DNA of 64,000 nucleotides from a virus. Taxonomy: Duplodnaviria > Caudoviricetes. Location of the stretch: positions 1-64,000 of the IMG/VR virus record IMGVR_UViG_3300011444_000011; one strand, written 5' to 3'. The notes beneath the pieces are model-generated. The model was not told the origin of the DNA. It did not search any database and saw nothing but the letters and a program-made list of their open reading frames with translations. Positions 1 to 64,000 of the stretch are shown piece by piece; positions within the stretch are counted from its first letter, which is position 1; each line of letters begins with the position of its first letter. The position numbers were made by a program, and so were the translations under genes.

Positions 1-1568
1 GGTTCATTGAACCAAGCACCATCGCTTCTGACAACCCAGCCGCAGTTCTCGCCGGCTTCTGACACCAGATGCCGGATCAAGTCGTCATAATTGCCGATCT
101 CTTTATCCTGATCGTTTTGTGATGACTTGACGCCGAACACCAGCTTCCACTTCGTCTTCTCCAGCACCCAGCCGCGTTGCGTCATTTCAGCAACTAACTT
201 GCTGTATTCTTGTCGATCGAAGTCAGATGCTGATGGAGCCGGCTGCGACGGTGCGTCGATTTGCAATATCAATCTGCCGTCTTTATGGGGTTTCAGAATA
301 CCTGGAATTGTGGCGATGCGTTCTGGAACGTCGGTCGTTGCTCCAAGAGCCTTAGCTGCTTCGACAGCAGACTTGACTTCTTTGAAGAAGAACCCGCCAG
401 TTTCCATTTCGTTCCCGCCCTTGAAGCGGGCAGCCGTTCTGATATCAGGATCACGATTTAGGTAGCATCTAGTCCAGCCGCTGCCGTCCTGATCCCACGA
501 CTCATGTTCCTGCACGTTCGGCGTGTGACGCCTCACGGCCCACCCACCACGTCGCATCGGATACGCGAAGCAATTCTGATCTGCTCCGGTTTCCCGGCCT
601 TCGCTGATCGTCTCGAACACGCCACGCATATTCAACGCGCGGTGTGCCTTCTTGAGATCGGCCGTGTGAGCAACAAGCATGTGATGATCCGTGTCGAACC
701 ACCACAATGCGTTATGCGTGTTCAGGAATTCCATTAACGCCCGATGTTCTTCGTCAAGCTGAACCTTCGGGTGCTGGCCGCAGAATTCCTCGAATGATAC
801 TGACCCGGCTTCTGGAACGAAGCCCGGCTTGTTCTTCTTCCTGGCTCCGCTGGCGACCTTGATGTGATCTTTCCAATTGATTGGAATATCAACTAGAGGC
901 TCACCTTGTTTTACCAGCTTCAAACCCATGCCGCCAGATCGGGCAAACTTACGGTGCCAAATCCAGATGTTCGAGCCGCAGTTGTCAACTTTGCTATCAA
1001 AATCAAAACCGGCCGCTGCCGACATCTTGGACAGGATCGCACGGGCGAGGGCCATGTGTTCAGTGTGATTTGCAGTATCAACTCCGTTGAGAAAGACGTA
1101 CAGGTGCAAGCCGTTGCCAGACGTGGATCGTCGAACCGTGACCCACGGAATCTTGCACGCTGTCTCCTGCACTTCCTTTAACTGCATGTCAGTGAGCTTC
1201 TGTTCGTGCCGCTCACTGTGTCCAGTAATGGCATCAAAATCAAAAGCCACATAGATGGATTTCTTATGCACCCAATCCCAGCCAGTCATGCCGATTCCCT
1301 CGGCATGCGCTTCGAGATCGAACTTCATCGCCGTGTCCGTGAACTCGGGCGTCGTGCTCGCGTGCAGCGGGATGCGGAAGTTCTTCCACGTCTGCTGCCC
1401 GTCGGACCAACCTTGCCACTGGTGTCCCTTGTACTCGCCCGTCACCCGTTCGCCGGCATCGCCAGCGACGTTGACTTGACATTCCATATCAAAGCTGTAT
1501 AGCTTCGCTAGGTCAGGCGGTGATGTTGCCATCAAAAAGTTCTTGATGGCTTGAGTCTTTGTGAGCAT
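1..1568 (-). CDS. AEP-superfamily primase-polymerase (partial, runs off the window)
   Basis: Hand translation from the ATG at 1568 (MLTKTQAIKNFL...) shows AEP motif I YVAFDFD, motif II RSTSGNGLHLY and a motif III-like KVD. It is not in the ORF track because no stop falls inside the window. Confidence 0.8.
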   Translation of the reverse strand, partial: MLTKTQAIKNFLMATSPPDLAKLYSFDMECQVNVAGDAGERVTGEYKGHQWQGWSDGQQTWKNFRIPLHASTTPEFTDTAMKFDLEAHAEGIGMTGWDWVHKKSIYVAFDFDAITGHSERHEQKLTDMQLKEVQETACKIPWVTVRRSTSGNGLHLYVFLNGVDTANHTEHMALARAILSKMSAAAGFDFDSKVDNCGSNIWIWHRKFARSGGMGLKLVKQGEPLVDIPINWKDHIKVASGARKKNKPGFVPEAGSVSFEEFCGQHPKVQLDEEHRALMEFLNTHNALWWFDTDHHMLVAHTADLKKAHRALNMRGVFETISEGRETGADQNCFAYPMRRGGWAVRRHTPNVQEHESWDQDGSGWTRCYLNRDPDIRTAARFKGGNEMETGGFFFKEVKSAVEAAKALGATTDVPERIATIPGILKPHKDGRLILQIDAPSQPAPSASDFDRQEYSKLVAEMTQRGWVLEKTKWKLVFGVKSSQNDQDKEIGNYDDLIRHLVSEAGENCGWVVRSDGAWFNE

Positions 1569-1645
1569 GTTTTGATACCAGTATCAACCTTGAATATCTT
1601 TCCAATATCAAATCAATTTGACTCCGCGACCGGCATACGGTCCCG

Positions 1646-1974
1646 ACATATAGGATAGTCCCAAACCGGAATTTTCCGGCAAAACTTACCGATTTATTTT
1701 GGGCAGGTCGCTAAGGTCATACGGCGCAACGGGTTACTACTTTGACTTACAACTCTTTATATTTAAGGTATAGGAAACCAGAAAAGAGAGAAGAAAAGAG
1801 AGTACCATAAGGGCGTACCTGTAAATGAGTGGTGGTAAGGGAAACAGTCAGCCCGACGGCCCGACCGTCGGCCCGTTCACTGCTTTGTTACCGCGCCCGC
1901 GCGAAGCAAACCGCGTGCCAAAAATTCCTAAAATTCCCCGCCGAAATTTGCCAGTTTGGGACTATTCTATATGT
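1646..1974. promoter_or_regulatory. Divergent promoter region with a 34-bp imperfect inverted repeat (core TTTGGGACTATYCTATATGT)
   Basis: 1646-1679 (minus, facing the primase) is nearly the reverse complement of 1941-1974 (plus, facing ParB). The same core recurs at about 61217-61230. Confidence 0.6.
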
Positions 1975-2072
1975 AGCGGTTGCACACTGCCATAGGTAGT
2001 CCCCTGATTTGATATTCGCAAATTTGCCTAGTTTGATACCAGTATCACAAACACTTCTGGAGTTCATTGAAG

Positions 2073-3053
2073 ATGTCAAACGCTGACAAAAAGCTCGACC
2101 TTCGTAACATTTCGATTTCCGATATCAGGGAGAACCCTGTTGCCCTCCGCGGTGTTGACCGCGAGAGCGACAAGTACAAGTCGGTTCGCGACAGCATCGC
2201 GGCCCGCGGCATCTTGCAGCCGATCAACGTCCGCGAGAAGAATGACCCGGATGGCAAGGTGTACTACGAGGTCGTGGACGGCCTGCAACGGTACAGTTGC
2301 GCCAAGGATGTCGGCCTGACGACGATTGGCGTCAGTGTGATTTCCGCATCAGACGCGGAAGTGCTCGAAACGCAGATCATCACCAACCTGTGCCGCGTTG
2401 ACACGAAGCCGGTGGAATTCACCAAGCAGCTTCAGCGCATGATCGTGATGAATCCGACGATGACCTTGTCGGAAATCGCCGAGCGCGTCAATCAGTCGCC
2501 CGCGTGGGTTACGGGCCGGTTGAGCCTGCTGAAACTGGACGCGAAAATCCAGGAATCGGTGGACGCCGGTGATATCAACGTCAGCAACGCCCAGGCGTTG
2601 TCGAAGTTGCCGAAAGAGGAACAGTTCAACTTCCTCGAACAGGCCATGCAGTTGCAGCCCGGCGAATTTCTGCCGATCGTGCAGAACCGCGTCAAGGAAC
2701 TCCGCGACGCTGCCAAGACCGGACAGGCTGCCGGCGAAACCCAGTTCGTTCCGACCTCGCACTTGCGCGGGAAGAAAGACCTGGAAGCCGAAATGGCGTC
2801 TCCCGCCGTCGGCCCGGCCATGTGCTCTGCGCTCGGTCTGACGACCGCTGCCCAGGGTTTCGCGGCTGCGATCAAGTTCGTGCTGTCGCGTGACGCGGAC
2901 TCGGAAGCGGCCCAGAAGGCCAAGTACGATGCCCGTGCCGCCGAACGTGCGGAAGCGAAGCAGAAGCGCGAAATCGAGCGTGCCGAGAAGAAGGCTGCCG
3001 AAGCGTCGGCCAACGCGGCCAAAGTCAAGGAAGCCGCAGGCGTCACCGCCTAA
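2073..3053 (+). CDS. parB: ParB/Spo0J-family protein 1 (ParB-N + HTH + Ala/Lys-rich coiled coil), with degenerate CTPase motifs
   Basis: SIAARGILQPINVR...VVDGLQRY...IITNLCR, followed by HTH TLSEIAERVNQSPAWVTGRLSLLKL. GGAG RBS upstream. Confidence 0.88.
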   Translation: MSNADKKLDLRNISISDIRENPVALRGVDRESDKYKSVRDSIAARGILQPINVREKNDPDGKVYYEVVDGLQRYSCAKDVGLTTIGVSVISASDAEVLETQIITNLCRVDTKPVEFTKQLQRMIVMNPTMTLSEIAERVNQSPAWVTGRLSLLKLDAKIQESVDAGDINVSNAQALSKLPKEEQFNFLEQAMQLQPGEFLPIVQNRVKELRDAAKTGQAAGETQFVPTSHLRGKKDLEAEMASPAVGPAMCSALGLTTAAQGFAAAIKFVLSRDADSEAAQKAKYDARAAERAEAKQKREIERAEKKAAEASANAAKVKEAAGVTA

Positions 3054-3089
3054 GTCTGATTTGAACATCAGATCGAAACGGTAAATAAC

Positions 3090-3129
3090 CGGCACCGTTT
3101 TGATATCAGTATCAAAACGGTGCCGTTTT
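3090..3129 (+). terminator. Hairpin/terminator with the dispersed palindrome at its apex
   Basis: CGGCACCGTTTTGATA-TCAG-TATCAAAACGGTGCCG followed by TTTT, directly after ParB1. Confidence 0.6.
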
Positions 3130-3157
3130 CATTCACTTTCACCAGAGAACCAAAAAC

Positions 3158-3892
3158 ATGGATTCGCCACAGATTAACGACCCTGAACTCATTGCACGTT
3201 CGCAGGACGCCGCATACGACAACGATCTCATTTCTGTTGACGCTGCCGGCGGCGACCTCATGCCGCAGATGGACGAGAAGCAGCTTGCTGCGGTTTCGTC
3301 CAGCGGTGATTTCCTTCCTCGTCTCCAACTCTTCGGCGGCAACTCCGATGCCTGCAAGAAGGGTCAAATTCAGATCGCCCATTACGGTCTTGTGACCGGC
3401 AAGGATACGATCGAAGACATGGGCAAGGAAGTTGATATCATCGTCATTTGCGGACGGCCGAAAGCCCTTCGCATTTGTGACGATGGCACCATCATCACCA
3501 AGTTTGATCCGAACGACGACGAGTTCAAGAAGATCATGGAAGACTCGAACGTCGCTGACTCCGGCTGTATGTACGGCCCGGAATTCATGGTGTTCGTGCC
3601 TGATGTTCAACGCTTCGCCACGTTCTTCATGTCGTCGAAGACCGCTCGCCGCTCCGCCGCCTCTGTCCACGCTCGATTGCGTAAGGCAGCCACGCTGAAG
3701 GCCGAGTTCATCGAGACGAAGAAGTATTCGTGGCACGGCCCCGTTTGCGTCCCGTGCTCCAGCCCAATGTCGGCTCCGAGCAACGAGGACATTGCAGCCG
3801 CGGTGAAGAAATTCACGTCGGCGAAAGAATCGTCCGTCGAGACAGTTGCAGCACCCGCCGGTGGCGATGCCGCAACCGCTCGCGCACGGTAA
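3158..3892 (+). CDS. Putative ssDNA-binding/replication protein
   Basis: Acidic N-terminus, LPRLQL motif, beta-rich core and position in the replication module. Family resemblance only. Confidence 0.4.
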   Translation: MDSPQINDPELIARSQDAAYDNDLISVDAAGGDLMPQMDEKQLAAVSSSGDFLPRLQLFGGNSDACKKGQIQIAHYGLVTGKDTIEDMGKEVDIIVICGRPKALRICDDGTIITKFDPNDDEFKKIMEDSNVADSGCMYGPEFMVFVPDVQRFATFFMSSKTARRSAASVHARLRKAATLKAEFIETKKYSWHGPVCVPCSSPMSAPSNEDIAAAVKKFTSAKESSVETVAAPAGGDAATARAR

Positions 3893-3963
3893 CACACTCG
3901 ACGCACCACTCATTGCGACGTGCATCAAGGTCGAGTTACGACCCGGCCTAATTAAGCCGGTTG

Positions 3964-3991
3964 GCCGGTTTGATACCAGTATCAAACCGGC
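3964..3991 (+). terminator. Hairpin with the dispersed palindrome at its apex
   Basis: GCCGGTTTGATACCAGTATCAAACCGGC followed by TGTTT. Confidence 0.5.
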
Positions 3992-3996
3992 TGTTT

Positions 3997-4069
3997 GGTG
4001 GGGATAGCTTAACGGTAAAGCACTGGCACTGATAACGCCAGAGTCTAAGGTTCGACTCCTGCCCTGCCT
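3997..4069 (+). tRNA. Degenerate tRNA-like gene (possible Ile-GAT; 19-nt anticodon arm)
   Basis: D arm TAGCTTAACGGTAAAGC, anticodon arm CTGGC-ACTGATAAC-GCCAG, T loop GGTTCGACTCC. T and acceptor stems are imperfect. Confidence 0.55.
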
Positions 4070-4154
4070 CTTTGACCCTTCGTACTAAACGCAAGAAATA
4101 CACCGGGCCTATGTCCCGGAAATGATGTATCGCAATCATCAGGGTCATGCCACA

Positions 4155-4688
4155 ATGATACCGCAAATCAAACCGATCGGCGGGACACAAATCTGCTGGG
4201 ACGTATTTCTTCAAGCCTGTACAGATTCGCTGGGGTATTCGCCAATTCGCGGTGTTGACTCACTCGCCCGCGAATTGTCGGACCCGGCCAAACTGCTTGC
4301 TTCACTGGCTGCGTTCCACAACAAGCAAAACGTCAAGGCTCCGCTCGCAGCGATTAGGAACGCTGGCTCACTGCTTCGGCATTTGAGCTATGCGTTCCTA
4401 ATCTACTGCGATGAGCATTTGATATCCGATATCAGGGAACGGTCCCTGCTGAATGTGACTTCGACAAACGCCGCAGATGGCGAGCGGGTTGCATACGTGA
4501 GCGGAAGCCTCTTTGACTTCCATACTGCAACGCTGGAGTGTTGCACCGAAGACTCGCCATTTGATATCCGATATCTATTCGATGCCTTCGTACTCTACTT
4601 TGAGTCGATCGGCCTCGGAGACATCTGGCACGATCAACGGAAGAAAACTCTCAAAGACAAAACCTTCCTTTTGGAATACATACCATGA
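4155..4688 (+). CDS. ThyX/Thy1-fold-like protein, apparently degenerate
   Basis: LLRHLSYAFLI and YVSGSLFDF...SPFDIRYLF resemble ThyX segments, but the RHR-x7-S signature is absent. Confidence 0.4.
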   Translation: MIPQIKPIGGTQICWDVFLQACTDSLGYSPIRGVDSLARELSDPAKLLASLAAFHNKQNVKAPLAAIRNAGSLLRHLSYAFLIYCDEHLISDIRERSLLNVTSTNAADGERVAYVSGSLFDFHTATLECCTEDSPFDIRYLFDAFVLYFESIGLGDIWHDQRKKTLKDKTFLLEYIP

Positions 4689-6664
4689 CGCCAGAAGTTC
4701 TCAAACTTACGATCGGCAAGTACCGATACCCGGTAAATATGTATCGGTTCGAGGGCCGACTATACTTCCAGTTTCCGTTCAACAAGAATTTGATGGCGGA
4801 AATCAAGTGCATGGCCGGGAGTAAGTTTCACTTCTACAACGAAACAGAAGAACGTAAGAAGTTCCTCGCCGCGGAAATGGGCACCGCGAAGATTTGGTCT
4901 GTCACTGATAACCAGCGAAACTGGTTTCAAATTCAGATGATGCAAGGCATCAATATGTTCGAGCGGTACGATTCCCCGCTCAAGCCGGTAGAGCCGCGAC
5001 GTGACTGTTTGAGAGAGAACCAGAAGTTGGGCCTCCAGTTCACGATGACGCGGCATTATTGCATTCTCGCTGCTGAAATGGGTACTGGTAAAACGCTGGT
5101 AGCCATTGAGACGATGGAGCAATCCGGGTTTGAGGACTGGTGGTACGTCTGTCCGCGCGGCGTGATGAAAGAAATCGAGAGGCAACTCCGATCTTGGAAA
5201 TCAACCGCCAAGCCTCGTCTGATGACCTATGAAGGTCTGACGAAGGAAATGAAGAACTGGCCCGAAGGGAAGAAGTACCCCGGCGGAGTTATCTTCGATG
5301 AATCAAGCCGAACCAAGAACCCATTCGCAATCAGAAGTCAAGCGGCCAAATCACTGGCTGACGGCATCCGAAACGATTGGGGAGAACACGGCTATGTGAT
5401 ATTGATGTCAGGATCACCGGCTCCGAAAGCCCCGGTGGACTGGTGGTCGCAATGTGAGATCGCGTGTCCTGGCTTCCTGCGTGAAGGTGACGTTGACAAG
5501 TTCAAATATCGGCTCGGCATCTTCGAGGAAAGCTCGTCGTTGCAAGGCCAGAAGTTCCTCAAGAAAGTGGCGTGGCGGGATGACGACAAACGCTGCAACA
5601 TCTGTGGACTCTACGAAGATCATATTATTCACAGCGAACTTGCTGCGTCAATGGGAGAAGAGAAGCCGCACGCCTTCTTCGGATCAACCAACGAAGTCGC
5701 CAATCTCTACAAGAGAATGGAAGGCTTGGTCATGGTTCAATTCAAGAAGGATTGCGCTGACCTGCCCGACAAACAATACCAGATCATCGAATGCACACCC
5801 AGCAAAGCAATGCTTCGTGCCGCATCGTCGATCACGAACCGGACGAAGAGCGCGGCGCAGGCATTGATCCTGCTGCGAGAATTGTCCGACGGCTTCCAAT
5901 ATCTGGAAGAGCCGGACGGCGAAGTCAGTTGTCAAGTCTGTGCTGGCACCGGGGAGTGTGATGATTTTGAAATCAAACCGGAGTATCAGCAGGCTTATGA
6001 CGCTGGAGACCTTACGTTTGAGCAGGCTGTCGCTGACGAGAAAGTCCAGAAGGTCAGGGCACCGTGCTACGTCTGCGACGCCAAAGGTATGGTGCCGCGT
6101 TATGTCCGAGAGACGCAGGAAGTTGAATGCCCGAAGGAACAAGCCCTTCGGGACTTGCTCGATTATCATTACGATGATGGACGGCTGGTTGTCTACGCTG
6201 GCTTCACTGGATCAATCGAGCGTTGCTGTCGGATTGCGACAGCGGAAGGCTGGGCGATCATTCGTGTAGACGGCCGCGGATGGTCGATGGCCAACGCGGA
6301 CGGTACGATGATGCACGGCGACGCGCTTGATATCTTCCAAGATAAACAGGAAGAACATCCGCGTGTCTGCTTCATCGGCCAGCCCGGTGCGGCTGGTATG
6401 GGTTTGACGTTGACAGCAAGTAAGTCGATCGTCTACTACAGTAACGACTTCAACGCCGAGAGCCGGATTCAGTCGGAAGACCGTATCCATCGTCTCGGTA
6501 TGGACGTGAACAAGGGAGCGACGATTTACGATCTGATCCACTTGCCAACCGATATGCTCGTTCTGAACAATCTGAAGGAAAAGCGACGGTTACAGTCCAT
6601 GACGATGGGACAGGTCGCCGACGCGCTTAAAGGCATCGGAGAAAACGACGAAAGGCTATTCTGA
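4685..6664 (+). CDS. SNF2-family (SF2) helicase with zinc-finger insertions
   Basis: EMGTGKT, IFDES, SGSP, GAAGMGLTLT and QSEDRIHRLG, with insert CQVCAGTG...CYVCDAKG. Confidence 0.9.
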   Translation: MTPEVLKLTIGKYRYPVNMYRFEGRLYFQFPFNKNLMAEIKCMAGSKFHFYNETEERKKFLAAEMGTAKIWSVTDNQRNWFQIQMMQGINMFERYDSPLKPVEPRRDCLRENQKLGLQFTMTRHYCILAAEMGTGKTLVAIETMEQSGFEDWWYVCPRGVMKEIERQLRSWKSTAKPRLMTYEGLTKEMKNWPEGKKYPGGVIFDESSRTKNPFAIRSQAAKSLADGIRNDWGEHGYVILMSGSPAPKAPVDWWSQCEIACPGFLREGDVDKFKYRLGIFEESSSLQGQKFLKKVAWRDDDKRCNICGLYEDHIIHSELAASMGEEKPHAFFGSTNEVANLYKRMEGLVMVQFKKDCADLPDKQYQIIECTPSKAMLRAASSITNRTKSAAQALILLRELSDGFQYLEEPDGEVSCQVCAGTGECDDFEIKPEYQQAYDAGDLTFEQAVADEKVQKVRAPCYVCDAKGMVPRYVRETQEVECPKEQALRDLLDYHYDDGRLVVYAGFTGSIERCCRIATAEGWAIIRVDGRGWSMANADGTMMHGDALDIFQDKQEEHPRVCFIGQPGAAGMGLTLTASKSIVYYSNDFNAESRIQSEDRIHRLGMDVNKGATIYDLIHLPTDMLVLNNLKEKRRLQSMTMGQVADALKGIGENDERLF

Positions 6665-6828
6665 TGTCAAGATCAAATTGCCGATCGAAAGGTGCAGGTT
6701 ATGAATGGTGGAACAAGCGCCCAATGGCCGGAGCTTCGCCGTCGGCACTTAACAAAAGAATCTGCAACCAGATCGAGCGTGCCAGAGCCAAACGCGAGGT
6801 CGAACGTGCCAAATCCGAATTGTCCTGA
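6664..6828 (+). CDS. Small basic protein (54 aa)
   Basis: MSRSNCRSKGAGYEWWNKRP... is translationally coupled (TGATG) to the helicase and is below the ORF track cutoff. Confidence 0.5.
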   Translation: MSRSNCRSKGAGYEWWNKRPMAGASPSALNKRICNQIERARAKREVERAKSELS

Positions 6829-7399
6829 ATGCCACGGAACTGGAATCTATCGCGGCGGGCTGCACGGCCACCCTGAACCGTGCAGCCTGTGCTCGCGTGA
6901 GATTCAGTTCGGCGACGGCGTGACGATTGCTCCTGAATTCGAGAATCCGCCTATTACGATAAAGGCTCCGCAGGCTATTGACCAGTCTGACTACATGATG
7001 GTGGTCAGGGCCGCATGGCGTCACTCGTGGGAAGAACGGCTCGAACGAAAGGGTGAAGTTACTCTAATCGGTAATAGCAAGGAATCTGTGATTATGAACT
7101 CAATGGGCTACATCGCCCACTTGCATAACATTCAGCTTCCATTGCCGGAAGATATTGACGATATTCTTTCTGTGCTCCGGTCGGCGGTCGATGCCGCAGC
7201 CGGTATGGCGATATGGAGAGTAGCCCGATCCCGCGGGCCGGTATACACAGCGCGAGAGTGTCCTATCTCTTTTCACAGAGCATCTGATGATGTTCTTGAG
7301 CAGGTCTACATCTGCCCTGATGTTAAAATCAAATTGGGTGGCCCACGGGTATATGGGTCGGCTGTATTCCACTACTACGCTGATTGGATGCGAAGATGA
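6806..7399 (+). CDS. Hypothetical protein with N-terminal CxxCxGxG zinc finger
   Basis: CPECHGTGIY...PEPCSLC. GTG start inferred (track start 6692). Confidence 0.6.
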   Translation: MPNPNCPECHGTGIYRGGLHGHPEPCSLCSREIQFGDGVTIAPEFENPPITIKAPQAIDQSDYMMVVRAAWRHSWEERLERKGEVTLIGNSKESVIMNSMGYIAHLHNIQLPLPEDIDDILSVLRSAVDAAAGMAIWRVARSRGPVYTARECPISFHRASDDVLEQVYICPDVKIKLGGPRVYGSAVFHYYADWMRR

Positions 7400-8559
7400 C
7401 AAAACCCTCCGAGGGGAAAACCAAGAGCGAAAGTCAGAAGGCAATGGACCCAAGGCCCACAAAGGAACAACAGGAGACTTTGGCTTTACGATCGCAGGTG
7501 ACTCTGTTGACGGTCGAACGAAACCGACTCAAGCGCGAACTCAAATTGGGTGCGATGGAGTACGGTATCTTTCGTGCGCTGGTTGACGAGATGCAGGCCG
7601 TCGTGAGTCCGCTGGAGTCATTGCCGCCGGTTCGTAGAGTGTACGAACCGAACACTGTGAAAGAAACGCTGGTCATGCACTTGTCGGATATGCACGCCGA
7701 TGAGGAAGTTCATCCGCACATGGTTGGCGGACTCGAACGGTATGGCCTCGACGTTGCAACATGCCGTGCCGAAAGGTACGTTGATACTGTAATCAAATTC
7801 TCGCAAGAGACTTTGGCCAATCATCAGTTTGACAACCTTGTCATTTTGAGCTACGGCGACCACACGTCAGGAGAAATCCACGGCGGCGTCAGTCACTCCA
7901 GCTATCATAATCAGTTCAGGAACTCGCTGGCGATCGGTCAGCTTCAAGCCCTGATGATTCGTGATCTGGCTCCGTACTTCAAGAAGGTTGACATCCTGTG
8001 CTTGCCCGGCAATCATGGTCGCCGGACTCCGAAGAAGGAATACAATGGTCCCTGGAACAACTGGGACTATTTGATATCCGAAATCGCAAGAATGCACTGT
8101 GCTGATCTGAAGAACGTGGCGTTCCAGATTCCTGAATGTTTCAGCGTCTGCCTCAACATTGAGGGCCACCAGTTCTACATCGCCCACGGCGACGACATTA
8201 AGTCATGGAACTCGATTCCGTTCTACGGGATCGAACGCAAGACGCGACGGCTGGTTGCCCTGCATCATGCGATGACCGACACGAAGGTTCGTTACTTCGT
8301 CTTCGGCCACTTCCACATGCTGTCAACGATGAGCGACTTGAATGGCGAGACGATCATCAATGGCGCTTGGATCGGTACGAGTCCCTATGGTTACGAGAGC
8401 TTCTCCGGCTACCGTGAACCGAAACAGTTGATCCACGGGGTACATCCGAAGTACGGGATGACGTGGCGACTGGACGTGAAACTGAAAGACGTTGAGGCCG
8501 AAGCCAAAGGCCCGCAGCGTTACAAAATGATCCTTGCGGACAAGGAATTTTCCCAATAG
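7396..8559 (+). CDS. Calcineurin-like metallophosphoesterase with N-terminal coiled coil
   Basis: SDMH, GD, GNHG, HGD and GHFH motifs in order. Confidence 0.85.
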   Translation: MTKPSEGKTKSESQKAMDPRPTKEQQETLALRSQVTLLTVERNRLKRELKLGAMEYGIFRALVDEMQAVVSPLESLPPVRRVYEPNTVKETLVMHLSDMHADEEVHPHMVGGLERYGLDVATCRAERYVDTVIKFSQETLANHQFDNLVILSYGDHTSGEIHGGVSHSSYHNQFRNSLAIGQLQALMIRDLAPYFKKVDILCLPGNHGRRTPKKEYNGPWNNWDYLISEIARMHCADLKNVAFQIPECFSVCLNIEGHQFYIAHGDDIKSWNSIPFYGIERKTRRLVALHHAMTDTKVRYFVFGHFHMLSTMSDLNGETIINGAWIGTSPYGYESFSGYREPKQLIHGVHPKYGMTWRLDVKLKDVEAEAKGPQRYKMILADKEFSQ

Positions 8560-8599
8560 AACTCTTTTGATATCAGTATCAACTTCCGAGGAATGAACC

Positions 8600-9460
8600 A
8601 TGACCCAGCCCGTCGCTCCTACAACGGGAATGCTCGTTCTCGACATTCCGATGGCGCGTATCTACTGTGACAGTAATTTCAACTGTCGCGGTGCGATCCG
8701 GCCATTTGATGTCGCTGATCTTGCAACGTCAATCCGGGATCAAGGATTACAATTCGCTATCAGTGTGCAACCTGCGGCGGATGTCCAGGGCGGTTTGCCA
8801 GTGAATCAAGAGGATGGCTTGCCATACGAGTATCGTATCGTGGCAGGTCATCGCCGGTACACAGCAGTCAAAGTGCTGAAGTGGGCCACGATTCCTTGCA
8901 CCGTCCGCGAGAACCTTGACGAAAAGAAGGCTCGTATCCTTAATCTCGTTGAGAATTTCCAGCGACAAGACTTGAATATCCTTCAAGAAGCGGAAGCACT
9001 CAAGCACCTGCACGAAGCAGGCGTGCCCCGCGAAACTGTCGCCCGCGAAATTGGTATGAGCGGCGGCTGGGTACAGGTTCGTTTTAATCTGCTCAATCTG
9101 CCGATCGAGATTCAGCAAGAGGCGGCTGCTGGGATGATTACCCAGTACCACATCAAGACGTTGTGTACTTTGAAGTCGCCGGAAGCACAGTACGAAGCTG
9201 TGCGTAAAATCAAAGAGGCCAAGCTGAAAGGCGAGAAGGCTCCGACTATCGGCGTCAGGAAGGCGAAGACCGCCACCATCAAGAAGAAGAGAACCGAGTC
9301 TGAAATGTTTGATATGATTGAGATTCTGGCGCAGACAACGCTGGGATATGGCATCCATACACGGGTTCTTGCATGGGCCGCAGGGGAAATTTCGTCGGCG
9401 GAATTCTTCTGCGATATCAAGAAAGCGGACCCGACGTTCTTTCCGCCGCCGGAATTTTGA
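8600..9460 (+). CDS. parB: ParB/Spo0J-family protein 2 (canonical CTPase motifs + HTH)
   Basis: LATSIRDQGL...IVAGHRRY...LVENFQRQDL, then HTH RETVAREIGMSGGWVQVRFNLLNLP. Confidence 0.92.
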   Translation: MTQPVAPTTGMLVLDIPMARIYCDSNFNCRGAIRPFDVADLATSIRDQGLQFAISVQPAADVQGGLPVNQEDGLPYEYRIVAGHRRYTAVKVLKWATIPCTVRENLDEKKARILNLVENFQRQDLNILQEAEALKHLHEAGVPRETVAREIGMSGGWVQVRFNLLNLPIEIQQEAAAGMITQYHIKTLCTLKSPEAQYEAVRKIKEAKLKGEKAPTIGVRKAKTATIKKKRTESEMFDMIEILAQTTLGYGIHTRVLAWAAGEISSAEFFCDIKKADPTFFPPPEF

Positions 9461-9468
9461 GGAACCTA

Positions 9469-9675
9469 ATGTACGAAATCTTGCTGCGTATGTTGGCGTG
9501 GTTCACTTGGGCTCACATTCAGTGGCTCATGGTTCAGTGTCTGAACGACAAGGGACTGTATCACGCCAGTTACAAGATGGCTATTCGGCTGTCCACGAAA
9601 GAGTACCAGAATAAGACCTGGGACTCGATCACCCTCGCCGACGCGATGAAAGCGCTGAAGCCCAATGATCCGTAA
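9469..9675 (+). CDS. Hypothetical protein
   Basis: GAGG RBS; fits the gene chain. Confidence 0.55.
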   Translation: MYEILLRMLAWFTWAHIQWLMVQCLNDKGLYHASYKMAIRLSTKEYQNKTWDSITLADAMKALKPNDP

Positions 9676-10033
9676 TGTAACCCACGAATACGATATCGTG
9701 ACGGGGACTGATTTCAGTATCAGTTTCGCCCGTCACGGTATCTACGTTTCGGGACACGTTCACACCTGGAATTGGCAGCCAGAATGTATCGGTACTCGCG
9801 GCATCTTCGCCGTCCGGCTCGAACTCTGGAGCCCGTTCCTGGCCGGGACGGTCTGGTGGCAGGAGAGAACCTGGAACCCGAAAGAGGGAGTTGGTGAGAT
9901 GCAATTCACCAGCACGCCCGAAGGGACTCCGATCCTGATAATGAACGAGCACAAGGAACCGTTGCTCGAATGGCGTAAGGGTCAGATCACCTACCACAAC
10001 CGAAGACATCAAAATGATCTACTTCGACACTGA
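9665..10033 (+). CDS. Hypothetical protein
   Basis: Overlapping ORF in the operon. Confidence 0.55.
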   Translation: MIRNVTHEYDIVTGTDFSISFARHGIYVSGHVHTWNWQPECIGTRGIFAVRLELWSPFLAGTVWWQERTWNPKEGVGEMQFTSTPEGTPILIMNEHKEPLLEWRKGQITYHNRRHQNDLLRH

Positions 10034-12413
10034 AACCTGCGGCTTCCACGGCCCCATTGTTATCATACAATGGGCAGAGGATGACGGGCCGATCAACATT
10101 CACGAAGTCTGGCGCAGCCCGATTTCGGAGACGTTGCAACTTATCGAGAAGCTCTGTGAGAATGATGTATGCGGATTCAATCTGGCGTTCGACTGGTTTC
10201 ACATAGTCCAGACGTACACCACTCTCACCGAATTTGTCAACCGGGGTGGCGACCCGGAATCGCTGCCTGAAGATCACATTGAGGAAATGGCTGTCTGCGA
10301 AGAAGCAGCCCGTGACCTCGATCTAACGGTGAAACCGAAGCGTGCCCTTGACCTGATGCTGCTGGCCCGACGCGGGAAGTACCAGACGCTGATGGGTCGT
10401 GCTGATATTAAAATCAAAAACATCCCGTCGGTTCTGGCTGACCCGTTGCGACAGCAGCTTGAGAAACGTATCCAGATCGACGACATTTTCTTCGCGGGCC
10501 GTAAGTCTGGCGTCCGCGATCGCTGGCAAGTGGTAGACAAGAAAAAGACGCCCGAACTCAAAGATGTCGTTTTGAAGTTCAAGGCATCCGGTGCATTGAA
10601 GAATCTAGCCCAGCACGCCTTAAAGGTGGACAAGAGCAAGATTCTCCGAATGACTGATGTTAGTATCGACAAAGCGTTCTATCCGATTGAGTACGGCTTT
10701 GCCCCGTTTGCATTGGCCATTAGCTCCGCTTCGAGGGGCTGGCGGGGTAAGATCAAACGTAAGGGACAAATCGTCGAAGGGAAGTGCTGGCCCGGCGTCA
10801 TCAAGTACCATATCAGCCATTGGGCCTTCAACCAGATGGCTCGGCAATATGGTCTTGACGACGTTGTCTACACGCGGTCGCTTCACAAGTTCTTCGATAG
10901 TCCCGAAGCAGGTGACGATGATTCAGAATTGGCGTGTTGCGTTGGTTGCGTGCGATGGCGAGGCTACAAGGTCAACCTTGAAGGTATCAAGGAAGAACGG
11001 GCCAAGTCGTTAGAGAAGCTGAAAAAGATACCAACATCAAGTGCGGCCTCGTTGAAGTATATCACCGAGACGATGTCGCAATTGGATAAGGTCGGCTTCG
11101 GCACGTTGACCGGCAAGACAATCTTGCAGAAGATGGTTCAGGACGAACTGTGGCATTGCGACTGCACGGCTGAAACCAAGAAGGCCGATCCCGCGTGTAC
11201 TTGCTGCAATGGTGTCGGACTCCTGATTCCGGCGCAGCGGGCGAATGAGGTTCTTGAAGCACGGTTCGCAAAGAAGGAAATCGAACTGTATGACAAAATC
11301 CTTATCGCTGGTCGTCTTCATGCTAGTTTCATCGTTATTGGCGCTTTGTCAAGTCGTATGTCTGGTGCTGATGGTCTTAACGCGCAAGGGATCAAACGCA
11401 CGAAGAATGTCCGAAGAAACTTCGAATTTGCTTATGATGGTTTTGACCTTCTGGGTGGTGACTTCGATGCTTTTGAAGTTGTTCTAGCCGACGCAGCGTA
11501 TGACGGTGCTTTGCGTGAAGACCTGACGACGCTGTATCCGTGCTACAACTGTCAGGCAACGGGCATCGACAGCAAGGGCAAAGTCTGCGAGGATTGCAAC
11601 GGAACCAAAGAAGCTCCGAAGAAAATCCACGGCCTCTTTGCAATGGAGATGTACGACAAGACATACGAAGAAGTCATGGCGACGAAGGGCCGCACGCCCG
11701 ATCTTTATAGTCTCGGCAAGAACGGTGTGTTCACGCTGATTTACGGTGGAGACTGGGGAACCCTAGTTCGCAAGTACGGAGTTGCAGAATCAAACGCCAA
11801 GCAGGCGATGACGAAGTTCATCAACAAGCGGCCCGGCTTAAAGAAAGGCCAGCAGCAAATCGTCGATGACTTCGGCTCGATGAAGCAGCCCGGCGGTCTT
11901 GGGACGCGGGTCGTCTGGGAAGACCCAAAAGAGTATGTAGAATCATTGTTCGGCGACCGTCGGTACTTCACATTGGAGAACATGATCTCCAAGTCGCTGT
12001 TCGATTTAGCCAATAAGCCGCCGCAGTCGTGGCGTGATATTAAAATCAAAGTGGTCCGTCGGCTGGATCGTGGCCCGCAGTTCGTTGCGGGTGCGACTGC
12101 CTCGGCTCTGTATGGTGCGGCCTTCGGGATTCAGGGTAGCGTGGTGCGTGCAGCTACGAACCATGTTATCCAGTCATCCGGTGCCCGCACGACGAAACGA
12201 GTTCAGCGTAAGATATGGGACTTGCAGCCACATGGTGCGCATCCTATCCGGGTACTGCCTTGCAACATTCATGACGAAGTTCTGTGCCCAACCAAACCGC
12301 CGTACAAGGAAGCCGTCATAGCTGCCGTGTACGACACGATTGAATCTTTCCGGCCTCGCGTGCCGCTGATTAAGATGGAATTCAAGCCAATGAAAAACTG
12401 GAGCGAAAAGTGA
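10014..12413 (+). CDS. polA: Family A DNA polymerase with 3'-5' exonuclease and zinc-finger inserts
   Basis: Exo I FDTET, Exo II GFNLAFD, Exo III YGLDD, motif A GDFDAFE, motif B KNGVFTLIYG, motif C IHDE. Confidence 0.92.
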   Translation: MIYFDTETCGFHGPIVIIQWAEDDGPINIHEVWRSPISETLQLIEKLCENDVCGFNLAFDWFHIVQTYTTLTEFVNRGGDPESLPEDHIEEMAVCEEAARDLDLTVKPKRALDLMLLARRGKYQTLMGRADIKIKNIPSVLADPLRQQLEKRIQIDDIFFAGRKSGVRDRWQVVDKKKTPELKDVVLKFKASGALKNLAQHALKVDKSKILRMTDVSIDKAFYPIEYGFAPFALAISSASRGWRGKIKRKGQIVEGKCWPGVIKYHISHWAFNQMARQYGLDDVVYTRSLHKFFDSPEAGDDDSELACCVGCVRWRGYKVNLEGIKEERAKSLEKLKKIPTSSAASLKYITETMSQLDKVGFGTLTGKTILQKMVQDELWHCDCTAETKKADPACTCCNGVGLLIPAQRANEVLEARFAKKEIELYDKILIAGRLHASFIVIGALSSRMSGADGLNAQGIKRTKNVRRNFEFAYDGFDLLGGDFDAFEVVLADAAYDGALREDLTTLYPCYNCQATGIDSKGKVCEDCNGTKEAPKKIHGLFAMEMYDKTYEEVMATKGRTPDLYSLGKNGVFTLIYGGDWGTLVRKYGVAESNAKQAMTKFINKRPGLKKGQQQIVDDFGSMKQPGGLGTRVVWEDPKEYVESLFGDRRYFTLENMISKSLFDLANKPPQSWRDIKIKVVRRLDRGPQFVAGATASALYGAAFGIQGSVVRAATNHVIQSSGARTTKRVQRKIWDLQPHGAHPIRVLPCNIHDEVLCPTKPPYKEAVIAAVYDTIESFRPRVPLIKMEFKPMKNWSEK

Positions 12414-12796
12414 TTTGTCGTATATGTGGTAATGACAAATCTGCACTGGAGTTTCGATCGTACCAACGTAACGGTCTGACTTATCATTTGAAGTATTGCA
12501 GAAGTTGTGGTAAAGAAAAGGATACACGGAATAGCCACAACACGAACCCTCGAAAGACTATGCTGGCTAAATACGGCTTAGATGAAACACAGTACCTGTT
12601 GATATTAAAATCACAGCAGGGTCGTTGTGCAATCTGCCGTAGAGAACCTTGCAGCGGGGAGAACTTCGCCGTAGACCATTGCCATCAGACTCAAAAGGTT
12701 CGAGGGTTGCTCTGCATAACTTGCAATACTGCGATTGGGAGTTTGCACGATGATCCTGAACTTCTAAGGGCGGCTGCCGCCTACTTGGAGAAATAA
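12410..12796 (+). CDS. Endonuclease VII (His-Me finger) family
   Basis: YGL...QQGRCAIC...VDHCH...VRGLLCITCNTAIG...AAAYL. Confidence 0.9.
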   Translation: MICRICGNDKSALEFRSYQRNGLTYHLKYCRSCGKEKDTRNSHNTNPRKTMLAKYGLDETQYLLILKSQQGRCAICRREPCSGENFAVDHCHQTQKVRGLLCITCNTAIGSLHDDPELLRAAAAYLEK

Positions 12797-13032
12797 TGGA
12801 CGACAACGTCTACCGAGCGATGATTGAACTCTGCACCAGTATCGGTGCAGCCAAATTCAACGGCTTCACCCACAACGAAGAAGAGGCACTGCTCTACGAA
12901 CAACTCTGCCGCACGATCACCAAACAAGCGAAAATCAACGAACTCGCCATCGACGTGAGCATGGACGACATAAAGGAACAGTTTCCCGAACCCAAGCACC
13001 CTGAAGATGAAGAACCGGGAGCGCCTGTCTGA
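12796..13032 (+). CDS. Hypothetical protein
   Basis: TAATG coupling, GGAG RBS. Confidence 0.6.
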   Translation: MDDNVYRAMIELCTSIGAAKFNGFTHNEEEALLYEQLCRTITKQAKINELAIDVSMDDIKEQFPEPKHPEDEEPGAPV

Positions 13033-13262
13033 TGGTCATTGACAAGGATTACGCTGTCATATTGTACAATACGATCCGGGAGTATCACAATCGTTATCGG
13101 CATGTTGATGGGACTCAGGACCGCCCGATGCACAAGGAAGAGATGATCTTCTATATGTCGCATCTGCGATTGTGTACCAAGCACGCCAAATCGCTTGAGT
13201 TGCAACTGGATGAGCAAATCGCAGGGAGAGAGAATGCTGCCAACCCCTCTGGAAGCGGTTAG
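13032..13262 (+). CDS. Hypothetical protein
   Basis: TGATG coupling. Confidence 0.6.
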   Translation: MVIDKDYAVILYNTIREYHNRYRHVDGTQDRPMHKEEMIFYMSHLRLCTKHAKSLELQLDEQIAGRENAANPSGSG

Positions 13263-13581
13263 AGAGAAGATCAGATTCCGGTGCGGTCAACTCCGCGCCG
13301 TGCATCGGATTTCCGAAACGAAAGACTTCGCCAATGCGTTTGCTAAAGCGAATGAGGAACAACGGGCGAAACTGATACTGATATCAAATGCGAAAGATAT
13401 GCGTGTCTGGATGGCAATGGCGAACAACCAGCCTCTTGCGGCGCTTAGTTATCGTAAATTGCGGGATATGGCCAAGTCTGAAAACGTGTTCAACTACAGC
13501 AGGCTGACTCGTGACGAGATCATCGCTGCACTGGAGCAACGTCGTGCAAGAAGCGTGGAAACAAGTACAAGACCTCATTGA
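13234..13581 (+). CDS. Protein with C-terminal Rho-N-like (HeH) nucleic-acid-binding domain
   Basis: LAALSYRKLRDMAKSENVFNYSRLTRDEIIAAL. Confidence 0.6.
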   Translation: MLPTPLEAVREKIRFRCGQLRAVHRISETKDFANAFAKANEEQRAKLILISNAKDMRVWMAMANNQPLAALSYRKLRDMAKSENVFNYSRLTRDEIIAALEQRRARSVETSTRPH

Positions 13582-13987
13582 CGAACTCAAGCCGCTCTTA
13601 GCAAGAGCCGGCGTCCCGGTGCGTCAGGTCACGATGCCAGATGCAGACCCGGACGTGATTCCGTTGTCGAAGTTCAACGAAATCTTCGACTGGCTGCACA
13701 AGTTCCAATTGAGCGACGAGTGGGTCGCTGTCCTGAAAGTCTGGGCATTGGTGCCACCGCATCAATGGGCCGGTTATGATCTGCACGAATTGACTGGACT
13801 GCAAGAACAGATTCTTCTGGAAGCTGCTCTTGCCAAAGCACGCAAACGCTGGAAACTCGAACGACCCTCATTCTTTGGAAGGAAATTCCGTGCCAAAAAC
13901 GACAAAGGCGACAACGATCCCGAGTTTGAAGACCTTGAAGAAAACGCTGACCGACTCAGCCAGGAATCCGAGGATTCCGCCGTATAA
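13511..13987 (+). CDS. Hypothetical protein
   Basis: 158-aa ORF with an acidic tail, in the gene chain. Confidence 0.55.
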   Translation: MTRSSLHWSNVVQEAWKQVQDLIDELKPLLARAGVPVRQVTMPDADPDVIPLSKFNEIFDWLHKFQLSDEWVAVLKVWALVPPHQWAGYDLHELTGLQEQILLEAALAKARKRWKLERPSFFGRKFRAKNDKGDNDPEFEDLEENADRLSQESEDSAV

Positions 13988-14055
13988 CGTCATCGCCGAG
14001 ACGGCGACCGTTGACTACCTGATCCAGAACTCAGTCTTGGAGTTGCGAGGCGAAA

Positions 14056-14553
14056 ATGCCAAAACCGTCCAGTCCCTCGAATCAGTTATCAGCAATCTTG
14101 GCCTCGCCCTCTGCCGGCTTAAAGCTGACCAACGAGACAATAGCTAAGTACGGACTCGAACCGACCTTTCGTGGGACGGTCGAGAATCCGACGGTTACTG
14201 TCAAAGGGAACAGTCATCCTTGCGGGGACGAGATTGAGTTTCAAATCTTATTCAAGATGGGCAAGTTTCAGCCCTACATCGCCGACATTGCCCACAACGG
14301 GCACGCTTGTTGCTTAACGACAGCGGTCGCCGACGTACTGTGCTGGAACCTTGTCGATCGCGGCCTGGACCGTTTGATATCAATATCAAGAAGCGATGTG
14401 ATTGATCCGGGTCTCGAAGTTAAGACGAACCGGGAAGGCTGCATCCGACTTCCGCTTGATCTGATAAGGCAACTGTATGAAAACGCCAAAGCTCTACGAC
14501 CAGAAGGGACCGGAGTGGACAATCCAGCAAAACTTAATCAAGTTCATGATTGA
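14056..14553 (+). CDS. IscU/SufU (NifU-N)-like Fe-S scaffold protein
   Basis: GNSHPCGDEI, GHACCLTTA and REGCIRL match the three conserved Cys motifs. Confidence 0.7.
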   Translation: MPKPSSPSNQLSAILASPSAGLKLTNETIAKYGLEPTFRGTVENPTVTVKGNSHPCGDEIEFQILFKMGKFQPYIADIAHNGHACCLTTAVADVLCWNLVDRGLDRLISISRSDVIDPGLEVKTNREGCIRLPLDLIRQLYENAKALRPEGTGVDNPAKLNQVHD

Positions 14554-14821
14554 ACGTGGTTGGTTTGTCAAGGTCATCCACGGAAGTGTGTTCCAGTCCG
14601 GCCTTCCTGATCTGTTCGCTTGCCAGCGTAAGTATGGTTCGCGTTGGATCGAAGTCAAGAATCCGTTATCGTATAAGTTCCAGCCGACGCAATTGGAAGT
14701 CTTCCCACGGATGATGTCCGAGGGCGTCGGCGTCTGGGTGCTGGTTGCAGCGACCCAGGTCGAGTACGACAAACTATTCAAACCCCCTAACTGGTGGCAG
14801 TATCTGCCAATTGCAAAATGA
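14477..14821 (+). CDS. VRR-NUC domain nuclease (putative resolvase)
   Basis: EWTIQ...GLPDL...WIEVK...Q. Confidence 0.8.
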   Translation: MKTPKLYDQKGPEWTIQQNLIKFMIERGWFVKVIHGSVFQSGLPDLFACQRKYGSRWIEVKNPLSYKFQPTQLEVFPRMMSEGVGVWVLVAATQVEYDKLFKPPNWWQYLPIAK

Positions 14822-15000
14822 CAAGATCAACCCACACCTATGTCGTGCTGAAAATCAGCCCGGCGGCTTACAACGAAATCAGCGAAGCGTTGCGTGCCGC
14901 CGGCTACGATCAAGCGTTCATGGATGACCCGCATCGGGACTCCGATGTTCCCTTGATCGACATGCACGGCATCGCGCTTGACAAGAAAGGTCACGACTGA
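14818..15000 (+). CDS. Hypothetical protein
   Basis: ATGA coupling. Confidence 0.55.
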   Translation: MTRSTHTYVVLKISPAAYNEISEALRAAGYDQAFMDDPHRDSDVPLIDMHGIALDKKGHD

Positions 15001-15200
15001 TGCCGCTCCTCTTCATCGACGAGTTTGGCAACCAGACGCAGCAGAAAGAAATCACCGAGACGGATATCGAGGCTGCCGAAGACGGTTGCCTCGATATCTT
15101 CCGTCTCAATGGTGATCGCTTTCAGATGCTCATTCACCAAAACGAATGGGTTGATATTCAAGACGGCCCTGCTGCCACGGAGCCACCATGCCCTACATAA
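15000..15200 (+). CDS. Hypothetical protein
   Basis: TGATG coupling. Confidence 0.55.
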   Translation: MPLLFIDEFGNQTQQKEITETDIEAAEDGCLDIFRLNGDRFQMLIHQNEWVDIQDGPAATEPPCPT

Positions 15201-15505
15201 AATCCGAGGCCCGACGTTACTTTGATTCTGATATCCATTCGGTGTCCCTGAAGCTGCGAGAAGAACGGCATCGGGACACGTCGTCCGTTGATGGCAATTG
15301 CAATTATGTCATCAGCCGGATTGTGGCATCCGCCTTCGGACCACAACTGGCCGGTGAGAAGTGGCGATACTGGATGATTGCCAGAGCGATGGGTTGCTTC
15401 ATCTGTGCGGCCCTTGAGTTCTATCGGCGGGTTGGTGCCTGCCGTGAGGATGACGTAATCACCGAAAATGGTGACATTCCCGAATACGAAAGACCCAAAC
15501 AATGA
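15188..15505 (+). CDS. Conserved phage protein (MPYI...NY...EFYRR...NGD type)
   Basis: Pattern recalled from phage nucleotide-metabolism loci. Confidence 0.6.
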   Translation: MPYIKSEARRYFDSDIHSVSLKLREERHRDTSSVDGNCNYVISRIVASAFGPQLAGEKWRYWMIARAMGCFICAALEFYRRVGACREDDVITENGDIPEYERPKQ

Positions 15506-15972
15506 GCGACCGTATCTATCTTGCTGGACCCATCACTGGCCTCAAACATGCCGACACTATCGGCTGGCGTCAGAAGTTCACAGCCCTGCTTGCCGGGACT
15601 GCGATTCAATGCTTCTCGCCGATGCGCGGGAAAGACCACTTGAAACTGCTCGACAAGATCGAGGGATCATATCCCGATAATATCCTGTCGCGGTCGCGGG
15701 CGATCATGACCCGCGATCACTTCGACTGCACGCGGGCGACAATCGTCGTCGCCAATTTGCTACGCGAATACATGCCGGAGAACGGCCTGCCGTCGCTGGG
15801 CACTGTCATGGAAATCGGCTGGGCCTTCATGGGCCGTGTGCCGCTCATCGCCATCATCGACGAGAAGGATTCGCCTTACGACCACCCGATGATTAACGAA
15901 GCCATCGGGTTCCGAGTCACCACTCTCGAACAGGCTGCCGAGACGGCCAAGATGATCCTGTATCCGGTCTGA
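15502..15972 (+). CDS. Nucleoside 2-deoxyribosyltransferase / nucleotide N-hydrolase family
   Basis: IYLAGPI...RD...SLGTVMEIGWA...VP. Confidence 0.82.
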   Translation: MSDRIYLAGPITGLKHADTIGWRQKFTALLAGTAIQCFSPMRGKDHLKLLDKIEGSYPDNILSRSRAIMTRDHFDCTRATIVVANLLREYMPENGLPSLGTVMEIGWAFMGRVPLIAIIDEKDSPYDHPMINEAIGFRVTTLEQAAETAKMILYPV

Positions 15973-16041
15973 TGATATTCAAAATCATTGTGACCATCTT
16001 TTCGATATGGCTGTTTCTAGGTCTTACCTTTGGAGAACCGA

Positions 16042-16326
16042 ATGTCAAACGCGGGAAGTGTCGAGAAAACTGGTTCATCTTCTGGTTCTGATCTTGCCAG
16101 CCGGATGATTGATGAAGCCCTTGCTTGGGGTCATCGGCAACGCCGAATCAAGGAAGGCAATAAGCAGGCAGCACGCGAGCATGAGGCCGATCTTCGGAAC
16201 GGCCAGCACAAAATCCGACTGCTTATGGCCCTGCGTTCGGGGTATGAGAAGCGGGTTACGGATGATGCAATCGACGCACTTGCTGCCGTCGAATCCCAGG
16301 TCGCCGCCAATGGCATCTGGAACTGA
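16042..16326 (+). CDS. Hypothetical protein
   Basis: GGAG RBS. Confidence 0.55.
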   Translation: MSNAGSVEKTGSSSGSDLASRMIDEALAWGHRQRRIKEGNKQAAREHEADLRNGQHKIRLLMALRSGYEKRVTDDAIDALAAVESQVAANGIWN

Positions 16327-16409
16327 TAGGTTCCTGTGATTGAGGCCGGGCGCTCCCTTTCCAGCCCCGGCCTCTCACGGCTTTTGATACCAGTATCAAC
16401 GGAGCAACC

Positions 16410-16619
16410 ATGTTCAAATTCATGTTTCAGACTGCTCAACTTCTGATCGGTATGGCGATCCTCGGGGTCGCTGCGTGGTTCGGTGTAGAGTATCTTGTGT
16501 ACGGACTCCGTTGGGCTGCCATCTACAGTGCGATCTACCCGGACTACTTCCAGTACGGCGGAACGCTGCTGACCTTCGCCGCCCTGCTCAATCTCGTTGC
16601 CCAGAAGAGTAAGATATGA
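16410..16619 (+). CDS. Small membrane protein (2 TM)
   Basis: Two hydrophobic stretches. A palindrome site and GGAG lie directly upstream. Confidence 0.6.
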   Translation: MFKFMFQTAQLLIGMAILGVAAWFGVEYLVYGLRWAAIYSAIYPDYFQYGGTLLTFAALLNLVAQKSKI

Positions 16620-16733
16620 GCAAATTCGTACTGTGGATCGCGGGTGCTATCGTGGGTTACAGTTGGGCCTACGAAGACCCAAAAGAAATTGGCCTCGGCC
16701 TGCTCCTGACGCTTGCTGTGACGGGAGGTTGCC

Positions 16734-17240
16734 GTGCGGTTAATCGAAAGCCCAAATAAGTTCTCCTGCCTACCTTGTTCGTTTGCAATGGTACTTGAGA
16801 TCAGCCTTAGCGAAATGTTGGGAAGGATCGGACATAACGGCGATGAGATCATTTGGCCTCACTTACCGGAACCTCAGCGACGGCGTGCATTCCACATACA
16901 GGAATGCGCGGCCGTCGCTTTTTCGTTAGGCTTCGGTGTCATGGAATTCCAGTTTGGGCCTACGTTGACGCCTGACGGGAAATCCGTGTATGACGTGCCA
17001 GTGAATGTCAATATCCGAGAATTGATGTCAGTATCAAATGGCGTGCTCATGGGTCGCGGACGCCAACATGGACACGCTGTCGGTTGGGATGGGAAGCACG
17101 TTCACGACCCGCTAGGCATCATTTATGATATTGAAAATCAAAACCTATTTGCCCCTTTCAGTTATTTCCTAATATCAAATCAATTTTCGCACTTCGGATT
17201 TGCAAAATCTCCAGTATCAAATCAAAATGAAAAATCTTGA
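16734..17240 (+). CDS. Papain-like (C39-like) cysteine peptidase
   Basis: SCLPCSFAMV (Cys), GHAVGWDG (His), HDP (Asp). Confidence 0.55.
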   Translation: MRLIESPNKFSCLPCSFAMVLEISLSEMLGRIGHNGDEIIWPHLPEPQRRRAFHIQECAAVAFSLGFGVMEFQFGPTLTPDGKSVYDVPVNVNIRELMSVSNGVLMGRGRQHGHAVGWDGKHVHDPLGIIYDIENQNLFAPFSYFLISNQFSHFGFAKSPVSNQNEKS

Positions 17241-17710
17241 AAATCTTTTTGGAATACCTCTTGTATTAGCGCGTCGCGCTTGACCGCGTGTTGACCTGTC
17301 GAATATACTGGTAGATGATCGGAAAGCGCCGCGCGCATTCGATCAGCCCGACCGTCGGCCCGACCTGCCCTATACCTCATATATGGGCGCAATCGGCCCG
17401 ACGGAACGGCCAGACGGAACGGCCAATTTACAACGAATGTAGATGCGTTGATACGTCGGCCAATTTGATTTGATATTGGCAATTTGATTGATACTGGTAT
17501 CAGAATGATACTGCTATCAAGACTCTGATTTCCGCATCAGCCCGATAAGCAGAGCGAACGCAAGAAGCGCGACGCCTCGGGATTGTGGCGGAACCCCACA
17601 AGTATGTATATTCGCCGCAACCGGCGTTTTTCCCGCATGGATCGTTTCCATTCCACTTTTCAAGAAAGCGAGGTTTGATACCAATATCAATTTGTTGATA
17701 TGATGGATCG
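17241..17710 (+). promoter_or_regulatory. Regulatory intergenic region
   Basis: TTGACC-18-TATACT near 17280, ACGGAACGGCCA x2, palindrome sites at 17488, 17505 (variant) and 17675, and an AATTTGATTTGATAT element. Confidence 0.5.
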
Positions 17711-17921
17711 TTGAGCCATGAAACATTTATGGGCGTTTCAATGCCAAGACATTCCGACATTCAGCAAGCGAGGAAAGAAACGACGTGCCGTAGACCATCG
17801 GCGGTCACGTCGAGTGAGAGAGAAGAACAACCGAGTGGCAAATACACACGATGCCACGGTTGCGGTGGATTAGTTATCAAACCCTGTCTTCTTTGTAGAC
17901 TGATAGCAATGGAGTCCTAAT

Positions 17922-18149
17922 ATGACCATCGACATGAAAGCGAAACTCGAAGGGGTTGCAATATCAAAGGCGAACTCATTCCGCCCGCATCATCCTGAAA
18001 AGCAACGCAAGAGTCGTAGGCGATATGGACAGAAGCAGGGGAACCTTCCGAAGAACAAAAAGACTTTGAAGTTTGCCCCGCCAGAAGCTCCTGTAGTCCC
18101 TGACTTCATGAGGGAGATTCTTGCGAGATACGTTAGTACGCCTTTCTGA
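17922..18149 (+). CDS. Small basic hypothetical protein
   Basis: GGAG RBS, K/R-rich. Confidence 0.5.
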   Translation: MTIDMKAKLEGVAISKANSFRPHHPEKQRKSRRRYGQKQGNLPKNKKTLKFAPPEAPVVPDFMREILARYVSTPF

Positions 18150-18756
18150 AGAACGAATTGCGATACTGATATCAAAGTTGCCTGACAAGGAAGCCAGGGA
18201 TGAACTGGTCGTCGGGCATTTGAGACTTGGAAAGTATTTAGTGGGCCGCGTCCGCCGACAATACGGCGGTGACTCGGGCGATTTGCTGGGTGCTGCGACA
18301 CTGACGCTCATTAAGTGCGTCGATCGTCTGGCTTCCGGGGATAAGGTGTTAAGTGATGGCAATATCAGTCGGTGGCTAACGATTGAAATGATTGGTGCAA
18401 TGCGGGCAGAAATATGCAACAGTGCATTAGTCAGAATACCGAAAGCTACCTTGCTCCGGCACGTTGCCGCGGGCTCCCGAATGGGAATGACTCGCCTTGA
18501 CTTAACGGATGCCGTACTAGGTTCGGTGTCTAACCCGAAGCGATACGAGGATCAAGACCGTGCAGAAATGGAACGTCTTGATAGGGTCAAAAGCATTCTT
18601 AAAACCGATCTGGAGCACAAGGTCTTTGATCTGAGATATCAAGGTCTGAGTGATACAGAAATTGGCGATTTGATTGGAATGAATCCTCGATCTGTTTTTC
18701 GCATCCGCGAAGACATTGGCAAACGCTTTATGGAGAGTGAGAATAATGGTGAATAG
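18121..18756 (+). CDS. Sigma-70-family RNA polymerase sigma factor (phage)
   Basis: Region 2 ARDELVVGHLRL...DLLGAATLTLIKCVDR, LVRIP, and region 4 EHKVFDLRYQGLSDTEIGDLIGMNPRSV. Confidence 0.78.
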   Translation: MRDTLVRLSEERIAILISKLPDKEARDELVVGHLRLGKYLVGRVRRQYGGDSGDLLGAATLTLIKCVDRLASGDKVLSDGNISRWLTIEMIGAMRAEICNSALVRIPKATLLRHVAAGSRMGMTRLDLTDAVLGSVSNPKRYEDQDRAEMERLDRVKSILKTDLEHKVFDLRYQGLSDTEIGDLIGMNPRSVFRIREDIGKRFMESENNGE

Positions 18757-19234
18757 CGCTATGACAGCGAAAACTCCGGCTACGAAGGTCGGTTCCCTCA
18801 AAGGTGGACGTTCGGAAGTGATTGACGAATGGACGGCGAAGTACAATGAATATCTCAACAATCCCCCGCAGCCCGGCACAATTCTGCGTGCTTTCGGCGA
18901 CAACGAGATGGCCAGGATTGATGTTGATATCGAACAGGGCAAACCGCCCTTCTTGTACGGCCGGGCATACGTCCCGTGCATTGTCGGAAGTCCTCTCGGT
19001 TGGTATCTCCAGTCGAAGGATAACACTTCAGCGTATGGTTGGAAGTGCATTCTTCTGCCGAAAGCAAGGGAAGAAGCGATTCGCAGGTTGGGCTTGTCTC
19101 AGCCGGTGATGACAGTCTTCGCTCTGAAAGTCGTTCGTATGTCTCAGTCAGGCAACAGTTTGCTCTGCGAGATTTGCGAGTTCAATCCGCCGCAGGTTCC
19201 GCCTGTACAACCAACAGAAACGGCAGCGGCATAA
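18746..19234 (+). CDS. Hypothetical protein
   Basis: GGAG RBS, in the gene chain. Confidence 0.6.
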   Translation: MVNSAMTAKTPATKVGSLKGGRSEVIDEWTAKYNEYLNNPPQPGTILRAFGDNEMARIDVDIEQGKPPFLYGRAYVPCIVGSPLGWYLQSKDNTSAYGWKCILLPKAREEAIRRLGLSQPVMTVFALKVVRMSQSGNSLLCEICEFNPPQVPPVQPTETAAA

Positions 19235-19485
19235 TGTCCTTATTCGATCGCGTCGAGTTTGATGATCTTGTCCCGGATGAAGAAAGGGGATTTGATGACC
19301 GGAAGCTGCCCGCCATGATATCGAGTATCAGAATGCAACGCTGCGTCTGCAACCCGATTCAGGTTCGTGAGATTGTGGGCACTACCAAGTACAGAGTTGC
19401 CGATGGTATGCTCCGCTACACGGCCCTATCACGGCTTCCGTTCAGTCATCCTGCTCGATTGTCGATTCCAGTCGAGATTCTCTAG
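19234..19485 (+). CDS. Stand-alone short ParB-N-like domain (83 aa)
   Basis: MISSIRMQRCVCNPIQVR...YRVADGMLRYTAL...IPVEIL, with TAATG coupling. Confidence 0.65.
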   Translation: MSLFDRVEFDDLVPDEERGFDDRKLPAMISSIRMQRCVCNPIQVREIVGTTKYRVADGMLRYTALSRLPFSHPARLSIPVEIL

Positions 19486-19586
19486 TCCTGGCAACAGGCT
19501 AGAGAATCTCTTTTGAAAGGTGGTGTTAATGCAGCAATCTTAGGTTTGTTTGATTTTTGATTCCAATATCACTTTTGGAGATTACG

Positions 19587-20003
19587 ATGCGTAAACGCAA
19601 CATGCAACTCGGTGCAACAATCCGAGAGTATCTCACGAATCACCCAGAAGCTACGACTGAAGAAGTCATGGCCGCGACGGGTGCCAAAGTCAAACAACAG
19701 GTCTACCAGCAAAAGACCTACATGAAGCTGAACAACAAGGTTCGGCGAACAACGTCGCGTATGACGGAGTCGCAGCGACCTGCGATTGCCGCCGCGAATG
19801 GTGTCCCCGATCCGGTGAACATGGAAGTATCGCTGCCGGCGGCTGGACTCCGCCTCAAGCTCAAGGAAGGCAAGAAGATGGTGGGAACCCTGGGTATTTC
19901 GCACCAGGGCATTCGTTTCACGCCGGCAAACGGAAAGAAGATGCCGGCCAATCAAATGCCGTGGCGGGTGCTGAAAGCCCTGTCAGGCATCGAGGTCGGC
20001 TAG
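19587..20003 (+). CDS. Basic hypothetical protein, possible N-terminal HTH
   Basis: IREYLTNHPEATTEEVMAATG; GGAG RBS. Confidence 0.55.
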   Translation: MRKRNMQLGATIREYLTNHPEATTEEVMAATGAKVKQQVYQQKTYMKLNNKVRRTTSRMTESQRPAIAAANGVPDPVNMEVSLPAAGLRLKLKEGKKMVGTLGISHQGIRFTPANGKKMPANQMPWRVLKALSGIEVG

Positions 20004-20021
20004 TCGTAACAACAGTCCTCT

Positions 20022-20049
20022 GCCCGGTTGATATCAGTATCAACCGGGC
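20022..20049 (+). terminator. Hairpin with the dispersed palindrome at its apex
   Basis: GCCCGGTTGATATCAGTATCAACCGGGC just after a stop codon. No strong U tract. Confidence 0.45.
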
Positions 20050-20260
20050 TTGAGGCATTAGCAGAGGTTAGCTTAGTTTGGACCCACCAAAGGGAACCAC
20101 CTGACAAAGAAAGGCGGTGCGCCATGAAGTTCTAACCCTCAAATGCAAATGATCTTCAAGGCAGAGATGATGCAAACCGAGTGTGAGAATCAAAATGGAG
20201 TCAACCCTTACGGAGAACGTGATACCATGAACTAGAGCCAGAAATGGCTTGCTGGTAAAA

Positions 20261-20335
20261 GTCCGCTGTAGCTCAGTGGTAGAGAGGGACGGGCAAGACC
20301 TGTCCAGGTCGCGGGTTCGAATCCCGCCAGCGGAC
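20261..20335 (+). tRNA. tRNA-like gene with a non-canonical anticodon arm (identity undetermined)
   Basis: Acceptor GTCCGCTG/CAGCGGAC, D arm TAGCTCAGTGGTAGAG, perfect T arm GCGGG-TTCGAAT-CCCGC. The anticodon arm GGACGGG-CAAGA-CCTGTCC lacks U33. Confidence 0.75.
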
Positions 20336-20349
20336 CTGTGTGTTGCGTT

Positions 20350-20499
20350 AGTCAGGTAGGAGCAGACCTAGTGGGACGGGAGTGGAGAGCATTAAGGAAT
20401 GGCAGTAAGGCCGATCAGCCAGAACCCACCCTATGTTCGATCCATAAACGGAGTGGCAGTGACGCCTGATAAGCTGATCGTGTCCACACCGGCCTGACT
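20350..20499 (+). ncRNA. Putative structured ncRNA
   Basis: Nested stems AGTCAGG/CCTGACT and CGATCAGC/GCTGATCG, plus a T-loop-like TATG-TTCGATC-CATA. No plausible ORF. Confidence 0.4.
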
Positions 20500-20528
20500 T
20501 TTGATACCAATATCAATCTGGAGCAAAC

Positions 20529-20804
20529 ATGAAGACAATCGTGCTTCCGAACGAGTTGACGGCAAAACTTCACGACGTAACGGTGAACAGTGAGAATCGG
20601 TGTCAATGCTGCGGGGATATGTGCCTGCAAGTCCAAATCGACGGTGAGAACATACACGGCTACCAGCCGCTCGCCAACGGCTATACTGGCTTCATCATCC
20701 ACGATCAACGGTTCATCTTCCGTCGCACGCTCGATCAGTTGCGTGTGGAAGCTGGACTCCTGACCGCCGATGAATTCGCCGAGGCCGCTTACGAAGGGGC
20801 ATGA
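20529..20804 (+). CDS. Hypothetical protein
   Basis: Palindrome and GGAG RBS upstream. Confidence 0.6.
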   Translation: MKTIVLPNELTAKLHDVTVNSENRCQCCGDMCLQVQIDGENIHGYQPLANGYTGFIIHDQRFIFRRTLDQLRVEAGLLTADEFAEAAYEGA

Positions 20805-21019
20805 TGAAACTCATGGTGATCTGGGCCTCGCCGGCCGGCATTCTTGAATTGATGAAACGGATGCAAGAGCACAAGTTTGATTTTCAAATCGAATTTGTCC
20901 AAAGCGGTGTAGCGTACCTGACTTCAAGTGCAATCAGATGGTCGCACATGGAGTTGTGGTTGGCCGAAATCAGAAAGCAAGTCGAGACTGACTTTTACCC
21001 GGAAATGGTGGGACTATGA
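20801..21019 (+). CDS. Hypothetical protein
   Basis: ATGA coupling. Confidence 0.55.
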   Translation: MMKLMVIWASPAGILELMKRMQEHKFDFQIEFVQSGVAYLTSSAIRWSHMELWLAEIRKQVETDFYPEMVGL

Positions 21020-22200
21020 GTCAATACAATTGCCCGTGTGGACGTATCATGGCGGGCGACGTGCCGGCCGATGGAACCTGCCCCGGATGCGGGACTCCGT
21101 TCGTGACTCTCGAAATCAATATGCGGGTGGTCTGCACTTGCTGCGGCGGCACCGGATTCTATGATCCGTTGTTCGGCCCGCGTGAGCCGTGCGGCACATG
21201 CAAAGGCGAGAAGTTCGTCGATGCCCCGAAAGCCAAGCCGGCTGTGAGTTCCCAGTTCAACGACAACGAAAAGTTGTCGGCTGATATCAGACCGATGGGT
21301 GCCCGCAAATACATTGACGCTGCCACGACGGCCGACGAGCGGCGACTCCGTAAATCGGTTGCATTTGGCGTGATGTACGGCGGGAACGCTGGCGAGGTTT
21401 CGCGTAAGCTCAGAGAGAACATGGAACGGAAGCCACTGACTCCCGAAGAGAACATCTTAGTGGAGTATGCTCAAAGAGATATCGAACGGACACAAGCACT
21501 GGCGGATTTCTACCGGGCTGATCTCGGTGAGCCGCATGTGCCAACGCCGCGTAACAATGAAGCCGATGCCCTCGCGTATAACGCAGCCCTCGGCTGGATG
21601 CCGGTGAACCAGCATTCGGTTCTAGGTGACGTGAAGGAAATGACGCCGGAAGGCATCAGGACGATGACGCCGGATGACTATATGGAGTACCGTCGAATAC
21701 TAGGATTCGACAAGAATAACGTCCCGTTCAGCCGCCGGCAGAGCGAAAGCAGGATGCACCGCGTCGGACACAAGGTTGGTGAGATTGGTCTCACTTTCAC
21801 CATTCCGAACGAAATGCAGGACAAGATCGAAAAGGTCGATACATTGCTCCGCAGCTTCGTTGTGCAGTTGAAAGACCTTGGTGTTAAGGTCGAATCCGCG
21901 ACAGCCGCGGTTGACAAGTTGCGGGTCGCTCTCGACATTGATACTAAAATCAATTCGACCTGGACTCGCAAGCCGTTGCCAAACTATCAGCACATCCCGG
22001 ACTACGTCTTCAAACCAATGTTCGAGGCTTCGATCATCGAAGACGAGTCCAGTGTCCTGAAAGACATGGATTTCAAACGCATCGAAGCAATGATGGAACG
22101 CAAACGAGCAATCATGCAACTCTCAACATTCAAGGCGATGACCGAAGTCCCGCCGCTCTACTATGATCCCGAGACAGGAGCAATCGCCCGCAAACCGTGA
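21016..22200 (+). CDS. Zinc-finger mosaic protein carrying PolA/RuvC-like motif fragments
   Basis: CTCCGGTGFYDPLFGPREPCGTCKG; RRLRKSVAFGVMYGG; EYAQRD; NEADALA; DFKRIE. Confidence 0.65.
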   Translation: MSQYNCPCGRIMAGDVPADGTCPGCGTPFVTLEINMRVVCTCCGGTGFYDPLFGPREPCGTCKGEKFVDAPKAKPAVSSQFNDNEKLSADIRPMGARKYIDAATTADERRLRKSVAFGVMYGGNAGEVSRKLRENMERKPLTPEENILVEYAQRDIERTQALADFYRADLGEPHVPTPRNNEADALAYNAALGWMPVNQHSVLGDVKEMTPEGIRTMTPDDYMEYRRILGFDKNNVPFSRRQSESRMHRVGHKVGEIGLTFTIPNEMQDKIEKVDTLLRSFVVQLKDLGVKVESATAAVDKLRVALDIDTKINSTWTRKPLPNYQHIPDYVFKPMFEASIIEDESSVLKDMDFKRIEAMMERKRAIMQLSTFKAMTEVPPLYYDPETGAIARKP

Positions 22201-23642
22201 ACTGGTCGCAGTATCAACTCGCCGTATTCGATCGTGTCGGTAGACCCGGCAACCTGTTTGTGAAAGCTGTCGCTGGCAGCGGTAAAACGACTGTGATTGA
22301 GGAATACATCAAGCGTATTCCATTTGAGCGATCTGTGCTGGCGATGGCATACAATTGTCATATCCGCGACGAGTTGATGCGACGGCTGTCGCCCTATCCG
22401 AACGTGACCGTGAAGAACCTGAACGGGTTCGGCAACGGGATCATCAAAGAGAACACGGGCTGGGCGAAAGTCAAAGATACCAAGACGATTGACGTGTTGT
22501 TCTTCGACGTTCTCGGCGGTGCGAAGTCCGAGGCGTTGAAGTCAGTCTATTACAAGACCAGACGCGGTGTCGAGAAGATTGTCGGCCTGTGCAAGAATAT
22601 GTGCATCTGGGCTCCGACAGCCGACGACATCATCGGCCTTGCGATGGATTTTGATATCAATGTCCCGGATGAGGTTCACTCCTGGGTCGAGATGATTCAG
22701 AAGACGATGGAGTTGAGTTGGCAGAAGCCGAAGACAATTGACTTCGACGATCAGATTGCCTACCCTCTCTATCACAAGATGGACATTCCGCAGTTCGATG
22801 AAGTCGTCGTTGACGAGGCACAGGACTTATCTTCTTCGCAGCGGGAACTCTGCATCCGAGCGAGTCGAGATAAGTTGGTTTTCGTCGGTGATCCGAGGCA
22901 GGCTATCTACCAGTTTCGAGGCGCAGATGAGAAATCAGTCGAAACGATCATTGCTACGGCTGATTGCATTGTACTGCCACTTAGCGTGTGCTATCGTTGC
23001 AGCAAGGCCGTCGTCAACGGTGCGAAGAAACTGGTGCCTGATATCGAATATCACCCCGCCGCCAAAGAGGGTATCTACGACCGCATGTCGGAAGAAAGGT
23101 ATCGGGGCTGCGTCGTTGGCGGCGATGTTATTCTCTGTCGGTGTACCGCTCCACTTGTTCAAGAATGTCTTAGGCTTATCCGAGAGGACAACAAGGCTAC
23201 CGTAAAGGGCCGAGACATTGGCGAGAAGTTGCTGGAGTTGGTGGATGCGGCAACAGGTGACGAGGGACTGTCTGTCGAACACTTTGCCACCGAACTTCAT
23301 CTGATCGTTGCCGACAAGATCAAGCGACATCCTAAGAACGAACAGGAATGGCAGGACAAGCAGGACACGATCGAGTGTTTCTTCTCGACCTGCCAAACTG
23401 TTGCTGATATCAAAAGGAAGATCATCTCGATCTTTGAAGACAAGCAGGATGAATCGGGCATCCGGCTTATGACGGTTCACAAGTCAAAGGGACTTGAGAA
23501 TCGTCGAATCTTCCTGATCCGGCCCGACTTGCTGCCGCACCCTAAGTCGAGAGACTTGGAAGCGGAAAACAATCTTCATTACGTTGCCATCACCCGTGCA
23601 AAGGAAGATTTCTGGTATGTTGACGCTCCGCAAAAACGATAG
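22197..23642 (+). CDS. UvrD/Rep-like SF1 helicase
   Basis: AVAGSGKTT, VDEAQD, VGDPRQAIYQFRGAD, TVHKSKGLE, YVAITRAK. Confidence 0.93.
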   Translation: MNWSQYQLAVFDRVGRPGNLFVKAVAGSGKTTVIEEYIKRIPFERSVLAMAYNCHIRDELMRRLSPYPNVTVKNLNGFGNGIIKENTGWAKVKDTKTIDVLFFDVLGGAKSEALKSVYYKTRRGVEKIVGLCKNMCIWAPTADDIIGLAMDFDINVPDEVHSWVEMIQKTMELSWQKPKTIDFDDQIAYPLYHKMDIPQFDEVVVDEAQDLSSSQRELCIRASRDKLVFVGDPRQAIYQFRGADEKSVETIIATADCIVLPLSVCYRCSKAVVNGAKKLVPDIEYHPAAKEGIYDRMSEERYRGCVVGGDVILCRCTAPLVQECLRLIREDNKATVKGRDIGEKLLELVDAATGDEGLSVEHFATELHLIVADKIKRHPKNEQEWQDKQDTIECFFSTCQTVADIKRKIISIFEDKQDESGIRLMTVHKSKGLENRRIFLIRPDLLPHPKSRDLEAENNLHYVAITRAKEDFWYVDAPQKR

Positions 23643-23925
23643 CAAGTGTCCGAACTGCGGCCGTTGCACGGATATCCAGAACAGGGGTGAGAACAGTCCA
23701 GAAAAAGTGTGCATGGGCTGCGGGCATGTCTGGCATCCCACGACTGACGGGATGCAGAACGTGCGGGTTCGAGTAATCGAACCTAACTCCGTCTGGAAGG
23801 GAGAGATTGGTAGTATCAAAGAGATTCTACCTATTACCGGCCGGAACATCCGCGTAGCATTCAAGCCGTCGAAGACGGACACATTCGCTGATCTGTTTCA
23901 TACGTCACACCTGGAGCAATTATGA
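23617..23925 (+). CDS. Zinc-ribbon protein
   Basis: CPNCG...CMGCGHVW. Confidence 0.55.
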   Translation: MLTLRKNDSKCPNCGRCTDIQNRGENSPEKVCMGCGHVWHPTTDGMQNVRVRVIEPNSVWKGEIGSIKEILPITGRNIRVAFKPSKTDTFADLFHTSHLEQL

Positions 23926-24131
23926 TCTGTCTTGAAACCGGCCAGATGAAGGTGAATGATATTGAAGATCAAATTGACCGATGGAGCGTATGGTTTCTCA
24001 CGCCCGAAGGATCGTTCCCGACTCTTCAAGAGGCGAGGGATTCATGCACCAAAATCAATTACCCGCATCACCTAATCCGTCCGGTGCCGGTTGCCCTGGG
24101 CCAGAAGATATTCGAAATCATAAATTGGTGA
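23922..24131 (+). CDS. Hypothetical protein
   Basis: ATGA coupling, GGAG RBS. Confidence 0.55.
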   Translation: MICLETGQMKVNDIEDQIDRWSVWFLTPEGSFPTLQEARDSCTKINYPHHLIRPVPVALGQKIFEIINW

Positions 24132-24409
24132 AACGCCAACGATGGAAAGAGTGGCGACGACGTTTCGACGGACTGTTTTCCTGGCTCGGTGCTGGTACGA
24201 CCGAGCCGTTCATCATCGAATGGCTACCCGAGGAAAATCATGATAGTGATTGATGATCCGGTGTATCTCGAAATCACAATCAGCGGTGATATGACATTCA
24301 TCGTTGTTATCGACGCAGAAGATGATCCGGCGCAATTTGCTCTCGGACTCTCAAACAAGATCAACAAGTCAGTTGATTTCAATGTCATTCCTTTCCTTAA
24401 TGGTGGCAC

Positions 24410-24793
24410 ATGATAGTGAAAGGAAGACTGACGCCTGAAGGTTCAGACGGTGAATTCACGGCCCAGATCATGGACCGAAACCGGGGCATCCGAGTTGACC
24501 ATACCACGGTGCCAGCATTCTGGGTTGAGGCTCTGTTTGATACTGAAGACATCGACAAGCTGGCGACCAAGAAGGTCTACATCATGACGCGGGAAGTAAC
24601 CGGAGAGAACACGACGGTTCTCGGCACCTTCCGCCGGATGGGTGAGGCAAGACGGATCGCTTGGCAGCAGAAGCGACCGGAGTATGCTAAGATTCATTGC
24701 TGGGTGTCGCGGCGTGTCGAGACTCCGCAGGAACGGCTAAGACTCAACGCTTCTGATATCAGTATCGTTGTGACGGAGTACCCAATCCTATGA
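24410..24793 (+). CDS. Hypothetical protein
   Basis: ATGA coupling. Confidence 0.6.
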   Translation: MIVKGRLTPEGSDGEFTAQIMDRNRGIRVDHTTVPAFWVEALFDTEDIDKLATKKVYIMTREVTGENTTVLGTFRRMGEARRIAWQQKRPEYAKIHCWVSRRVETPQERLRLNASDISIVVTEYPIL

Positions 24794-25014
24794 CTCTGGA
24801 CTCCGAAGGCTTCGAGCGTGCCGCATTCGCGTTGCGTCACGCTCTCGAATCATTCCACGGAATTGACACGCATCAACTTATGTTGTGCATGAACAAGTTC
24901 GAGGAAAGCGTAATGCGAATGGGCCGCATCGCTGGGATGCAGGCAGCTAACGATCAACGGAAAGCCATCGGTGATACGATGGCCTATACTGAACAGGACT
25001 TCCTCAATGCCTAA
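24790..25014 (+). CDS. Hypothetical protein
   Basis: ATGA coupling. Confidence 0.6.
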   Translation: MTLDSEGFERAAFALRHALESFHGIDTHQLMLCMNKFEESVMRMGRIAGMQAANDQRKAIGDTMAYTEQDFLNA

Positions 25015-25645
25015 ATGCTCTGATTGCGGCGGCAGCGGTAAGTATCAGCCTCTGATCGGCCCACCTGAAAACTGCACCAAATGCGGCGGCAGCGGAAATG
25101 ATACTGGTATCAATGTTGGCCCGATTGATGCCCAGTGGTTGAACCTGACATTGTCCACCAAGAATCATGCTGGCGTGCAGGTTGGTCAGTGGTACGTCTG
25201 GGGACGGGACTACAACAAGCCAATCCAGATTTGGGATGAAGTCGATGTACGATTTGACGACTTCAGGCTGCTGGCCGTTGATACCCGGCACTGTCAAGGT
25301 ATGCCGCATGATGAACAGCAGAAACAGATGAAGATGATCTTTCAGGATGATCGGCCAGACGAATTCAGTCTGCTTCAAAAGATTGAAGCTGATAATAGAA
25401 TCAATCATGTGTTTCCGCCTACCATCTTCGTCGGCCCGAGGATTCAATTCTTCATACCTGACGGCCACCACGTTGCTTTCAATCATGTGTATACGGCTAC
25501 CAGCCGTAAAGCGTTCTGTGGCGATATGCACGGTCCTGGTCCGATGATGCGTGGTATCCGAGGCCAGAAATGGCGACTCGGAAGTACCCAAGTCTCGACC
25601 CCGAAATACTCGTGGTACGCTCCAACAGTGAAAGAACTCCCATAA
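25007..25645 (+). CDS. Hypothetical protein with N-terminal CxxCxGxG-PLxGP zinc finger
   Basis: CSDCGGSGKYQPLIGPPENCTKCGGSG. Confidence 0.65.
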   Translation: MPKCSDCGGSGKYQPLIGPPENCTKCGGSGNDTGINVGPIDAQWLNLTLSTKNHAGVQVGQWYVWGRDYNKPIQIWDEVDVRFDDFRLLAVDTRHCQGMPHDEQQKQMKMIFQDDRPDEFSLLQKIEADNRINHVFPPTIFVGPRIQFFIPDGHHVAFNHVYTATSRKAFCGDMHGPGPMMRGIRGQKWRLGSTQVSTPKYSWYAPTVKELP

Positions 25646-26715
25646 TGTCGAAGCGACAATACGTTCAACTGGCCCATCCCTACGAACAGAAAAAGCATCT
25701 AATCGCGGGAAAGTATGTGTCCGAGAAGCTGGACGGCGAACGGGCGATCTGGGACGGCGGTGTCAGCCGAGGGCTGTACGCTGACGAAGTGCCGTACTCT
25801 AATACGGCGAAAGACAAGAAACGATTTTACGCGACGGGCCTGTGGACCCGCCGCGGTAAAGTCATTCATGCCCCGAACTGGTTCCTCGACAAGTTGCCGA
25901 AAGCGGTACTTGACGGGGAACTCTTCGCCGGTCGAAGTCTGTTCCAGACATTGTCATCTGTCGTGCGAAATCAATCTGGCACGTCGGACTGGAGCAATAT
26001 CCGATACATGATCTTTGATGCTCCGCCGTTGGAGACATGGCTGTCTGACGGAGAAATCAGCGACAAGCCGCACTTCGTCAAGACGCTCAAGGGCTGCATC
26101 GAGTGGTGGAAAGCCAGGGAGCGGCAAGTCAGCCAAGTGATACCGAGAATCACTTTCAGGGAACGTCAAATCTACCTGAAGATGATGAAGTTGCAGGAAC
26201 CTTGCATCCTGCATCCGCAGACGTTGCTGCCGGATGGCGAGAAGTCGGCTATCGAAAAGGTCAACGAACTTCTGGACTCCGTGCTCGATCTCGGCGGCGA
26301 GGGTTTGATATTGAAATCAGCGACCAATCTTTGGACCGGCGAGCGGACCAACGATATGCTGAAGTTCAAGCCCTGGCACGACATGGAAGCCGAAGTCGTC
26401 GGGTACACGACTGGCCGGGAAACAGACGCCGGCAGCCGGTTGCTCGGCAAAATGGGTGCTTTGATTTGCAAGATCAAAGCGGGTGAGTTCAAGGTCTCTG
26501 GATTCAAAGATGTTCAGCGTGTGCTGGCCGCAATCGGCGGCGACGGAAGCAGAGATGCTCCGGGTTGGGCATCGGAGAATCCTGACTCCGTGTGTCCGCC
26601 GTGGATGCACAATCCACTGTATCCGCGTGGATCGGTGGTCACGATCAAATACCGGGAGTTGACCGATTCAGGGCTCCCGAAAGAAGGTCGATTCTGGAGA
26701 ACATTCAGTGCATAA
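25645..26715 (+). CDS. ATP-dependent DNA ligase
   Basis: SEKLDGERA (motif I), LDGEL, IFD, EGLILK, LKFK, and a C-terminal OB fold. Confidence 0.92.
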   Translation: MSKRQYVQLAHPYEQKKHLIAGKYVSEKLDGERAIWDGGVSRGLYADEVPYSNTAKDKKRFYATGLWTRRGKVIHAPNWFLDKLPKAVLDGELFAGRSLFQTLSSVVRNQSGTSDWSNIRYMIFDAPPLETWLSDGEISDKPHFVKTLKGCIEWWKARERQVSQVIPRITFRERQIYLKMMKLQEPCILHPQTLLPDGEKSAIEKVNELLDSVLDLGGEGLILKSATNLWTGERTNDMLKFKPWHDMEAEVVGYTTGRETDAGSRLLGKMGALICKIKAGEFKVSGFKDVQRVLAAIGGDGSRDAPGWASENPDSVCPPWMHNPLYPRGSVVTIKYRELTDSGLPKEGRFWRTFSA

Positions 26716-26889
26716 ATATCTGATCGTGGTCAATCAAGTGACCTATGTTATGCAGGCAGCCGATCACACGACCGAAGCGCTGGAAGAATGTCGGCGTAAC
26801 TGGCCAAATGATATTGCAATCACTTCGATGGTGGTTCTGGCCAGATTCGGTGATTTGGACGGTGACACTTTCACGATAGGAAACCCACC

Positions 26890-27093
26890 ATGAAGGGCTT
26901 TATCGAGGTTACGATCAGCAACGAGAAAGTGTTGCTGAACATCACGACGATCGACATGATCGCCCCGCGGCCGGCATCCGCCGGTTCCCAGATCACTGTC
27001 TTCTTCGGCGGTCCCAATGAAGACGATACAGTTCTGTACGTCTCCGAGACTTACGATGAACTCAAACAGAAGATTGTGACGGCGACGCAATGA
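26890..27093 (+). CDS. Small FlbD-like protein
   Basis: FIEVT...VLLN...I...VSETYDELKQKI pattern; similar to 28135-28386. Confidence 0.45.
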   Translation: MKGFIEVTISNEKVLLNITTIDMIAPRPASAGSQITVFFGGPNEDDTVLYVSETYDELKQKIVTATQ

Positions 27094-27335
27094 CCCGGCG
27101 TGAGAAAGAGTTGTTCTCAAGAGCGATCATGTTTGCTTGCAACGTGCAAAACGTGCCGCTCGACGATGGTGTTGGGATGAATCGGGTAGCTCGTGAGATC
27201 GCCGATCACCTGACGTTTGATGTTAGCCACGCTGAAATCATAGCGGCGTGTGCTGTAAATTTGGCCGGCAAAGGTAAACGCCGGTGCGTTCCTGATTCTG
27301 ATTTGTTGTACCGCCTTCAACGAGGAAACTCATGA
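27090..27335 (+). CDS. Hypothetical protein
   Basis: ATGA coupling. Confidence 0.55.
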   Translation: MTRREKELFSRAIMFACNVQNVPLDDGVGMNRVAREIADHLTFDVSHAEIIAACAVNLAGKGKRRCVPDSDLLYRLQRGNS

Positions 27336-27467
27336 ACGATTTCTGCTTCAACGACAATGCCAATACCCGAGATAGACACGTCCGTAACGGATATCACATT
27401 GGTCGTCCCGCAGCAACTCAATGTCAAACAACCGAACAACTCGAAGCCTGTGGCTTGATTGGAGTCT

Positions 27468-27797
27468 ATGAAAACAAAATCGACGCCGAAGACAGCTTTC
27501 CAGATCAGGATAATGCAGCACGACCCGATGAAAGAACACAAGCTGGGGTTCTTTCTGGAGTTGTACCAATTCAAGAAGCCGACCTGGGATTCCATCAAGA
27601 AGGCTCTTGAGGCCCAGATATCGGATATCGAATTCGATCTTCTGGAGAAGCACGAGCCGAACAGGGACTACAACGTCATGGCGTCCCGTCGAGCGTGGAT
27701 TCAAGACCTCGTTCGTCACATCCCAAAAGGGAAGACTGCACCGCTGCCGGAAGATGCCGGTCGAGCACTGCGGATTCGGGAAATCGAGATAGCCTGA
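27468..27797 (+). CDS. Hypothetical protein
   Basis: GGAG RBS. Confidence 0.55.
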   Translation: MKTKSTPKTAFQIRIMQHDPMKEHKLGFFLELYQFKKPTWDSIKKALEAQISDIEFDLLEKHEPNRDYNVMASRRAWIQDLVRHIPKGKTAPLPEDAGRALRIREIEIA

Positions 27798-27819
27798 TTT
27801 CAATATCAAAGGTGTACCA

Positions 27820-28035
27820 ATGAGTGATCGTCGAAGACTTCGTACACCAGAAACCAAGTGCTATCATTGCGATGGGAGCGGGATGGCTAAGAACGGCATC
27901 ACGCTGTTTGAGATTTGCGTGCATTGCAACGGCTGGGGCGTCGTGCTTCCGCCAGAACGACCAGAGCAAAGAAAGGCAAAGAGAAATGGGATGTCCGATA
28001 AAACCCGGCAACGAAAACGTCGCCCGCCTCGCTAA
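27820..28035 (+). CDS. Small DnaJ-type zinc-finger protein
   Basis: CYHCDGSG...CVHCNGWG. Confidence 0.55.
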   Translation: MSDRRRLRTPETKCYHCDGSGMAKNGITLFEICVHCNGWGVVLPPERPEQRKAKRNGMSDKTRQRKRRPPR

Positions 28036-28134
28036 AGCGTGGCACTTCGGCAAGCGTGACGCAAAGCCCGACATGAAGGCGGTCGCCGCGTATCATCAGT
28101 CGAAGCGTCCGCCGAGAAAGGGGAAGGCTACGCC

Positions 28135-28386
28135 ATGAAGTTCGAGTTCCTTCAATTCCGTCGCTACCTCGACAAAGACAAGAAGTGCGAACGGACGTTG
28201 AATATCAATCCAATCCTAATCACCGCCATCGAGAAAGGCGACAAGAAGGATGAAGTGGTAATATGGGTATCGGGAGCACTGCATCCGCTCCATGTTGTTG
28301 GTAATGTGAAGTTGATTAAGTTGGCCGTCGAAGCGGCCATAACCAGCATCATCAAGAGCATCAAATGCGAAAGCCAAAATACCTGA
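28135..28386 (+). CDS. Small FlbD-like hypothetical protein
   Basis: LNINPILITAIE pattern. Confidence 0.45.
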   Translation: MKFEFLQFRRYLDKDKKCERTLNINPILITAIEKGDKKDEVVIWVSGALHPLHVVGNVKLIKLAVEAAITSIIKSIKCESQNT

Positions 28387-29372
28387 GTCCGTCATCCGTC
28401 AAAGCGTGGGACTCGAATCGGGACGAGTTCTATCTGAAGTATCTGGCCGAGAATCGGCCGGAGAAGTTCCCGCAAACCAAACCGATGGCTGCGGGGTCCG
28501 CATTTGATGCTGCAATCAAATCGTATCTCTACTACAAGCTGTTCGGGAACTACGGCCCGAACAACCTGTACGAGCCGACGACAATCTTCGAGGCACAAGT
28601 CGAGAAGCACAATTGGGATTGGGCACGCCCGGTCGGGAAGCACATTTTCGACCGTTATTGCCTATGCGGTGGCATGGCCGATCTGATGCTCGAATTGCAA
28701 AAAGCGGCTGGCCCGCCGCGATTTGAGTTCAGCATCGAAGGTTTCATCACCGGGAAGGCTGCGAGCGTGCCCGTTTTGGGCAAGCCTGACGTGTTCTTCG
28801 TGAACGCCGAGGGTGCGAGAGTCATTCTGGACTGGAAGGTCAACGGCTATTGCAGTAATAGCGCGACGAGCCCGAAGGCCGGATACGTCAAGTGTCGGGA
28901 CGGTTGGCTGCCCGGCGAACGGAAAGCGACGAGGGGTTCGGGAATGCCGCACGCAAGCTGCATCCCGACCAGCTATCTTGGTATCAGTATCAACAAGCAG
29001 ATACTGATGGAACAGGTCGATGTGGACTGGGCCAACCAGTTGTCGATCTACTCCTGGCTGCTTGGCGAGGAAGTCGGCTCACAAGACCTGATTATCGGGA
29101 TCGACCAAATCTGCGGTCAGCCCGGCGAATCAGGGATTCCGTGGCTCCGATTCGCCAGCCACAGATGCCGAATCGGTGGCGAATATCAGTTCGCGTTGCA
29201 TCAACACGTTCAGGATATCTGGGCTCGCATCGAGTCCGGCCATATCTTTGACACCATGACCGAGGAACAGTCGCTGGTCCATCAACAAGACCTCGACGCG
29301 ATGGCGAAGAACCTGACCGGCGACGACGATCTGTCCAAATTCATGAGCCAGATGCGTCTGGCAAATGCGTAA
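28365..29372 (+). CDS. PD-(D/E)XK (RecB/Cas4-like) exonuclease
   Basis: YLSPSS, GSAFD, GKPD, ILDWK, QLSIY. Confidence 0.82.
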   Translation: MRKPKYLSPSSVKAWDSNRDEFYLKYLAENRPEKFPQTKPMAAGSAFDAAIKSYLYYKLFGNYGPNNLYEPTTIFEAQVEKHNWDWARPVGKHIFDRYCLCGGMADLMLELQKAAGPPRFEFSIEGFITGKAASVPVLGKPDVFFVNAEGARVILDWKVNGYCSNSATSPKAGYVKCRDGWLPGERKATRGSGMPHASCIPTSYLGISINKQILMEQVDVDWANQLSIYSWLLGEEVGSQDLIIGIDQICGQPGESGIPWLRFASHRCRIGGEYQFALHQHVQDIWARIESGHIFDTMTEEQSLVHQQDLDAMAKNLTGDDDLSKFMSQMRLANA

Positions 29373-29566
29373 TCCATTTTGATATCAACATCAACCGAGA
29401 GCCATGTGACGAACAACCCATTTGGTAATTGGCGTCCAGGGCTCAAGGGCGGTGCATCCCCAGAGTTTTACAAAGATGCTTTGACGGGACTGTACGTGTT
29501 ACTCGGCATGATGTTTGGTTTCACTGTGCTCATGCTCATTGTGTTATTCTTTCTGAAAGGTTGCTT

Positions 29567-30151
29567 ATGAAGTACGTTTCAATCGACCTTGAGACGACTG
29601 GTCTCAACCCGGACAAGTGTCAGATTCTGGAGATCGGTGCTGTGTTCAATGATGACACCGTTCCGCTCGCCGCTTGTCAGGTCTACCACCGGCTCATTTA
29701 TCCGCCGGGTGGCATCTTTAAGGGCGAGGCTTACGCCCTGTGGATGAACGCCCACATCCTCAAGGAAATCCACGATCTTAACACGGCGAAGGCCGGGAAG
29801 GACAAGCTGATCGAGAACGGTGATTTGAAATATCAATTCGCCGAATGGTTGTATCAACTCGGCTACGAGAAACGCGACGACAAAACCGCTGGCGTCGTCG
29901 CGGCCGGGAAGAATTTTCAAGGCTTCGATCTGCGATTCCTTCGCCGGTACGACGTGGAAGACCTGATTATCTTCAAGCATCGGGAGATCAATCCGGGGAT
30001 GTACTCGCACCAGTTGGCTGACGACGTGCCGCCGGATACGGCAGCCTGTCTGAAGCGTGCTGGCCTGGAAGGTTCGGTCAAACACCGAGCGGTGGATGAC
30101 GCTCTCGACGTATGTCGTCTCATTCGGACACACTTCGGTGTTCCGATCTGA
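29567..30151 (+). CDS. DEDDh 3'-5' exonuclease (DnaQ/oligoribonuclease-like)
   Basis: IDLETTGL, GKNFQGFDLRFL, HRAVDDA. Confidence 0.88.
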   Translation: MKYVSIDLETTGLNPDKCQILEIGAVFNDDTVPLAACQVYHRLIYPPGGIFKGEAYALWMNAHILKEIHDLNTAKAGKDKLIENGDLKYQFAEWLYQLGYEKRDDKTAGVVAAGKNFQGFDLRFLRRYDVEDLIIFKHREINPGMYSHQLADDVPPDTAACLKRAGLEGSVKHRAVDDALDVCRLIRTHFGVPI

Positions 30152-30651
30152 TGAAGGAATACGTCTGCGTCTACGTCAAATCCCTTGTGCCTAACCATTG
30201 CCTTTTGATACGGAAATCAAGCCCGGACTGGCAGAAGGGAAAGCTGAACCTAGTCGGCGGCAAAATCGAACCGGGAGAAACGGTCGAGCAAGCTGCGAAA
30301 AGAGAGCTTGAAGAAGAGACGGTACTTGTCGGCTTTAACTTCAAGGTCCGTGGTGCAGTAACAGGCAAGAAATGTCATGATCCGAAGTACGATCAAGATG
30401 GCTGGATTGTCTGGTTTCTGACGTGCGATATCGACGTTGACGTGCTTGAAATCGACCAGTCGCATCGGGAAGAGCCGGTGCAGTGGTACTGGATTGACGA
30501 AGCACTGGACATTTTACCTCTGATCCCAAACCTCAAACTCATCATCCCATTACTGGACATAAACGCACCCGACTGGAAACTAACGGAAACTCCGAGCGGT
30601 CTTGTGTACGAGTCCTGTAACTGGGAGACGAGATGTATGACCTCAGTATGA
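30151..30651 (+). CDS. NUDIX hydrolase
   Basis: Nudix box GGKIEPGETVEQAAKRELEEET. Confidence 0.9.
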   Translation: MKEYVCVYVKSLVPNHCLLIRKSSPDWQKGKLNLVGGKIEPGETVEQAAKRELEEETVLVGFNFKVRGAVTGKKCHDPKYDQDGWIVWFLTCDIDVDVLEIDQSHREEPVQWYWIDEALDILPLIPNLKLIIPLLDINAPDWKLTETPSGLVYESCNWETRCMTSV

Positions 30652-31088
30652 AGTCATACTGCCGCGGGCATCTCGACTACCTTGTTGATATTGATATCAA
30701 GTCCTATGACGAAGTCTGGGAGCCTAATCAACTTCACAAGGTCGGTCGCGATATCCGTGTCTGTGTGATGGACACGTCGGATGAGATAGTCGGCTTTTAT
30801 CTGGTCAACGCTCAAGCTGGCCGGTTGGGTCGCTTAATCAAGTTTGCTGTGAAACCGTCCTGGCGTCGTCAAGGCATCGGGACGTTCATGATGGAGAATC
30901 TGCTATTGCAATCGTGGGAGCTAACGACTTTGTCGTGTCTTGTGGACGAAGCCGAGCTTCCGGCCCAACTCTTCCTGAAGGAAAATTACTTCGGATGCCG
31001 CCGCCAGTTGAAAGGGCGAAATGGAAACATCAACTACCTCTTCACCCGACCAACCTGCGCCCAGCGTGGTGAAACTCGGGCGAGCTAA
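30648..31088 (+). CDS. GNAT (RimI-like) acetyltransferase
   Basis: FAVKPSWRRQGIGTFM and AQLFL...F. Confidence 0.8.
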   Translation: MKSYCRGHLDYLVDIDIKSYDEVWEPNQLHKVGRDIRVCVMDTSDEIVGFYLVNAQAGRLGRLIKFAVKPSWRRQGIGTFMMENLLLQSWELTTLSCLVDEAELPAQLFLKENYFGCRRQLKGRNGNINYLFTRPTCAQRGETRAS

Positions 31089-31473
31089 TTTCGACCCAAG
31101 CAAGTATTCGTTGATTATCCTCAAGCCGGATGCAATGCTAGGTGATTTGTGGGGAGCAATCATGCACCAACTGGCCATCTTCGGTCACAAGCCGATGTAT
31201 GGCCGGACGTTGGTGATGACTGATACTGATATCAATTCACACTACGCGGAGCATGTGGGTAAGGATTTCTTTCCACGGCTCGCGGAGTTCATGAAATCTG
31301 GCCCGTCATGGGTCATGCTTTCGTTTGGATCGTGGTCAGCAGCACGCGACCTGTGTGCGAACATTCGCAAAGAATACAATACTAAGAACCCTTCAAACCT
31401 AATCCATGCCAGCGACTCGCCCGAAGCGGTTTTCCGCGAAGCGAAATTCTGGTTCCCAGGAATCTTCTCATGA
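31069..31473 (+). CDS. ndk: Nucleoside-diphosphate kinase
   Basis: IILKPDA, HYAEHVGKDFFPRL...SGP, NLIHASDS. Start uncertain (track start 31021). Confidence 0.9.
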   Translation: MKLGRANFDPSKYSLIILKPDAMLGDLWGAIMHQLAIFGHKPMYGRTLVMTDTDINSHYAEHVGKDFFPRLAEFMKSGPSWVMLSFGSWSAARDLCANIRKEYNTKNPSNLIHASDSPEAVFREAKFWFPGIFS

Positions 31474-31676
31474 CTGTCGAATGGATCGGCCCTCGCGGCT
31501 TCCGCCGCTGTACTTTGTCGAGAGACCTTGCCACTGCGAAACGAGAGTTCGCCGGCATGGCTCCCTACGTCGAGTACAGCGACGGTGGCAAGACGCTGGG
31601 ATACACGTTGAACCAATCAACGCCGCAATCACTGGCACCAATGTTTGCGGTGCAACTGCGAAGGGAACGAATATGA
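31470..31676 (+). CDS. Hypothetical protein
   Basis: ATGA coupling. Confidence 0.5.
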   Translation: MTVEWIGPRGFRRCTLSRDLATAKREFAGMAPYVEYSDGGKTLGYTLNQSTPQSLAPMFAVQLRRERI

Positions 31677-32050
31677 TTGTGCAATCAAGTGACGGGTACT
31701 TCTACCAAAATCCCCGTTTCACGACGACGATTGCCATTGTCGAGTTCACTGACGATGGATGTTTTCTGTTTCGCAAGGGTAATGTAAGCTGGAAAACCGC
31801 CGTATCCGTATTGAGGCCACTTGGCATCAAAGCCAAGTTAGTCTTTGGAGCGGTGGCTCCGGGTGCCCAGAAGATCATCAACGGCGATTTGATATCAACG
31901 ACACAATTCACCATCCAACTTACCGGCCCGATTCCGACTCCACACAATCATCAAGCCTGCATCCGGGAGCCTGTCTCCGACAACGAAGAAATCATCCGCT
32001 TCAAGGTCAAGAAACCGCGTCGCACTGTTCCAAGTGATGGCTCACCATGA
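31673..32050 (+). CDS. Hypothetical protein
   Basis: ATGA coupling. Confidence 0.55.
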   Translation: MIVQSSDGYFYQNPRFTTTIAIVEFTDDGCFLFRKGNVSWKTAVSVLRPLGIKAKLVFGAVAPGAQKIINGDLISTTQFTIQLTGPIPTPHNHQACIREPVSDNEEIIRFKVKKPRRTVPSDGSP

Positions 32051-32355
32051 TTGAAGGCGAGACAACGTGGGGTGAGATTGATCTCAATTGGGGTGATATC
32101 ATGCAACTGCTCCGGGAAAGGTTGCCGGTCCAAGATGAGATCGGACTTAACCGGGCAGGCGTCATGGTCAAGACACAACGCCCTATGATTGAGGATATCG
32201 TCTGTGCCCGTTCGGCCCGTGATGATATCCTAATTGCTTATCTGGCTGCTGCCGGCATCATTGTCCGACTAAGCACTTACCGGGAACCAAGATCAATAGA
32301 CACCGACGCCCACGACAGAATTGGATTCGGCCAGGGTGGCGAGGGACACAAATAA
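32047..32355 (+). CDS. Hypothetical protein
   Basis: ATGA coupling. Confidence 0.55.
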   Translation: MIEGETTWGEIDLNWGDIMQLLRERLPVQDEIGLNRAGVMVKTQRPMIEDIVCARSARDDILIAYLAAAGIIVRLSTYREPRSIDTDAHDRIGFGQGGEGHK

Positions 32356-32750
32356 TGCAAATCGGCAAATTGACGCTGACGGATCGTCTCTACGAGAGTA
32401 CGCCCGTCGCATTAACGAACTATCATTCCGTGGAAGCTCTGCGGTATGAAGAGTTCCATACACGGTTGTTGCTGTTTGGACCGAAAGGTCGGGGATTCTG
32501 GTCTCCCTTCTGTGAGGTCCAACTGATAAATCGCCTTTCGGATGGCCGCTTAATCGGCGTCTGCTCGGCGATGGAATTCAAAGCGGTGACGTTTCTGGAA
32601 ATTATGAACGTCGTCGTGGCGGACTATGACCGCCGAGAAATGGCTAAGGCTCTTGATTTCATGCCCTTTGAGATCAAGTCCGGTCATACTTACCGATTTC
32701 AATATCAATTCCTGTTAAGGGGACGACAACATGATTTGCGCAGAATGTAG
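32355..32750 (+). CDS. Hypothetical protein
   Basis: TAATG coupling. Confidence 0.55.
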   Translation: MQIGKLTLTDRLYESTPVALTNYHSVEALRYEEFHTRLLLFGPKGRGFWSPFCEVQLINRLSDGRLIGVCSAMEFKAVTFLEIMNVVVADYDRREMAKALDFMPFEIKSGHTYRFQYQFLLRGRQHDLRRM

Positions 32751-33369
32751 CGGAAAGGGAACTTATGCTCCCTTGTTTGGCCCGTTGGAAAAGTGCCGTG
32801 CTTGCGGCGGCACCGGGCAAGCTATCCGCGGTGAAAAGGCGAACAGCGTCATTGTTGACGAAATCGCATCGCCCTTGTGCGGCATCGTGAATAACCGCGT
32901 TGAGCGGTATGTCTGGCTTGCCCAGCGTTGGGACGCCCAGAAACATAACCTGACGGCGGGTCGCTGGTATCTGCACGAACCCGGTCGCCAGCCCGATGCT
33001 GTAGACGACACGAAGTCGCCGCACAGCAACAAGCTCACGTTCTCGTTGGATATCGACGACAGGGCTCTCAACACTTACCGCGAAGAGTTTCCGTCTCGTG
33101 GATTCAAAATCCACACCGAGGTTCGTGATATTGAATATCAACGGGTACTGGGTGAGTACGGATCAAACCCGTGCGTCGAACGTGGAGTCCTGTTCTCCGG
33201 CTTCAATGCAAACTGCGGTGCCGCCCGTGTCGAGTTCTTCGCAAGCGAAGATTCAATGGGCATTGCCTTCGTCAATGAGATGTCGAGTTATCGCGTCGTG
33301 ACTCTGGCATCCGAGTTCAATAACGGCGCGCAAATCTACTTACCTCGCATCGCACACGGTAGACCATGA
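32731..33369 (+). CDS. Zinc-finger protein with a terminase-like Walker B fragment
   Basis: CAECSGKGTYAPLFGPLEKCRACGGTG followed by IRGEKANSVIVDEI. Confidence 0.6.
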   Translation: MICAECSGKGTYAPLFGPLEKCRACGGTGQAIRGEKANSVIVDEIASPLCGIVNNRVERYVWLAQRWDAQKHNLTAGRWYLHEPGRQPDAVDDTKSPHSNKLTFSLDIDDRALNTYREEFPSRGFKIHTEVRDIEYQRVLGEYGSNPCVERGVLFSGFNANCGAARVEFFASEDSMGIAFVNEMSSYRVVTLASEFNNGAQIYLPRIAHGRP

Positions 33370-33559
33370 AGAACCGACCGAAAACCGTCACCTTCACTGA
33401 TACTGAAATCAAAATCGTCGAACGCCTGATCCGCAGCGGAACGAATAAGGGATTAGGCATTGCTGATCTGATTGGTGGCGAGTATTCCGATTACCTCGAA
33501 GGTATGAATGACTCGCAAAAGCTCCAGTTTCTCGTGAAGATCGAAAGAATCGGAATCCT

Positions 33560-34069
33560 ATGAGTTGCGACAGGAACAAGAAGCATGATTTGTATGATTG
33601 GCTGTTTCTGCTTTGGTTCGCGGTGATTGCAGTATCATTCGCGTCCCTCGCGTGCAGTTTCTGGCATCCGCAAAGCCGACACGACACTTACACGGCGACC
33701 CATGAATACCACTACACCGGGCTCGAAGACACACCGTCTGAACCGTGCGAAGCGTGCAAGTGCAAGGCCGGCGAAGATTGTTGCAAATGCAAGGAACCTT
33801 GCCCGCCAGATTGTGACTGCAATGGCTCTTGTGTCTGCGGCTGCCAGAAGGGTGGGGAATGCGGTTGTCCGCGGGCCAAAGATTTGAAAGAGCCTCAAAA
33901 AGAGCCTCACGTCACGGAAATCATTATCGACCTTAGCAAACCGTTGAAAGAAGTTCCACCGGACCTGTGTCCGCCGGAAGAACCGGCACCTGAACTTCCT
34001 AAGAAACCTACGCCGAAAGTCACTCCGAAGAAACCCGTTCCAAAACTCCCGGACTGTCCTTCACCATGA
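33560..34069 (+). CDS. Membrane-anchored Cys-rich (metallothionein-like), Pro/Lys-rich protein
   Basis: N-terminal TM, then CEACKCKAGEDCCKCKEPCPPDCDCNGSCVCGCQKGGECGC. Confidence 0.6.
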   Translation: MSCDRNKKHDLYDWLFLLWFAVIAVSFASLACSFWHPQSRHDTYTATHEYHYTGLEDTPSEPCEACKCKAGEDCCKCKEPCPPDCDCNGSCVCGCQKGGECGCPRAKDLKEPQKEPHVTEIIIDLSKPLKEVPPDLCPPEEPAPELPKKPTPKVTPKKPVPKLPDCPSP

Positions 34070-34228
34070 TGCCATTCATCACGGTGGTCATGATGTTCCT
34101 GGCTGGGCCGTACTACTCATGGAGTACGGCCCAGTCATACGGTTATGGCTACCGTAGGCCGTTCAGCGTTATAACCGCCCTACCGTCGGCTGACTATTAC
34201 CCGCCGACGGGCATTCAGGACTGTTGAC

Positions 34229-34426
34229 ATGAAAGACGTAATCAAATACGGATTGCCGATTCCGTTGATTGTGATATCAATTATCGTGTACTTTGTCTGG
34301 AATCCGCCCAAGTGCAAGTGCAATACCTGCACAGATAAGGTTTGCACGATATGCACTTGCACCAAAGACAAAAACTGCGGCGACGCGAATTGCCGGGTAA
34401 AACGATCCCGAAGAGTTCAGAAATAA
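34229..34426 (+). CDS. Small membrane-anchored Cys-rich protein
   Basis: TM, then CKCNTC...CTICTC...CGDANC. Confidence 0.55.
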   Translation: MKDVIKYGLPIPLIVISIIVYFVWNPPKCKCNTCTDKVCTICTCTKDKNCGDANCRVKRSRRVQK

Positions 34427-34427
34427 A

Positions 34428-35054
34428 TTGGCATGTCGTCGAACTTCTCTGCAAAGAAAGCAGCTTCTGGAAATGCACGATGAACCTGGAACTCAACCGC
34501 CTGATCTTCAGCAAGATCATCCTGCGGACGGCACGGCAGAACGTCCTGCGTCATCAGCACCTTTGGGCCGACCCCGTCCACGATCCGTAGCCGAATGGAT
34601 TGACCACGAGATACTCTACGGCACCACTCCACCGACTTCAATTTTCAAAGAACTGCGAGACCCGCCAGTCATGGGACCGATCAGCCCGCTTCAACCAGCA
34701 CGCAAGCTCCAACCAACATACCGCACCGGGCCGACATGCCGTGGATACATTCATGGTATGGCTGACGAGAAAGGTATCACGCATCCGGTAGCCGCGGTCT
34801 TCGAGCAGGCTGATGGCAGAATCACAATCAACCCGCTCCCGCCACCGGAACCGCCGTACACGCAGCACAAACCGGAGATCACGTATCTGTGGGATGACCC
34901 GCGTAAGGGCCGCTGTTATCGTCTGAACTTCGGTAAGAAAGAAATCTTCCTGACCTGGACCGAGATTCATTATCTTCAGCAGATGTTGGAGACAGACCCA
35001 TGTCCGAGCAAGCCGATGGAAAGGGCAGCAACCTCAGGGCGCGTGCAGACGTAA
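34428..35054 (+). CDS. Hypothetical protein
   Basis: 208-aa ORF; start uncertain. Confidence 0.45.
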   Translation: MACRRTSLQRKQLLEMHDEPGTQPPDLQQDHPADGTAERPASSAPLGRPRPRSVAEWIDHEILYGTTPPTSIFKELRDPPVMGPISPLQPARKLQPTYRTGPTCRGYIHGMADEKGITHPVAAVFEQADGRITINPLPPPEPPYTQHKPEITYLWDDPRKGRCYRLNFGKKEIFLTWTEIHYLQQMLETDPCPSKPMERAATSGRVQT

Positions 35055-35360
35055 AGAAACGCCATCGTCGGAAAGAACGACGACGGGCCAAGAAAGACCC
35101 GGAAACGGCACCGAAGTATCGCAAATATGATGGATACCTGACATGAGAGTTGATACTAAAATCAAATACAGTTGGTTGTGTTTTCGGCGGCTAGTCGCCA
35201 GATTAGAGCGGTTGAAGAAAAAGAAGCGACGCACGCTTCGTCCATTCTGGCGATCAGGAAAAAGCTCGAACCGTGCCTATTGGGCACGGGAACGAAGACG
35301 AGTGGATGCCGCCCGACGAGAAGCCTCACGCAATCCTCTGTGTTGGAAAGACACCGCACA

Positions 35361-35981
35361 ATGAAGTGGTTCATGGGAGACCCACACTTTGACCACGAAC
35401 AGGTCATCAATATGTGCAACCGGCCCTTCAAGACGGTTGCGGAAATGAATGATTGCTTGATATCCGAGACAAACTCATTCGTCGATAGGAAAGACGAACT
35501 GTATATCGTCGGAGACTTCTGCTGGCACCGACCGGCCTATTTCCGTCAAGCCATCCGGTGCAAGAACGTCCATCTGATCTGGGGTAATCATGACCGGCCA
35601 AACTACGCCACATATTTCAAGACTGCTCGCGACACTGCGATGGTTAAGTTTTGCAGCACGTCGAACGATCCTGATACTGGCAAGAGGATTCTGTGCCATC
35701 TTTCTCACTATCCTCACGCTTTTTGGCCTGCCAGCCATTATGGGAGCCTACACCTTTATGGACACTTGCACCGCCAGCGAGAGGCGTGGCTTGATATTGC
35801 TCTCGGTTCTGACCGTCGCAGTATGGATTGCGGCGTTGATTATATCCATCATCTTACAGGGCGTTTCCGTCCGATCTCCGAATTCGAAGTCGCAGGAATG
35901 CTCCTGAAACGAAAGGGCCACGACCACGTTGCCTTCTACAAGGCTTTCCAACAAGCAATAGGTGCTATCGGGAAGAACTAA
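35361..35981 (+). CDS. Calcineurin-like metallophosphoesterase
   Basis: GDPHFDH, VGD, GNHD, SHYP, GHLH. Confidence 0.88.
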   Translation: MKWFMGDPHFDHEQVINMCNRPFKTVAEMNDCLISETNSFVDRKDELYIVGDFCWHRPAYFRQAIRCKNVHLIWGNHDRPNYATYFKTARDTAMVKFCSTSNDPDTGKRILCHLSHYPHAFWPASHYGSLHLYGHLHRQREAWLDIALGSDRRSMDCGVDYIHHLTGRFRPISEFEVAGMLLKRKGHDHVAFYKAFQQAIGAIGKN

Positions 35982-36113
35982 AATGACTGATACTGATATC
36001 AATATCCTTCCATTCCATATCCCATCACCCCGTGACGACTGCGATCACAGCGAACAGGATGCCGACAGCTTCCACCACGTTTGTCTGATCTGCGGCGTAG
36101 AATGGTACGAGCT

Positions 36114-36323
36114 ATGAGCAATTCAGCCACGCATTCCGAACACGTCAACGCCCCGCAGGTCAAGAAGACCGCTTCAACAACTTTCTCAATGCTTCAGATC
36201 GTCGAAGCACTGAACACCGTCTACCCTGATTTGAAGATTGATTTCCAAACCGTTCGGGCTCGCCACAGCCACGAGCCGAACGTCCAAATCACAACCGTCG
36301 AACTGGAGTGGACCGAAAAATGA
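36114..36323 (+). CDS. Hypothetical protein
   Basis: In the gene chain. Confidence 0.5.
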   Translation: MSNSATHSEHVNAPQVKKTASTTFSMLQIVEALNTVYPDLKIDFQTVRARHSHEPNVQITTVELEWTEK

Positions 36324-36529
36324 GTAATTCGTATCGAACGGCCAGACAGGTGATTGAGCACCAGCGGAAGGTGGCACAGAACGTCTACAACAAGACGCTG
36401 GAAGAGTTGCGGGCAATGGAAGCGTTGCTTCAGCAGAATTGCCCACATGCTAATATGACTAATCATCCTGGATTCGCGGAATCTGACCCGTTCGACCAGT
36501 GCGACGATTGTGGATTCATCAAGATATGA
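36320..36529 (+). CDS. Small zinc-ribbon protein
   Basis: CPH...CDDCG. Confidence 0.55.
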   Translation: MSNSYRTARQVIEHQRKVAQNVYNKTLEELRAMEALLQQNCPHANMTNHPGFAESDPFDQCDDCGFIKI

Positions 36530-36735
36530 CGACCGACCTTGACGGCAAGCCTGTCTTGCTATTGAAGGAAGATGATGTGCGATCTCTGAAAGAGCAGCGG
36601 CCTTCCGCTGCGTTAATTGCTAGACTGGATAAGTTTCTTGAAGGCTGCGCAACGCATGTTGCCAGTCCAGCTTTCGGAACCTTATCGAACCGAACTTCCC
36701 CGCCCGCCTAGCACTGATACTGGAGACCGCCTACT

Positions 36736-37098
36736 ATGAAGACGTTGTACGGACACATGAAAGACCTGGACGGATGTGGCCTGACGAAAGCCAACGTCCG
36801 GGAGCCGAAGAAGTTCTGGCACGTTGATTTCGAGTGGCCCGATGCAATCTGGCGGGGCCACGTCACCGAGTCTCCGACGTTCAAGAATCTGTTCGAGGTT
36901 TGGAACTACGAACTGACCGAAGCCACAGTTCGGCTCGAAAAGTGTACGCAAGACATGGACAAGGCCGTCTGGCAACGTCGAATTGATGTTGCAAATCAAT
37001 TGCTCAACAAGTTCAACGACTGGCGGAAGGATCGCAAATCGCTGCCAGTAATGATCGACGAGTTCTACATCGAAGTCACGGAAGACGTGCTACATTGA
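36736..37098 (+). CDS. Hypothetical protein
   Basis: GGAG RBS. Confidence 0.6.
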   Translation: MKTLYGHMKDLDGCGLTKANVREPKKFWHVDFEWPDAIWRGHVTESPTFKNLFEVWNYELTEATVRLEKCTQDMDKAVWQRRIDVANQLLNKFNDWRKDRKSLPVMIDEFYIEVTEDVLH

Positions 37099-37291
37099 TT
37101 CGGCTCAAGGGTGAACTGTCGCCGGTATCGCTGGCGACAAATTACGTTGATCTGATTGGCGCAAGCAGACGTGAGGGCCGTACAATCACCCGCCCTACTG
37201 ATTGCCATTATAGCGTTCCTGTTAATCGCTGCCCGAAGTGCGGCAGACTAATGACCAAATTACCCTGTGCCATCTGCGAACTGGAGAACCC

Positions 37292-37708
37292 ATGAGTTTC
37301 GACCTGGATGCCCTGATGCTCAAGAAGCGGAAAGAATTTGAAGTCGGCCAAGTCAGATTCAGGGCGAAGGCAGAGAAGTTCATGTTGATGCACACTCGCA
37401 TCAAGACGCTTGGCCTTAGCTGCGAAGTCCCCGCGATCTCGGAGTACAATATCGGTGGTGGGATGTGTCTCACCATCGAGCGGGAAGAGTTGCCGCTTAT
37501 CAGGGAAGTCTTCGGCAAACTCGAAATCGGCGGCAAGGATGTCAAGAGCGGAGCGGATGGGACGATCTACGTCCACGTCCACTTGAAAGAGCTTCCGGGT
37601 TGCGGCGTCCAGTTCCGCTACGTGAAGACACTGTCAGCGGAACAGAAGTGTAAAATCAAAACCGTCCACAGCAGCTACGAAACCCTGGTCTGCGAACCGG
37701 GTTCCTGA
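37292..37708 (+). CDS. Hypothetical protein
   Basis: ATGA coupling, GGAG RBS. Confidence 0.6.
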   Translation: MSFDLDALMLKKRKEFEVGQVRFRAKAEKFMLMHTRIKTLGLSCEVPAISEYNIGGGMCLTIEREELPLIREVFGKLEIGGKDVKSGADGTIYVHVHLKELPGCGVQFRYVKTLSAEQKCKIKTVHSSYETLVCEPGS

Positions 37709-37716
37709 AAGGTACT

Positions 37717-37971
37717 ATGCACAATGACTTACCGAATGCCGTTGCGAGATATGTGCGAGCGGTTGCCGCCAAAAAGCGGGCCGAAGAATCCGAGAAGCGG
37801 GCCAGTGGTGAGATAAGGTCCGCAGAGGGTGATATCCACCGCATCTGCGAAGAGATCGTAAAGATCGCGGATGACAAGGTGGCCTACATCGAGGGCGGTG
37901 ATGAAACCGTCGTGGTAGTTAGCAAAACGATTTTGGAAATCTGCCCTCTGAAGAAAGGTTTCAAACCGTGA
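37717..37971 (+). CDS. Hypothetical protein
   Basis: AAAGG RBS. Confidence 0.55.
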   Translation: MHNDLPNAVARYVRAVAAKKRAEESEKRASGEIRSAEGDIHRICEEIVKIADDKVAYIEGGDETVVVVSKTILEICPLKKGFKP

Positions 37972-38282
37972 TATTCGTTCAATTCACACTCGGCATTCTC
38001 TTACTCTGTGTCGCCTTCACCGTATTCATGGTGGGTGTTATGGGGACTTTGTTCGTTATGGACAACATCGGAAATTGTGCCGATTCCGAGGAACTCGTTG
38101 ATGAACTCGAAGACCTGCAACATCGGTACAACGAGCTTGTCGAAACGATGCTGGCCGTCGAAGAGATTCTTGATCCCGAGACTCCGCCAACACGCGAGGA
38201 ACTGGAAACGATTGCTGATCTGCGGGCCGGCAAGTGCAAAGTGATACTGGTATCAGGAGCAGCCGATGCAGTACCAGCCTGA
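37968..38282 (+). CDS. Membrane-anchored coiled-coil protein
   Basis: N-terminal TM followed by an acidic coiled coil. Confidence 0.55.
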   Translation: MIFVQFTLGILLLCVAFTVFMVGVMGTLFVMDNIGNCADSEELVDELEDLQHRYNELVETMLAVEEILDPETPPTREELETIADLRAGKCKVILVSGAADAVPA

Positions 38283-38862
38283 TTTCTTTGCCGCGTACAG
38301 AAAGTACCTTGATGATCCGGCCGTAAAGGCCACCCACGCGAGGATGTTCAAAATCTTCGACGATCACTTCGTATGCGGGTCGATGAACCGCGTCGTGGAC
38401 CTGGGCTGCGGTACGTGCGAGTTCGCGCGTTACATGGATGAACAAGAGTGGATGAACAGCTACCACGGCTTTGATTTGGATATCAGCCGTGCTGATGTTG
38501 ACAACATCGACAATGTCAGCATTACCTTGAAGGAAGCTGATTTCACGACCGGCGATGTGATCGAGCCGCACGATATGTTCGTGAGCCTCTTCGCGTCCGA
38601 GATCATCCTACCGTGGGATGAACACGAGAAGTTGTACGACAAGTGGTTTGAGAAGGGCGCGTCGATTGGATTGGTGGCCGGCTTCCACTATCTGCATTGC
38701 CCGCACTTCCCGCAGGTTACTGAGAAAACTGGCTACACCGTCTACCAGACGACGCCCAGTTCTCCAATGCGCAGCGAACTACGGATGTGCCAGCAGGTGC
38801 CGCCGGGAATGTTCGTTGACCCGTTCGTTGAGGTCTGGAGAGTGATATGGCCGAGCAAATGA
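38266..38862 (+). CDS. Class I SAM-dependent methyltransferase
   Basis: VVDLGCGT, YHGFDL, EADF. Confidence 0.75.
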   Translation: MQYQPDFFAAYRKYLDDPAVKATHARMFKIFDDHFVCGSMNRVVDLGCGTCEFARYMDEQEWMNSYHGFDLDISRADVDNIDNVSITLKEADFTTGDVIEPHDMFVSLFASEIILPWDEHEKLYDKWFEKGASIGLVAGFHYLHCPHFPQVTEKTGYTVYQTTPSSPMRSELRMCQQVPPGMFVDPFVEVWRVIWPSK

Positions 38863-39308
38863 AACGACGCGGTTTCTTGGGCATGTTGGCGTCTTTGATA
38901 CCAGTATCAAAGGTGCTTCTGACCATTCCGAAACCCAAACCGAAAGGCCCGAGTCCCGACTTGTCGGGTGCCGCAGCCTGCCGCCGGACAGTGGCTGATC
39001 CGGTCGAGTTAGTTCACATTCCGGTGTCAGAGATCGACTTCCACGCCCATGACTCTTTCGTCCGGCATCCGGTTATGGAACACGTTCACCGACTGGCGGT
39101 GGATATGGAAGAACGCGGCATGTGTATGCCGATTTACGTCAGGAAGATGGCATCCGGCAAGTACGGAGTCATCAACGGAACGCACCGTGCGTGGGCTGCC
39201 CGTAGCTTAAAGTGGCCGACGGTTTTGGCCTACGTCACGCACACGACGGACGCGGAAGCACTGGCCCTATTTATTAACCTCAACTCACAACGGAGCGTGA
39301 AATGTTGA
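38859..39308 (+). CDS. ParB-N domain protein with a twin-arginine (Tat-like) N-terminus
   Basis: MKRRGFLGMLASLIP..., then IPVSEID...LAVDMEERGMCMPIYVR...VINGTHRAWAA...INLNSQR. No HTH. Confidence 0.75.
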   Translation: MKRRGFLGMLASLIPVSKVLLTIPKPKPKGPSPDLSGAAACRRTVADPVELVHIPVSEIDFHAHDSFVRHPVMEHVHRLAVDMEERGMCMPIYVRKMASGKYGVINGTHRAWAARSLKWPTVLAYVTHTTDAEALALFINLNSQRSVKC

Positions 39309-39410
39309 TGGCAGTAATCTCCCTGGGGACCGCGGGGATTGCTTTGCTTATTTTGGCAATTGTTACTTTGTTATTCCTAATTTGCGTTTGTCACGTTCAG
39401 GGAGTCCAAG

Positions 39411-39626
39411 ATGCGGAACGAGGATATTCAGACAACTACCTCATCGACGACTTCACCCACGACGAGTTCGGAGATCAGTGAAGAACAGAGGCAAGATCAA
39501 ATCTACCAGCTAGGCAACGTGATGAACTTGAGCTTCTACGCAGTGAACCGGCTCAAACAACTCTCGCCTGATGCCCTGGCCGAACTCGTCTACGTCTTCA
39601 ATATCAAACCACCCACCGGAGTCTAA
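39411..39626 (+). CDS. Hypothetical protein
   Basis: GGGAG RBS. Confidence 0.5.
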   Translation: MRNEDIQTTTSSTTSPTTSSEISEEQRQDQIYQLGNVMNLSFYAVNRLKQLSPDALAELVYVFNIKPPTGV

Positions 39627-39627
39627 C

Positions 39628-39804
39628 ATGCTGAAGGCTTTCAATTCGTTTCAACTCGTAACCGCTTTTGCCCTTGCTCCGTTCGGGATTCAGTGGCTCT
39701 CGAACGCGACGTTCAGCGGCGCGCCGGCCGCGTTCTGGGTTGGCATCGTTGCCTACGTCGTCAGCTTCATCGCCATGTGCGTTGCCGTCCACGACTCGGT
39801 ATGA
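39628..39804 (+). CDS. Small membrane protein
   Basis: Two hydrophobic segments; GGAG RBS. Confidence 0.5.
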   Translation: MLKAFNSFQLVTAFALAPFGIQWLSNATFSGAPAAFWVGIVAYVVSFIAMCVAVHDSV

Positions 39805-40118
39805 TAACCCAGTTCCTGACGTTCCTGGGCCTCGTTGGAGTTCTTATTGTGGTAGTTCGTGTCATCCAAAGGGAACGCATGACTTACAACCGATGCGTCA
39901 ACTGCCGGGGCATATACGACGGCGACCATTGCCCGTGTCTCGACCACAAGACGCTGACGCCGCAGATGATAGCGGAGCGTCTAGGTCGGGTGCTAGGTGA
40001 CGCCTTGTCGCAAGGCATTGAGATTCGGGTTCCTGCGGAAGCACTGCATGATTTGACTGATCCCGATTTGGTGTGGAGAATCACAAAGGGTATCCACTCC
40101 GTCAGGATGCGTCAGTAG
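39801..40118 (+). CDS. Membrane-anchored hypothetical protein
   Basis: N-terminal TM and CVNC..CPC. Confidence 0.5.
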   Translation: MITQFLTFLGLVGVLIVVVRVIQRERMTYNRCVNCRGIYDGDHCPCLDHKTLTPQMIAERLGRVLGDALSQGIEIRVPAEALHDLTDPDLVWRITKGIHSVRMRQ

Positions 40119-40161
40119 CGTTTACTGTCCCGCAATTGCCTAGCCTTTGCGTGGACTTATG

Positions 40162-40271
40162 GAAGCTCTGTGCCTGAGCATGGCCAAAGGGTGATGGTAA
40201 CAAGAGCGGGAAGGTGGACGTTACCAGTCCTAGTCCTACCGCCCGCAGGTTCGAATCCTGTCAGAGATTTC
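40162..40271 (+). ncRNA. tRNA-like RNA with an expanded, possibly pseudoknotted anticodon/variable region
   Basis: Acceptor-like CTCTG/CAGAG, class II D arm TGCCTGAGCATGGCCAAAGG, T arm GCAGG-TTCGAAT-CCTGT, and a TGGTAAC/GTTACCA stem with an 18-nt loop. Confidence 0.6.
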
Positions 40272-40416
40272 GAAGCGTGAACGTGGTTCGATTCCACAAA
40301 AGCCCTGTGTTGTCGCGGGTAATCGAAAGCCGCAGCGTGTATCGGCGAGGGTATCGTCCGAGGCTAGGTGGCCATCACAGGGTTCTTTGATATTAACATC
40401 AACTCACGGAGATAGC

Positions 40417-40707
40417 ATGAACATCAACGAAACGAAACTCCAAAGAACTGTCAGAGGGATCGCCGGTGAAGTTCTCGCCGAACGCCAGTATCAGGAAGAC
40501 AAGTGGGGCGACAAGTTTGACAAGAAGAACACGCCCAACGACTGGGTGTGCTACATCGCCAAGTACCTTGGCCAAGCAGTCACGTTGCCGTGGGACGCCG
40601 CGACATTCCGCAAGATGCTCGTCAAGACAGCAGCGTTGTGTTTCGCTGCAATTCAATGGTGTGACAAGACGAAAGGGAAGATGCCGAAACGGCATTACGA
40701 CAAATGA
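40417..40707 (+). CDS. Small alpha-helical protein, MazG/NTP-pyrophosphatase-like
   Basis: AERQYQEDKWG...DW...LVKTAALCFAAI. Confidence 0.5.
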   Translation: MNINETKLQRTVRGIAGEVLAERQYQEDKWGDKFDKKNTPNDWVCYIAKYLGQAVTLPWDAATFRKMLVKTAALCFAAIQWCDKTKGKMPKRHYDK

Positions 40708-41099
40708 TATCCAAAATCAGTCGCCGCGGAATTTTGAGCTTACTGCCAGCATTCCTGCTTCCGGCATCCTGGCTCCCGAAGAAACCCGAACTCGTCCTGG
40801 TCAAGAAGGTTCACGGTGACGGCGTCAAGCGATGGAAGCACCATCCGTGCCCGAAAACGTGGTGGGATGCCTTCACCTTCATCCATCATCACGACGGACA
40901 GATCAAGGTAGGTTTCGACGGTGTCTCCGGCATGGAGCTAATCGTCATCAACATCGGTGAGTACGTTTGCTCATACCAGCATCCGTGCAACGTCATCGAG
41001 CCGAAGCTCGACGCAACCGCTTATTACAACGAATTCGTCGTTCCATGTGCCATCGCCCTGTGGCGAATCATTTACCAGAAGGAAGGCAACAATGCCTAA
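40704..41099 (+). CDS. Hypothetical protein with twin-arginine N-terminus
   Basis: ISRRGILSLLPAFLLP. Confidence 0.55.
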   Translation: MISKISRRGILSLLPAFLLPASWLPKKPELVLVKKVHGDGVKRWKHHPCPKTWWDAFTFIHHHDGQIKVGFDGVSGMELIVINIGEYVCSYQHPCNVIEPKLDATAYYNEFVVPCAIALWRIIYQKEGNNA

Positions 41100-41352
41100 A
41101 GCCACACGTCAAGAAGTGTATGCTGCACTTGATACTGAACGTCTTTATCAGGATCAGCTTCCGGCGACCAGAAGCGACGGTGCGCCGCGAACCGTCGCTG
41201 ACTACATCACGATGCTCTCGCACTATCAAGCCGAGGCTATCAGGGCGTGGACGACGAATCCGGGCGATGCCGAGGCTCTCGAAGTGATTCGCAAAATCGG
41301 TGGCATCGCGGTTCACTGTATGGAAGATCACGGAGCACCACCACGACGATGA
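41092..41352 (+). CDS. Small alpha-helical protein related to 40417-40707
   Basis: TERLYQD...DY...IRKIGGIAVHCME. Confidence 0.55.
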   Translation: MPKATRQEVYAALDTERLYQDQLPATRSDGAPRTVADYITMLSHYQAEAIRAWTTNPGDAEALEVIRKIGGIAVHCMEDHGAPPRR

Positions 41353-41674
41353 TCCAGCTACGCTGGACCGACGAAGACGTTTGGAAGGATGCTCACTGGC
41401 TACGTTCGATTGAACAGGGCGAAGAGGAATGGCGGCAAACCTGTGCCCGCTATCGCCCTGGCAATCGACCGCCTGGCGTCGAATTCCGTGTTCGACCATA
41501 CTTCACAATGGATGCTCAAGTGAGGATTGCATGAGACGACCTGACAACGTAGTCTGGAGTTGGCCCTGGCAGTGTTTCTGCATTGGATTCAGTGTCCAGG
41601 GCTACTGGTTCCAAGCGAAGTGCGTGACACTTTGTTTGGGGATTCTGACGTTACGCTGGCACGATAGGTAAAGC

Positions 41675-42142
41675 ATGAATCTGCCAAACAAGAAGAACCG
41701 TGACCGCATCCGGCAAATGGCTATCGGAGAAGCAACGGAGGCGCAAATCGCAGCCGAAAGGGTAAAGCGGGACAAGGAAGCGAAAGAACTTGAGGAAATG
41801 CAGGCGAGGGCGAAGGCACGCTATCTGCGGCTCGTGCAGAAGATTCCTGATGTGGTGATTAAGGCAATCGCGGACGGCAAGGTCGAAGTTGATATTATCG
41901 TCCCCGAAAACCCGCCAAATTACACGACCGAAGCGACAGCCGAAGATTGTGAAGTCGCACGGCTGGTCATGGAGTTCTTCGCCAATGAGAAAGACTACCG
42001 ATTCCAATTCAAGCAAGTCCCGGCCGACTACAACACTTCCAGAGAGACAGCCGACGGCGGTTGCACCGACACAGAGCGGGTCCACAGGATGCTCCCCGGA
42101 ATCATCATCGGTTGGTATAATATCGCTGATCCGGCAGCGTAA
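41675..42142 (+). CDS. Hypothetical protein (N-terminal coiled coil)
   Basis: 155-aa ORF with an RBS. Confidence 0.6.
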   Translation: MNLPNKKNRDRIRQMAIGEATEAQIAAERVKRDKEAKELEEMQARAKARYLRLVQKIPDVVIKAIADGKVEVDIIVPENPPNYTTEATAEDCEVARLVMEFFANEKDYRFQFKQVPADYNTSRETADGGCTDTERVHRMLPGIIIGWYNIADPAA

Positions 42143-42265
42143 TGCCTATCGGCTGGTCAAACGTGATCTTAATATCAATGCGGGGTTGATCGGACAGAAT
42201 GGCCCGGTTCGGGCATCGGCGATCGACGACGTTGAAACCCTTTTGCAGATACTGGAGTCCAGATA

Positions 42266-44182
42266 ATGGGATGCGATTATTGCAACAACACCGGAACAGT
42301 GATCCCGTTCGTCGGCGAAGCTCACCCGTGCCCACGATGTACGGTTGTCATCAAGTCACCGCCGTTGAACGACCAGCCGAACTTCCAGGCCACGTTGAAC
42401 GTGAAGTTCGGGCAGGTCTACGATGATGCGGCCCACAAGATGGTGCCCGCTTCGACGGCAATCACCGCTGGCGAAGGCATCAAGCGGTTCATGGTGCTGA
42501 ACAGCATCCTGTATTCCGGCATCAAACAGACGGTCATCGAGAAGCTGGCCCACCGGCCTATCGAACAGCAGTGGGTTCGCTTCCAGAGCTACTGCCGTTC
42601 GGTGCTCCGCGTCGAGATGCCTGACGACTACATCAACAAGCCGGATGATGTGCAAGATTTGTTGAAGGCCCGCGTCACGGTTACTTTCGACCCGAGTGTC
42701 AAGGTGACTTTCGACCCCGAAGCCTTGAACGTCCCAGTCTTCCACAAGGATGATCCGCGACTTGCTGAACTGCTGAAGCCGATCGGCGAAAGAGGACGCT
42801 TCGAGATCAGCGAGGGGTCGATTATCGGCGGTGGCGTCTATATCGCCAATCACGGATTGCCGCCGGGGAAGCTCGTCGCCGTGACGCCGATGCGGAATCC
42901 TCTCTTCCAGCATCAACAAGCTGCTGTCGATGAAATGATGGATCGCTACGATCGGGACGTTGCCCGCATTGATACCAGTCGCACCTACGCTGATACTGGT
43001 ATCATTCCGGCCCGGTGGGCACAAGAGAGCGAAGACATACTTCAGGAAAACATGATCGCCGGCTGGCTCGTCAAGCAGCAAGGCAAGGAATGGCCAGAGT
43101 GTATGCAGATGCCCGACGGAAGGGTATTTCAGCGGGGAAAGGGGAAGTCGGAGTACAAGTATCAAGGTCAGCCGCTAACGGTTGCCGACTGCGATATGCT
43201 CCGCACGGCCATCGAAGTGATGAACAAGGCTGACTGTGACGTGAACTATGAATCGACGCTCGACCCGTCGGAACTCTGGTTCATGGTCTTCCCGCATCTG
43301 CCCGGCCCCGCCAGCAGAACGGAGATCAAGGTTCTCAAGTGCGTGCGTGACGCCCGCGAGAAAAGCTACATCAGCGAAGGCGCGGCATACGATATTGCCA
43401 AGCTGCCGTTGATGCACCAAGAAGCCGCACTACGGCTTGTGGTTCCGGGCATCCAGACGTTTGTGAAGTACACCTGCGAACCGCAGAAAGATATTGCATT
43501 CGAGTTGTCGCTGCCACTTGGAGCGACGGTAATGTGGGAGCACAAGCCCGGCCACAAGTACAAGGTGCTCTGTGAAGTCAAGGATGCAATCGACAAGCGG
43601 CTTATAAGCCCCGTTGTAGCAGTACGGATCGCCCGTCAGGTCTTCCGTAAGCAGAGGCAAATGCTGACGACGGCATTGGCCGAAGCCGACGGAATGTTGA
43701 TGGGAACGGGTGCAACGAAGATGGGTAAGAGCTTGAAGATGGCTGTTGCCAGAGGCAAGCGAAATATGCCGACGATCGAGGACATCCTAAGCCTGATGTC
43801 TCTTGCCCAGCAGCGTATCAGCACTGATATTCAAATCAAAGATGGTCAGGAAGAAGACCGTCACAAGGTTTGGTTACTGCTCCGGGAAATGCGTGTCAAG
43901 CTGCAACGTGTCAATGTGCAGATGATGGGTGCGGTGCATCAAAGCGACCGGGTTCCGGCGATGCACAACCCCTCTGAATCGGTACTGAACCAGGAAGTGG
44001 TTCAGGGCTTCAACGATGCGTTGGCATACATGAACGAGAAACGGCCAACCGAGAAGCCGGCATCCGAGTTCATGGCGGGTTACATCCCGGCGTTGAAGCG
44101 TATCAACGATGGGCGTCCGCACCCTGAACATTTTAAGAAACAGGTCGAAGCTGACCCCGATCCCGGAGCCGACTCATGGTGA
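42266..44182 (+). CDS. Large zinc-finger mosaic protein with ParB-like helical repeats
   Basis: CDYCNNTG...CPRC; PLFQHQQAAV; two V.DA....IS...A..IA.....Q repeats; MGKS. Confidence 0.65.
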   Translation: MGCDYCNNTGTVIPFVGEAHPCPRCTVVIKSPPLNDQPNFQATLNVKFGQVYDDAAHKMVPASTAITAGEGIKRFMVLNSILYSGIKQTVIEKLAHRPIEQQWVRFQSYCRSVLRVEMPDDYINKPDDVQDLLKARVTVTFDPSVKVTFDPEALNVPVFHKDDPRLAELLKPIGERGRFEISEGSIIGGGVYIANHGLPPGKLVAVTPMRNPLFQHQQAAVDEMMDRYDRDVARIDTSRTYADTGIIPARWAQESEDILQENMIAGWLVKQQGKEWPECMQMPDGRVFQRGKGKSEYKYQGQPLTVADCDMLRTAIEVMNKADCDVNYESTLDPSELWFMVFPHLPGPASRTEIKVLKCVRDAREKSYISEGAAYDIAKLPLMHQEAALRLVVPGIQTFVKYTCEPQKDIAFELSLPLGATVMWEHKPGHKYKVLCEVKDAIDKRLISPVVAVRIARQVFRKQRQMLTTALAEADGMLMGTGATKMGKSLKMAVARGKRNMPTIEDILSLMSLAQQRISTDIQIKDGQEEDRHKVWLLLREMRVKLQRVNVQMMGAVHQSDRVPAMHNPSESVLNQEVVQGFNDALAYMNEKRPTEKPASEFMAGYIPALKRINDGRPHPEHFKKQVEADPDPGADSW

Positions 44183-44505
44183 AAATCGACGGATACCCTC
44201 GGCCGAGTAACAACTACGAGGCCATGAAGTTCCTGTTCGCGCATAAGGTGACTTTGGAAACAGGCCGTTGTGAGGCCGGTTTCCTGCATCTTATCATTCA
44301 CTGTGGCGAAATGTTTGTTGATACTAAAATCAGTGACGAAGACCGGACGATCGGGGAACTGTTCGACGCTTTCCTGTGTCCGGCCGCTTGTGCTCTGTAC
44401 AAGTCCATCTACGAACTGTGCCCGCACGGTTCAGACCCCAAAGCATGTGAGGATTGCCGTGGAGTATCTGGTACAACTGAAGGGCGGTCAGAGAATCCGG
44501 GGTGA
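44176..44505 (+). CDS. Hypothetical protein
   Basis: GGAG RBS; C-terminal CPHG...CEDC. Confidence 0.55.
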   Translation: MVKIDGYPRPSNNYEAMKFLFAHKVTLETGRCEAGFLHLIIHCGEMFVDTKISDEDRTIGELFDAFLCPAACALYKSIYELCPHGSDPKACEDCRGVSGTTEGRSENPG

Positions 44506-44655
44506 GATCATCGAGGTCCACCTTGATATCGGTGTCGAAAAGGTCAAGATTAAGGGCGAGCATATCAACATGATGTTCCGCCCCGATCTCGGCTGGTGCG
44601 ATTTGACCTGCGGGTTCGTGCTTGGCATCATTGCCCACGCATTCGTGAGGTATCT

Positions 44656-44943
44656 ATGCGGCTGAAAATCTTCTTGCAGAAGATCGCACGCTGCAAGACC
44701 TGGCGCATGCAATGTGATGGCACAATCAGAAACCGGGAATGCCAGTGCCCGGTCGAATATGTCGCGGGCGTCGATGCTGGCCAGAAGTTTGAGGATTTGT
44801 GCGTGCTCGTGGATCAACATAGGCTACCGCCTACCGTTGCTGTCATCCGTGCCGCCGACCATAAGCCCATCAGCGTCGATCACAGCTATCACAATCTGAT
44901 TGAGTTACGGCGACTCTTGGGAAAGGCATGTGGTTTGCTATGA
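44656..44943 (+). CDS. Hypothetical protein, paralog family A
   Basis: MRLKIFL...W...R...CP...AAD...LRRLL...GL. Confidence 0.6.
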   Translation: MRLKIFLQKIARCKTWRMQCDGTIRNRECQCPVEYVAGVDAGQKFEDLCVLVDQHRLPPTVAVIRAADHKPISVDHSYHNLIELRRLLGKACGLL

Positions 44944-45242
44944 GACTCCGAGAATTTCTGGCGAAGATGGGTGAACACAAGTGGATGCTCGTGGACTCAT
45001 TTGGTGCCAAGCTGCGGACGAAGGGTGCAATGTGCTGCCCGATTGAGGCCGTAATCGGGTTGCCCTCTGGCTGCCCGAATTGCGTGTTGAAGGAAGCCGG
45101 CGTGCGGATGAAGATTCCGTACATCGAGGCTCTGGTTCAATGTGCCGATATGCGTATCATCGGCTGTCAGTATCACGATTACTTCAATTTGCTGGCTTTG
45201 AGGCGACAGCTTCTAATAGCCGCTGGACTGGGCGATATATGA
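44940..45242 (+). CDS. Hypothetical protein, paralog family A
   Basis: MRLREFL...KW...LR...CPIEA...IPYIEALVQCAD...LRRQLL. Confidence 0.6.
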   Translation: MRLREFLAKMGEHKWMLVDSFGAKLRTKGAMCCPIEAVIGLPSGCPNCVLKEAGVRMKIPYIEALVQCADMRIIGCQYHDYFNLLALRRQLLIAAGLGDI

Positions 45243-45276
45243 AATGGCTCGTGGTAATTTTTATTACGGTGTTGCT

Positions 45277-45669
45277 ATGATTTACGAACAGATCGTAGCC
45301 GACACGATGGACAAATCGCTGCTGTGGCGACAGTGCGAACTCAATGACCGATGGCTTGGGTCGCACCGCTTCTACAAGGTTGTCGTCCGAGAACACTTCT
45401 TCTCGGTAACGCTGCATGTCGTAACGCGGAACAACCTCTGTTTTGATGTCAATATCAAACGACGGACGTGGATGAAGTTCTTCGACCGTGTCTGGACGCA
45501 AGGCCATCTGGACGAATACTCCGTCTTACAGGAAATGACCAACTATGCTGACTCCAAGCCCGCAGTGCATGACCTGGAGACATACGCCCGCCGCGCTGCA
45601 CAGGCGGCGACTATTCCGGGATCAGAAGAATCAGGCACTCGCTGTCCTGATAGTGCTGTGCGACCATGA
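45277..45669 (+). CDS. Hypothetical protein
   Basis: In the gene chain. Confidence 0.5.
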   Translation: MIYEQIVADTMDKSLLWRQCELNDRWLGSHRFYKVVVREHFFSVTLHVVTRNNLCFDVNIKRRTWMKFFDRVWTQGHLDEYSVLQEMTNYADSKPAVHDLETYARRAAQAATIPGSEESGTRCPDSAVRP

Positions 45670-46120
45670 GGTTAGCCACAATCGAAGCTGCATCTACTGT
45701 GGCCTCGACGAAACAACGTACTGGCGGCTGCACAGGATGACGGTCGCCGGTCTTTACACGACCGAGAGAATGGTAACGGAGCTACTCCATGCGTGCCCAT
45801 CAGCGTTACGGACATTGGAAGCGGGCATCCGTGCAGGCACGCTACTACCTAAAACGGAACAAGTACGCGGATCAAAGCAAGATCGTGACCGTCTACAATC
45901 GTTTCGGGCAAGAGCAGGGTGTCCGAGTTAAGGGCCGGCACGGCTGGCCCGTCGGTGATTTGATTTCTTCCTATCGACCGTAAAGGTGCAATATGTGGAT
46001 TTACCGTTGGCTGGAGCACAGTGACAAATCTTTGATCGAGAAAGTCGCTGGAGCGATGTACGCCTTTTTCTTCCTTGTGATCCTGGGTTTCCTGTTGTTC
46101 ATGCTCCTGATGGTGCTGCT

Positions 46121-46495
46121 GTGATAGTTCACAAGAATTGCCGAATCGCTTTCGGCTGCACACGGATTGTGATACTGGTATCAAAATGGGCAATCAAGAT
46201 ACCGTCGTTCTACTCCTGGCGGCTGTTCTTGCTGGGCTTGCTGGCCAACATGCAAGAGGCACAGTTCAGCAAGACGGGCTGGCCGGAGCTATGCCCAGTA
46301 AGTTGGTCGCTTTGGGGCGGCTGGCTCGTAATTATGAAACGGGCTGAAGTGCTATCCGAAACAGATTTCTGGATACACAAACTTCGACTCAAAATGATGG
46401 TCAATCAACCCGATTACGTTGTGCCTTGCGAAATGAAGCACGACAGTTTCGGCATCCTAGACGGCAAGTTTGTTGTCGTCGATTACGGGAATTGA
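46121..46495 (+). CDS. Conserved phage protein, possibly a minimal kinase-like fold
   Basis: GCTRIV...AIKIP...NMQE...FGILDGKFVVVDYG. Confidence 0.45.
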   Translation: MIVHKNCRIAFGCTRIVILVSKWAIKIPSFYSWRLFLLGLLANMQEAQFSKTGWPELCPVSWSLWGGWLVIMKRAEVLSETDFWIHKLRLKMMVNQPDYVVPCEMKHDSFGILDGKFVVVDYGN

Positions 46496-46496
46496 T

Positions 46497-46790
46497 ATGA
46501 AACACGATCGAGCTATGATTCCGGCATCTAACGACAAGCTGCGAGAGTTCGCGGATATCGCCGAATTAGTGGCCCATGAACAGGCGTCCCACGACCAGAG
46601 CCCTTGCCCATCAATGAACGACATGGTCAGGGATGCCTGGAATTCGTTGACCGAGAAACGGCAGATTGTCATACTCGTCGCCTTGCAGCGGATCGCCCTT
46701 GACGATTGCATCAAGTACGGAGCATTGTTACGGGAAGCTGCAACCGTGATTACTGTTGGTCAAGTCCTAGAAGAATTGGCACGAAGATGA
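46497..46790 (+). CDS. Hypothetical protein
   Basis: In the gene chain. Confidence 0.5.
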   Translation: MKHDRAMIPASNDKLREFADIAELVAHEQASHDQSPCPSMNDMVRDAWNSLTEKRQIVILVALQRIALDDCIKYGALLREAATVITVGQVLEELARR

Positions 46791-47074
46791 ACAGGATCAC
46801 AAGAAGCGAGACTCCGTTGAGTTTCCTCGATCTGGCCAACGTCGATGAAATCCGTGCGATCATCCAGCCGGGCCTCTCGCGGGAACGGGCTTGCAGGACT
46901 ATGGCCCTGGCTTGATTGAGTGGCTTGGCTACGGAGACGTGCAGAAACAGATCGACGAGGCTTGGATGCAGTTGTCGACGGAACGACAACACGAGATTCT
47001 GCTTGGTTGGCGGAATACCGTAAATCAGCGAGTCGAGAGTTTTGATACTGCAATCAGAAAAATCGAGGACGGCC

Positions 47075-47707
47075 ATGAGAATAATCAGCGGGTTCCATGA
47101 TTATTACGATCCACTTTGCAAGCACGACGCTGACCGAGAGACGCTGTACATACGGAAAACCGAAGAGGCAGCACCGATCGAGTTTCCCCGCGTCTGGCTT
47201 GACAATACGTGCAGAATCCGACTGCTATGCTTCGCCGGGAAACTGATACCGCATGTCGAAATCAACATCATGCACCGCGGCGAGTGGAAGACAAAGGTGT
47301 GCTGGCAGCGGGCGAAAGCCAAGGATCATGTCGAAGAGTTCACGACGAAGGCCAATTTCAGGATGCTGAAACGCCGTGCCTACGGTATCTTGCGTGACCT
47401 GGATCGGTTCTTCGACTGGAAGCCAGAGAACGTCTACCCCAATACACCGATCTGGTTCGCAACCAGCGAGGCCACTACGACCGACGGATACCGGACATGG
47501 AAGAAGCGGACGTTACTGAATCCGCGGGTTATGGACGTGTATCCGGGGTTTGTGAAAATCCTGCCACCGGCACAGGCGTATCAGGAACTGGTGATGTGGC
47601 ATGGAAGAATGGCGCGGCCCGAACCTAACGTCCCGGAAATGAGCGACGCGGATAAGATCGCTGGCCACGGCTTCGATAAGTTCTCATTCAGAAAGCCTAA
47701 GCAATGA
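47075..47707 (+). CDS. Conserved phage hypothetical protein
   Basis: MRIISGFHDYYD...AYQEL...DKIAGHGFDKFSFRK. Confidence 0.65.
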   Translation: MRIISGFHDYYDPLCKHDADRETLYIRKTEEAAPIEFPRVWLDNTCRIRLLCFAGKLIPHVEINIMHRGEWKTKVCWQRAKAKDHVEEFTTKANFRMLKRRAYGILRDLDRFFDWKPENVYPNTPIWFATSEATTTDGYRTWKKRTLLNPRVMDVYPGFVKILPPAQAYQELVMWHGRMARPEPNVPEMSDADKIAGHGFDKFSFRKPKQ

Positions 47708-47931
47708 ACAACCCGTTAGATATTGATATACGCCGGGCCGTCTGTAACAGCCCGCACTGCTCTTACCCGCACGCCCAGAGACTCACGCAGTTGATGCTTG
47801 CCGAAGAACGACTGGCACGCCTGGAAGCGGGTGGCGTTAATAACTGGGAGTGGTATCACGAATCCCTGCATCCGACGGATAAGCCATCACTGGATGATTT
47901 TGAGGAGGCGCTGAATAATGTCCAACCCTGA
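47704..47931 (+). CDS. Hypothetical protein
   Basis: LEAGGVNNWEWY motif; ATGA coupling. Confidence 0.55.
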   Translation: MNNPLDIDIRRAVCNSPHCSYPHAQRLTQLMLAEERLARLEAGGVNNWEWYHESLHPTDKPSLDDFEEALNNVQP

Positions 47932-48257
47932 AGCTGACAAGCGCGAGGTCTTCATCATCTGCGTCAATGACGCCATTCGGCAAGAGGCGTTTGAGAACAT
48001 CGACGTGGCGATTGAGTTCGTCATCAAGACCGTGCTTCCTAAGCTGGAAGACAACCTGCGGTCACGGACGACTCGCAAATTCACTTCCATCGGCACACGT
48101 CTCGATCCGTTCTGGTCAAATGATATGTGCAGTGTTCGCATCAGAACCCTGGTACTGCAATGACACTCCTGAAACGCTTGATATTGAATATCAATGATCG
48201 CTGGTGGGTTCGGGTCTGCCAGTGGCACTACTCCAAGTTACCCGGTTCAGATAGGGC

Positions 48258-48563
48258 GTGGTGATGGAAAGACTCATTGAAATCGTGATCGAAGACACAA
48301 TCGCCGGCAGGCTTCGCTGGGAATGCGGCGGTCACAGCGATACGTGGTCGGCCAGAGCTTCGACGTATACACTGTCCCAAGTAACCAAAGGTATCTGGAA
48401 CTGGTACTTCGTCATGTACACGAACTCCGGTGTCAGTCGCCTTAAAATCAGGCCGTGGCAGTGGAGAAAAATCCAAGCCGCCCTACCGCCCAAACTTCTG
48501 ACACCGGAACAAGCAGCGGCGGCTATTGGATTCAATGACGCAGAGGTCGGATTGCATGAGTAG
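48258..48563 (+). CDS. Hypothetical protein
   Basis: In the gene chain. Confidence 0.5.
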   Translation: MVMERLIEIVIEDTIAGRLRWECGGHSDTWSARASTYTLSQVTKGIWNWYFVMYTNSGVSRLKIRPWQWRKIQAALPPKLLTPEQAAAAIGFNDAEVGLHE

Positions 48564-48566
48564 CAC

Positions 48567-48696
48567 GGAAGTCATGGTGGAAATACTGGGCCGCAAGCCC
48601 TGTCGGTAGACACGCAGCCCTCTAACTCGCGGGCCGTTAGAAGGCTGTACCCTGTTGCAATGCGGGGTGTACGGGTTCGAGTCCCGTTGACTTCCT
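48567..48696 (+). tRNA. tRNA-Leu-like gene with hairpin insertions in the D loop and anticodon loop
   Basis: Acceptor GGAAGTCA/TGACTTCC, D arm GTGGAA...GGTAGACAC, anticodon stem CAGCC/GGCTG around a 23-nt loop, long variable arm, T arm ACGGG-TTCGAGT-CCCGT. Confidence 0.75.
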
Positions 48697-48709
48697 TTGA
48701 AAGACTAAA

Positions 48710-49006
48710 ATGAGCAATAATCTACGGTTGATGTGCAACCCGCCGGATGTTGACGGATCGCGGTTGGCGAGTCTCTGTGTTCAAGAACTCCGTGTTCTTT
48801 TAGACTTGAGAGTGAAGGCGTACCACCAGCATCTTGACGAGTATCGGAACGACAGTTGCGCGGAGAACAACTTCACTTTCATCAAACAAATCGTCGAGGT
48901 TTTGAACGCCATGCAGAATACTGACACAGTCATGCGTGATGGCAGTATCAAACCCGGATGCAAGCTCACCCTTTTCCAGCCGCCTTATTACAAGGATAAC
49001 CGATGA
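48710..49006 (+). CDS. Hypothetical protein
   Basis: In the gene chain. Confidence 0.55.
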   Translation: MSNNLRLMCNPPDVDGSRLASLCVQELRVLLDLRVKAYHQHLDEYRNDSCAENNFTFIKQIVEVLNAMQNTDTVMRDGSIKPGCKLTLFQPPYYKDNR

Positions 49007-49407
49007 GAGTGACCAAAGAGAAGATCGCCTTGATGTGGGTATTCAAGGCCGCGACCGACCTGTACATGGAAGCCGTGTGCAGGTCGTCTGATGCCAGAAT
49101 CAACCTGCTCCGGTTGCGGGACACGACATCCGAGGTAGCGGTGAAAGCAATCGGGCGGTATCAGGAAGCGGAGCACCAGTTCAAACTGCCGGAAAAGCGG
49201 TACACCGCCGCTCGGAAGAAGGTACAACGTGCGTTCCGGCCCGGCGTCTATCATCCATTTGGTGAGACGTGGTGTCTCGTCGTCAACCCGAACTTCGCCT
49301 CAATCAACCCTATCACAACTGTCGAGACGGGCGTTCTCGACAAACTCGTCAAGAAGCAGGAACCTTGGGATGCCTTGAGCCGTATGGCCGGAACTCCAAT
49401 CGTTTGA
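49003..49407 (+). CDS. Hypothetical protein
   Basis: ATGA coupling, AAGGA RBS. Confidence 0.6.
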   Translation: MRVTKEKIALMWVFKAATDLYMEAVCRSSDARINLLRLRDTTSEVAVKAIGRYQEAEHQFKLPEKRYTAARKKVQRAFRPGVYHPFGETWCLVVNPNFASINPITTVETGVLDKLVKKQEPWDALSRMAGTPIV

Positions 49408-49422
49408 TATGAGGAATAGATC

Positions 49423-49707
49423 ATGGTAACACTGGAAGATATCGTCAGACGGCGAAAAGCCATTGCCCAGATGCACAAAGACGATCAGGCTCTAAGTCTG
49501 GTCGAGCTTTACCGTACCGTGCTACTCCAGATTAGCCAGAGCGGCGAAGACCCTAAGAGTCTAGCGGCGGTGGCCCTGGGTGAGAGGACGACGCTTGAGC
49601 ATACTAAGAGCGCAATCCAGTCGCTGGTAGCAGGAATGGCAAGTGGAACGATCAGCTTCGGCGAGGCTGTCGAGATACTCAAGGCTCTAATGCAGGAGTT
49701 ACCATGA
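49423..49707 (+). CDS. Hypothetical protein, paralog family B
   Basis: LVELYRTVLLQISQSGEDPKSLAAVALG. Confidence 0.6.
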   Translation: MVTLEDIVRRRKAIAQMHKDDQALSLVELYRTVLLQISQSGEDPKSLAAVALGERTTLEHTKSAIQSLVAGMASGTISFGEAVEILKALMQELP

Positions 49708-49913
49708 CGCCAGACAGAGTAGCTGCCAGACGTAACGTAATCTATGCTCCGCATGGCGGCGTCGATGAACAGAAGCAGCAGTTGCTTGAGTTTTACGAGG
49801 CCGTGCTGACCGAAATCTCTGATGGTACGCCCGATGCCAAGAATCTGGCATCCGCGGCGTTGGGCAAGTTACCAAAGTGGACCGTTTCTGATACTGGTAT
49901 CAAACCATGCTAG
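49704..49913 (+). CDS. Hypothetical protein, paralog family B
   Basis: LLEFYEAVLTEISDGTPDAKNLASAALG. Confidence 0.6.
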   Translation: MTPDRVAARRNVIYAPHGGVDEQKQQLLEFYEAVLTEISDGTPDAKNLASAALGKLPKWTVSDTGIKPC

Positions 49914-50164
49914 TTCAATGCGATGGGCACGCGGTCGGTCGCTGCCTTGAGAAGATAATTGCGGATAAGGATACTCTGCAAGCCATTCACGGCTGGGAGA
50001 AGATGGACAAGATCATCAAGAAGGCCCAGCGGATGCTGGACTTAGTGACTGACCATAAGCTGAAACGCTTCAATCTCCAGCACAGCATGGTACTGCTTGA
50101 CACTGACGACTTTCATTTCCTCAAGACCCACGAGCCCAGCGATGGACCAATCACAAGAGTCTGA
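49907..50164 (+). CDS. Hypothetical protein
   Basis: In the gene chain. Confidence 0.55.
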   Translation: MLVQCDGHAVGRCLEKIIADKDTLQAIHGWEKMDKIIKKAQRMLDLVTDHKLKRFNLQHSMVLLDTDDFHFLKTHEPSDGPITRV

Positions 50165-50603
50165 ACCCGAATTCGTCATCGAACACTACACCGAACGGGA
50201 CATGATCCAATCGCTGCTCACGTCACGAGTCGAGTATTTTGAGCGATGTCGGCGTGAGCCAAGACTGTCAGAGCTAAAAGCTCTCGACCCGTTGACCTGC
50301 ACCGGGCAACAGGTCATGGATATCAGTGATCCCAATGCCAAGTGGGACAACTGCTACAGTTGCGATTTGTGTGGCAACGACGTTCTCGAAGTTGTCCACT
50401 TCAGTCAGGTCCAGTACAACAGGACAATGGAGATTTGCCGGGGTTGTTTGGAAATCGCGTTTAACTTACTGGAAATACGACCATTGGAGATTAAGTCGTG
50501 CCCAAAGCAAGCAGATTCGACGGGATTGATACTCAGACTCTCAAAGAGTCTGAAACGGTTCTTCGCGGGGAACTGGCTACGGCGGTTAGTGAAATGCGAG
50601 TAG
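50142..50603 (+). CDS. Hypothetical protein with CDLC...CRGC zinc site
   Basis: SCDLCG...EICRGCL. Confidence 0.55.
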   Translation: MDQSQESEPEFVIEHYTERDMIQSLLTSRVEYFERCRREPRLSELKALDPLTCTGQQVMDISDPNAKWDNCYSCDLCGNDVLEVVHFSQVQYNRTMEICRGCLEIAFNLLEIRPLEIKSCPKQADSTGLILRLSKSLKRFFAGNWLRRLVKCE

Positions 50604-50669
50604 CTACGAGTCGGTTAGCACAAGCCCGCGTTGCGTTACAAGAACTGACGGCCGAAATCAGGAGCAGAC

Positions 50670-51008
50670 ATGAAAAGGCGAATGAAGCGAGGGTTGTCAG
50701 AACTGTTGCACCGGCTGCGGCGAACAACGAGACGGCACAAGTGGACGCTGCTGCCGATGTTGGACAAGCCGGGATCGGGGCTCCCCAAGCTATACAGCCT
50801 ACGGGATGATTGGGGACGGTGCCCGCTGGAAGCGACGACACCGCCGCGAGAAAAGTCATTTAGAGGATTGAGTCAGAGAGCCTTGTTCCTGGGTATCCCT
50901 TACGTCGAGGCCATCGTTGACGCAGCGGACGGCCGTTTCAGAAGCAAAGAGCATGATGTTACCAATTTACGGGCGTTGCGCGATGCAATGCTGGCTGCCA
51001 TCGGTTAA
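50670..51008 (+). CDS. Hypothetical protein, paralog family A
   Basis: HKWTL...LR...RCPLEA...IPYVEAIVDAAD...LRALR. Confidence 0.6.
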   Translation: MKRRMKRGLSELLHRLRRTTRRHKWTLLPMLDKPGSGLPKLYSLRDDWGRCPLEATTPPREKSFRGLSQRALFLGIPYVEAIVDAADGRFRSKEHDVTNLRALRDAMLAAIG

Positions 51009-51043
51009 TGCGGTATCGGTTAATGCGGTATCGGTTAATGCGG
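51000..51043. repeat. 15-bp tandem repeat ATCGGTTAATGCGGT x3
   Basis: Read directly; followed by a palindrome site at 51050. Confidence 0.85.
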
Positions 51044-51339
51044 GCTTGGTTGATACCAGTATCAATGATAAGGTCTGGCAACGGATGATTAGCGCCAAGC
51101 ACAAATGGACGGTGTCTCATGTGCTCGTGGTGGCCAGATCAGTGAATCTGGAATCCGAGCATCCAGTTGGTGTCCCTGAATTGATCGCTGTAGCCAAACA
51201 GGTAATGGAAAGGTATCATAATGAGAGACCCCAATGAGCTACCGTCGGTTGCTGAACTCATAGCCTTCGGCCTCTTAGGGCTGGCGTGCATAGTCTTGTT
51301 CATCATGCTCACAAAGGCCATCATCGAAAGGGCAGGATT

Positions 51340-51618
51340 ATGAAAATCTCACCATCTGATATCCGCACCAGAGATCATTTCTGGGATACGTTCGATAAGA
51401 ACGAGATCGAATGCGCGGCCCGCAACATCGTCATCGCTTCCCAGAAGAAGGGTGATTGGTTCGATTTCACGGAAGATGATATTAACATCGGACCTTGGGG
51501 CAACTTCTTCGTGGTCAACGGGTACTTGTCGCGAGTAGGCAAGACGAAATATCGCGTGCTCCCCGAGTTCGTGATGAAACTAAGCAAATATCTAAAGAAG
51601 GGAGTCATCAGTGTCTAA
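51340..51618 (+). CDS. Hypothetical protein
   Basis: AGGA RBS. Confidence 0.6.
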   Translation: MKISPSDIRTRDHFWDTFDKNEIECAARNIVIASQKKGDWFDFTEDDINIGPWGNFFVVNGYLSRVGKTKYRVLPEFVMKLSKYLKKGVISV

Positions 51619-52342
51619 TACGATTTGGCACGGCGATTGCGTCAAGTTTGTTCATCAGTTGAGGCCGGTCAAGTGCATCATCGCTGATCCGCCGGACAAT
51701 CTCGATTTGGGGTATGACGGCTTTACAGACTTCAACCCCGATTACTACGGGTGGCTTGGTTCCCTGATCCGGGCATCCGTCGAGCGGTGCGACCATTTCT
51801 GGTTGAGCTATTATCACGCTCACGACCTCGCAATATCGAGCATTGTCTACGATGTTGTACGCCGGAAGGGACTGGACTGGCACAAGTACCTTTGGCGGTT
51901 CACGTTCGGCCAGCATAAGGAAACTGATTGTGGGAGCGGTTACAGAACAATCCTCAGATTATCGCAGCCTTCGCAGCCGCTTAATACATCAGCGGTTCGG
52001 GTGCCCAGCCTGCGACAGACGTTATACAACGACCCACGAGCTAATCCGGCAGGAAGGGTTCCAGACGATGTCTGGGAGTTCCCGCGTGTTACCGGCAACA
52101 GCCATGAACGAAGAGCATGGCATCCGACGCAGCATCCCGTAGCCGTGTACTCCCGGATACTGCGGCTGTCAACGGCACCGGGCGATAAGGTGGTGGACCT
52201 GTTCGCGGGCACGGGCACACTTTTCAGAGCGAACCACTCATACAAGCTCTCGGAACGACGGGAATGCTCGGCAGTTGATATCAGTATCAAATACTGCCAG
52301 GAGATCGCTAAGGAACATCAACTGGAGATCAAGACCATTTGA
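51611..52342 (+). CDS. N4-C/N6-A DNA methyltransferase (beta class) with variant catalytic motif DPPD
   Basis: IWHGDC, IIADPPDN, DVWEF, HPTQHP, VVDLFAGTGT. Confidence 0.82.
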   Translation: MSNTIWHGDCVKFVHQLRPVKCIIADPPDNLDLGYDGFTDFNPDYYGWLGSLIRASVERCDHFWLSYYHAHDLAISSIVYDVVRRKGLDWHKYLWRFTFGQHKETDCGSGYRTILRLSQPSQPLNTSAVRVPSLRQTLYNDPRANPAGRVPDDVWEFPRVTGNSHERRAWHPTQHPVAVYSRILRLSTAPGDKVVDLFAGTGTLFRANHSYKLSERRECSAVDISIKYCQEIAKEHQLEIKTI

Positions 52343-52773
52343 AAGGGTCACATGAACGATATCGAAACGGAAGCCGGAACGGAGCAACCCAAGCTACCGA
52401 AGATGAACAGCATTTCCAGTGGCGACGGGATTACCTGCTGTACGAAGTCGGCATCGTGGTGCATGAGAAGAAGACCGGCAAAGAAGTCGGAAGGGTCGAG
52501 CACCGGGAAGGCAAGTATGAAGTCTCTGGCGACCTCAGCCGGTACGTCCCGCAGTATGCCATCAACATGCTTCGTGATTACGGTCTGATTGTGCATCGGG
52601 AATCGCTGTATCAGTTCGTCGGGCTGTTCCAGCGTTTCGAGAATTCAAATTGCACGGTCATTGATATCAGGAAGACCGACAATTCGTCTTATACCATCAG
52701 GTTTCACGGCTACGCCGAGTTCATCAAGAAGAACCCGGAATTCAAAGATTCAGTTACGAGAGTGAGAGAATAA
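52339..52773 (+). CDS. Hypothetical protein
   Basis: In the gene chain. Confidence 0.5.
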   Translation: MKGSHERYRNGSRNGATQATEDEQHFQWRRDYLLYEVGIVVHEKKTGKEVGRVEHREGKYEVSGDLSRYVPQYAINMLRDYGLIVHRESLYQFVGLFQRFENSNCTVIDIRKTDNSSYTIRFHGYAEFIKKNPEFKDSVTRVRE

Positions 52774-53282
52774 TGGAAGCAATAGGACGACGTGATTTCT
52801 TCAAGATGAGTGCTTGCGCCGGAGCGATCCTAATACCGGGCCTACATCTGTTGGCAGCCGAGCACCACATTCCCTACCAACTGGGAGTGTGGAATAAGGA
52901 AGAGTGTATCCGGGTTCCGGTTCGTGCTCTTGCCAATGATTGGGGACACGTTGTTGCCCTCGCTGATATTGCCATCAGAGACGCCAAGACGTGGGTAGGG
53001 GCGTGCCTGCTTCGGAACGACGATTCGATTCTCGCAGCAGCACCGTTCAGCAGCACGGTTGCCGTCATAAATGGCGACACCATCAAACTGTCCTACGCGA
53101 TCAACTGGCCAGAATGTGCTGACAGGCGGGAATGGAACAGGATTGTAGGTGGTCTGTCCAAGTCCCGCCGGTTGCAACGAGGATTCGAGCCATCAGTTGT
53201 CAGCGGCACCGGCCCTCACCTGGAGCTTTCAGACTACGACAACATGGCTTTGAGGGCACCCAGATTACCTACACGGCAATAG
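52773..53282 (+). CDS. Hypothetical protein with a Tat-like signal
   Basis: GRRDFFKMSACAGAILIP. Confidence 0.6.
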   Translation: MEAIGRRDFFKMSACAGAILIPGLHLLAAEHHIPYQLGVWNKEECIRVPVRALANDWGHVVALADIAIRDAKTWVGACLLRNDDSILAAAPFSSTVAVINGDTIKLSYAINWPECADRREWNRIVGGLSKSRRLQRGFEPSVVSGTGPHLELSDYDNMALRAPRLPTRQ

Positions 53283-53322
53283 TGGTCTACCTACACTAAA
53301 GATGCGCTTGACCACCCCAAAC

Positions 53323-53380
53323 AGCGCTTAGGTCCGAATAGCGATTAGGTCCGAATAGCGCTTAGGTCCGAATAGCGCTT
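53323..53380. repeat. 17-bp tandem repeat AGCGMTTAGGTCCGAAT, three full copies plus a partial (iteron-like)
   Basis: Copies at 53323, 53340, 53357 and a partial at 53374. Confidence 0.9.
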
Positions 53381-53390
53381 GGCAAGTTTC

Positions 53391-53934
53391 TGATATCAAT
53401 TCCTGCTGACACTTTTGTGACAACTTTGTGAGCCTATTACCGCCCCAACCAAGCGTCGCCACTTTGAGGCGAAGGCTCGGCCGGAAAGCAGTAAGCGATC
53501 GTCAGGCAAGAGGCTGGCAGCCCTTGCAATGCCTCTAGCGTCGGGACTCCGTCGAACTTACCGGAGGCTTCCGAAGGGGTGAAAGTGGTAAGTCGTTTCA
53601 GGATAAGGGGTTAGGGACTCCGCGCGACTGGAATACCAAAAACTGATTCGCCCATGCTCCCTTATGGAATACTCTCTCTTTATTCTCTTTTACTTTTCCT
53701 ATACCTTTAATTTAGAGAGTAAGTAGATAGAAAAGAGTCAAACCGTTGCCTGATAAGGGGTTAAGTGCTTACCCATTTGTTCGCTGGTCAGTCAGAAACA
53801 GTCTGCCGGCGATGCAAGTCGTTATCGTGAAACGGGTTCCAGTCGGTCGGGGTGTCAGCAAAAGGGTAAGCGGTTCGGGCCTCGCGGCTTGCTGACATAA
53901 TTTGTCACAAAAGTGTCAGCAAGAATTGATATCA
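53391..53934. repeat. Segment bounded by 33-bp inverted repeats TGATATCAATTCYTGCTGACACTTTTGTGACAA
   Basis: 53391-53423 versus 53902-53934, one mismatch. Interior is non-coding. Confidence 0.85.
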
Positions 53935-54226
53935 ACATCAAAGCCCTAGTCTTAGCGCTATTCAATTGTTAAAGGGAAGTTTCATGAATGGAAATTCATA
54001 TACCCACATTTCAAGGGGCTTGTGTGCCCGCGTTATATATTGATTTCTCCAGTGCCCTGCGGGTGGAAAAGGGCGGGTTGTAACGATTATAACGATTGTA
54101 ATGGTTTTGGCGGTCCTGCCGGTTGTGCTTAATTTGCGGATCATCCGGCTTATTACGAATTTGCCGGTCGCTCCGATTGTGCCGTGATTCCGCAAATCAA
54201 CGCCCTGCTGCCATTATGGCACGCCA

Positions 54227-54311
54227 GCCGCAAACCGTTGCCAGATAACGAGTTAAACGCATAAGTCAATTCTTATGCGACATAACTCGTTGCCTGACCA
54301 CGGTTTGCGGC
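54227..54311. repeat. 85-bp imperfect palindrome
   Basis: GCCGCAAACCGT..AACGAGTTA..CGCATAAG / CTTATGCG..TAACTCGTT..ACGGTTTGCGGC. Confidence 0.8.
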
Positions 54312-54552
54312 GTTTTCGTTTCACCTTATATATGCAATCGTGGTCCGGTTATAACGATTGTAACGTGTAAAGAAAATGAAACACTGTACACAACAAAATG
54401 ATTCAAATTGTGAACACTCCGGCCCGACCTGCCCGCGTGCCATTCGCTGCAAGTGCTTACGCTGTAACGAGTTATGGCAATTCCGAAATTTCTTGCCAGT
54501 TTCGGCACGCCGTTCGCTCTTTACTCGTTTCGGAATTGTTCTCAATTCGGCC

Positions 54553-54580
54553 TTGACTTGCCGGAACCGTGAGATACAAT
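54553..54580 (+). promoter_or_regulatory. Sigma70-type promoter upstream of ParB3
   Basis: TTGACT-16-TACAAT. Confidence 0.6.
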
Positions 54581-54679
54581 TTACCAGACGGCCAAACGTC
54601 GGCCCGTCAATTCGGCCAATTTGATTTGATACTGTCGAATTTGCTGATTTTCAATATCAAGTATCGGGAGAAACGAGTT

Positions 54680-55846
54680 ATGTCAAAGGTCGATATCGAC
54701 GCCCCGTTGATGCCTGACGTTGACCTGTCCACCGCGGCGGGACAAGCGCAGGCCGTTACGTTTTACCATGATGCCGTTCAAGGGTTGAACGCATCGGGTA
54801 AGAATCAGCGCCTTCCGGTCGCTGATTTGACAATCAATCCCGACAATCCCCGCGAGGAATACGACGTTGACGGAATGATCGCATCTTTCCGCCACCGTGG
54901 TTTCGTCATCGGTGCGCCGATTACGATTTCCAAGCGCGCCGACGGCGTCAACATGGTTTTGCGTGGCAATCGTCGCGTGTCTGCCGCGCAGAAGTTCGCC
55001 ACGGTTGACCCGGAAGGGTTCAAGAAAGTCTTTCCCGATGGAAAGATTCCCTGTCTGGTCTTGACCGATCTTTCCCGCGCCGAAGAAACGACGGTCTTGA
55101 TTGACCACGGGAAAGAGCAAGACCGACGGAAACTGTCGGCCCGCGAGGAACTCCGCGCCATTCGCCAGTTGATGAAAGCTGGCATTAAGGGGCGCGATGC
55201 AATCGCCCGCGCTCTTGACCTGATTACGGTATCAAAAGACGATAAAGGGGTTGAAACGGAGAAAGTTCGTTCGTCTTACGTTCAACCGCGCCTCAATTTG
55301 CTTGCCTTGCCGGAAGCCGTGCAAGTCAAGTACATCGGCGAATCGTCGATGTTCGGCGGGAAAAATGCTGTTCTGAAACAGCAGACAATCGCGCCGCTGT
55401 ACACTGCCCTGTCAAACGACAGGAAGGCCGGAAACATCGGTCAAGACGGTTTCGGGCCGGAACTCCGCGCCGCGTGGGATACCCTCTTGGCAACGCCCAC
55501 AACGCCCGCCAGTGATGCGCCCGTCAAGTATATCGCTGATAGCAAGTGCAAAGCGCTCTTGCAGGAATGCGACAGCGCCGCCCTGACGAATGCCCTGACC
55601 TATTTCGGCGGTTACAGCAAAACGCTGAAACTGTCGGAAATCGACAGCGCCTGTCAGGCCGCGGAGCAAGCGCAAGTCATGCTGGCGCACATTGCCGATT
55701 TTGTCGGCCCTGACGAATTTGCCAGCCTGTGCGAAAAGGCCGATTCTGCGGCCCGTGCCAAAGCTGACGCCTTGAAGGCTTCTGCCGGTCCTGCCGACGG
55801 AACCGAAAAGGTCGAATCGACCGAAAAGGTCGAAGTCAACGCCTAG
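54680..55846 (+). CDS. ParB-like protein 3 (first gene of the putative early region)
   Basis: LPVADLTINPDNPR...SFRHRGF...PITIS...VLRGNRRVSAA, then a helical/HTH-like region ending RLNLLALPEAVQ. GGGAG RBS. Confidence 0.8.
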   Translation: MSKVDIDAPLMPDVDLSTAAGQAQAVTFYHDAVQGLNASGKNQRLPVADLTINPDNPREEYDVDGMIASFRHRGFVIGAPITISKRADGVNMVLRGNRRVSAAQKFATVDPEGFKKVFPDGKIPCLVLTDLSRAEETTVLIDHGKEQDRRKLSAREELRAIRQLMKAGIKGRDAIARALDLITVSKDDKGVETEKVRSSYVQPRLNLLALPEAVQVKYIGESSMFGGKNAVLKQQTIAPLYTALSNDRKAGNIGQDGFGPELRAAWDTLLATPTTPASDAPVKYIADSKCKALLQECDSAALTNALTYFGGYSKTLKLSEIDSACQAAEQAQVMLAHIADFVGPDEFASLCEKADSAARAKADALKASAGPADGTEKVESTEKVEVNA

Positions 55847-56020
55847 TCCGGTCGTGCCGATCGGGCAGGTTATTCCTGCCCGACCGGCCTTTCTATTATT
55901 GCCGATTGTATCGACAATAATAGAAGGGAGCTTTGCTCCGTCGGTGCTGGTTGTGCCGGGCGTATGGACTGGGCAACCAGTGCCGATTTTTCCAATTTGA
56001 TTTGATATCGGAGTTCTGCT

Positions 56021-56278
56021 ATGATTAACGGAAGTTGCGAGCGTACCAATAACGTCAAGGGCGCATTCTTTAACTGTCGTGACAACGGCGTCAAGGCGAA
56101 CGCTTTTGACGATAAGAGCGAATCGCTCGCCTGCGCCGTCGCTGCCGTCCTGCCTGATTCTGATACTGGTATCAAATTCGCCGAATTGTGCAACGAATTG
56201 GAATCGGGCGATTTTACGCCGGATATGCAAATTGAGGCAATCATCGAATTTGCCTACCTGACCGCCAATGAGGAATAG
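56021..56278 (+). CDS. Hypothetical protein
   Basis: GGAG RBS. Confidence 0.55.
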   Translation: MINGSCERTNNVKGAFFNCRDNGVKANAFDDKSESLACAVAAVLPDSDTGIKFAELCNELESGDFTPDMQIEAIIEFAYLTANEE

Positions 56279-56624
56279 TCCGGCCATGACGATCATCGTG
56301 ACTACAACAGGCGTAGAGATTGTAACGCCTGACGGGTTTGTCCCGCTCGATCTGGTTAGAGCGGCCTTGACGCTTATGATGATGAAGCCGTCAAGGCCGC
56401 TTATCCCGGCTATACAGATTGAACAGCTTGCAGAGGCTATGCGGCTCAAAGGGGTCGAACGGGTTGAACCGATTGTAGTATCAAAACGGCCTACGTCGAT
56501 TGCACGACGTAGGCCGGTGTTTTCGTTTGTGACGGATAAGAGGGACAATACCGTTTGTGCCGGTTGTGGCGGTTGTATCCCGCCGGGCCGTGCGGGAAGG
56601 AAATGCCGATCGTGCCGAAATTGA
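56268..56624 (+). CDS. Hypothetical protein with C-terminal zinc finger
   Basis: CAGCG...CRSC. Confidence 0.5.
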   Translation: MRNSPAMTIIVTTTGVEIVTPDGFVPLDLVRAALTLMMMKPSRPLIPAIQIEQLAEAMRLKGVERVEPIVVSKRPTSIARRRPVFSFVTDKRDNTVCAGCGGCIPPGRAGRKCRSCRN

Positions 56625-56858
56625 CGTTTGCAAAGCTCGAAGTAGGTATGCTGTTTGTAGCGATCAAAGTGATTCCCTGTGATGTGCGGGGTGAGCGGAT
56701 TGCAGACAATGCGCGGCTTTGGCGGAAAGTAACGGATACGCGGGCTGTGCAGGCTATGTGCTTTGAACCGCTTATATGGGATAAGCTGGACGTGACGTTT
56801 GATCCGTCTTATCGCATTATAGCGATACTCCCCGGTTGATACCAATATCAGAAAGGAA

Positions 56859-57137
56859 ATGATTATGCCGTTTGTAGTGAGTGGAACGCATGGGACGGTT
56901 GCGGAACGTTATGAGGGATTTTCTCCATATAGGAACGGCGACGTTTCGATCATCATTGCCACCTTTGACGGTGATGCCGATATGTATGGCGTTGACGCTG
57001 GCGCGGATACGATGGAAGTTGTCAAGAGTGTCTGTCGTATGTATCAGGTCGGTTATGGCCGTTTGCCCGAAAAGATCATGGCTTACGATTATAACGGTTA
57101 TCCGGCCCTCGACCTGAATCCGTCGGATTTTGCTTGA
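56859..57137 (+). CDS. Hypothetical protein
   Basis: Palindrome site and AAAGGA RBS. Confidence 0.55.
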   Translation: MIMPFVVSGTHGTVAERYEGFSPYRNGDVSIIIATFDGDADMYGVDAGADTMEVVKSVCRMYQVGYGRLPEKIMAYDYNGYPALDLNPSDFA

Positions 57138-57230
57138 CTTTGCCCGAAAGCGCTGCAATAGTTGATTGTAGCGCTTAGGGGCGCTTAACAGCGCTTGACC
57201 TGATACCAGTATCAACAGGGAGCTAGTCGA

Positions 57231-57491
57231 ATGGCAAGATACAACGGCCCGCGATTCGGTCTTGACAGAAAAGCGCCGCCCTGTCGCTGCCCTGATTGTT
57301 CGGCAAAACTAGCACAACCGATATACGACTACCTACCAACGTACAGTCGTTACGATCGGAACAATCATCAACGCTGGCATATCCGTTGCGACTGTGGTGT
57401 TCTGCTTTTGTGGAGTTTTCCGGCTGAATGGATTAGAAGGCATTTGTTCCCATTGTGGGATTTACCGAAGAAACGGGTTGTAGTCTCTTGA
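57231..57491 (+). CDS. Zinc-ribbon protein
   Basis: CPDC...CDCG, downstream of a promoter cassette. Confidence 0.6.
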   Translation: MARYNGPRFGLDRKAPPCRCPDCSAKLAQPIYDYLPTYSRYDRNNHQRWHIRCDCGVLLLWSFPAEWIRRHLFPLWDLPKKRVVVS

Positions 57492-57506
57492 ACAAAGGAA
57501 ACGATT

Positions 57507-57941
57507 ATGCGTTGGAACATGATTCTGCCGATTTTACTGTCAATGGTCGTCGGCCATTTATTCACTCCGGTCGTCAGGGGTGATGAAATCGTCAAGGCCG
57601 GCGAAATCGCCAAAGTTGATACCAATATCAACACGGGCGCAACCGTCACAACGTACAAAAGCGGGCACAAAATAACGATTACGCCCGGCCCTGCCGGTTG
57701 TGCCGACGATTCCGATTGTGAGGTTTTGTTCGGAGTTAAGATTCCTAACGCCCCTGTCAATTCTGTCGGTGCTTACGAAACGTCGCAAAATGCCATTCTT
57801 GCCAAGAGTATGGCCTACAACGCTTCTGTCAGGAAACATCAGGAAGCCATGGCGCGTATTCGTGCGGCGTCTAGCGGTAGTAACGGGCGTAACGGCAATG
57901 GCACGCGGACCCGGCTCAATCTGAATTATCGGCTCAATTGA
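57507..57941 (+). CDS. Secreted hypothetical protein
   Basis: Signal peptide-like MRWNMILPILLSMVVG. Confidence 0.55.
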   Translation: MRWNMILPILLSMVVGHLFTPVVRGDEIVKAGEIAKVDTNINTGATVTTYKSGHKITITPGPAGCADDSDCEVLFGVKIPNAPVNSVGAYETSQNAILAKSMAYNASVRKHQEAMARIRAASSGSNGRNGNGTRTRLNLNYRLN

Positions 57942-57970
57942 TATCATCGTCAGAGATGATGGGACCGTTT

Positions 57971-58007
57971 CAACCGGCATAAGCGATTGTATCGCCTATG
58001 CCGGTTG
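57971..58007 (+). terminator. Hairpin terminator
   Basis: CAACCGGCATAAGCGAT-TGT-ATCGCCTATGCCGGTTG. Confidence 0.55.
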
Positions 58008-58144
58008 TTCGGCGTTTGACGATAATATCAATTCTCTGGCCTTCTGACAATCTTGCCGGAATTATTTTGACTTTGTTCGATTGCGTTGTATGATTGATTG
58101 TCGGCGGAAACAATCAACGAACAATCAACAGGGAGCTATCGACT

Positions 58145-58387
58145 ATGACACGCAATCAATGCAATGTGTACCTTGCCGGAATCCTGACGACATTGGCCGA
58201 TATGGGCGCGAATGTTCCCAAGTCGCCGATATACCTTGCAATGGGAATGAACATCGACGATTATCTAACGATTGAACGGGTTATGACGGGTGCAGAGCTT
58301 GTGACGGCCACGACGGAAACGCTAACTTTGACGGATAAAGGGATGGACATGGTCAGGAAGATCAGAGCGGTTATACCGGGTGTATGA
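58145..58387 (+). CDS. Small winged-helix-like protein
   Basis: Follows a promoter cassette; LTLTDKG wing motif. Confidence 0.55.
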   Translation: MTRNQCNVYLAGILTTLADMGANVPKSPIYLAMGMNIDDYLTIERVMTGAELVTATTETLTLTDKGMDMVRKIRAVIPGV

Positions 58388-58471
58388 CCTGGGCCGACTT
58401 TAACGGTCGAAGCGGTGGAACCGCTTCTTCCGTTAGTGCCGATTCTGATACCAATATCAAAGGAACCGATT

Positions 58472-58660
58472 ATGTGGAAACACGGGGATAGAGCGAATGC
58501 ACTGGTTACGCTGGCCTTCCGCCCTGTGCCGGTTGTGATGGAAGTGACGGTTCAATCGGTTGATACTGAAATGCAGAAAGTGCTGGTTGCAACGGATAAT
58601 GGGATTTGGCAGTGGTTGCCGAATACGCTGGTTACTCCGGTTGAAAGGGTCGTGTCGTAA
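58472..58660 (+). CDS. Small SH3-like hypothetical protein
   Basis: Palindrome and AAAGGA RBS; WKHGDRA...VTV...VLV. Confidence 0.5.
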   Translation: MWKHGDRANALVTLAFRPVPVVMEVTVQSVDTEMQKVLVATDNGIWQWLPNTLVTPVERVVS

Positions 58661-58842
58661 TGGACGTTAATACCGCAATTTCCGAAATGAACGATTGTGT
58701 CGATCGTAAGGATTACGACGAAGCTGCCGAATTTGCTCGTAATATCAAACGATGGGTTTGTATGGGTGGATTCGTTCCTGCCGGTTATTCCAAGAAGTCG
58801 CTGCGTGCCGAATGTAACAAAGTCATCGACCTTGCCGGTTAG
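58660..58842 (+). CDS. Hypothetical protein
   Basis: TAATG coupling; W...GGFVP motif. Confidence 0.55.
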   Translation: MDVNTAISEMNDCVDRKDYDEAAEFARNIKRWVCMGGFVPAGYSKKSLRAECNKVIDLAG

Positions 58843-59293
58843 GCCGGCTAGAGGGATTGTATCATGGGTGTCAGACATTACGCAAAGGGGCTTTCTGACG
58901 GTCTTAACGGTCGTGCCTATTATGCACATCGCAACGGTCGTCGCTACGATTCCGAAAACGCCCGCCGATCGTATGATAACGGTCGCAACGAAGGCGCACG
59001 GTTGGCGCGGCTGGAACGGGAGAAACGATAATGCTGACTGTTCGGCTTGAAACGCTTCTGCCGGTTAAGCTGGCAAATCCGATTGTAGTGAATGTGCCTG
59101 AAAATGACTGGCTGTTGCTTTGTGCCGTTGGTATCGGATATTACGACGATAACGATAAGGCTCGTTGTATCGACATTGTCAGTTATGCACAATCTAAGGC
59201 CGTTTGCGGGATTTGATCGGATTTTGTTTGACTTGTCCCGTTTGCGTTGTATGATTGATTGTCAGCCGAAACAATCAACAGGGAGCTATCGCC

Positions 59294-59587
59294 ATGAATA
59301 CCGTTAAAATCGACCGTAACATTCGCAACGCCGTTGCCGGTTGTAGCAGTGGTCCCATTTATTACGGTGGTAAGGGTCTTGCGTGGCACGCCGTTAATAA
59401 CGTCTTGAACGGTTTTAACCTACAGTTGGAACCTGCCGATTGTAGCGGCGATGAGGGTCATACGCTTCTTGAGGTTTGTCCTCAAAGTGAGGATGGTATC
59501 AATCTTGACGATTCTGTCGGTTGTGTCAGTTTTTCCTGGTATCGGATGCCTAGCGGTCGTTACGAATTGACCGTCTATATGCCCTAA
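59294..59587 (+). CDS. Hypothetical protein
   Basis: Follows a promoter cassette; SWYRMPSGRYELTVY. Confidence 0.65.
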   Translation: MNTVKIDRNIRNAVAGCSSGPIYYGGKGLAWHAVNNVLNGFNLQLEPADCSGDEGHTLLEVCPQSEDGINLDDSVGCVSFSWYRMPSGRYELTVYMP

Positions 59588-59961
59588 GACGGTCGTGCGG
59601 GTTGTAACGGCGTCAAATAAATCCCGAAAACTTTTCGGAATTTATTTGACTTTGTTTCCCTGCGCTGTATATTTGAGTGTAACAAATGACACGCAACAAT
59701 CAACAGGGAGCTATCATGGAATACGGCATTCTTTATCTGGTCGCTGCCGCATTTAGTTTCTATACCCTCTTGACGAACAACGTGCGATAATGTCGAAAAC
59801 ACCGATTAACACGAAAGAGACGTTTGAACTGTCTGTAGCGGAAATAACGGCCCTGCTGGCTGAACCGTTTAAGACGGTTGAACTCAATGTGACGGAAATG
59901 CTGGATATGCTGGTCGCCCTGACCGCGTCCGATTCTGACGAATAATCCTGAAAGGCCGATC

Positions 59962-60162
59962 ATGCCGATCATAGCGAAAGTGACGTTGAGGAAGCGTCGT
60001 AACGATTGTGGCGAATATGTCGTTCGTGCCTTTGATGCCAGTGGCAAGCGATTGCCCGAATGTTACTATTATACCGACAATTGGGATGATGCCGTTGAAA
60101 CGGCCCGTGCCATGAATAACGTCATTAACGCCAATGTCGAATTGCCCGATTACGCCATATAG
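59962..60162 (+). CDS. Hypothetical protein
   Basis: GEYVVR...YYTDNWDDAVETA; AAAGG RBS. Confidence 0.6.
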   Translation: MPIIAKVTLRKRRNDCGEYVVRAFDASGKRLPECYYYTDNWDDAVETARAMNNVINANVELPDYAI

Positions 60163-60183
60163 TCCACTTGTGAGGATTGTTCT

Positions 60184-60558
60184 GTGCTTACGCTTAATGA
60201 GCTAATTGATACTGGTATCGAATTCTCTAACCTTGACACCTGTAGCGATAAGGGCAAGTATGAGGGTTGTCCTACCTTTGCCGTTGCTGCTGCATTGTCC
60301 AACGGTGAGGATGATATCGTCTGTTCCGCTCGTGTCTTCTATATCGAACGTGCCGACATTGACGAGTATCCCGATCTTGCCGATTGTGCAGTCTTGCTCG
60401 TTTGGGACGGTGATGACGGTAGTGCTCGCTGGTTGACCTTTGATACTCGTATCGGATATGATGCCTGGGTGGCCAGTACCGATAATGATGAGTGTGATGC
60501 CTGTGATGATGGTGCTGCCAGTGATGACAATACCGATAATATGGGATATCCTGAATAG
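60184..60558 (+). CDS. Acidic hypothetical protein
   Basis: GAGG RBS; GKYEG motif; Asp-rich. Confidence 0.55.
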   Translation: MLTLNELIDTGIEFSNLDTCSDKGKYEGCPTFAVAAALSNGEDDIVCSARVFYIERADIDEYPDLADCAVLLVWDGDDGSARWLTFDTRIGYDAWVASTDNDECDACDDGAASDDNTDNMGYPE

Positions 60559-60669
60559 TAGTTTTATCCTGCATTTGCCGAATGGCTTAGGGATGCCATT
60601 TTTGAGGATATAGTAGTTTACAAATCCTGTAACGGATGCAACACTCAAGATACCTGTACCGATTGCACT

Positions 60670-60972
60670 ATGAACACCGATAATTCTGACAATTCCACCA
60701 ATGATGCCAGTATCATCTATACCAAAGGTGTCGGATGCAACACTCAAGACACCTGTACTGTCTGTACCAATGATACCAGTAGTGCTGGTTGCATGAATCC
60801 TGCATCCGATATCAGTTGTACCGATTGCATGGATCGGGCATCCGGTATCAGTTGTACCAGTTGTACTATTAATATCAATTGTAACGATGCTATCATCTGT
60901 GCTACTTGTATCGGTTCTCCAGATTATGCGGATCGTAGTACCTGGGTGGGTCAAATCGGTCGTGCAAAGTGA
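60670..60972 (+). CDS. Cys/Thr-rich repeat protein (CTxC repeats); start uncertain
   Basis: CTVC, CTDC, CTSC and CATC, plus a DNA direct repeat CGGATGCAACACTCAAGAYACCTGTAC. Confidence 0.4.
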   Translation: MNTDNSDNSTNDASIIYTKGVGCNTQDTCTVCTNDTSSAGCMNPASDISCTDCMDRASGISCTSCTININCNDAIICATCIGSPDYADRSTWVGQIGRAK

Positions 60973-61062
60973 AAGGATTTTCCTGTTAGTGCTGGTGCTC
61001 CATAGACTGAGAAATATCCAAAATTATCAAAGTGACATTTGGAGGCCCGATCCGTGGAAGCT

Positions 61063-61319
61063 AAGATACTGATATCAATATCGCTGACACTTTGATACTG
61101 ATATCAACTCGCACTTTTGATATTGATATCAAACCAGGGTGGGGTTAAATTGATATTAGCATCTGGCATCCGCTGACACTATTGTGACAAAATAATCTTT
61201 CGCCGAATTCCAGAATTTTGGGACTATTCTCTGTGCAGACGGTGCTCAACACTACCATTCGGAACCTAACGATGCTGACGGTTTTTGTCATAAAAGTGTC
61301 AGCGGATGTTAATATCAAT
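61063..61319. promoter_or_regulatory. Cluster of palindrome sites plus a 26-bp inverted repeat upstream of the putative TerS
   Basis: Sites at 61063 (variant), 61092 and 61117. IR CATCCGCTGACACTWTTRTGACAAAA at 61167-61192 / 61283-61308 encloses TTTGGGACTATTCT. Confidence 0.7.
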
Positions 61320-61339
61320 CAGAGTTCTGGGGATGCGAC

Positions 61340-61981
61340 ATGGAAAATACATGGGAACGGGTCAAAGAGCCCGACGATCCACGTCGCTGCCAAGCGGTCG
61401 TAGCACACGGGCAGTGTCTGAACGTGAGTTGCGAGAATTCTGAATACTGTTTGGCCCACGGCGGGCGTCATGGTGCGACGAAGGCCAAAGCCGAAGCCAA
61501 TCGAATGTACAGTCTTGGCAAATGGCGTCAGGCCGTAAGCAAGTTCCAAGACCACGACCAGTTAAAGTCATTGCGGGAAGAAATCGGCTTATTGAGAGTC
61601 ATGATCGACGAACGCATGAATCTGTGCAACGATGCACAAGAACTCATGATGTACTCCGGCCCGTTGTCGGATATGATTATGAAGGTCGAGAAGCTGGTCA
61701 CTTCCTGCAATAAGATCGAGACCCACCTTGCCGGTGTGCTCGATAAGACACAAGCTCTGCAACTGGGACAAGAGATGGTCGAGATTATCGGCCGGCATCT
61801 TGATACCGTTGCGGACAAAGATTTGTTGATTTCCAAAATCAGTTCTGCAATTGAGGACAACCCGGATGTGCTCGACGCGATCGCCGATGCACTAGCGGAC
61901 TGCAAGAGCAAAGAAGACGTGTTGGAGGGAATCTCAAATGATATCATTGCAACGGTGGAAAGACTTGGCAAAACCGGGTAG
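61340..61981 (+). CDS. Putative terminase small subunit (HGGxSTG-like zinc domain)
   Basis: RCQA...C...CLAHGG followed by LREEIGLLR helices. Confidence 0.55.
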   Translation: MENTWERVKEPDDPRRCQAVVAHGQCLNVSCENSEYCLAHGGRHGATKAKAEANRMYSLGKWRQAVSKFQDHDQLKSLREEIGLLRVMIDERMNLCNDAQELMMYSGPLSDMIMKVEKLVTSCNKIETHLAGVLDKTQALQLGQEMVEIIGRHLDTVADKDLLISKISSAIEDNPDVLDAIADALADCKSKEDVLEGISNDIIATVERLGKTG

Positions 61982-62528
61982 CATCGTGGGGTTCAGCGGA
62001 GCAGACCTGCCTTCCGATATCATCAACGTGATGACGGGAGCGTGGCCTCGGTGGGGTCTGAGTCATGTCGGCATGTTGGCCGAGCGTGACAATGACCTGC
62101 TTCTGTTTGAATCGACCACCTTCAACCATAACCCTTGTGTCATCCAGAAGAAGATGTTCTCTGGTACGCAAGCCCAGCACCCGCTGGATAAGATTCAAAC
62201 CTACAATGGCCGTGTCTGGATTTATCAGCCACGGATCAATCTGCGGGAGTGGGAGAAAAGGAATCTCTCACACTACCTGATGAACACCATCGGGATCAAG
62301 TACGATATGATCGGAGCATTACGGTCGGGTGGTCACTTGTTCAACTGGATGGAGTCCAAGTTGCACGGTGAGAACCTGGCTCGCATCTTCTGTTCGGAGT
62401 GGTGTGTCGCAGCGTACAACAGTATTGAACGCTTCGATACCGACGACGACAGCCGATGGAACCCAAACAAGTTCATTCGGGAGTGCAAGGTCAGGGCCAT
62501 TCATCTCAAGCCGGTGAGGGTCAAATGA
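61938..62528 (+). CDS. Permuted papain-like amidase (YaeF/YiiX, permuted NlpC/P60)
   Basis: PGSIV...SHVGM...YD...FCSEWC..AY...P (His precedes Cys). Confidence 0.78.
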   Translation: MISLQRWKDLAKPGSIVGFSGADLPSDIINVMTGAWPRWGLSHVGMLAERDNDLLLFESTTFNHNPCVIQKKMFSGTQAQHPLDKIQTYNGRVWIYQPRINLREWEKRNLSHYLMNTIGIKYDMIGALRSGGHLFNWMESKLHGENLARIFCSEWCVAAYNSIERFDTDDDSRWNPNKFIRECKVRAIHLKPVRVK

Positions 62529-63058
62529 GACTTTTGTTCTTAACTTTGATATTGGTATCAACGACTCTGGTTTCCGCTGGTGAACCACGAATCGTCCTGC
62601 CGCCGAACATCCGACAGAACAACTGGGTTGGTAGCGAAGGCGAAGGGTCATGTGTCCATGCGACCATGACAATGCTTCTTCGATACCAACGCCAGTACCG
62701 GCTTGCGGACTACTGGCGGGCCAATTACCAGAACGGTGAGACGTTTCCCGGCTTGACGACGAAGTTGGAAAAACACGGAGTCAAGTGGGCTGGAACTTAC
62801 AACGAGAATAATGTCAAGTTCCTTGAGTGGGCCATGCGTACCCGTCGCGGGTGCATGGTCACAACGCAAGGCGGCGTCCACATGATTTTGCTCGTCCATC
62901 TCGACAGTAGAGTGGCCGGGATAATTGACAACAATGATCCAGACAAAGTAATCTGGAAAACAAGAACGCAGTTCCTTGACGAGTGGTATGCCTCCAATAG
63001 CTGGGCACTTACGCCTGTCTACACACCACCGCCACCTTCTCTGAGGAGAGCGAAATGA
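62525..63058 (+). CDS. Secreted C39-like cysteine peptidase
   Basis: Signal peptide; GSCVHA, HMILLV, IDNN. Confidence 0.6.
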   Translation: MRLLFLTLILVSTTLVSAGEPRIVLPPNIRQNNWVGSEGEGSCVHATMTMLLRYQRQYRLADYWRANYQNGETFPGLTTKLEKHGVKWAGTYNENNVKFLEWAMRTRRGCMVTTQGGVHMILLVHLDSRVAGIIDNNDPDKVIWKTRTQFLDEWYASNSWALTPVYTPPPPSLRRAK

Positions 63059-63726
63059 ACAAGGCAATGATCTATGGAGTGTTGATGTTTTGTGTCGGGC
63101 TTTCGGCCGGGACGTACCACGAGTATCTGGAACTGAACCAGAAGTTCAACGACATGCCCGTCGTCGAAGCATCGGTTGAGCAGAGGATCGTCAACCTGCC
63201 TGAAGACGGAAAGCTGTACTACACGTCTCTTTTTCTGCCGGCCAATTGGCAAGCTGATCCCAAGTCGAGAGTACTGCGGGCGTGGTTTGATACCAACGTC
63301 ACTCTCTCCAGCTTGCGTAGTCAGACTCACTTCAACGTGGTCACGACTGCTGATGCCCAGTGGAAAACGAAGTATGCACCGACGGTCGGACAAGTACCTT
63401 GCTTGGCACTCACTGATGCAGCCGGCGATGTGGTCTTCAAAGCGTGCTCTGGTAACATCCCGAACGATGCAAAGGTGCTGGCTTCCGCCGTTTCGACTGC
63501 TGTCAGTCGTCGATGCCCGAATCGTCGATGCCCGACGCCCGAGCCGGTTAAGCCCGAACCGGAGCCTGTCCAGCCGGATACGGCACCTATCCTTGATACG
63601 AAAGTTCCTGATCTCACCCCGCCTGCGGAAGAGTTTCCTCTGTGGCTCGGCCTAGTTCTGGGACTCGTCGGCATCGGTGGTGCTGTGCTGCCTGATGTCG
63701 TGAAGAAGTACAAGGCCGTGGGCTGA
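63055..63726 (+). CDS. Exported/membrane protein (possible thioredoxin-like core, Pro linker, C-terminal TM)
   Basis: Hydrophobic segments at both ends; CPNRRCPTPEP linker. Confidence 0.55.
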   Translation: MNKAMIYGVLMFCVGLSAGTYHEYLELNQKFNDMPVVEASVEQRIVNLPEDGKLYYTSLFLPANWQADPKSRVLRAWFDTNVTLSSLRSQTHFNVVTTADAQWKTKYAPTVGQVPCLALTDAAGDVVFKACSGNIPNDAKVLASAVSTAVSRRCPNRRCPTPEPVKPEPEPVQPDTAPILDTKVPDLTPPAEEFPLWLGLVLGLVGIGGAVLPDVVKKYKAVG

Positions 63727-63825
63727 CATTTGATATTGATATCAACTGGAACGCCGGTGGTTCTTGACCGGGTGTAAATGGCTGTGAAACGCCTGCCAGT
63801 TTCCTTCTAACTTCGAGGAGTTACA

Positions 63826-64000
63826 ATGAAAGAGTTTCTTGCAAACCCCATCGTGCATGGGGTGATCGTCTTGGGTCTGGCGTATCTGGTTTCCAAGCTG
63901 TTGTTCAAAGCGGACAAACGGATCGAAGGTCGTCGGCGTAAAGCCATTGACCTGTCCGCCGCTTTGAAAGCGAACGGCATGTCCTGGGTTCCCGACCTGC
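63826..64000 (+). CDS. Membrane protein (partial)
   Basis: GAGGAG RBS; MKEFLANPIVHGVIVLGLAYLVSKLL... runs off the window. Confidence 0.55.
   Translation, partial: MKEFLANPIVHGVIVLGLAYLVSKLLFKADKRIEGRRRKAIDLSAALKANGMSWVPDL

What the first reader, a model, noticed from the sequence alone, without database searches (positions are those of the whole stretch)
48567..48696. tRNA-Leu-like gene with two inserted hairpins; the anticodon is masked and ambiguous (TAG or CTA)
Seen: a Leu-type body with a D-loop insert (48585-48603, GGGC-CGCAA-GCCC hairpin) and anticodon loop CTCTAACTCGCGGGCCGTTAGAA, in which TCTAAC pairs with GTTAGA. Removing 16 nt at 48622-48637 gives CT-TAG-AA (Leu). Removing 16 nt at 48626-48641, the canonical 37/38 intron position, gives CT-CTA-AA (amber suppressor). 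The inserts are far too short to be self-splicing introns. Inference: either a protein-spliced pre-tRNA (unusual for a bacterial virus) or a mimic with a sequestered anticodon.
Basis: partly seen in the sequence, partly recalled or inferred. Interest (0 to 1): 0.75.

Follow-up and report, generated by a model that had tools for sequence, protein, structure and literature searches.

The report
Phage tRNA mimic with built-in hairpins
A 94-kb bacteriophage carries a leucine-type tRNA gene with two extra hairpins; the D-loop hairpin recurs, with compensating mutations, in an unrelated lake-metagenome genome, so it looks like a retained, selected part of a non-decoding tRNA look-alike and not an intron or random damage.

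Summary
Window 48567-48696 (+) is a class-II, Leu-type tRNA body. It has an 8-bp acceptor, D stem, elbow nucleotides, 7-bp variable arm and a perfect T arm. A 19-nt hairpin sits in the D loop, and the anticodon "loop" is 23 nt, with its would-be anticodon paired in a 6-bp helix. Default ARAGORN and Rfam miss it. Deleting both inserts in silico gives tRNA-Leu(TAG) or a CTA tRNA, depending on register.

Splicing is not supported. There is no bulge-helix-bulge motif, the phage has no RtcB, EndA or Rnl2-type ligase, and TAG shows no sign of recoding.

The new result is a lake-metagenome genome (L102/L112/L114) with no detectable protein similarity to this phage. It carries a tRNA-like gene with the same 19-nt D-loop module: 2-bp closure, 1x1 pyrimidine mismatch, 4-bp stem, 5-nt loop. 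Two of its four stem pairs, and 7 of 8 acceptor pairs, are changed compensatorily. Its anticodon arm differs (5-nt loop, no 16-nt insert).

The conserved unit is therefore a tRNA top half plus a D hairpin over a non-decoding bottom. Best reading (about 0.5): a tRNA mimic with retained expansion segments. Function is inferred, not shown. This scan's other notes on the element cover this same stretch only. Only two lineages are known.

The parts
48567..48696 (+). Whole tRNA-shaped RNA gene (130 nt, no encoded CCA)
   Evidence: The covariance model R1 scores it at 123.7 bits.
48567..48574 (+). Acceptor stem, 5' strand. It pairs with 48688-48695 (8 bp). In the canonical 7-bp register, position 1 is 48568 and 48567 would be G-1 paired to C73.
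   Evidence: Seven of 8 pairs are changed on both sides relative to L102, with pairing kept.
48577..48613 (+). D arm. The stem is 48577-48579 with 48611-48613. The loop keeps A14, A15 and G18G19 (48605-48606).
   Evidence: Direct reading and the ARAGORN drawing after insert removal.
48585..48603 (+). 19-nt D-loop expansion: 2-bp closure AC/GT, 1x1 U.U mismatch, 4-bp stem GGGC/GCCC, 5-nt loop CGCAA.
   Evidence: L102 and L114 have the same length and layout, with stem GAGG/CCTC (two double compensatory changes) and A-U changed to G.U in the closure. The chance of this layout in a random gap is about 1e-6.
48615..48647 (+). Extended anticodon arm: 5-bp stem CAGCC/GGCTG, C.A mismatch (48620 and 48642), 6-bp helix 48621-48626 with 48636-48641, 9-nt loop 48627-48635. 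CUA (48622-48624) is paired with UAG (48638-48640).
   Evidence: This extension is not present in L102/L114, which have a 5-nt loop CUAAA on a 5-6 bp stem.
48649..48668 (+). Long variable arm (7 pairs including two G.U, 6-nt loop). This is the class-II tRNA hallmark.
48671..48687 (+). T arm: ACGGG - TTCGAGT - CCCGT.
   Evidence: There is a partial Rfam tRNA hit at 48670-48687 and one compensatory pair change relative to L102.
48258..48563 (+). Upstream ORF (101 aa, no family hit). Its TAG stop ends 3 nt before the element.
48710..49006 (+). Downstream ORFan (98 aa). Its ATG lies 13 nt after the element.

Best explanation
The locus is a tRNA-derived gene that makes a tRNA mimic, not a decoder.

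Shown:
- It keeps what a class-II tRNA needs to fold into an L shape and be handled as a tRNA: acceptor helix, U8, A14, A15/U48, G18G19, the TTCGA T loop and a long variable arm.
- It has a structured 19-nt hairpin built into the variable part of the D loop.
- Its anticodon arm is turned into a ~12-bp rod in which the would-be anticodon is base-paired.
- The D-loop hairpin is a conserved, selected module shared with an unrelated genome.
- The anticodon arm is not conserved.

Inferred:
- Both inserts stay in the mature RNA as expansion segments and are not introns.
- The RNA is co-transcribed with the flanking accessory genes.
- It is cut out by RNase P and 3'-end enzymes and receives CCA from the host.
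- It engages tRNA-binding proteins through its intact top half but cannot enter the decoding site.

The most likely job is as a decoy or sponge, or as a protein-recruiting handle, for a host factor that recognises tRNAs. Candidates include a tRNA-cleaving defence nuclease, a synthetase or a modification enzyme. The D hairpin may act as an added binding or shielding element.
For: Architecture and stability.

A homologous module occurs in L102/L112/L114. The insert length (19 nt), the AC...TGT closure, the 1x1 pyrimidine mismatch, the 4-bp stem and the 5-nt loop were not imposed by the search pattern. All 66 pair cells form standard pairs, and 10 of 22 pairs are changed on both sides. Slid controls give 33-53% paired. 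The random expectation for the layout is about 1e-6.

The four L102-to-L114 substitutions fall in loops or make A-U into G.U.

The genomes share no protein similarity, so the RNA module itself is what they have in common.

The anticodon arms differ and cannot decode: a 23-nt 'loop' here and a 5-nt loop in L102.

The phage has no splicing or repair enzymes.

In L102 and L114 the element is a stand-alone gene with a conserved promoter-like site about 38 nt upstream, preceded by a terminator-like hairpin.

The local context is an ORFan-rich accessory region with a Gam-like RecBCD inhibitor and a DNA methylase. The closest relative lacks this region.
Against: - There is no expression or end-mapping data.
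- Only two independent lineages are known, so covariation rests on very few events.
- No binding partner is known, and the decoy role is pure inference.
- The 16-nt anticodon insert has no homolog, so nothing shows that it is selected.
- The discriminator is not the A73 that leucyl-tRNA synthetase requires. It is C in the 7-bp register and U in the 8-bp register.
- No promoter or terminator was predicted next to the phage copy.
- The phage's other tRNA genes also score poorly. This could mean general decay.
Confidence: 0.5

Rival explanations
1. Decaying tRNA-Leu pseudogene. The two hairpin-forming insertions (for example template-switch or slippage products at loop hot spots) are neutral damage, and the RNA has no role.
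For: No close homolog of the phage copy exists in IMG/VR, JGI metagenomes or GTDB genomes. The other tRNA-like genes of this phage are also abnormal or low-scoring, whereas the nearest relative has four ordinary tRNAs. The discriminator is not A73. The region is ORFan-rich and dispensable in the relative.
Against: Every cloverleaf helix is fully paired with standard pairs; only the anticodon-arm extension carries a single C.A mismatch. The D insert recurs in an unrelated genome with compensatory changes, and the only within-lineage substitution in a helix (A-U to G.U) preserves pairing. The element is tightly packed between ORFs in a compact genome, with a 3-nt gap upstream and a 13-nt gap downstream.
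Confidence: 0.2
2. Protein-spliced pre-tRNA. Both inserts are removed by an unidentified (host) endonuclease and ligase, giving tRNA-Leu(UAG) or a CUA amber suppressor.
For: In-silico removal of both inserts gives a canonical class-II tRNA. Both inserts lie in loops. The anticodon-insert pairing resembles the anticodon-intron helix of eukaryal and archaeal pre-tRNAs. The D insert is conserved at exactly 19 nt in two lineages, as a recognition element might be. Many bacteria do carry RtcB (control).
Against: There is no bulge-helix-bulge or bulge-helix-loop geometry at either insert (direct reading). The phage has no EndA, RtcB or Rnl2, and no splicing or RNA-repair enzyme appeared in the Pfam sweep of the 93 ORFs of 110 aa or more, which displayed 25 of 27 matched families. 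The gene content points to a bacterial host: a Gam-like RecBCD inhibitor, and distant kin among Rhizobium and Ralstonia phages. The L102 homolog stays uncallable after D-insert removal and has a 5-nt anticodon loop. The standard code gives 91% coding density and intact long genes, TAG makes up 14% of stops in a crude ORF set, and no fused frames appear on read-through.
Confidence: 0.15
3. Cis-acting tRNA-like punctuation. The element is kept only as an RNase P / RNase Z cleavage or stability signal that separates the upstream and downstream messages.
For: It sits 3 nt after a stop codon and 13 nt before the next start, on the same strand, with no promoter or terminator of its own predicted. 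RNase P needs only the acceptor/T minihelix, which is intact.
Against: The L102/L114 homolog is a stand-alone gene. It is convergent with one neighbour and divergent from the other, and has its own promoter-like site. A processing signal would not need a conserved D-loop hairpin, the elbow nucleotides or a variable arm.
Confidence: 0.15

Closest known systems
Bacterial class-II tRNA-Leu
   Same: The D arm sequence (GGTGGAAAT...GGTAGACAC), A14, A15/U48, G18G19, long variable arm, TTCGA T loop and 5-bp anticodon stem are all present. In-silico removal of the inserts gives an ARAGORN tRNA-Leu(TAG) call.
   Different: It has a 19-nt hairpin in the D loop and a 23-nt anticodon 'loop' with the anticodon paired. 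The discriminator is not A73, an 8-bp acceptor helix is possible, and the Rfam tRNA model does not detect it.
Archaeal and eukaryal intron-containing pre-tRNAs, including multi-intron crenarchaeal tRNAs with D-loop introns (review PMC4090602)
   Same: The interruptions are short (16-19 nt) and lie in the D loop and anticodon loop. The insert pairs with the anticodon.
   Different: There is no bulge-helix-bulge motif and no endonuclease or ligase in the phage. The virus looks bacterial. The homolog is not restored to a tRNA by removing its insert.
Non-canonical and irregular tRNAs (allo-tRNAs 8/4 and 9/3, tRNA-Sec 8/5; PMC5389517, PMC7609411)
   Same: It has a class-II body with an extended acceptor helix (8 + 5 bp, as in bacterial tRNA-Sec). 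Irregular tRNA-like genes with extra loops and G-1 have been reported from metagenomes and phages.
   Different: Those retain a 7-nt anticodon loop. None is described with a hairpin inside the D loop. The tRNA-Sec model scores only 17 bits against a cut-off of 47.
tRNA-mimicking non-coding RNAs (bacterial YrlA Y RNA, PMC4201824; tmRNA tRNA-like domain; the stable species 1 and 2 RNAs of phage T4, recalled from memory)
   Same: The tRNA top half is kept while the decoding part is replaced. They are presumably handled by tRNA processing enzymes, and they occur in phages and mobile DNA.
   Different: The 5' and 3' ends lie in a normal acceptor stem, unlike YrlA. There is no mRNA-like domain and no G3.U70, unlike tmRNA. 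Rfam and ARAGORN find neither family here.
Phage tRNAs with altered anticodon loops that evade anticodon nucleases (PMC10264068); defences that cut tRNA anticodon arms (PMC13056530)
   Same: It is a phage-encoded tRNA-type gene whose anticodon arm departs from the host-type target, and it lies in an accessory region with counter-defence-type genes.
   Different: Those tRNAs still decode and differ by point changes. Here the anticodon is buried in a helix, and a second structured insert is present.

Membership tests
Canonical bacterial tRNA-Leu (decoder) | 7-nt anticodon loop with U33 and an exposed anticodon | tested here: not met
   The loop region is 23 nt and forms a 6-bp helix plus a 9-nt loop. 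Default ARAGORN makes no call.
Canonical bacterial tRNA-Leu (decoder) | A73 discriminator (a major LeuRS identity element, from established knowledge) | tested here: not met
   C48695 in the 7-bp register, T48696 in the 8-bp register. L102 has A73 in the 7-bp register.
Canonical bacterial tRNA-Leu (decoder) | Long variable arm, G18G19, A14, A15/U48 and the TPsiC loop | tested here: met
Canonical bacterial tRNA-Leu (decoder) | Rfam RF00005 score at or above 29 bits | tested here: not met
   No full-length hit. Only the T arm scores, at 12.9 bits.
Protein-spliced (BHB) intron-containing pre-tRNA | Bulge-helix-bulge (3-nt bulge, 4-bp helix, 3-nt bulge) or a relaxed BHL motif at the exon-intron junctions | tested here: not met
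   For the anticodon insert, only a 1x1 C.A mismatch separates the helices. In the canonical 37/38 register the 4 central pairs do not form. For the D insert, the layout is 2 bp, a 1x1 mismatch, 4 bp and a 5-nt loop.
Protein-spliced (BHB) intron-containing pre-tRNA | A splicing endonuclease (EndA/Sen) and an RNA ligase (RtcB or Rnl) are available | tested here: not met
   The phage record has no PF01974, PF01139 or PF09414 match, and the controls fire. The host is unknown, so host enzymes could not be tested.
Protein-spliced (BHB) intron-containing pre-tRNA | Removing the inserts restores a canonical tRNA | tested here: inconclusive
   Met for the phage copy. Not met for the L102 homolog.
Group I intron-interrupted bacterial tRNA | A self-splicing intron of about 200 nt or more with the group I core | tested here: not met
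   The inserts are 19 and 16 nt, and Rfam RF00028 does not match here.
tRNA-Sec | 8/5 acceptor/T helices, 6-bp D stem with a 4-nt loop, UCA anticodon | tested here: not met
   An 8 + 5 bp arrangement is possible, but the D stem has 3-4 bp with a large loop and there is no UCA. RF01852 scores 17.3 bits against a cut-off of 47.
tmRNA / YrlA-type tRNA mimics | Match to the family model and its topology (tag ORF with pseudoknots, or a Ro-binding stem formed by the RNA's ends) | tested here: not met
   ARAGORN -m finds nothing. Rfam has no hit even at E up to 10.
New family proposed here: class-II tRNA-like RNA with a 19-nt D-loop hairpin | Acceptor, D stem, 19-nt D-loop module and T arm, all pairing, with compensatory change between members | tested here: met
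   Model R1 scores the four copies at 124-152 bits and ordinary Leu tRNAs at 35 bits or less.

The most novel reading that the evidence does not exclude
This is the first sighted member of an undescribed family of tRNA-scaffold RNAs carried by phages and mobile DNA. In this family a conserved hairpin grafted into the D loop is the functional handle, for example binding or blocking a host tRNA-directed defence nuclease or enzyme. The anticodon arm is free to vary or to be masked. This phage would then deploy it, perhaps with its other abnormal tRNA-like genes, as an RNA counter-defence decoy.
Probability: 0.3. Interest if true: 0.8.

Novelty: new variant of a known kind. Interest (0 to 1): 0.62.

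Why it matters
Phage tRNA genes are currently being reinterpreted as weapons in the conflict over tRNA-cleaving defences. A tRNA look-alike that keeps the recognisable top half but buries its anticodon and carries a conserved extra hairpin would be a different solution from the nuclease-resistant decoding tRNAs described so far. It would also add a structural class (a D-loop expansion segment) that is absent from the one review of non-canonical tRNAs checked here (PMC7609411).

There is a practical point too. Default tRNA finders and Rfam miss these genes. The pattern scans also turned up other phage class-II tRNA top halves with hypervariable bottoms, so the phenomenon may be under-counted.

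Tried and rejected
- Exact and gapped DNA patterns from the element were run against IMG/VR (8 scans), JGI metagenomes (2) and GTDB genomes (2). Apart from L102, every hit was a chance match in coding DNA or an ordinary Leu tRNA.
- The downstream ORF, taken as a synteny handle, is an ORFan. The upstream ORF has no PHROG family and was not searched further.
- The closest phage (PolA 44% identical) lacks the whole 29-61 kb accessory region. Its Leu tRNAs are not sequence homologs.
- The inserts are not a repeated mobile element. They are not repeated in the genome, and one exact 11-mer elsewhere does not extend.
- Amber suppression and TAG recoding: nothing supports either. The frame stays open through the element after the upstream TAG and ends in an ATGA overlap with the next start, but the translated peptide looks non-coding. 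I treat this as coincidence.
- attP-type partial tRNA: rejected, because the full tRNA body is present and no integrase was seen.
- HD/YhaM exoribonuclease linkage (adjacent in L102, nearby in L082): this phage has no HD protein, and orthologous HD loci lack the element.
- L082 and other oversized tRNA-like genes as family members: model R1 scores them no better than ordinary Leu tRNAs.
- A weak Rv2179c-like exoribonuclease hit did not reproduce.
The 13-289 kb contigs that carry variants of the L102 neighbours (P0075-P0084) could not be fetched.

Full report
**What is there**

The window is the first 64 kb of a 94,423-bp IMG/VR virus record that CheckV rates 97% complete.

At 48567-48696 on the + strand the sequence reads as a class-II tRNA. 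It has these parts:
- an 8-bp acceptor helix;
- U8 and G9;
- a 3-bp D stem flanking an E. coli-type Leu D loop;
- a 5-bp anticodon stem;
- a 7-pair variable arm;
- a perfect T arm with loop TTCGAGT.

Two stretches do not belong to a normal tRNA:
- 19 nt at 48585-48603, inside the D loop. They form a small hairpin.
- 16 extra nt in the anticodon loop. These make TCTAAC pair with GTTAGA around a 9-nt loop, so the would-be anticodon is double-stranded.

The fold is much more stable than shuffled sequence (-58.8 kcal/mol, z = -3.65, 0 of 200 shuffles).

Standard tools miss the gene:
- Default ARAGORN and Rfam gathering thresholds give nothing.
- Permissive Rfam gives only tRNA-Sec at 17 bits.
- ARAGORN in intron mode forces a wrong register.

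Deleting both inserts in silico gives tRNA-Leu(TAG) or a CTA tRNA, depending on where the 16 nt are cut. Deleting only one insert gives no call.

**Genome context**

The virus is a tailed phage. It encodes family A DNA polymerase, SNF2 and UvrD helicases, ATP-dependent DNA ligase, endonuclease VII, three ParB-domain proteins, a DNA methylase and a minor tail protein.

The standard genetic code gives about 91% coding density. In a crude ORF set, stops are TGA 98, TAA 44 and TAG 23.

The element lies 3 nt after the TAG stop of a 101-aa ORF and 13 nt before the ATG of a 98-aa ORFan, all on the same strand. No promoter or terminator is predicted nearby.

The surrounding 29-61 kb stretch consists mostly of small ORFs with no family. 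The exceptions are a Gam-like RecBCD inhibitor at 47704-47931 and a methylase at 51611-52342.

The only detectable relative has a PolA 44% identical to this phage's. It is syntenic on both sides but lacks this whole region. It carries four ordinary tRNAs, none of them sequence-similar to the element.

**Are the inserts introns?**

They are far too short for group I introns.

For protein splicing, the defining bulge-helix-bulge geometry is absent:
- In the anticodon arm, a single C.A mismatch separates the two helices.
- In the canonical 37/38 register, the four central pairs do not form.
- The D insert is laid out as 2 bp, a 1x1 mismatch, 4 bp and a 5-nt loop.

Six-frame family searches of the whole phage find no RtcB, no EndA-type endonuclease and no Rnl2-type ligase, and the control genomes respond correctly. 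A Pfam sweep of 93 ORFs shows no RNA-repair enzyme.

Nothing suggests that TAG is read through:
- The long genes are intact.
- No adjacent frames fuse across TAG.
- The frame that stays open through the element translates into a non-protein-like peptide.

**The key new evidence**

Pattern scans that fixed only the D-arm flanks and the T loop, leaving the insert free at 10-30 nt, found one metagenome contig, L102 (WLWF01009949.1). The same locus appears in two independent assemblies, L112 and L114.

On its minus strand L102 has a tRNA-like gene with these features:
- an acceptor helix, U8 and G9;
- the same D arm, interrupted by an insert of exactly 19 nt with the same layout: AC...GT closure, a pyrimidine-U mismatch, a 4-bp stem and a 5-nt loop;
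- a T arm and a long variable region;
- a 5-nt anticodon loop, and no 16-nt insert.

The stem of the D hairpin is GAGG/CCTC there and GGGC/GCCC here. Two of its four pairs are changed on both sides.

Across the shared helices, all 66 pair cells are standard pairs, and 10 of 22 pairs carry double changes (7 of 8 in the acceptor). Sliding the 3' partners drops pairing to 33-53%.

The probability that a random gap would show this layout is about 1e-6.

L114 differs from L102 at four positions. Three are in loops. The fourth turns the closing A-U pair into G.U.

The L102-type contigs share no protein similarity with this phage. In those contigs the element is a stand-alone gene with a conserved promoter-like site about 38 nt upstream.

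The element sits at the edge of a variable segment:
- Contigs whose neighbouring HD gene is 96% identical lack it.
- L114 has a different 3' flank.
- L113, which shares the adjacent 87-aa ORF, carries a gene next to it whose product has an HNH-like CxxC/H motif (my reading of the sequence; it matches only phrog_15103, unknown function).

Whether the carrier is a cell or a very large phage remains open.

**Interpretation**

What the two lineages share is a tRNA top half, a long variable region and a D-loop hairpin. What differs is the anticodon arm, and it cannot decode in either.

This pattern fits a tRNA mimic whose inserts are retained expansion segments better than it fits a pre-tRNA. It also argues against plain decay.

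It also argues against a purely cis-acting processing signal, because the homolog is transcribed on its own.

I therefore put about 0.5 on a non-decoding tRNA mimic. Its likely role is as a decoy, or as a protein-binding handle, for a host tRNA-directed factor. That role is inferred from the anatomy, from the accessory-region context, and from published work on tRNA-cleaving defences and phage tRNA countermeasures (PMC10264068, PMC13056530). It is not shown.

The rivals are a neutral relic (0.2), a spliced tRNA (0.15) and operon punctuation (0.15).

**Comparison with what is known**

The body is bacterial tRNA-Leu-like, but it fails the decoder criteria on the anticodon loop, A73 and the Rfam score.

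It resembles multi-intron archaeal tRNAs only in where the inserts sit.

It could have an 8+5 acceptor/T arrangement like tRNA-Sec, but it fails that family's D-arm and anticodon criteria.

A review of non-canonical tRNAs lists no D-loop hairpin.

A covariance model built from the three distinct copies scores them and L112, a duplicate of L102, at 124-152 bits. It scores ordinary Leu tRNAs and other oversized phage tRNA-like genes at 35 bits or less. The family as defined is therefore small and distinct. No further members turned up in IMG/VR.

**Limits**
- Only two lineages are known.
- There are no expression data.
- The host is unknown.

Noticed in passing
window 40162-40271 (+): A second tRNA-like locus that no tool calls. 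It has T arm CAGG-TTCGAAT-CCTG and an 8-bp acceptor with one G.A mismatch. It can be read either with a GGTAAC-18 nt-GTTACC hairpin at the anticodon position, or as a Val(TAC)-like body with a 23-28 nt insert in the D region. It also follows a TAG-ending ORF (39693-40118).
   Followed up: partly
window 20262-20336 (+) and 3997-4070 (+): The two 'ordinary' tRNA genes are also odd. 'Leu-AAG' has a class-I body with C33 in place of U33 and can form a 7-bp stem with a 5-nt loop. 'Ile-GAT' scores 28.6 bits, below the Rfam cut-off. The syntenic sites in the nearest relative hold well-scoring Thr, Leu, Leu and Ile tRNAs.
   Followed up: partly
window 19557-20003, 39693-40118, 48258-48563: The ORFs directly upstream of three of the four tRNA-like loci end in TAG, which makes up only about 14% of stops in a crude ORF set. 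After 48563 the frame stays open through the whole element and stops in an ATGA overlap with the next start codon. This is probably coincidence, but it is unexplained.
   Followed up: partly
L097:215-364, 600-703, 929-1040 (also L083, L099): A phage contig carries an array of three paralogous Leu-type tRNA top halves with near-identical acceptor, D arm and T arm. Their middle regions are hypervariable, giving total lengths of 104-150 nt. Default ARAGORN calls none of them.
   Followed up: partly
L082:3151-3274 (+): A phage contig has a Leu-type tRNA-like gene with a 27-nt hairpin inserted at the same D-loop site (between GGAAAT and GGTAGAC). The layout is again closure, 1x1 mismatch and helix, but with a 6-bp stem, a 9-nt loop and only a 3-bp anticodon stem. 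Model R1 does not separate it from ordinary Leu tRNAs.
   Followed up: partly
L087 (IMGVR_UViG_3300042879_005260) 1300-9700: A phage locus with about 20 tRNA genes including a TTA-anticodon suppressor, a GOLLD RNA (306 bits), a group I intron and an oversized tRNA-like gene at 6467-6562. Separately, L091 has a phage tmRNA gene next to another oversized tRNA-like gene.
   Followed up: no
window 47704-47931 (+): A small ORF matches phrog_6234, host RecBCD nuclease inhibitor (Gam-like), at E = 7.7e-12. It lies about 640 nt upstream of the element.
   Followed up: no
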